A DNA stretch of 49,115 bases from Klebsormidium nitens (lineage: Eukaryota; Plantae; Klebsormidiophyceae), in assembly GCA_000708835.1 (NCBI GenBank), contig DF237582.1, positions 1 through 49,115 on the forward strand, written 5' to 3'. Shown piece by piece: positions 1 to 49,115 of this stretch. The position numbers and the translations under genes are program-made. How positions within the stretch are numbered: position 1 is the stretch's first letter; every line of letters starts with the position of its first letter. A model generated the notes under the pieces. The model was not told the DNA's origin. It worked only from the letters and a program-made list of their open reading frames with translations, and did not search any database.

Positions 1-2
1 GT

Positions 3-182
3 GGACATCGGCTACCGGAATTCTCGGTGAACCTGCCGGTCATCTTCTTCAGCCCGGGGCTTCGGAACAGCTACCTGGAAGTGGACCATGATTACCCATT
101 TCCACCGTACCGGGCAAGCACCCCCGGCCTCGAGAGCATGAAACAAAGCGGCGGCATTGCGCAACCGTCAGTGTATAGCTAG
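3..182 (+). CDS. Possible 3' end of an ORF entering from the left edge (59 codons, unidentified)
   Basis: Stop-free frame GHRLPEFSVNLPVIFFSPGLRNSYLEVDHDYPFPPYR...* ending at TAG 180-182, with fairly GC3-rich codons. No start codon or recognisable motif. Confidence 0.2.
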   Translation, partial: GHRLPEFSVNLPVIFFSPGLRNSYLEVDHDYPFPPYRASTPGLESMKQSGGIAQPSVYS

Positions 183-317
183 AACTTGGATAAAGAGAAT
201 CAAAAGATTGAACATTCGAGGTTCAACTAAAGAAGCATTGCCATTGCCAGTGCAGGTTGCATTGCATAAAATTTGCATTGAGGTCGAGACGGCAAGTTCT
301 TTGTTCAGCGGGCCACC

Positions 318-4352
<4,035 letters not shown>

Positions 4353-6254
4353 TCCGCCTAATTGGTGCTTACAATCAAGTATTTGGCGTCTGGTGGGATC
4401 GAGTCAGACCTTTTTCAAATCCTTACGAGCATGCTGACCCTGGCATGGAGCCCTGCAAAACGCCTTTTGGATCGGTATCAATTTGAGGGTGAGGTATTGG
4501 TTAGGCTAATTGCATGCCGCCTAAAGGATTGTGCCTATCAACGTACTTGGCTATGGTTTGAATATAACATCACTTTTAATGTGCATCTCGTGACTTCTTC
4601 CTTCCCGGTGTCCAAGCATAGTCCCACATCCTATTCTCAGCTGCCGGGGCGCGGCCTAGGCTAATACACTTGGTATAGTACCTTCGACCAGCTGAAAGAA
4701 GCTCGACAATTAGTGGCGGTCAAGCTATAATCATCATGTGCGCACACTGATGCATGTACGTGAGCGTAATATGCACTAGCTTGGGCTTCAAGCTATAATC
4801 AAATTGTATACAAACGCGCTCTACATTTAATTTTTGCAACATTGAGGTACTTAGCGCCGGCGGCCCACTGACGGGTCATTAGCGTCTCGGAAGCTAGCTC
4901 GATCATGTGGCTTTGCGCGGCCCTCAGCGCTGCATTGATCGATGAAAGTTATAGCTTGATCGAAATATATACCTAGAGCTGTATATCGACCGATGATTAT
5001 AAAAGTTAAGTATATCCGTCTAGGCCATTGGAATTGGCCGCCATGGCGGCAAATTGGATATATATGATGTACTATGTATGGATCCGGTGCTATATATACG
5101 GATACGTACCGTCGACTATGGAAGCTAGCATGCATCAATGATTGCTTCCGAAGTTGAGTGCATGATGTATCATTGAAACGATCGTTAACGAAATTTATAT
5201 CTATAGCTAATCTATATAGCGTGCACTGCGGCCGCCATTGTCCGGAGCCCGTGAGTCCAGAAACCTAAAACAACGGGTATCTGGTTTCTAGGGTAATTAT
5301 CTAGCTCTCTAACCCGCTTTCAATAAACTTACCTGGTTTTATGATTTTATATAGGGTCCCGTCTGCATGCATCATGCTATACACGAGGCGCTCGATGTTG
5401 CATGCTTGACAACCGTCACCTTGTACGTGTATTCATTCGATACTGAGCAAGGCATACTGCACGCCATCATGTTCAATCCGGCCAGCCGCCATGGCCGTCT
5501 GCATGCATGTACACGATCGGATGATTCTTTTTGGACCGCCATGTTGCCGGGCCAAGTACTTGAAACTTCAAACCCCCTATCGAAGTTTAGCGCTAGCTAG
5601 CTGCATGCATTGCGACATACGCCAAAAGGATCCGGTTTCGTGCAAACGAAGACGGCCGTGAGCCTGCCGTGATGGTGCAATACAGTAGTGTACTACGGTA
5701 GTGCGCTCAGTGATTGCAGTGCATGCCGCTAATGACTTAAAGAGTTCCGCGTAGTGCACGGCCCATGCGACCCGTCATCTTGCACCTCATGAGCGTATCC
5801 TAAAGCTACGCTGTATGCCACCTCCAAATCCCAAGGTTATTGAAACTCCACAACAAAAATAAAGATACGCTCCATTTCACAAAAAGCTTGAATTTTAGAG
5901 ACCGCATGCAAATCGATTTGAAGTTCAACGGTTGTACGGTAGTCAAGCATATTCCGGCATGCTACCCTGCAAGACTGTTGGTGACATGCTTGCTTTCAAT
6001 AAGAATGGATTTGATCATTGATGATTTCGAAAATTAGATCCGTCAAGCTAGGATAATGTACACACATATATTGTTTGACGGGCACTCCAGCCTTCCGATG
6101 CAGAACGACAGCCAGGCCTTTGGCAAGCAAATTTTGAATTAACAAACAAATGTAACGCAGTTGCAGAATACTACGGGCTCTTTGTTGGTATACCCAACTC
6201 CATCGAACACATGTTCACAAGAACCTGCGAACCTCTTCCAGTTGGCTATCTAGG

Positions 6255-8312
6255 TTACATTCGGTTGATTACTTGTCCAAGAAATAAGAAGTTTACAGCA
6301 CTGATTACGAGCTTGAGTCGTTGGGTACTCAGAACAGTCGAATCTGCAATAAGATGGGTATCCCAGATTACTCTTTGTGTCTACATCATAACCATCACGG
6401 TAAGGTAAGTAGGACAGAAGGATACCACGAAAAGAGCAGAATCAAACATGCATCAATCCTGATTTTACTTACCTGGAAGAAGACGGCGAGAAACAAGTTT
6501 GAACCAGCCAAGACGACTAGGAGCAAGGTCACGTAGTCAAATGGAGACAACCGCTGGTTGACCTGGGCAGAAGAAGAGAAGAAGAGATCAGAGAGTGCGG
6601 CTATGAGAAGATACTTGCAAGAGAACAAGACTTAGCAACTTATACCGCTTGAAAGATGCCATAGATTGGATCATTAGGCTTTGGATTGTCACAAGTAGGT
6701 CAGCAGAGAAACATCTAGAGACAACCCTTGCTGCTCTTCGCTTTGCAACTCACATTCTCTCTGTACCAGTAGAAGCCACCATACCTGCAAAGCAATTAAA
6801 AGAAACACTTCAAGCTTGATCACCTCCAAAATTGCTAGCAAAATTGAGCACGTGCCTCGGACAATTAAGAGTTGTGGTCAATCTCAGTGTCTTATTCAAC
6901 CAAAGTCCCTACTTGGAACATAGATACAATCTCAATGAGACAATGGATAGCAGCACTAACTTACAAGAGAAGCGGCGCTGCAAGAATTGCAGGTTGTAGC
7001 CAGCTGGGTACGGAGCCCGACTGCGCAACCACCTGGCCCGTGGCCTCCATCACTGTGGCGCCACTCTCATTAGCCACAGCTTCGCCAAGTGCACGATCAG
7101 CATTAAGAACTTGGCCAAGAAAACTTCCAGCCAATGCAACACACACCAGCCTGAGCGACGCCGCACTTCCTCTTCCGCCCCCTGCAATCTCTTCACCAAG
7201 GGCATCTAAGCGAAGCCTTGCCATCGACGCGTCAAGGTCAAAGTCTGGGCTAACTGCACTCGACAACGCATGCGCGGCCTCCCAGCTAGCCGTTTGCCTC
7301 AATTCTGAGATGTCCTGCTGCAAGGCCTCAACATGGTTTGACTGGAACGCAGCTTCCTGTCCAGCCAACATGAGTGTGATGTTGTGTTTACGCCATACCT
7401 GGTGCAAAGCCCAAAAAGGGTTACATTCTGAACGTAAACCACACGCTCGCACTCATGCAAGACTTCTGAAACATGAAGTGGACAAACACCTATCACTGAG
7501 TGGACTTATACACCTAATGCTGCCTTCACATCACTGGGAAAATCTTTGCCATCATGCGTGCAGGCAAACCTATATTTCTTACCTGCCAGAGCAGTTCGGC
7601 AGCATCAAAGCCAGCGGGGCTAGTCTGGTAAGCCTGTTGTTGAAATGCGACTATTTCTGACTGCAAAAACCCAGCTTGATGAAACTGCCCGCCCGCCAGT
7701 CTTCCGTCTTCAGCTTTCCCTGAGCTAGTAGGGTTGCCAAACGAGAGTAGGCAATTGACTGCAAACCTGCGTTGTCCTGTCGACAACATTCTCTCGCCTT
7801 TCAGGCTGCCACTTCCAATTCTGCTTGAATATTCTTGCCGCTGTACTTGCAACCTGCCAAGTGGCACAGCAAAGTGACTACAAGACCCACTTTCCCCATG
7901 TTCTCTCCAAGCAATTTCACGATTACTCACCAGATGGCCTAGGGCAAACTTTTGGGAACAATGTAACGCCACGATGTTGGTCATTTTTCTATTTTGATTG
8001 GTTCCAGATACCCGTGGTGGAACTAGTAGTGTCTTGTCAAGTGGTAGACTTACTCAATTGTAATCAGCGACGGAAAAGGGGGTATGATAGACATAGCAGC
8101 TTACTCTCTCTGAGGAGCTGTTTTGCACCTGCAGGCACCAATCGCCGAAGATATGTGATCACTGCAAAGCACAATGACCTTTCGTTGAGTCGCGACTCGC
8201 AATTATGCTCTCCTCGTGAGGGTACTTGTATGACTCTCATGAGACAATCAAGGGTGGGGCAACTCGAAGGAAGCATCGGATGCCATTGCAGGCGCAAAAG
8301 CAGACCGGCCAA
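6255..8312 (-). CDS. Unknown, probably chloroplast-targeted protein with C-terminal hydrophobic helices; first and last exons uncertain
   Basis: Phase-compatible exons join as ...RRFAVNCLL...AELLWQ|VWRKHNITL...SWLQPAILAAPLL|LYGGFYWYREN|VNQRLSPFDYVTLLLVVLAGSNLFLAVFFQ|TQRVIW...*. The start codon is not resolved, so 8312 is only an upper estimate. Confidence 0.6.
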
Positions 8313-8591
8313 CTGGCGAATGGCAAAGCAGTCGGACTCTCTCTCTGGAAATGGGTGGCTGACATTTGTCCTGCCCGTGGGGCTTTATCTGCTCCCTGCT
8401 TTCGATTTTCACACCGGCCGCCGGGAATCACCGCGCGCGGCGCTGTGCACTCCCAAGGCGGCCCGGGACGGTTCGGTGCGGTGAATCGGCGACATCCGTG
8501 TTTCCACAAATTTAGGGGTGAGTTTATTGGATTTTAGACCTGGCAGATTTTAAAAGGTGATCTTGCGGCTTGCCAGTTTAAGTTCAGTAGA

Positions 8592-8944
8592 GTATGTAAT
8601 TTCACTAGTTTCAACTGCAACGTAGGCATGACATCATCGGTACCTACGGTGAACAGTGTGGCGGTACGCTACCCTGTCGAAAATGGTCGGTACCGTGCAA
8701 TGTTCAACCGGGCACTCGATTGCAGGGAGACGGAGTGCTCGGGGGATGTTAGGGTTACAAGAGGGCAACCGACTGATCTTGGTGGGGTTAGTTGGGGGGT
8801 TAGGGTGGGTACGGGCGGGCTATGGCGGAACGCCTTAGGGTTCGTCAAAACCCGGTTACTGCTATCAGTTTGACCTTAGGGTTTTAGGTTTGGCAGGTCC
8901 TTAACTATGATGACGTTGCAGTTGAAACTAGTGAAGTTACATAC
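8592..8944. mobile_element. MITE-like element with 32-bp terminal inverted repeats
   Basis: GTATGTAATTTCACTAGTTTCAACTGCAACGT (8592-8623) matches the reverse complement of 8913-8944 with 1 mismatch. The interior is non-coding and rich in TTAGGG-like motifs. No clear TSD. Confidence 0.65.
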
Positions 8945-9010
8945 CTACTACGTCTTTAAGTTTTTGGTTTGAGTCTGTTCCCCGGGCCCGGGCGGTACCG
9001 ATCTATCGTA

Positions 9011-9217
9011 CCGATTGGCCGGTTGGGCAGATATTTGCCCAAAATTGAATTCGTATGCTGTGAAATTTGGGCAGCTTCATTTTGCTAATTTATTTCGTTT
9101 TCGTGTGGGGCAAAATGAGTTGCAATTCTTGAAATGAAATTTGTTTTACATTCAGATTTTTTGGGCAAGTCAAGGAATACTTACTAATTAGTGATTGTTG
9201 CCCAGTCGGACAATCGG
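9011..9217. mobile_element. 207-bp MITE with TA flanks (Tc1/mariner-like signature)
   Basis: CCGATTGGCCGGTTGGGCA pairs with TGCCCAGTCGGACAATCGG (16/19). TA lies on both sides (9009-10, 9218-19). Internal TTGGGCA/TGCCCAA sub-terminal motifs. Confidence 0.55.
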
Positions 9218-10233
9218 TACGGGTACGGTAGTGAACGCTAGCGAGCAAACTACCGGTACCGTTGTGAACAGGTGAAAAGGTATGTCGCTATCATACGGTA
9301 TCGGTACTACCTGCATCCGGTCCGTCGTTCAGCACTCATTGCTCCGCTATTACGGACGAGTGTATTAAATACGTATAGGTTATCGCGCCGTAGAGGCGAC
9401 CGGCCGGTCCCGGCAGTGTGAATTGTCTCGCAAACACAATTCCAATGCGCCATGGAATATCGTCGAGTCAATGCAACTTGCAAGTTGCCATGCAGCCTGC
9501 CAGTGCAGGTGGGACTCCCTGCGAGCCCGACAGCAAGGGTGGCTGCACGTTGGCAAACCCAAGCTTGTTTTACGAAGGACCTGCGGGTCCGTGCCTTCTC
9601 CATAGATGTCTTGTCTGAGTCAAGTCATTGGGAGCATTGGGCACCAGCCCATCGTAGCCAGCACTATTTCTGCTGCGTATGAACAAAACAGAGCAAGCGC
9701 ACCTGGAGGGCTTTGTCGGAACACAATCCACCAAAATCTACGATCTTCCAGACTTTGCTCCCATTTTCTAGGGTGAGTGAGAAGTGCTGGCTGCCTCTAT
9801 GAATAGCCCAGCCTTGCGTAGTCACTGGTCGTGCATCATCCTTTCTGGAGCTCGAGCTGCATTTCTGGTTCACACCAAGGAGGGAGCATTGTCTGCAAAC
9901 GAGGCCCGGCCCGCAGAAGCATAGATCTGTGAAGACTGGCATGCAATTCAATGTCTGGTTGCATTTGCCAACTCAACCACAGAACTAGAAGTGGTTCCGG
10001 AAAGTGTTCTGTCTGCACATATTGTAATCTTCCCTTTGCAAGACATGGTTGAGCATCTGCATTGCAGACCTGTAGGATCGCATCCACCAAAGAAGGGCAT
10101 GCAGCAGTCTCTGAGTTGCTGCTGGTTTTTTTGCAGGACTGTGGGCTCCTTCCCACGGCCGACTGGGTACCGAGGAAAGAATCTCTCACATCCCAAAAGG
10201 AACATCATTGAGGCAACGGCTGTAGCCCCAAGG

Positions 10234-15238
<5,005 letters not shown>

Positions 15239-15508
15239 GTTGCGTCCATCAGGAGAATCTGCTCGGTGGTGCAAGTGCCCCAGGTTGTGTTCCGGTTAAC
15301 CAAGACGACTTTGCAGCGAGTGCACATGCTGCCACTAGCTCTCCTCTCAATTTGTGGATGAAGTTTGTTGCAAACATCTGGAAAAGTGCGTCATGGTTTT
15401 CCAGAAACGGTGAGTATTCTGGATAAACTTGAAGCACGACATATGCTGCACATTTGCTCGTGTTTTTAAAGAGGTCATGCGTTAAGTCCGCCACCACCTA
15501 GGCCCGCT

Positions 15509-15820
15509 AGAATCCGTGGAAGGAGAACGTGCCTAAATCCGGACTATTCGAAACCCCCACCATTTTGTACCCAGGACTGCGCACAGTATGTAGGTAGCTT
15601 CTCCCGGCCACGCTGGCATGAGGACCAGCACTTCCCCGGTATACCTCCCGCAGACCACAGCCGTTAGCAGGTACAACGTTTCGGGTACGAATTTGCCAAA
15701 TTCATGACCCCGGACTCAGCGACCCGGGCGGCGGGCCCGTGCTCGGTCGACAGGGTACCAAAGCTTGGCAGGGTCTAAAAAACGTGCGAATTTGGTCCAC
15801 GTTCTCCCTCCACGCATTCT
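15509..15820. mobile_element. 312-bp MITE with 3-bp TSD GCT (PIF/Harbinger-like size class)
   Basis: AGAATCCGTGGAAGGAGAACGTG (15509-15531) pairs with CACGTTCTCCCTCCACGCATTCT (15798-15820), 21/23. GCT directly flanks both ends (15506-08, 15821-23). Confidence 0.72.
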
Positions 15821-17066
15821 GCTAGCATGCATGGCCCCTACATATTATTGGTCAGTACGATCACAAAGCGCGGCTGATGCGCCGCCATCATTGCCAATAC
15901 TAGTGGCGTGACGGTGCGCGCCCGGCCTATGCTTGAATTCCGGCAATAGATGTCCGCATATGTAATCATTGTTGCTGCATGACTTGGAGGGCCTACAGGG
16001 ATGCACCGGCCATGACCGTACATATGGTTGATGTGGTGGCAACGGTGGGCCCGGGTAGCGCGCTCAGTGGCAAACATTTGGTTTTGTACATCGTCGGAAG
16101 GTAGCTTACTCAGTATATACTATATGTAACCCTTGCAATGCGCATGCATGCATGATATTCGATCGAGCTGCATACGTGAATAATGAGTCATGCTCATGAC
16201 GTATTACATTGTACGGTACAGTCCAATTTTGCATGTAAATCGAGCTGGTACGTTAGCCAATTAGTTCAAGCGTTCAATCCAATATACTCCTATATTGGCC
16301 TCACACCTTTTAAGCGCTTTAAACCGACGGCCCGCCGTTGCGCACGGCTAGCTAGTATCGAATATTGGCCACCGAGGCAATAATTTCAGCACATGGGTCT
16401 TTAAAGGTCTTCGATCATCGTTACTGGAATGAAAAAGTCATTGCATGGGCAACCGTCTGGTCGAGGCGAGCTAGTTGAGTTATTGGTCTTCTCAAACCCG
16501 CATTCAATGATATTTGTGTAAAACCACGTCGGACGCACATATCATGCACTTTCCGCGTGAAGTTGACTGCGAGGCATCACTGACTTCAAGTTGCGATTGA
16601 AAAGAGAACATCACTGATCTCGAGTCATGTCAAAAAACTTCGATCCACAAGGGCGTTTCAAGGTTAAAACTCCGAAAATAAGACTGGCCCCCACCTTCAA
16701 CTTCGTCACAAGTTTTCCGATTTTCTGTGAAGATCTGGCAGGGGGTACTACCAGGCTGGCATAGCTGGCTGATTTGTTCCGATTTGCTGCTACTTGATTC
16801 TTAGCATGACGCAATTTTTCGTAAACGAGCAGGCTAGCTGGATATATCTACAGCATCTGATTGCGCGACTTAGGCAATTCTGCACTTCAAGTGAATGCAT
16901 CACAGCACATCAAGGTCGTGATCTCGCAAGACCAACCCATCACATACTTTTGACATGCATGAACGCAATCTCCAAAAAAAGCATGTTCGCTGCCAAAGGT
17001 CGATACTATTGCAAGTTGCTTTAGCAACTTTGTAGAACCAGTTTTTTTCTACCTTGATTCCCCAAT

Positions 17067-20000
17067 TCATGACTCAAAATTTGTTGGGATGCCACTTGAC
17101 CGTTTTCCCATAGCGCTATCTTGACCGGGCTTGCCTGGCACCATCCTCCGTTTCTTTTTGGCGAAAGTCTCGGCAGTGGAACCTGGAAGCTTTGGATGCG
17201 CCTCCTTCCTGTGATTCAAGAGAAGGGGATCATAATAGGCTCGGTACCTTCTGTGCAAAGCTCGCCTTGCATACAAGCTAGTTGGTCATGCGAACAGACA
17301 ATGAATGCATGCTTCTTGGATGCTATGTAACCTGGAATGGCAAAGAACTATGGGTGATCAAATCTGGTCCTTACCTCAACGTAGGATAGGAAGCAAAGAT
17401 CAAAACAGCCGGCAGCGCCAAAATGATGTACACCTGGAAAGATGAGAGTAGTCACGACAGGTAATTCAACTGCCCTCATGAACCCGTAATAACCTTGCAA
17501 GGATATGCTATAGAAAAACACCACAGATTCCCAATAATCAGGGACTCTGGAGTAACAACATGACGCTACAGATATTATGCTGTTGAGTCACTTTCCTATA
17601 ACAGCTCTTGAACACAAAGCCAAAGTCTGATCTACTCACCACCACATGCGCATTCTTTGTTGTGGCATAAGCAGCCGTAGCAGAGTTCGAGGAAAGCTGC
17701 TTCAGTGCAAATTGCACAGCCTGCAAGGCAACAAGTACAAACTGAGGGCAGCGCAAGAGACCGCTCATTACAAGCTCATAATCAAGACTTCGTTTCCCAA
17801 TCTCGCCATGCCAACAGTGTAGCCTCCTTGGAACGAGGTAGAAATCGCCATTAGCTCTCAAGCAAGCACCAGCTGCTTCACAACAAACGCCGTTCGCAAC
17901 TGGAGACAAATACGTCCGTCACCGTCAGGACACGCTTCACAAGCAAGTGGAGCAGGACGAAAAAGTAAACGTTGTCACCTGGTCGTGCAAGTCCTTTGCA
18001 GAACCCATTGCCAACCTAGCAGCATCAAGAACGGGTCGAAGCAGCTTTTGAAACTGGTGCACATACGGGGCTGCCGCTGCAGATAAAGCCCGGTACTGAG
18101 GCTGCAAGAAAACTTCCAAAGTGTCGGCATGGACAGCTTTTAATGCGCAGCTTTCTTTCAGAGTGGCAGTCCCCCAGAGATGTACAACAAGCTTATAATT
18201 TGCAGATGTATTCAGTCGATAGTTGGGTTTGAGCACCAGAAAATGGACAGAGTTCGGGTGTCCTTACGTTTCGCAAAAGCTTGTCAATAGTTGCAGCCAG
18301 ACCTTGGCGGGCCTTCTGTGCATGGGGTCCAGCCAAGGTGGCGACCCGGGTGTAAGCTGAAGCAGCGCCTTCATGGATCTTCCCTAGTACGGGAGTCGCA
18401 TGTTCTGCCCACTCGGCGGCCACCACAGGCATCAACCTCTGAACAGAGCAAAGAAGATCCTATTCACAGACGACCAGAGGGAAAAGGCCGTTGAAGACAG
18501 TAACAGAGAACCAACGCAGCTCATCGAAGGCAGCATGTGGAAAAGTAAACGTATCAAGCTGAAGAACTTCCCCCCTGGACGGCCCCCAACAAAGCTGAAG
18601 GTGCCTAACCTGGTGCGTTGCTTGAACATACCCCAGTGTGGGCTCCCCCACCACCTGCCACGAGTGCCCAGCTGCCTGCATCGCATGGTCGGGAGCCAGC
18701 TTGAGTGCACAACATTCAAACAGTGCACTGTAAGGCTGTGCCAAAAACCAAGATAAAAATGGTTGAATTGTTTGGGGAAACATGATAACCAGTTAATGGA
18801 AGGAAAGCTCACCGTACGAGCACGCTTGATATGCGGCTGTGCCCATTCATGTGCAGTGCTTGCTCTTGAAGTCAACTGCAGAAAGTCAAGTTGGTTTCAG
18901 TCTTCCGAGCTTGCCCCCAAAAAAGAGCCTAATATTGGAGATTGCCCAAGAGGCAAGTTTCAAAGAAGCATTTGAACGGAATGGACGAGATGCAACAGGT
19001 AAAACACAAGGCCTCCGCTTTTTTCAACTACGCAACCAGCTGCTATGGAGCAACTCGACCAAATCAAAAATATATGAAGCTGTGTGTAAGAAACCTGGCG
19101 CCCTGCTAAAGTTGTTGAGCGAAACAATATGGCTGTGTGTGCATCTCACCATGCTGGACACTTGCTGGTAAACAGGGTGTCCGTGCTTGAACCAGCGCAC
19201 TAGGAATGCTTCCTGTGAAGAAAGCAAGTCAATCAGATCTGAGGTAGGGTAGAGGCGGCAGCGAATTTCTGACTTAGTGCCCTGATTAATTTCTTCTCCC
19301 CAAAAACCCGCACACACAAATACACACCTCCAATTGTCACAGCAGCGATGCTGGGCACAATGGATCCAACATGCTAGCTCAAACAGACATAGCAGATTAA
19401 ACAGAAGTTTGCAGCTTTGACTGCACTGAACTTGCACAACTTCTCCCCTCATGACTTGCATGAACAGCAGCATCGTCACCTTTGACACGATCAAAAACCT
19501 TGATGGCCTCTAAGATGATACATGCCGATAGACTCCTTCCAAGGAGGCTTGTGTTCTCACCTGCACGGGGTTGATCTTGGCTGCCGCCCACGGTGGGAGC
19601 CAATTAGACATGACCTGGTCCTTTGCGGAGAGCTCCGCTTGGGCCTGGAGCAAGGCAGCCTGGCAGCAGGAATACAGACAATGAGCAGACGAGATGAGCA
19701 ATTGATGCGCTAGTCAATGCTAACAAGATGTAAGCAATAGACGGTCTTGAAAAAATGTACAATACAAGATGGGCTGCAATGGCTATCACAAAGCATTGCT
19801 ACAAGCTCCATCATTCGAAGCTGCCCAGATGCATGCCCAAATTCAGGTCACAGGTGTCTGCTTTCACCTCCAGCTTGGCAACCTTTGCTGCAGCTTCTGC
19901 CGCTTGCTCGCGCAGATTGTCCCCCTCCACTTTTAACTGAAGGAAAAAGTGGAGACAACACAACAATCAACAAAGTAAGTTACGCGACCCTCATCACGCC

Positions 20001-21491
20001 TGGCGCTCTTACAATATCTTTCTTTGAACAAACTCTCCATGTTACGAATGTGCCGTACCATTCTATCTAGGACACACCACTAAAGGAACTACGTCCTGCA
20101 CTGAATGAGACCACGCGATACTTCAAGCTGTCCTCTGCTGCACATGGGACACTCGGGCAGACTGGCTGGAGGGAATCACCTGTAGCACCAGCTCGCGCTG
20201 GGCTGCCTCCCCCCGTTCGGCTTTCTCAGCCCGCTCGAGTTGTCTTTGCTTCTCCTCTTCAAGAAGCTTTGCCCTCTTCTCAACATTTTCTGCCTTCTTC
20301 CCATTTGCCGCCAGTTTCAGCAGGTTTGAACGTTCACTCTCAAGTTGGGTTTTAAGAGAAGAGAGAGTCGCCACCTGCAGAAGCATCCGAACTTTCCCTT
20401 TATGATGTTGCAATTTAGATCCAAAGCAGAGATGGAAGTGCTGCAAGTATGCATCACAGGGAGAGGCTCTTGAACCACGTGACACATGCATATGATGGAA
20501 GGCTGGTAAGGAAGTGATGGTTTGCTGGTATGCATACAGGCAACCAGGTATTACTTACCTCCTCCTCCAACATTTGTATCTTTGAAAGAGCGTCATTTAA
20601 CCTTCCTGATGCTGATTCCACTTCAGCAGTCTGGCTCTCCTGCATCAGCGAAGTCCACTGAGTTATGTTTCTCGGAACTGTCTCTATAACCAGAGGGATC
20701 TACAACATTCTGCACAGCGACTCAGAGCTCAACTTTGGAATCGTTTCTCAAAAAGCATGCAGTGGCGAGAAAATGAAGCTTACTTTGAGCAGAGTGAGCT
20801 CTGCTTCTGCCGATTCTTTGGTGGCTTTCAATTCAGCCTCGACAACCTCTGCATGCTTTCCAAGCGTTTCGCTGCGAGTTTCTGCAGGATAAGAGAGTGG
20901 AAAGAGGAGTAGAGTATGTTAAAGTTTTAACCACTGCATCATCGAGTCGTTGATCATGCATGAAGTGAGAAAAATATTGAAAATTGCTCTAAGAAGTGGT
21001 GCTGTGCTTTCTATGTTTGCAAAGAGTGTGTGTCAATCACAACCAAATCCTACAACGCCTCCTTTCAGATAGCAAGGTTTGCAGACTCTTGCAGATGTTG
21101 CGTCTCAGCAGCCAATCCTCTGTCCATCAATGGTGCTGCATGCACAGCATATGATCAAACAGTTGGTCTTTTATTGCACCAATCTGAGCTGATGGCGAGC
21201 ATTTATGCAACATTTGAATACTGCCCTCTTTGGCTGAAGGTGGCACTCTTCAACCACTGGCAAAATACGGTCGTCACAGGTACTTTGGTGGGCAGATTGC
21301 GAGCTGGCAAGCCGCTTACCTGCAGCTTCAAGCTTGTCCTGCACTTCGTGCAACTTCCGCTGGACCTGACTCACTTGCTGGGCGACGCCCAGGTCGGATC
21401 CTGGCAGCACGCCGGCATCGGCAGCACAGAGATCGCATGCGCTCAGAAGTAACATACAACTCAAAAGCAACCAGCGCCCCAAGACCGCCAT
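17067..21491 (-). CDS. Signal-peptide, long coiled-coil protein with C-terminal TM helix (Arabidopsis At4g31340/At2g24420 'myosin heavy chain-related' type)
   Basis: N-terminal signal peptide MAVLGRWLLLSCMLLLSACDLCAA and coiled-coil exons (LKTQLESERSNLLKL...). Family-like motifs NWLPPWAAAK, WFKHGHPVYQQV and AHEWAQPHIK. Hydrophobic VYIILALPAVLIF followed by a basic tail KKKRRM...FES*. Confidence 0.82.
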
Positions 21492-21576
21492 TTCGTTTCT
21501 CAGAAATCTTCAACTTCAAGTTCTGAAACAAGCACTCGAAGCTCAGCCTTGTCCTTGGACCACATGTACCCACTCA

Positions 21577-21912
21577 TAGGGTGGTCACATCTGAGGTCGC
21601 GACAATTACCCTCGGGGCCGGAATTCCGACCCTCGGGGTGGAAATTCCACCCTTGGGGCGGGATTTCCACCCTAAGGTTCGGGGTCGCAAAATTTCTAGG
21701 GTGGGGGCGACCGATCCCGGACCTCCGAAAAAGTTTCTAGGGTGGGTTTGCACAATATACCGTCACGACTCGAGACCGCACAAAGCGGAAAGTTCTAGCC
21801 GTCCGGTCGAGTGGCCCCAAATGCAAATATGACCAAAGTGGGTTTCTAGGGACGGTGCACACCCTTGGGGTCGGTGCGCCGGTTTTCCGAGGATACAAAT
21901 GTGACCACCCTA
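21577..21912. mobile_element. 336-bp MITE in the divergent promoter between the coiled-coil gene and PHO1
   Basis: TAGGGTGGTCACAT (21577-90) and ATGTGACCACCCTA (21899-21912) form a perfect inverted repeat. TCA flanks both ends; the alternative reading is a TA TSD. Internal repeats TTTCTAGGGTGGG and CCCT(C/T)GGGG. Confidence 0.68.
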
Positions 21913-22112
21913 TCATTGCTGCAAGATTCCAGTGTGGAAACAGAAGTCGGGAGGGACAGGATGGCGGACTCCTTACAGGACCCCCCCTCAAGATTAAATC
22001 AACTCGATCGATGGTCAGAACTTGTAGAGCTGATCAACTCAGACCGTCGATCCGAGGGAGCATTTGCTTCCTTCCGAAAGCCCACGTACCGTTGTCCGTA
22101 CGTTCTCCGCCC

Positions 22113-22175
22113 TGGGCCTGGGCCTGGGCCTGGGCCTTGGCCCTGGCCCTGGGCCTTGGCCCTGGGCCTTGGGCC
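22113..22175 (+). repeat. TGGGCC hexamer array (site II-like) upstream of PHO1
   Basis: Seven exact TGGGCC copies (four tandem, at 22113-22136) plus TGGCCC variants. Confidence 0.8.
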
Positions 22176-22410
22176 AGGCTCCTCCGAGCCCGGCCAGGCC
22201 CGTGCTGAAAATGCAGAGCATGGGTGATTTGGGCATCATGGTGGCATTTTACAGTGACTACCTACTCAAGGGTACCTGTTTGAACTTCTGGTGGCAGCTT
22301 GCCCCCCATTCCCTCCCTGTGGCAGACGCACCATGTGCCCTTTGAGTCGGCATCATAGAGTGCTACCCTGCAACAGGAAGGTCCGGTGACGCTAGTGGGC
22401 TCCTGCAGCC

Positions 22411-25400
22411 ATGGTCAAGTTTGCCAAGCACTTGGAGCTGCAGCTGGTTCCGGAATGGAGGGACGCATATGTGAGTCAAGCAGCCAGGTGGCTAACATGC
22501 TTGCTTCCTCGCTTGACAGGGTCTTGTTGAACACCCTGGACATCCTCAGTCAGGGAGTTAGCATGGTGGGAGAGTGGACGGTGGTCACAAGTTGGCAAAT
22601 TCACAAGCTGAGCTTGGGCAACAACGTCCGAGATGCGGTGATGACATCGCGGCGTCCCTTCCTGTGTGTGCAGGTGAGCTACAAGAAGCTCAAGAAGGAC
22701 ATCAAGCGCATTCCCCCCGTCCGCCTGCGCACCTTCCGCGGCTCCAGTGGGGGCAGCGTTCACGGTGGTGGCGAGCAGGACCCCGATGCGGACGGCCAGA
22801 GGACGCCACGCCGCCGCAGCTCGGCATCGCTCAACACCCTCATCCGGCGCAGCAGGTCCCGTGCCCGCCTCCAGCCCGGCACCGACTACATCACCGTAAG
22901 TGCCACCACCAACAAGGGGGGCAGGCCTTCCGGCCGCATCTTCACAACTTGCTGCAGTGTGCAAGTTCTTTGCATGACCAATCACCTTGCCTGCCTATCG
23001 GCTTAAGTTGGACTGCAATTCTATCGCTATACGATGAGGGGCCAGGAGAGGCGGCATGAGAGGCAGGGTCCCACATTGCGATTGCAGACCAGGCTTGATG
23101 CCCCCTGTTGCCCTTTTGCGGTCGTGGCACGGCTCACTGTCATTGCCAGCCCATTTTCGTGGCTGCCAGGTGCGCACCGTGCGCGGCGACGCAGCGGACG
23201 GCAGTGCCGACACATACTACACGGACGTGCTGCCGCCCGTCAACGAGTCCCCCGAGGAGGTCACATTCTTTGCGCGCATGGACGCTCAGCTGAACAAGGT
23301 GCCAAGTCCATACAAACCCCCCCCTCCTTTCCTCCACAAAAGGCCCACCCACATTGCAGCAGGCCCAGTGCCCGTGGCGTCGTTAGGAGCAGTTCAGTGG
23401 CAAGTTGGGGCTGTTTGTCAGGGGCACACGGTTGAAAGCCAGGTTACTGAATGAGGCAGGGCCCCCATTTTTATAAGACCTGCCATCGCAAAAGGAGTCC
23501 CTCTGTCTGCCTCGATCGCTGCTGTTGCATTTGGCCTGGTGAGCGCGTTCTTTTGGCTGGACGGTTGAGCCCGGTGCGTGCCCCCAGGTGAACCTCTTCT
23601 ATGGCAAGAAGGAGCAGGAGTACAGTGCCCGCCTGCAGCACCTGGAGCGCCAGATCGCAGCGCTCAATGAGATGAAGAGCGTGAGGAACCTCCCCTGATT
23701 GAAGCTGCTCTTTCTGTCGATGCCGGAGGGATGAGGGATGTCAAGATTGGTGCCCCTTGAGGGGCAGCAGCTTGCCTGCTTCCTGTACTTGTCGTCCATT
23801 TTGAGAACAAGGACTGTCAAGGACTTACGTTCATGTGCCCAGTTCCTCTGCACTCGAGGATGATTGTCACGAAAGCGTTCTGCTTTGCCCACACGTTGAG
23901 AGGTAGAGTGTGCCTTGCATGCTTGGCTCTTCTGTGATTGTTCCTTTCCCCCGTTTCCCCTCTCTAGGCGCTGGCCAAGAAGCAGGAGCAAATGAACGCT
24001 GCCGCATCTTCCTCGCCTCGTTCTCCTGAAGGGCCCCAGTCCCCCCGTGCTGAGACCGCGCCAGCCGTTGCCAATGAGGCACTTCCCAGGGTGGCGCTGC
24101 AAGAATTGGCCAACGGAAGGGACGCCGACGGAGTGCAGAATGGCAGGCAGGGCGCAGACAGGAGGCGGGAAGCCAGTACGCCTGCGGGCCAGTCGGGGTA
24201 TCGAGATGGGGAGAACTGCCAGCGTGAGGTCAGTAGCAGGCGCTGATGGCTCGCGAACATGGTGGAGTAAGATCGGAGGCCCGGCTGCCATGTGGCTCTG
24301 CCCTATTGTTGCAGCCAGGAGCACACACAAGCATCGGGATGAACGTGGAGTGCCTGCGGAGTGCGCCCTAGCTATACTGACAATGGTCCCAGGACGGATG
24401 TTTTGACCAACTTCTCCTCAGGCATGGCTTCCCCAAACGAGTGCAGGTTGTCAGGCAAAGTGAGGCTGTATCCATCAAAAGGGTAGGTACAGATTTTCCA
24501 CCAAGTTCATCATCGTCCAGAAAATGCATTGGTGCCTGGATTAGTACGGCAAAGGTCAGCAGACAAATTGCCTCCCCTTTCATGCTTTTGCTTTGTTCGG
24601 AAGCATAGTGTGCATCTTTGTAGATTGTTGCTTACCTAGATTTTCTCCACCGGACCGCAGGCAATGGACGGCGAGACGACGATTCCTGACATCAGGAGCC
24701 TGCGCCTGGTCATCCCGGCGGCCACGCCTGTGCTGGCGCTTAACAAGATGTCGCGCGTATTGTGGAACGACATTGCGCGGTCCGGCACGCGTGCGGAGAG
24801 CGTCCTGGCGGAGCTGAGCGACGACGTGACGGAGGTCCTGAAGCAGAGCCGCAGCACCATCAAGAGGGCCGAGAAGCTGCTGCACAGCGCCACCGTCGAG
24901 TTCTACCGCGGCCTCGGCCTGCTCAAGAGCTTCAGGTACCAACATGCCAGCCGCATACTCTGGGCTCCGGCAACTAGTAGCAGAGCGGACTGCCGCTGTG
25001 CTTCGCCCGCCCAGGCCCCGCCCACCTTGAACCCCAAAGGTTACACACGGTCTCTACACTGTCATCCACTTTACCTACGCCATCGGCAGGTACGATATTT
25101 TCCTGAGAGGATGTGGCTCCGTGCGCCCTGGCCCTTGCTCTGAGGCCCTTGTTCGTTGTGCAGCTCGCTGAACACGGTGGCGTTCGGCAAGATCTTGAAG
25201 AAGCACGACAAGGTGGTGGGGTGGACCGCAGCGCGCCCGTACCTGGCTGCGGTGGAGCGCGCGCACTTCTGCGCGTCGCCGGCGGTGGTGCAGATGATGG
25301 CGGCCACGGAGGCGCTGTTCACCAAGCAGTTCGCGGGGGACAGCCACAAGCAGGCCATGCAGGTGCTGCGCCCCGTGCACCGCTCTGCCTCCCACCAGGT

Positions 25401-28400
25401 CACCTACGCGCTCGGTGAGGGCAGCCCCGCAAGCCGAGCCAGGGCGCCGAGCGGAGATGAGACAAACCAGTGGTTATGAATGCTGCTCGACTGTGCTTCA
25501 TAGCACTCACAACTTGTGTGTCTCTTGCCGCAGCTCGCTGATAGTCGCCGAGCCCTTCTCGCCCGCCGCCTGCTCCCCCTGGCTCTGCTGCCTGAGCAGG
25601 GGTCGACACCACTTCGTCCCCCCTCCCCTGCCTGCACTGACGCCCGCGGCTTTGCGTGCGCAGGCTTCTTCAGCGGCTGCATCCTGTCGCTGCTCATCAC
25701 TTTCATCGTGCTCATCTCCAACGCGGGCGGTTACGACCAGCGCGGCGGGGCCGACTACCTCCACTCAGTCTTCCCGGTCTTCACGTAAGATCGCGTATTG
25801 TCTCTCTGTTTGCAAGTAGCCTCTGCACATGGTGTGTGTGTTACGGCCGCCCTCCATTCTCTTGAATGCGTGTTTGCTGCCCACATGCAAGCCAGGGTCG
25901 AGCGTCTCTGCGCCCAGCCTGACAATTGCGTGTGCTGGCTCGCTTGGCCGTGCAGGGCGATGCTGCTGCTGCTGCTGCACATGTTCGTGTACGGCGGCAA
26001 CGTTTACTGCTGGCGCATCAAGCAGATCAACTACTCCTTCATCTTCGAGTTTCGCCCCGGCACTGAGCTGCGCGTCCGCGAGGTGAGACCTCCCTGCCCA
26101 AGTTCGAGGCTGGTGGCGGATTCCTGATGCGCATTTTTTGACCGTGCCAGGTTTAGAACAGGGTCCGAGGCCGGCGTTGGGCCCTCCGCCCGCGGAAGTC
26201 TGCCTCTTTCGCCGGCCCCTTCCTTCGTTCCTCTATGTGTTCCGCTGCCTCTGCTTGGCCGCGGCGCCTGCCGTTGCCCCGTCTGCTGCGTTCGCTGTGC
26301 TCGCGGGGTGAGCTGCGGGTGGTGGCGGTGCGTGGCAGGTGCTGCTGGCGGCGTCGCTGATGACCACGCTCACGCTGGGCGGCATGGTGCTCCACCTCGT
26401 GCTGCACACGGCGGACCCGCGCGTGCACGGCGGCGCTGGCGAGTACATCCCGCTCGCAGTGCTCCTGGTGAGGAGGAGGGTCCTGCCCGACAGGTGTTCG
26501 GTCCGGGCTGATCCGCTGTGCACTTTGAAAAAGGGCGGCACCTGCACACAGGTGCCTGCGTACATTTTGTCGAGGGCAACAGGGCGTCGTAGTCTGTATG
26601 AGCCGAAGGCTGTCGTTCTAGGGGCACAACCACCGGTGTCGTTCTGAGGCGTGCCAGTGTAACTGCTGCGAGGTCATGGGAAGGAATCGTAGAGTCATTT
26701 TCATGTGCTGGGTCGCAACCAGACGAGAGCAGGAAACCGGGGCAAAGCGTGCTGCCTTTCCGTTCGGAAGTTGATTGGCAAACAATTGCGACAAGGATAA
26801 CGCCTGGATCGAGAAGGGTCTGCTTTTGCTTCTGTTGCGAACTTCGTCGCATCCTGGTACGGCCGGTATGGACGGCCCGCCCTTCCTCACACTTTCAAAG
26901 CACCCTGCCGGGCCACACGCGTCCCCTCGACTGTGAGCACTCGCCTCTTTCGGAGCCCCGCCCTTCTGAACCCCGGTACGCTGGGCGCTGCTGTGCAGGT
27001 GTGGCTGGCGGTGTTTTTGTGCCCGCTGGATCTCTTCTGGCGGCCCAGCCGCATGTTCCTGCTGCGCATCCTGCGCCACCTGGCCCTCGCCCCGCTCTAC
27101 CGGGTCATGCTCGCCGACTTCTTCGTGGGCGACCAGCTCACCAGCCAGGTCGCGCAGCTGCCCCCCGCCCCTCCTGCCGGCATGCATTTTGACCCGCACA
27201 GTCGGCTGCAAGGCTCGAAGCAACGTTGTCCTGCTGGCCCTCGGTGGCCGAGGCTCAGCGGTGCTCACTCTGCTTTTGAAGCACTGTAGTTTTGTTAGGG
27301 GCCTCCCCGGGTTCGTTTCCAGGCTGGTGCTGCATCCCTGCTGCACTGGGTCCTGCTTCCGTGGCGTCTCTGTGGTGCGCTCCGGCTCACGTTCTGCGGC
27401 CTGGCGTGTGGCGCAGATTCCGTTCCTGCAGCAGCTGCAGTACTGCTGCTGCTACTACTTCGGCGGCCACTTCAAAAACCGCGACGGCGCCGCCTGCACC
27501 GGCAATGGCACGTACCGCAGCATGCTCTACGTGGTCGCAATCCTGCCCTACTGGTTCCGCTTCGCGCAGGTACGCCCCACCTCGATGGCCGCACTGCTCC
27601 CCCGTGGCCGGCCGGCTCTTCAAGGTCCGAGCTTCAAAGGTCTGCTAGCGTGCACGTATAAGGACCCTTTCCCGTTCCAGCAAGTCTGTCCGTTATCTGT
27701 TTCTCCTTTTCCGAAGAGGCCTGCAGCGATGACCTTGCGTTCCGTGAGCCGGCCTGTTTTCAGCAGGGCCAGCCCGCCTCCCTACCGTCATGGCCTCATG
27801 CATATCCGCAGCTGCACTTTCTTCCGTTCCTCTGCGGCACGCCTCCCTGACACCCCGTTGCGTGCGCGCGTGGCAGTGCTGGCGGCGCTTCTTCGAGGAG
27901 GGCCGCGAGCGCGTGCACGTGGCCAACGCGGGCAAGTACCTGAGCGCCATGCTGGCGGTCAGCTTCCGCCTCTGGTACCTCAACAGCGGCACCCGCGCGG
28001 GCCTCGTCCTGAGCATCATCGCCGCGGTGGTCGCGACCGCGTACCAGGCGTACTGGGACCTGGTCATGGACTGGGGCCTCCTGCGGCGGCACGCTCGCCA
28101 CCCCTGGCTGCGCGACCAGCTCGTGCTCAAACACAACAGCATCTACTACGCCGCCATGGTGAGGCGCGCGCTGCGACGACAGACCTATGACGCCCCACGA
28201 CGCCATTGGGCTGCCAGAGCGCGGGGCAGTCCACAAACTGGCCTTCACTGTAACTCACGGTCCTCTTGAATGACCTGAGGGACACCATTGACGACTCCGA
28301 AGCGATGACAGTCTGCTTCAAGGGATTGTGCGTTAGTGGGCCCGCTGGGTGGTTGACAGGACTGTTGGCAAGCCACGACCAGCTATTACGAGGCCGGCGT

Positions 28401-28991
28401 GCCGACTCTCTCCATGTCCTGCGACTTGGGCCCATCGTGTAGTGGAGGTAAATTCTGACACATACGTCTCCTGGCGCCGTGCCCGCGCGGACTGGCCCCC
28501 TCTCCGCGCTCAGCGTGGCGCGTGCTGGTGTGCGCAGGTGGCGGACGTGGTGCTGCGGCTGGCGTGGATCCAGTCCATCTCGCGCTTCCGCTTCGGGGGC
28601 CGGGTGCCGCCCAGCATCATGACGCTCATCGCGGCGTCGCTGGAGGTGCTGCGCAGAGGGCTCTGGAACTTCTTCCGGTGAGACCTCCCGCCCGGCTGCA
28701 ACTCCTGCTTAAGGGCTGCTAAGCAGCCGTGTGTGCTGCGTCCTTGTGATGGTCGGTGCTGCACAAAGCATGCCGTTTCTCAGCTAGCGGGTGTTGCGAC
28801 CTGAAGTGATGCACTTGCGCCGGGATGGCGCCCGAGACGCCTCATGCAGAGCAGTGGTGCGCGCATCGTGCTGAGCCAGCGGGGTGGGGCGGTGCAGGCT
28901 GGAGAACGAGCACCTGAACAACGTGGGCAAGTTCCGGGCGGTGCGCTCCATCCCGCTGCCGTTCAAGGACCTCGAGGGAGCAGAGGTGTAG
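22411..28991 (+). CDS. PHO1: PHO1-family SPX-EXS phosphate exporter (multi-exon)
   Basis: SPX motifs: [20 protein letters not shown]|[27 protein letters not shown] and [32 protein letters not shown] motifs: [77 protein letters not shown] at 28989-28991. Confidence 0.95.
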
Positions 28992-30570
28992 CACAGCACG
29001 GCGCCGCAAGTCTCGAGAGTCCTGGCGGTGCAGAGCCGTGTGTTGTACATATGTAGGGTGGTGCCGGGCAGGCCAGCAGTGGCGGCCACGAGACAGCTTG
29101 ATGCTGGCGGTACTCGCGACGCTCTGCAGCCCGCTCTGAAGCTACGCATGCGTCAAAGGTAAGTTATGGCCGCAGATCAGTCCTAGAAGACTGCAGCTCA
29201 AAGAACGACAGTTTTGGTCGATTCCAAGATTCATAGTACTCGAAACCTTGATATCAAGGAAACCGGCGAGCCCAGATGGGTCGAGCGGTTCTGACTAGAG
29301 AAATAGAGGGTGACAAGTTGACTTCCTGCTACGTTCAAGCTTAGGAACGGCCAATCCTATAATTGCGACTGCATGCTTTTAATGACGTGTACACTTTTAA
29401 CTGACGAAACATATTTTAATTAGTTCAACAGCTTTTACGCTTACCTTTCGTGGAGGAGTAAATTCATGCAAGTGAATTCGTTTTTATGCATGTAATGAAG
29501 TTCGTTCATTGAGTCAGTGTATGGTGACGCCCCCGGGCCATGAATGATGCGCCGGCGCCTATCCGGTGGATTGCCTTGCATGTTTTGTGCGCACTAGGCT
29601 AGCTTAGGCCTGATCAATGGCTCACTGGTATGAAGAAAGGCATATGCATGCATGTGCATCGCTACCGTGTCCAGACGGTTTGCCATGCATTTTTGAACGT
29701 GTGCCTAGCTGCATGAAATTATCTAATTGAAGGTCTATGATCGATCAGGTTCTCCATGCTCAGTTCGGACCGTCCACGAATTAGACTAGTGACTAGCGCT
29801 GTACACTAAGCGGTACGATGTTCTCTTTTCAAACGCCGTAGCCACACGGGCCATAGGCTTCCATGGCATACATGGGAATCAATGTTTGAGTTCCGAGCGC
29901 CTAGCTTCCTTACCGAATCTGAGCCTGCGCTAAGCCTAGCTAATTTAGTCCAACCTAGCCTGTCAACAGCTTATCCATGTACATTGTGGAGACTATACTG
30001 CAACGCTACTTGGCGAAGCCTGACTGGTGGTTCGTTGAAACTAGGATTGGCACTAATTAGCGGGCACCGGTGATCTCGGTAGGGGTGTAGACCGCGGTTG
30101 GGTACGGAAGCGATTGCGGAGTACCAGTACATATGCACCATGCCGGCCATTAAAAAACCCCTGCCCCGTACTTCATAGCTTTGGGGATCTTTACATGTGG
30201 AGGGGAAAAAGGTACCGACATAATACACATGTAATGTACACTTGTCATGTGACGAGGGCAGAGACTTGGGTGCAGACAAACTTAAAATCGGAGTGAAACT
30301 GGCAGGGGTTTCACGCTCCGAGCTGGGCCAAGTGCGAGAGTACAATAGATCGTAGGGCCTATCTAAATCGGATCGAAGGTCACGCCTTTCACGCTCCGAG
30401 CAAGGGCAAATGCTAGCGCTGTCTCAATAATCGAAACCGGCTGGAGGTCGTCGAGCTTAACGGGCCAGGTCGAAACTAGATGCGGGTGCATACAACCTAT
30501 GTCACGGACCCTGAAAGCAGAAGGAAGAGGTTAGCGACTTCAACAAGAGCGTGGCCGGGCGAGCGGTTGT

Positions 30571-31090
30571 TTAGGAAGGAGCACTTTTCATGCGAGCCTT
30601 GCGTGCAGATGCGGCTGAGAGAAGGAACGTTCGAACAAGCGAATCGAGCAACATGGCGGAGTCTTTGTGCCACGTGGCTTCACAACGACCAAGCAGATAG
30701 TCTAGTTGCAAGCGCGGAGGAGACAGAGCTATTTGTGCCCAGACGGATTGTTCAAGCGCGGCCTCAATATTCAACCACATGAGTCGACGGGAGAGTTCGT
30801 AAGCAGGGCAGACAAGCAGGAAGTGTTCTTCATCTTCAAAGCCGTGAAGAGTACACAAGGAGCAGGCTTTACGGGTTGCGGTGGCGGCTTGGTTAGCATC
30901 ACCGTGCTGGGTACGCGCATTGAGACCGAAACAGCGGGAACGCAAATAGAACTTGATCAAGGCAGATTTACGATCATCACAGAAAAGGTAACGTTCAGCA
31001 GAATAACAGTTCTTGAGTCGAAGATAACGATTGTAGAAGAACTTACGCGCGGCGCAAGTCGCGACTCGATAATCGATTCGACCCGCCCAG
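30571..31090 (-). mobile_element. 5'-truncated non-LTR retrotransposon (LINE) ORF2 C-terminal fragment
   Basis: Frame reads WAGRIDYRVATCAARKFFYNRYLRLKNCYSAERYLF...LIKFYLRSRCFGL...RKACSLCTLHGFEDEEHFLLVCPAYELSRR. CxxC...EDxxHFLxxCPxY is the typical LINE ORF2 C-terminal zinc knuckle. No RT domain or poly-A tail is visible. Confidence 0.8.
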
Positions 31091-31694
31091 CTTAATTAGC
31101 AATTCGGGCGCCGCATGGAATCCATCCGACATGCACTGCAGATTGAAAACTTGAAAGGCTATTCTCAGGGATATGGCAGTTTCAGCTATATCGAGTCTTC
31201 ACGTCAAGTGTATGATTTGCCTCAGCCATGGGTTCTTAAAGTGATAGCTAATGCATGTAAAATGCGGGTGAAAGTGTTAACGCGTACGTGCACAGTTTGC
31301 ACACGTACTGCCGTATATACCGCCAAACATAAGAAACGCGAAATTCAGTAAGTCTCGTGCCACGATGTAAGTAGTTAGGCCGAGCCTGCTTGTCACCCCG
31401 TGCCACCCTGATAATCTAAAAACTCATGTTACTCCCACGCAATCGAGTGTGGTTTGCAGTTGCATACAAGCCAAAGGGTTAGGATTCTATCCAGTGATGA
31501 TTCTTCAATCGCCCTTCCAAATTGGAGCAACTCAGTTGGCCCAATTGCAGAGTGTTAAACGATGAGGGCCCCACAGGCCCCCTCAGGCGGCTCGTCAAAC
31601 ACAAGGCCTTGTATCATATAGGTTACATAGAATGCTGATCGCACGCACCTCATCTGCCCCAGAGCTTCGATAGTCGGGTCAAGGACCGTCCAAA

Positions 31695-34249
31695 TCAATC
31701 TCTTGCCAGACGGATGAGTGGTCCTACTGTCGTGGACACGGTAAAAGCCTTGCCAGAACCTAGCAGGTCGCGAAGGTGAAACCGCATCCCTAAGATGGAG
31801 TACCGCAGATTTTTGCGGCTCAGCTCCGTGTGCAGCATCTCGCGGTACTTGCGCCGGGACAAGTACCCAATCAGCTCCTTCCGGCCCTGCAGCAGCAGCT
31901 CAACCGTCAGCGCCGGCATCGCCACAAATGGCTTCAGCTCGATGAAACAGGCCGAGTGCATCCGCATTCTCGCATACCACAGAAAGAGCCCTCTCCGGGC
32001 TTATGACCTTCTTGGTAGGACGTTCGCAACCTGTGAATGGAACCCGGTGGCAAGTACGTGTGAGCGCTTGCATGGGATGCGCTGGATGCTCCGCGTCACC
32101 TGGACCACGCTCTTGACGAGAAGGCCCACGTTGGGGATGGCGAACCAGAAGGCGGTGCTATCCGCCAGCTGGCGCACCAGCAGGCCCGCCTGGAGGAGCA
32201 AAGACACATGGTACTCGCGCACAGGCGGCCGGCCTGGTCCAGACAGCAGCCGCCACTGTGTGCAGGAGAGCCGCAAGAGCGTGAGTAAGCGCACATACGA
32301 CAAGAGGCACCAGCGAGACACGGCAGCTGCAAAGGGGAGGACACTTGCTGGTGCCTGCTAAGCATGAGCCTCCAGAGGTCTCGGGCACGTCTCTTCCTTG
32401 CCTGGACAGGAGGCAGCACCTTACTGCAGGCCCCCAATCGAGTGCCCTGCCTGCAAAGTGGGCCATCCGAGTGGCCCTCTGCCGCCGCGCCGTGTCCGGT
32501 GAGCCCTCACCAGGAGTGCATGGCTGATGCCGACCTCCACATGGCCAGGAAGCACGCTCTCCAAGAACCAGTCAAAGACCACCACGTGTTCTGGGGGGCT
32601 CTTGGACGCCGCTTGCGCCTGCGCCTGGCGGACCTGCAACGGGAACGCGGCAGGGCCCAGTGTCAGGACAAGAGCCGGCATAAGGGCTGCATGTAGGTGC
32701 CCCTTGCAGCGGAAGAAGGGCTCAAAATTGCGGCCTCGCTGGGGCAGGAGAGGCAGTCACAGCGGTCAAAACGATCATCATAGATGTAATCAGCTGGACA
32801 CTTTTGATGTCCCTCCTGAACGCTTTGTGTCCTACTGCCAATTCGGCAAGAAACCACGAGTCTAGATACAAGTGCAAGCGATTCGGCCAGTCATGAGCAA
32901 GGGACCCGAGTAACGCTGCCAGTGAGCAGGTGTGATTCGAGAAAGACAAGCTCATCCAAGAAATATCATGTCCAGGACGTGCTGTGCCCGGAGTACTGAC
33001 TTGCGCAGTGTAGTCATCCCACAGCATGATGGCATAGTCGTCCCCGGAAGTGACCAGCTTGAACAGGCGGATCCGTCGCCGATGCTTGAGCACCTGAGAA
33101 GAGGATAGGCAGGCTAAGCAGGGGCTCCCTGGCACCAATTGTTGACCAGTAGACGAACCCCCCACTCCAAGCGTAGGCAAGTACAAGGAGTTCCATGAGA
33201 AGACTTTAAAGAACATGTCCCCTCGTTCTTTTTTAAGGTCAAGGATATTGGTCTACAATCTCGTTCGAAAAGCCCACTTACAGTTGAGAAACCCAGCAGG
33301 CGCCAAGACGACGACTCCTGAGCGGTAGCATGGAAGGGACAGCATGAGATGCGGTAAGCTGTTGACAACAAAGACTGCGGATCACTCCTAAACTGTGGCA
33401 CTGCTGTCGTTCCCTCCTCCCTACCTCGGCCTCCCTGTCCACATCGGTCCTGTTCTTCACAATGCTGTAGACCTGCGTCCTGAGGATGACCGGCAAGACA
33501 TCGACTTTCTGCAGCGCCCAAAGGGAAAGGGGTTAGGGCACTGAAAAGACAGCGGCCGCCAGGGGCAGGGGGCAACTCTTCCCATGCCGCTCTCTCTACA
33601 GGAAATGGTTGTCCAGATTAAGGAGGGCAGGTATCGCAGCACCGAGTGTCACTGCACACGCACATGCTCACGCAATTGGAAACATCGCATACAGGTCAAC
33701 AAGTCCTGAGTCACTTCAGCACTGGTTCCAGCAGCGGTTCAGAGCATCTGTCATGAAGTTTGTCAAGAAGTAGCTTACTTTTCGAACTTTTGGAAATTGA
33801 CTATGAAGCAATTGAATCGCTGCTAACACATCGCTCGGTTGCTCCTGAAGCTCTGTGGAGCCGTCCTCCCCATGACCGCCGAGCATGGCCCCTGGCTGCG
33901 GGGCACTTGCTCCCGCATCGCAGCATGCTGCTGCGTCGTTCTGAGAGTGGGTTGATGATACATCTGGGGTTGCTTCAAAACCCCTGCCTTGTTTCTCAGG
34001 CTGTGTGGCGCCACCACTCTGACGGGCGCTACCTATGTTGCTTGAGCTGGTGCCGTCAAACGGAACACCTCCTTGCTCGTGCAGGTCGTGCAAGGAGGTG
34101 CCCCTTGCTTCTTGTTGTGTCCCGCTGCTGCTCCTTTCCCTGGCCTGGTGCTCCTGCGTAAGCTTCAGGAACTTGTTGAAGTCAGGCCCCCCACCACCTG
34201 CGGTGGCCCGCTTGCCGCGCTGCCCCGGGCCAGCAGACAAGCCCTTCAT
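31695..34249 (-). CDS. STK19: STK19-family winged-helix DNA-binding protein (multi-exon; start approximate)
   Basis: Exons give LHSQFPK|VDVLPVILRTQVYSIVKNRTDVDREAE, IRLFKLVTSGDDYAIM, LLQAGLLVRQLADSTAFWFAIPNVGLLVKSVVQ|GRKELIGYLSRRKYREML and LGMRFHLRDLLGSG, matching recalled STK19 motifs. Confidence 0.8.
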
Positions 34250-34858
34250 GCCGACCTACGTGATCACCACCGCAGCCTGCGCATCAGGAGCTCAACTGGC
34301 TCAAAATCCCAAAGAGAACATAGGCTCCGCCCTGGCCCCTTCAGCCTCGTGCTCCAGCTCCTCTTGCAACCTCGATCTGACATACCGTAATTTTAAAACT
34401 TACAAGATACATATCATGTGCGTCGTTGCAGGGATCATCCTCGCTGATTCGGCCCCAATTGCAGCATATTGCGGCTTTCCGATACAAAATCTACCGAAAT
34501 GACTTGCCCGGGAGCCGTCGCAATTCATACCAAAATTTGGCAGCAGGTGTGTGGCCGGGAGTCGCATATGATTGCGTTCTTGACTTGCATACTGAACAGA
34601 TTGTAAAAGCTGGTGGTACAAATTCAGGTCTAAACGGCGCGGCGGTGAAAGCACATGTGAAGAAATCAGGGCTATGAATGTGTGCAGCTCTGAACTTGGA
34701 AGACAGCACTACGGTAGCTGTTACTGTCACTGTCGCAAAACTATCAAAGCATTCTCCTTTTGTTAGTGTCTCTGCCCCGCCAAATAGGTGTAAATCACAC
34801 GCAAACACCTGAAGTCATCAAAGTCGCGACTCTGACAGTGGTTACGGGCTGTGGTTAG

Positions 34859-34921
34859 GACAGTGACAGTGACGCTGACAGTGACGCCGACAGTGACGCC
34901 GACAGTGACATTGACAGTGAC
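34859..34921. repeat. 12-bp minisatellite (GACAGTGACNNN) x about 5
   Basis: Units start at 34865, 34877, 34889, 34901 and 34913. The inverted motif ACTGTCACTGTC lies near 34722, with further GTCACTGTC copies near 35453 and 35720. Confidence 0.85.
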
Positions 34922-35046
34922 CGGGGCTTCACTGTGACATTAGGGTCATGTTGCAAACCTGTGACGGTTCGCGGCAATCGACTAGCGTTTTGTTAGGGTT
35001 ACGTCATTCTCTGCACAAAGGAAGATCAAAATGTGCAGCATAGTCG

Positions 35047-35437
35047 TCAAAAAGTTTTGATGGAAGCAACGACGAGAAGCAGCGCAAGCAGCGTGCTTGC
35101 AGCCAGATCATTTAGTTCTCTTAGAGCCGAAGATGCTGGAAAGCCCCTAGACAACCTTTCCAGCAGTAACGATGAACATACCTGCTTCACCTTCTGCTTC
35201 ACCTTCCGCAGCTCCTCGTCGGCCCATGGAAAGATCTGGTTCGCAAGCCCTGGGTACTCATCCTGTGAGGGGAGCACCCGAGCACCCGACCACGTGGCAG
35301 GAAGTACCCCTTGCGATCGTCCTTGAACCCCGCCTGAACGAGCATGATCCCAACTGGAAGTTGATGCAGGTACGAAGTCCGGAAGTGGTCGTAGATCCAA
35401 CGGCCGAGCCGAGCACTCTCGGCTTCTTTGGCGCACA
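35047..35437 (-). pseudogene. Crypton/NDC10-II-like tyrosine recombinase fragment, frameshifted
   Basis: Two frames join once one copy of the 8-bp duplication AGCACCCG (35273-80, 35281-88) is removed, giving ARLGRWIYDHFRTSYLHQLPVGIMLVQAGFKDDRKGYFLPRGRVLPSQDEYPGLANQIFPWADEEL. This fits the recalled GRW-x-Y-x-LP-x-AGF-x-YxLPR-x-IFPW pattern. Confidence 0.7.
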
Positions 35438-36022
35438 GTGACATTAGGGTTCGTCACTGTCAGTGACAACCGGGCAGAGTCCTTTTGGTTTAGTGTATGT
35501 AGACACTTTCTCTGACCCGGTCCCCATCTGTACCGAGTCCGTACCGCATACTGTACGGTAAAAGCTGACAACTCTGACAAAGTTTTAATCGAAGGACCTG
35601 ATCTGACATTGTGGTTCCACGCGGATACCTTGAGAGCCAATGATCCCGCGTGTGAAACGTTTTCACACTATTTGAAGCCTGAGACACTAACAAAAGGAGA
35701 ATGCTTCGTCGTACTTGCGTCACTGTCAGCAGTATGGGGGCACTTCAACATGCAACATGGTCGTCAGTAGGTGGCCATCCCTGGGCCAGTTTTCATCCCT
35801 CGCAAGCGTTGCGTATTCTGCTTGACGTCAAAAGTCCTGCCTAGCAGTTGTGATTGATAGCGCAGCGCGGTGCTGAGTATCGTCTTTTTCCAAAGAGCAC
35901 CATAGCCTGGAGTCGGCCGTCCCTGTGTCAGATCCAATCCTGTCTGTCAGAAATGCAAACTATGGACTCAGCATAGACAGCATTGCAGGCGGCCCTCTGA
36001 GGGTCTGCACAAGGGTGTTCCC

Positions 36023-39000
36023 ATGAAGCCCCCATCGGGGCCCAAGCAGGAGGGATTGGCCAAGCCGGAGCTGACTGTCTCCCCTCCCGTCTCTCCCCCC
36101 GGCCATTCTGTGCGGCGTTCGCGCCAGTCGCAGGTTTCCCCACTGCAGGCCTCCCCTCACCTCCCACCAGGCTCCCGCAAGGGAGGGGTGCCGGGCGATG
36201 CCGAGCGCCCCCCCACCAAGAGCAAGGCTCCAGCTGCCGAGCTGGCGGAGGGGCCCAAGAAGGTACGGCAGCCCCTGCTGTTGAGCGCTGGCTCCAAGGG
36301 CAGCCCCCCGAAAGGACCAGAGCCCCTGCGGCGCGCCATTGCGGAGTGCACGTCCGGTGCGGGGAGCCGGGGCGTGGCGGCGGACCGCGTGCTGCAGGAG
36401 TACCTGAGCCAGGCCGCCACGTGCGACCTGGCGTACGATTTGCTGCTGGAGCATGCGCGCACCGAGGTGGCGCGCAGCCCGGGCGTGGTCCTGGCCACCA
36501 TCCGCCTCCTCAAGCGCATCCTTTTCCGCTACCTGCCCAGTGCGGGCACGCTGGAGGCCATCGACGCCTTCTGTGCGCAGCTCATGGCAGAACTGAATGA
36601 GGCTGCAGCGGCCAGGCACACGCTCTCGGGGCTGGGCCCCCTCCTGGGCCCCAGGTCAGAGGTGGCGGTTAGCCCCCTCGGTGGCTTCTGCAAGGACTCT
36701 GCAGCGGTGGTCCGGTCACTGGCGTTTTTGAGGGCGTTTGTGGCGCGGCAAGTGGGGCCCATCAGCAGTACCCAGAGGCTGCCGCGTGGCGGGGAGGTGG
36801 CGGGCGAGTCGCGTGGCAAGGGCAGGGCAAAGGTTTCCGAGGCAGCACGGCATGAGGCGGTGCCCGTGGGGCCCGAACACAAGAAGGTTGGGGCGCAGGA
36901 GGCGAGGGACTTCCTGGAGGAGGACGTGTTCAGCTGGCGGTGGATCCTGCGGCCCAGCGCGAAGGGCGGGAAGAAGCAGCCCGCGTGGGCGCCGTCGCCG
37001 GTGCTGCTGGGGAGGTGAGCGCGGGAGGCGGAGGCATGAGGGAGATGCCGCTATGCTTGCGGAGACACTTGTGCAGCTTCTGAGGGAGTGCGACAAGTCC
37101 TGGCATTCCCTGAACTGTTTGCAGCCTACTCCGTGGCAAGCCCCTCATGGCCCGAGTTCTGCAGCGTGACTGTAAGAACGGCCCGTCGCCAGACCAGCTG
37201 CATCAATGTCTTTCGACGGCCTCTCATGCCCCTCCCTGTTCTCCCTGCAGTGGGGGCCTGTCCCGCCCCATACCCCGTCCCGTGCGCACCCTGACTGACT
37301 CGGGTGCGGCTGCCCTGCTCCTCCAATCCACGCCCCTTCCCCAGAGCGTGAGCAGCGAGGTTCGCGCTGGCCCCAAAGCTCAGCTGGCGTCCGACGTCCC
37401 TGCTTTGAATCAGGCCTCCCCCCTCGACCCCGACACCCGCAGGCAGACCTCTGCCGCCTTGCCCGCTGCGGACGCTGCGCTGCTGCAGTCACACATCCGC
37501 ACCATTGCGGCCGCCAAGCGGCGGCCCGAGATGGGGCCGAGGAGCAGCGTCGAGCTGCTGAAAGGCACTCCGGCCAAGCGTCGCACGCGCCCCTTGTTCC
37601 ACTACCGGCCATACGCAGAGCAGCAGGCCCTCCGGCTGAGCGATGCTGAGATGGCGGACGTGCTGGCCGCCGTGTGTGCGGACTCTGCGCCCCAGGGGAA
37701 GGGCCCTGCGCCGCCCGACCCTGGCGTAGGGTCCCCGGCGGATGTGGCGGGCAGCGTGCTGATCAAGCTGCTGCTGGACCTGTACTGCGCGGGGCCCAGC
37801 CTGGCGGGGCCGCTCACGCTGCGCCTCCTGCTGGAGATGCTGGCTGCTGCAGCGCCCGCGGTGCGCTGCCGCGCGTTCGACCTGGTGCTCAACCTGGGGG
37901 TACACGCGCACCTCATCGACCCGGCTGCCATGCACCCGGACGACGCCCCACCGCCGCCGCACGATGCCAGTTCTCCCGCCAGGCCCGGGCAGGCGAACGG
38001 CGCAGGGGGCCGCGCTGCGGTGGCGCAGTTTGAGGAGTGGGCGGTGGCGCTGGTGCGCGAGATGCTGCTGGCGCTGGTGCAGGCGGGGGAGCGGGAGGAG
38101 GCGGTGTGGGTGGCGGGCCTGAGCTGCCTGCTGTACTATGCCGCGGATCAGGGCCACATTTGTCGCCCCAAGGTGGACGGCCTCGATGTGCGGATCCCGG
38201 CGGCCCTGCTGGCCATGAGCCGGCGCCACTGCTGGGCCGATGGCGTGCACACCGCCCTGGTGCGCCTGGCTGTCAACCTGCTGTACGACGGGGGGAAGGG
38301 CACGGGCGGGAAGCGCTCGGAGGGCGGCCTGAACGGGGTCACTGCGGAGGGGCGGCGCGCGCCCACGCTGGACGTAAAGCGGCTGGAGGCACTGGGCGGA
38401 GTCGCGTGGGTGTGCCACGAGTACGCGGAAGGGCGCTCCAGGGAGGTGCGCCGGAACATGTTTGCGGTGCTGTTCGACTTGGCGGTGCTGCGGTACAGCC
38501 AGCAGTGTGCAGACGAGCGGCGCGCTCCGCCGGGCGAAGAGGAGGTGTGCGCAGTGGCCGCCGCGCTGGGCCTGGCCGACGCGCCGGAGGCGGTGGTGCT
38601 GGGCTTCAAGCTGGGCCTGCCAGGGACGGCCGACGCAGTGCGGCAGGCCATCATGGCCGCCATGCAGCGGGACGTCACCTCCGGCCGGCTCAACTCAGAG
38701 GTGAGGCAGGACGTGGGGAAGCATGAGGAGTTTGCTGTGCTTCTTGCTAGTAACGACGACAAAGCAACTCGTGGGTGTTGTTACATTGGCGACATAGTAG
38801 CCGCTTTGTTAAAAGTTGGACAAACTTCTGAGGGGCGCTCGAACGTCCGCCTTTCTTTCCTACGAATATCGTGTCGTCCCCCCGTCCAGCCTGTTTTGTC
38901 CGCTCGTCCCGCGAAGGTCGGTCCCCTTCTTACTCCTCCCTCTCTGCGCCCCCCCTTTCTCCTGCAGCTCCTCGCTGCGGTCACCTCCACTTTGGACGAC

Positions 39001-40942
39001 CTCGCGCTGAGCAGTGCCCGCCCGTCCGCGGCCTTCGCCCCCCAGCTGGCCATCACCGCCGCATCGGACCCTCTCCTCGCACCTTCCGGCTCCGCTCGCT
39101 CCTCCCCCTCCCGCTCGTCCCTGGGCGCGAGCGTCGCTTCCGAGGCCGCGGGCCAGCCGCTGGCGCCCCCCTGGAGACGGCTTAGCCAGGGCAGCGCTCC
39201 CAGCAGCGACCCTGAGGCGCTGGCCACGGCGTGGGCTACCCTGCGCGCGCTCCTACTCTCGCCCCGCGAATCCGACCGCATCCACGGCCGCTGCTGGCTG
39301 ACGGAGCTCCTAAGTGGGGGAGCAGGCACACGAGAGGCGGCCGGCCTGCGACCACTAAAGGGGTCTCCCGCGGAACGCCTGAGCGCCACGCTGCGGGCGA
39401 GCCTGGAGCGGCGCCAGCGGCAGCATCGCCCCTCCTCGTCCGGCGACCCTGGCGGGCAGGCGAGCCCCGGGCCAGAGAGCGGCGCCGAAGAGGAGGCGTG
39501 GGCGGGGGTGCAGCTGCTGGGCGAGCTGCTGCAGTGCCCCGAGCGCGAGGTGCAGGCGGTGTTCTTCGAGGTGGTGGACCGCGCGCTGCTGGCGGCCGAG
39601 ACGGACGGCGCTGCGGCGAACCCCGAGCAGGCGGCGGAGGGGGCCGTGGCCCTGCTGAGTGCGGCGTGCCAGCTGGTGGTGGAGGCCAACAGCGCAGACA
39701 CGCCCACCGTGCTGCGGGTACGCGCTGCCCAGCAAGCAATGGCCAAGCGGGGGGGCCCCGTGTGGGGCTCTCCTTGTCCCATGATGCGGTCTGCCCTGAC
39801 AGAGTCTCTGGATTGCACTGCCCCACTGCCTGTCCTTGATTCCTCCATCAGAGCTGAACATCCGACAACAACTCGAGCCAACCTGCTCCCTGTCCATCCG
39901 CAGATGTGCCACCTCCTGTTCCGCCAGTTGTGCGCGCGCAGGCCCCTCCCACTTCCCCGCGACTCCCCTCTGGAGGGTCCCCTTCCCGCCCTCCTCTTGG
40001 CTGGCCGCCTGCTGGCGTCGCCCCGCCTCCTCGCGCGCCTGCCTGTCGCCCTCCTGCAGTGGCCCCTCCTGCGCCTGCCGGCCACCCCCGTCGAAGGGAT
40101 CGCGCTCACCGCCGCTGTCGGCAGCCGGGGCGGCAGCGGCCCGGGGAGCAGCCTCAGCGACGTCAGGGCTGCCATGCTGCTGCTGCTCATCAGCAGGTGA
40201 GGCCACGCGGCGCAAAAATGCAACCTGTGGATTCGTTGGAGGAGACGGCCGAGATCGCTTGACGGTCATTCTTGCAAAATTAGGAGGCGGGGAAGGGCTC
40301 TCACCCGACTCGTTGCCGCCTCTAGTACCGTGGACACGAGCACGCTGCCTGCATGCATATTGTGGGGAGTGTATGAGGGCGTTCTCCTGCTCCTCTCCCA
40401 CGTGTCTGCTCGCTCTGCTACCCCGCTGTCAGGTGCGAGGAGAGCGTGGCGGCGTTCCAGGCGGTGGGCGGGGCCTTCTTCGAGGCGGTCCTGGACGACC
40501 CCGACCCGCGGCTGGCGCTCTACGTCAGCACGTTCCTGCTGCGCCGCATGGCCCGCCAGCAGCCCGACGGGTACCGCACCGCACTGCAGCGCCTCGTCTT
40601 CCACGCCCAGCAGGTCAGCCCGCCGGCTGGCGTCTGGACCTGGCTCTGCCTGCTTGATATATGCCGGGTGCTGACTGACCGCTGCAGAAGTCGCCCGGGG
40701 TGGGCGCTCGGTCGTGGGCGGCAAAGAGTCGTCTCCTTCGTGCCCTTGGCGGCTACTGTGTCTGTGCTGATTGTGCCCGTGTGCTGCTGATGCGGCCCCC
40801 GTGTCTTTGGCAGAGCAACAACGAGAAGCTGCTCGAGAACCCGTACCTCCAGATCCGGGGACTTCTGCGGGAGCAAGCACAAGCTGAGGCTGAGGGGGTG
40901 CCAACGGAACGGTTTGATACGGAGACTGACGCAGAGGCTTGA
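36023..40942 (+). CDS. Large conserved uncharacterised plant protein (Arabidopsis At3g12590-like), multi-exon
   Basis: Motifs GPEPLRRAIAEC, EYLSQAATCDLAYDLLLEHA, RPLFHYRPYAEQQALRLS, SVLIKLLLDLY, RAFDLVLNLGVHAHL and SNNEKLLENPYLQIRGLL. TGA at 40940-40942. Orthology is from memory only. Confidence 0.75.
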
Positions 40943-43900
40943 CAGACTGATTCCTGGTTAGCCGTAGAGACCGGGCCAGCCAGCCGCGCTGGTCCAATGT
41001 CCAAGGTACGCAGATTGGGCCTCTCCAGGAGCAGGAGTTTCAAATATGATTGCAAGTTGTGGTCTTCAGCCTGCTCTCGTGACAGCATCCCCACTGTGAC
41101 CACTGGGCGAACTACTACTTTCAAGCTGTGGCGTTCTCTGAGCAGTGGCTCCACTTATGCAGCTCAATTTCCACACACGGTGCTGCAATTTGAAAGATTA
41201 ACAGAGCTATCTTGTTTTGATGACCTCAGCGGTTACGTCTTTCTCTGCCATGCAGCAGCATGTTTGATTACAATGATTTACGATCTTGTGCCAGCCAAGG
41301 CCCAGAACTAGTGACTGTTGAATGGGTCACGTGCCATCGAATCATGGATATTGTTTGGTGCACCGGCGGCCTGATTGTGTCTCAGGGGCTTTGCCACTGA
41401 GCGTCTTGCAAGTTGCAACCTTGGTCGAACCGTACTTGTGCTGCGCGATCGGGAATGGCCCGCCGCAATTCGTCCCTAGCTTGCATACTATGATATAGAG
41501 GAGTCTCGTCGGGCTTCGATTAACTTAGATACTAGACATCCCAAAAATATACGTACTGTATATATTTGGGTGTCGGCATACTACATGCACATGCACAATC
41601 ACGCATCAAGTACGTACATACCTATCATGATCCAAGATGGATGATAATCTTGCCGGAACATCTTATCTATAGCCGAATTGCCGCACGTAGGGATCAATCG
41701 ACGTACGAAGATCAAGAAAAGTTCCTACGAACTTGATTCTAGCGGGATGAGAATATTCTATGCCATTCACTTGCAAGACCGCACGCTCGCGTAGCACGAC
41801 GGCAAACCGAGTCGGAATTCGCTCGTCTTGATCCTTGGAGACCGCCCGGCAATGTTCAATGCGAGGCGTGTCAATCAGAGGTAGTAGATTGAAAGACATC
41901 TTTATTGAGTCGGAGAGAGCTACTAGGGCCGAACACAGAGCTAAGAGGGGGTGCTGGATCATCAAGGCTTGGCGGTGGCAGCGGCACGGCAGCGGCCTTA
42001 CCGGGGCTCCGCGGGCAAGGCTTACTGATGGATGGAATATGATGGTGGCGGCCACTTGAACCTTCAGGCTCTGCATCGGAACCGTTGCAGAAACGGTCGC
42101 CGCAAGCCAGTGATGGGGCTAATGTTGCACGGGTTGCGAAGCGGCTACTAAGTACGCTGTTCATTCGCCTAGCGACATTCTCATTACTGCACCCGTTAAG
42201 AACGCGGTTTTGATGGGCGCCTCCACAAAAGTATGCATCGGGCTCATATGCTCGACGTGCAGCATCTTTGAGAGTCGGCAATGAGATCCAGATTAGATTC
42301 AAGGCGTCTTCTGAACGAGCTCGACGGTTTGTTGCTTCACCCTGTCGTCAGCCTATCCCCAGTCGGTCTACCGTCAGCAGCGGTCTCCCTAAACAACAGT
42401 CATTCATCGGCTCACTATTGATCGGCGCGTGTAGTCACTCCGATAGTCTTATAGTCGTGCCACGTGGGTCTATCCACGTTTGCTCGATCATTCCGGCTAG
42501 TTCAAGAGGCGTACCACTACAGCGAGGATCGGGAGCGAAAAGTGACGTTTTCATGAGATGCCGTGGCACTGAGTCTCATAACGACTTCGACTTTGAGTGG
42601 GCTGTGAGTCTTAGTTAAGGAAATTGTTACTGCACCCGCCCGCGTTTTCAAAGCTCGAGGAGTCGTCGATGAAGTTCTTACTTTCAACTTTCACGGTTCG
42701 AGAGTTCAAGAGAGTATAAACTCTAATCTGGATGGTCGAAAGTCTTTCGACGTTAGATCTGACTGACGGGGAAGTACCGTCTGACGTCCGGCGAAATACG
42801 CGCTAGCATCAAATTTCGACCGACGACCAATATAGCGCAAGGTATTGTACGCGAGCAGTATCATCGTGCGCTGGGCGCCGCGAGGAGGCGATCCAACGGT
42901 CTACCATGATCGCCAGCATTCTGGAAGACGCCAGGCGTGAGGTACCTAGCTTGGACTGTTACGGACATACATACCCATGGATATGTAGCAGTGCTATGTA
43001 CATTCAATATACAGGGAAGTTGTAATAACAATATTCATTTTTTAAGTAGCGGAGGACTTTGGCCGCTAGGCCAATGTCCCACGCCTCTCACAAAGTTAAT
43101 CGGCTTATTGCGTCCTGGGCGTTCCAATTTCCGACACCCTTAATTTCAAGTTTGTATGCCCGACGACAATTGTTACCTTATGTTGATTCTCTTTTGGATT
43201 TGATCAAGTTGTCAACCTTATTTTCCTCGTCTACTAGGCTAGTTAGTTCGGTTCATGTTTGCTAGCAACTTCGACTTCCGAACATGCATGTACCATTGTA
43301 AGTGATTAATTGATTGATTGATTGCGAGAAATGCAGGCTTTGGTCCGCGACATGCGTTGGCTACTAGGCTAAAATGTCAACGTTACATCTTGTTGAGAAC
43401 TAGCTGCATGGCTAAAATCATGGCAAACTCATGGCTAAAATCTATCGAAATTACGAATTTCGTTGCATAAAAAAGCTTTGAGCCGAGATTATTGTGTCGG
43501 ATGCCGGGTCGAAATCATGCATGCATGTCGGATGAGAAAATTCCCATCCTGGGCCGTTTATAGAATTACACTGAATTGCTGCACCTGTTTGTTTTGCATG
43601 TACAAATATTTTGTAGGTCAATTACTATGTCATGACATCTTTGATTGCAATTTATTTCATGAGCTGTGTGAAAGAAAATAGTCGAAAATTGTAGGAAATT
43701 TTATAACAAACGCAGTACCTGTATCGTAAGTTTATTATGCGCGATAGACATACTGCGTTTCTTACTACTTTCAATTTGTCGATATTAAATTAAGTGGAAG
43801 AGTTTGACTCAACTGTATTCAAGATTAACTGTATTCAAGATTGACAAAAAAATTCAAAATCAAAAGTATTGCACATGACATCTTAAGGAAAATGTTTTCA

Positions 43901-44293
43901 AACTTATGATTCCAAATAAGACGGCAAAAGTTTTGACGATTATTCCTATCAATCCATTTCAATCAATTCTACCCAATCGCTTGCCAGGTAGGTGTGCACT
44001 CGACAATGTTTCCGGTTCAATTTTCGGTTGCGCTATATCTGCCTCTGTGGTGAATGCTACTGCGTTTAAATAACTTCTATATAACTTCTATATACAAAGA
44101 CCTTTGACAGGATCAAAAGTTCTCTTTTGACATGCCTAAGGAGAGGCGAGTAATCAACCTGACTAGAAAAGCTAGCTGTATCCTATTCATGCTATTGGCT
44201 TTACAATAGTAAGTCAAATCAAATGATTCCTAATACTTTTCTGAGGGATCAACTAATTCCCATGACTGACTCCGTATTGCGATAATTGACTTT

Positions 44294-46291
44294 CTAGAAT
44301 GCAACAGCTGGGGGAAGCGCTGCGATCCTCTGCCCGAAGTTTCCTGACCTCTGCCTCAACACGGAGACGGGCGAATGAGGCTCCGACAAGCATGAATGCT
44401 CATTGTCAGATGAGTTCCCCCCCTCCGCATGGGACTGGAACTTCTTGAATCCAAAACCGTTGGGCTTCTCTGGCTTTCGTGACACTTCCTCTGCCTCATG
44501 CATGCCACTGCCTGACAGCGCCAGGCCAGAATCTGCCATATGTGTGCCACTACCCGATGGTGCCGACTCCCCCTCATCTCTGCCAGATTCCCACTCCCCT
44601 CCTTGTTTCACACTAGTTGCCTCCTCATCAGACCGCGTGTCGCTGTGGCCTGAGGAGGAAGGCAGTCCAAACCTTGTGCTGCTGCCATGCTCCTCCCCAG
44701 CCTTGCCCGCATGCTCCTTCCCAACAGAGGAGCTGGCACTCTGCTCCCTCTTCTCTGCCCCCTCCCACACTCTCTGCCCCTCCTCCTGCAGGGTCTGGCC
44801 CAAATGTGACCGCTTGCGCTTCTTCGGAACAGCCCTCACATCCACCTCCTCATCGGCTGCCCTCTTCCCAGGTCCCCGCTCATTGTAGCCCACAGCGTCC
44901 AACACCTCCCTGATCATGTCCCGCAGCCTCTCCTCCCCGTCCCCCACCACTGCCTCCCTCCACGACTTCCATGAGGCCTCCTGCTTAGACGCCGCCGCAG
45001 CAGCTTCCCTCTGCAGCTGGAACTGTCGCTTGGAATGCTTCAACCGCTCCTCCCGCTTCAGCTTCTTGTGATCACGCTTGGACGCGCTGTGGCGCACCTC
45101 CGTGGGGCCCTTGCTGCTAATGCCAGGCTGCATGCTGAGGTGGGGATCCGCAGAATCCTGGACAGCAGCCACCTTGCATGCCAAGGAGCAGAAGCGCATG
45201 GCGTCGAGCAGGCTGCGCCCACACATCTCACCTGCACATACAAACGAAGTGACATTCGTTTCTGACAAAATTTCAGATTGATAAAGCATATACATCAAGG
45301 AGATAATCTCCGCAATTAGATATCACATGATCCTCTTGAGTGGCCATCCAAAGGACAAACGGTCATTCTTGATCAAGCCAGGTACAATCAGCATCTTTGG
45401 TAGGCCTTCAGATCTTGAGAGCCTCTCTCTTCTTTTGTCTAAACTCAATACTCAGATGTGTGTTCTTAACACATCCGCAATCTCAAATCTCCTTTATCAG
45501 TGCTCATTTTCTGTCGAGGTTACAGCAACATCCTTCAACATGCAATCAACAGAAGCAGTGTATTATGAAACAAATCGCACGCAGCTTTGCTGATGGTGGT
45601 CAGCGCGCTAGGTACTGCAAAGCCCATCAGTGCGGGCAACTTACAGAAGTGATAACCGCCTCTCCACGGCTGCGGAGGCCTTCTCCCCTTGAGGAAGAGA
45701 ATCTGCATCAGGGGCATGACTGTCAGAGGAGAGAAGTGGCAATGGGAAAACACCAAGTTTCTGTCCAATCCATAACAATGGAGAAGACCAGGAGCATAGC
45801 AACCGCGATGAGCAAGACTTCTGACCGTCAATGACTAAAATGCACCTTTGTACCCAAAAAGCCCCTTTGTCCCTACCCTGCAGAAGGCCACAACATAAAT
45901 CCAAGTGCCTCAGCCAGAACATGACTTTGTGTACCTTTGCAAAGTGTGAGGTTGTTGCAAAGATTACCTTGCTGCCATTGATTGTGTACTGCTGTACACC
46001 CTCTGTGTTGACCTGGTGGATCTCATTCACCCTGACCGCATTGTTGTGGCTGGCACGCCTGATCTGCAGGATGTCATGGCCTCTGTGGGAGGAATCCACG
46101 CAGAATGTGCATAGCGCATCCTCATGGCAGTCCAAGCAGTAGAAATTCCTGTCTGTCTTGTGGGAAAAGCCCCCAGTGGAGTGCTCCGGGCAGGGCGTAA
46201 AGAAGGGAGCATCCAGCGCCCCAGTCAGCCAAGCAGGACCCGCTCTCTCCACTGACAATGCTCCATTCATTTGCAAATTGGCCCCTGGCAT
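44294..46291 (-). CDS. PLATZ: PLATZ zinc-binding transcription factor with long low-complexity C-terminus (3 exons: 46291-45968, 45702-45645, 45231-44294)
   Basis: WLTGALDAPFFTPCPEH...NFYCLDC...LCTFC...HRGHDILQIRRASHNNAVRVNEI...VQQYTINGSK|ILFLKGRRP...YHFC|EMCGRSLLDAMRFCSLACK. Splice phases are compatible. Confidence 0.92.
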
Positions 46292-47000
46292 TGCTTTTAA
46301 GCAAAAAAGTGTGATCTAACAAGATTTGCAGATGACAATAAGTAAAACTATGACTACTCTCACTATCAAAGAGTCTCTAAAGTTTCCTCTTGCCTTTACC
46401 ACTGCCCGATCCGTCCAATGGTGCCCAGCTTCTGTTAAACGACCAAAATGCAGGGAGAGCCAATGCGAGAGAAAGTGATGGTAGTTTCCAAGGGACTTCA
46501 GAAGGCCCTGATCAACAGGCAATCTAGGTAGCTTGCGAGCAATGCAGCGTCGTCCCTGCCGCAGTGCTTTGACAGAACAAGCTTCTGGCAGCTTGCATGT
46601 CGACGGTGTGAAGTTGGTCCTTGAGCAGGATCGCAAGTCGCAAGCCTCTCGTCGTGCCAGCTGCCCTGTCCATGCAGCAAAACTGATGCGGTTGCTTAGC
46701 TGTGGTACACGTCGCCTCCGTACCAACGTACCGTACGCCCCACTGGAACGATGGGTCCATGATAGTCTGGTGGGGCCAGAGGACCTGAGCTGTAGACTCT
46801 AGAGGTGGTCGATCGGATCGCCTCTGGAAGGGGGCCAGCCTGTCCGCACTCAGGCATTGGTCCAGGGTCCTGGTGCTGCCTCCGAAACTTCCCGAATCCC
46901 AGATCGCAAATGAGGTTGGGTACGAATGTAGGAAGGTACTTACTGTACCTACTGTACGTGCTCGTACGTGGCAGCAGGATACGATACCTATGTATTAGTA

Positions 47001-47775
47001 CCGGCCGGATCTCCCGATAATACCGCGGGTACGTTCGTGTGACCTAAGATAGGCACCCAGGGGACGGGGTAGACCCTACAAGAGCACGACCTTCAAAATT
47101 GACTCGGACGCGAACCCCGCGGTCGCGAAACTTCACTCTACTAAATTTGCGTCGCACCGCAGACTGACGACACTTGGCAGAATCTGCTTAGGTTGTCGCG
47201 AAATCCAGTCTGTATTTCAGCCCTGTAAGCAATCGCCGATTCCCCGGGTAAGCAACAAGACTATACAAGGGCTGTTCCTAGCGTCCCAACTGCCCGGTTC
47301 ATACCTTAGGCTTACAAGTTGACCGGGCAGTTGAGGCGCCTATTTTTGCCCCCGGTGGATCGCAAGCACAGCCGATAAACCGGGCAGGCTGGACGCCAGA
47401 AACACTCCTGCTGTGGTCCACATTGCTTGCCCGGGGAATCGACAATTTCTTACAGGGCTGAAATGCAGGCTGGATTTCCGACAATCTTCCGAGATTCTGC
47501 TAAGTGTCGCCAGTCTGCGGTGCGACCAAAATTTATAGAGTGATTTTTCCACGCGACCGTCCGAGTCAAATTTGAAGGTCGTGCTCTTGTAGGGTCTACC
47601 AGGGGACGGGTAGGGTTGGTATGGTGGTTAAAAGTGTGGGTTGGGGTGCGGAGCGGGTGATTATTTGGGTTGGGTTTCAGGTTTTGAGCGCCCGGTAAAC
47701 TTGTGTCTAATAGTTCACGCCCGATCGCGTTAGGTCACACGAGAGCTACCGGCATCCCGATGATCAACCGGCCGG
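47001..47775. mobile_element. Older, degenerate inverted-repeat element enclosing the MULE-like insertion
   Basis: Perfect 13-bp inverted repeat TCGTGTGACCTAA (47035-47) / TTAGGTCACACGA (47730-42). Outer CCGGCCGG at 47001 and 47768. Confidence 0.4.
47068..47600. mobile_element. 533-bp non-autonomous MULE-like element with TIRs of about 180 bp and a 9-bp TSD
   Basis: Arms 47068-47255 and 47423-47600 are inverted copies (first 43 nt match 42/43). AGGGGACGG directly flanks both ends (47059-67, 47601-09). TIRs start with GG. Confidence 0.88.
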
Positions 47776-48190
47776 CTTGCACGGCAACTTGACCGGCCAC
47801 GCGCCACGGCTTCATCTGGCCGGTCCATTTGAATATGATAGGTACTGTATCCCCCCCCGATAGCTACCTATGGCGGTCGTCGGGAGATCCGAGAAGCAAC
47901 GTTGCAATTTGTAAATGATCCCGGGAAGTCGCTGAATTGTGCCAGTACTAGTATACGGTACATACCGGAATACCAATTCCTGCCGGACCCAACCGTAGGT
48001 TGCAGAGCTGATATCTGAGCTCGTGCCGGCGCCCGGCCCTGTGGGTTTGTTGCATGCATTGTTGACGTGGCCAACCGAGCTCCGAGCCTTTTCAGATCCT
48101 TAAATATCATGTAGGTAGGTACCGTCACGCGTACATTGAACACAATATCCCAAGATACGGAGATTCGAAGTTTGGGTATTTCTCGATCTA

Positions 48191-48336
48191 GTGAACAGCA
48201 AGCTCAGTGAACAGTAAGCATTTTGGGGTTACTAGAAACCCTAACCAAATAGATCACCCGCTCCGCACCCGTACCCACCCTAACCCCCTACTAACCCTAC
48301 CGTCTCCGTTACTGTTCACCGGCTGTTGCTGTTCAC
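48191..48336. mobile_element. 146-bp MITE with bipartite GTGAACAG TIRs and TA flanks
   Basis: GTGAACAGCAAGCTCAGTGAACAGTAA pairs with TTACTGTTCACCGGCTGTTGCTGTTCAC. TA at 48189-90 and 48337-38. The interior is made of CCCTAA-like motifs. Confidence 0.65.
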
Positions 48337-49115
48337 TACATCGTCGGGATGAAGTGTGGCCCTTCAAGTTGGCCCCTCGGGCATTGGGCTCGTGCCGGCC
48401 CCGGGCCCCGGGCCCCGGTTATACGTTTGATACATGGGGCCAGTTTAATTCTGATTAATATGAGACTGACGTGTACGCGCACTTTTATGAAAGTCGAGAG
48501 TCTCTTGCAAACCTGAAAGCGCCACGCAAGCCACAGAATCACCAAAAGGTCACCACTCGGCTCCTACGCAGTTAAAAAGTCGACACGTGGCGCTGAGGAA
48601 GGAAAAGACGGAGTCTTTGGTCGCGCGGACGGGTACCGTCCTCCGTGGACACTCGGCGTGGACAGGTACCGCCAGGGTTCCCGCGCGGTACCGACCCGTA
48701 GCGGACGCCGCGTGGACGGTGCCGGTAAATTCACTGAACAGTGACAAGACTGCCGGTTTCCAGCGTTTCCAGTCAGTATCGGCCCAAAACCGGCAATCCG
48801 TCGTCACTTCTGCCATCCGGGCCCTGAAAAAATAGCCAGCTAGAGTCTTTACATGCGTCGCCAAAGTCCTCTTCTGCCCTTTTCAACCTCCAGACCTCCA
48901 GCCTCATGCCCAACCGTCAGCTTCCATACCTTTGGCAGGTTTTCACCCTTACACTCTACAGTTTTGAGTGCGGTCACAGCGCAATGGACCTCTCAGGCGT
49001 GCACTCTCAGCTGCAGTCTCTGAAGGTGACCTCAAGGCAGGGCTCTGGGCAAAAAGCTCTGGTCGGAAAGCCGCCAAAGCTTTTGGGATCTTCCAAATTC
49101 TCCTTTCCAGCAAAT

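Follow-up and report, generated by a model that had tools for sequence, protein, structure and literature searches.

A frame-shifted exon and intron, very probably the decayed remnant of a CryptonF-like element or gene copy, in the streptophyte alga Klebsormidium nitens

Results

Layout of the locus

The window (the whole 49,115-nt stretch of Klebsormidium nitens DNA analysed here) holds a short coding remnant of a Crypton-type tyrosine recombinase. It lies within a 1.8-kb gap of low GC content (~52%) between long open reading frames (ORFs). The gap is bordered by the start of a minus-strand ORF at 34249 and by GC-rich plus-strand ORFs from 36023 on, which places the relic between apparent genes. 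The parts of the relic and its immediate surroundings are as follows.

35445-35600, minus strand: noncoding stretch 5' of the exon, present in diverged form at the P0004 locus
35432-35182, minus strand: Crypton-type recombinase coding remnant, split across two frames
35432-35280, minus strand: exon part A, first frame, from AKEAESARLGRW to LPRGRVL (tblastn with P0005, P0004 and P0001; family HMM)
35280-35182, minus strand: second frame, from RVLPSQDEYPGL to KVKQKVKQ
35182-35272, minus strand: exon part B proper, from PSQDEYPGLANQIFPWADEEL to KVKQKVKQ (identity to P0005; family HMM; correspondence to QIFPEID of Ndc10)
35273-35288: perfect tandem 8-bp duplication, two copies of AGCACCCG on the plus strand, shifting the reading frame
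35182-35205: 12-bp tandem duplication, frame-preserving, that doubles KVKQ at the exon's 3' end (Tandem Repeats Finder [TRF], 35182-35206, period 12, 2.1 copies, 100% matches)
35011-35181, minus strand: retained 171-nt intron, GT...AG (splice signals; KVKQ followed by R in P0005)
34999-35010, minus strand: stub of the next exon (an Arg codon, two more codons and a stop)

Several other parts of the window carry coding signals. ORFs of 331 and 1,017 aa at 36023-40200 on the plus strand (70% GC, GC3 above 0.8) belong to no Pfam family; presumably, they form a host gene that is divergent to the relic and has its start ~580 bp away. Two minus-strand ORFs at 44294-46291 match PLATZ and B-box zinc fingers (E=9e-7 and 5e-6) and probably belong, as exons, to a single PLATZ transcription factor gene of plant type; together with the K. 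nitens paralogue described below, they support a green-lineage origin of the DNA. Plus-strand ORFs of 262 and 219 aa at 6872-8484 lie in a low-GC stretch and have no Pfam match. We also considered a link between TTAGGGT motifs near the relic and the TTAGGGT cluster at 8749-8876, and on reading found the two regions to be unrelated.

One exon in two frames

Database searches used the two frame pieces separately, with no joined peptide submitted; a read-through with X at the break served solely for local alignment display and for the tree. A word-index protein search with part A, in which candidates were limited in length, returned a single protein, P0001, a JGI protein of 106 aa that is 69% identical and is uninterrupted across the window's break. 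An alignment of P0001 with the two window pieces was the query for a profile search of 1.8 billion proteins, which at E<=1e-3 gave 74 relatives. Among these is P0005 (GenBank GAQ91375.1, KFL_007750010), a protein of K. nitens itself that carries the UniRef label "Ndc10 domain-containing protein." Residues 116-195 of P0005 are identical to the window reading on both sides of the break, except for a 2-residue insertion private to P0005. Part B agrees with P0005 residues 166-195 at 29 of 30 positions, and the two sequences are identical across all 72 columns kept for the tree.

Searched against the window by tblastn, intact homologues match in two frames; the two matches are collinear and abut precisely at the 8-bp duplication (joint E=5e-24 for P0001), which lies within a period-8 tract spanning 35272-35289. 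We scanned all stop-free pieces of the window's six-frame translation with a family HMM of 603 positions, derived from 24 long relatives; it found part A at E=7e-22 (positions 235-288) and part B at E=1.7e-6 (positions 284-310), and the next best piece had E=4.8. The initial annotation, made from the DNA letters, had proposed that removal of one octamer restores the frame. This is borne out both by P0005, which is uninterrupted across the break, and by the two pieces, which adjoin on the family HMM. It had also read an in-frame duplication in KVKQKVKQ, which the TRF result confirms. Period-8 duplications occur at three loci in 49 kb, against about one matching position expected per shuffle, so this duplication is unremarkable by itself; it is meaningful because intact homologues read through without it. 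The 12-bp duplication, 67 bp away within the same exon, is private to the window copy: P0005, P0004, and P0001 each have a single KVKQ or IKQ.

Under the simplest account, both duplications would be small slippage or end-joining events that followed the death of the copy, and it is such an origin that we infer for them. The target-site duplication of hAT transposons is 8 bp long, and the octamer duplication is perfect and tandem. These are the points in favor of the earlier suggestion that it is the footprint of a hAT-type transposon, inserted in the exon and later excised. However, that suggestion is argued from size alone, and the other perfect two-copy duplications in the window (8, 8, 11, 12, 13, and 16 bp) show no preference for 8. 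Moreover, the surroundings of the site showed no hAT sequence, and the junction bases are unaltered, whereas hAT footprints usually change them. Given the nearby 12-bp duplication and the recurrence of duplications of 8 to 16 bp, slippage or end joining is a simpler explanation than a hAT footprint, which we regard as improbable.

A retained intron and the extent of loss

An intron had been offered as the alternative reading of the continuation NDLAASTLLALL, and this is the reading that stands, based on good splice contexts and a conserved Arg after the acceptor. The donor is CAG/GTATGT, with its GT at 35181-35180 on the minus strand, and the pyrimidine-rich acceptor ends in CAG, with its AG at 35012-35011. 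GC content is 47% in the intron versus ~60% in the exon, which retains exon-like GC3. P0005 continues from KVKQ directly into RNLTG, and the first codon past the window's acceptor is AGA (Arg). Because P0005 reads R immediately after KVKQ and the window has Arg immediately after the AG, NDLAASTLLALL is intron read-through, and 35181-35011 is a retained intron. It follows that the fragment derives from a genomic DNA copy, not from processed mRNA.

Beyond this intron, family homology (minus strand) stops ~10 nt into the next exon, and neither P0005 residues 196-648 nor family HMM positions above 310 have a counterpart in the window. No further exons were found in the whole 49-kb window, either by tblastn with all 74 relatives or with the family HMM. 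The single HMM locus thus represents an isolated exon with an intron stub, amounting to ~13% of the protein. On the 5' side, the ORF of P0004, a translation of unspliced DNA, can be aligned to 35600-35283 if gaps and stops are allowed, and the stretch at 35445-35600 probably represents the element's preceding intron.

The state of the exon bears on whether the gene could still be alive. The exon protein is identical to that of an annotated K. nitens gene over ~80 residues, and its GC3 is still exon-like, as might be expected if a Crypton-derived host gene were still alive here and the frameshift were a sequencing or assembly error. Yet no other exon of the family lies within 35 kb on one side or 14 kb on the other, a stop follows after three codons of the next exon, and two separate duplications set the window copy apart. 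The location, a 1.8-kb low-GC gap between long ORFs, also speaks against such a gene. We consider a living gene highly improbable.

Catalytic residues

In full-length relatives, the catalytic residues occur in the order Arg (L.RGE..R), Lys (GKTNK), His-x-x-Arg (THAGR), and Gly-Arg-Trp, with a Tyr nine residues on. The window exon carries the end of this series: a Trp codon at 35399-35397 and, at W+9, a Tyr (in TSY) at 35372-35370. Columns conserved in at least 90% of the 74 relatives are Gly, Trp, Tyr (W+9), Pro, Gly, and Arg, and the window retains the Trp and the Tyr (W18 and Y27). The Trp of GRW, which the initial annotation took to be catalytic, is therefore conserved. The Tyr that directly follows it (in WIY), which had been named as the nucleophile, is not conserved among relatives; the conserved Tyr sits at W+9, in TSY, and is the likely nucleophile. 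Presumably, the conserved Trp and Tyr are the equivalents of Cre W315 and Y324, and we take the spacings (23 residues from Arg to Trp and nine from Trp to Tyr) to match those of Cre. The first Arg, the Lys, and the His-x-x-Arg, which lie upstream of this exon in full-length relatives, were not found anywhere in the 49-kb window with the family HMM.

Family assignment through relatives

A Pfam search had been proposed as the check on the peptide, and on the window itself it came out negative: neither of the frame pieces, nor the 197-aa ORF, matches any family, NDC10_II included, even at E<=10. P0001 has no Pfam match, and for P0004, an intact exon-only homologue, NDC10_II is the sole match (E=0.1, 12 bits). 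The fragment spans just ~80 of the 317 NDC10_II profile positions. P0005, in contrast to the window pieces, matches NDC10_II (PF16787) at E=9e-19, with 68 bits against a cutoff of 26.3, over residues 110-247, the exon included. The same family is found at E<=0.01 in 55 of the 74 relatives, and GCR1_C as well in 6 of the 74, the architecture of CryptonF. A 12-sequence family profile searched against the PDB found yeast Ndc10 (4ACO, residues 426-500, E=5e-9), with the QIFP..D segment within the match; PDB searches that used P0074 alone or a three-row profile of the exon gave nothing meaningful.

Since the window pieces have no Pfam match of their own, the family assignment is transitive, though secure, through relatives, and by this route the resemblance to NDC10_II put forward in the initial annotation is supported. 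GCR1_C is absent from the window (family HMM and tblastn), and Pfam finds none in P0005. A retrotransposon of the DIRS/Ngaro type finds no support here: no reverse transcriptase occurs in the scanned ORFs of the window or in the Pfam tally of the 74 relatives.

The closest named relatives beyond Klebsormidium are proteins of Closterium species, also streptophyte algae. Seven of these (P0014, P0018, P0019, P0023, P0026, P0031, and P0033) form a well-supported clade of NDC10_II-type recombinase-like proteins from several Closterium genomes, which suggests that Crypton-like genes are widespread in streptophyte algae. The short tree contains a supported split that separates Klebsormidium and Closterium from the GCR1_C-bearing sequences, although it is of low resolution and, with 72 columns, does not reach deep relationships. 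Searches with P0001 of prokaryotic genome contigs and of metagenome contigs yielded no confirmed locus, and the ESM Atlas returned for P0001 just unnamed bacterial clusters with low recognition, which are uninformative.

Repeats around the relic

The relic is set among several repeats.

34724-34772 and 35681-35729: arms of an inverted repeat on either side of the relic; perfect 26-bp core at 34747-34772 and 35681-35706
34859-34921: tandem array of a 12-bp unit, ~5 copies, GACAGTGACGCC-like
34930-34946 and 35434-35450: 17-bp direct repeat, 16 of 17 positions identical, bracketing exon, intron, and stub

Outside the 26-bp core, the inverted-repeat arms are just loosely similar. In a pattern search of the window, the core has two matches against none expected by chance, and it occurs nowhere else in the window. 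GTCACTGTC motifs, related to the unit of the 12-bp array, lie at 34726, 35453, and 35719 and, together with the array, show this motif to be clustered around the relic. The 17-bp direct repeats flank the fragment, not an element. Their upstream copy overlaps codons for NVT that the K. nitens paralogue reads in a different frame, a possible sign of another 4-nt indel or, alternatively, of intron sequence in the paralogue's gene model.

The simple model of a decayed Crypton leaves the inverted repeat with its perfect 26-bp core unexplained. The ~1 kb from 34724 to 35729 might instead be a non-autonomous terminal-inverted-repeat element, or a palindromic rearrangement, with the Crypton exon and intron as cargo, in which case a whole Crypton would never have inserted here. 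The core itself (perfect over 26 bp, unique in the window, with no chance matches expected) is consistent with such a unit, as are the GTCACTG-type motifs that cluster just inside both arms, the array at 34859-34921, and the presence of just one exon of the gene. On the other hand, the unit occurs just once in the window, its arms have no identified target-site duplication beside them, and arm similarity is loose beyond the core. In addition, GTCACTG-rich sequence beside the exon seems to be common to the K. nitens paralogue and P0004 and may thus belong to the Crypton gene itself; the inverted repeat, the array, and the direct repeats could all be repeat-rich intron sequence of that gene. We judge a cargo origin unlikely. 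The narrower proposal of a non-autonomous mobile unit, with GTCACTG-type subterminal repeats, that captured the recombinase exon and intron is quite unlikely. If true, it would mean that a transposon in a streptophyte alga carries part of another transposon's enzyme gene.

Discussion

We conclude that the locus is very probably the decayed remnant of an intron-containing CryptonF-like (NDC10_II-type) element or gene copy, inactive through truncation and frameshift. The comparisons establish its homology, the break in its frame, its missing parts, and its intron. On this reading, a single exon of a tyrosine-recombinase gene survives, together with the intron behind it and the very start of the next exon. 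In an intact protein, such an exon would contribute the end of the catalytic domain, with Gly-Arg-Trp and the nucleophilic Tyr, and then LP...AGF...YFLPR...IFPW. No recombinase can come from the window copy, because ~87% of the protein is missing, the frame is shifted, and the next exon ends after three codons. We infer that the relic once belonged to a whole element at its present spot.

The K. nitens paralogue P0005 supports the earlier proposal that Crypton-like elements exist or existed in this genome. Both sequences end the exon at KVKQ. In contrast to the window, P0005 is a 648-residue model with N-terminal regions for the catalytic Arg and Lys and a long C-terminal part. It has one KVKQ, has no 8-bp duplication, and carries its own 2-residue insertion. 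The P0005 gene model is without the His-x-x-Arg segment, and a fully intact K. nitens copy is thus not among the sequences compared.

By itself, the relic matters little, being a small dead fragment of a documented transposon family. It is ordinary because Cryptons are known in green algae and because a fuller K. nitens paralogue is already in GenBank and UniProt. Among the papers we searched, none deals with Cryptons in Klebsormidium or other streptophyte algae. The modest value of the locus is as a further indication that NDC10_II-type (Crypton-like), intron-containing recombinase genes have existed, and been decaying, in streptophyte algae, and it is a clean case of decay through small tandem duplications.

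Among known systems, DIRS, Ngaro, and PAT retrotransposons also encode a eukaryotic tyrosine recombinase whose end motif is Trp ... Tyr. They differ from the family described here in that relatives of the window fragment carry NDC10_II and GCR1_C instead of a reverse transcriptase. Ndc10/Cbf2 of Saccharomyces cerevisiae (CBF3 subunit A, 4ACO), a Crypton-derived kinetochore protein, has the QIFP..D segment that the window retains. However, Ndc10 has been domesticated as a host protein and its catalytic site is not preserved (PMC3212892), whereas the family of the window exon keeps the Trp and the Tyr, and the behavior of its members is that of transposon genes.

The nearest parallel is CryptonF. 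The initial annotation was right about the family but described Cryptons as mainly fungal, oomycete, diatom, and animal elements, whereas the green alga Chlamydomonas reinhardtii already has active ones: Cryptons were listed for it by Kojima and Jurka in 2011 (PMC3212892), and their transposition in it was observed by Lopez-Cortegano et al. in 2023 (PMC9977147). The relic differs from CryptonF elements (tyrosine recombinase plus GCR1_C), such as CryptonF-1_cRei of C. reinhardtii, in that it covers ~13% of the protein, is without GCR1_C and element ends, and derives from a gene with introns. It resembles CryptonF in that its more distant full-length relatives carry NDC10_II together with GCR1_C. 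It has in common with CryptonF an NDC10_II-type domain and the active-site end formed by Gly-Arg-Trp ... Tyr and, like CryptonF-1_cRei, it resides in a green alga. The insertions of CryptonF-1_cRei are gene proximal (PMC9977147), and the relic, likewise, adjoins apparent genes.
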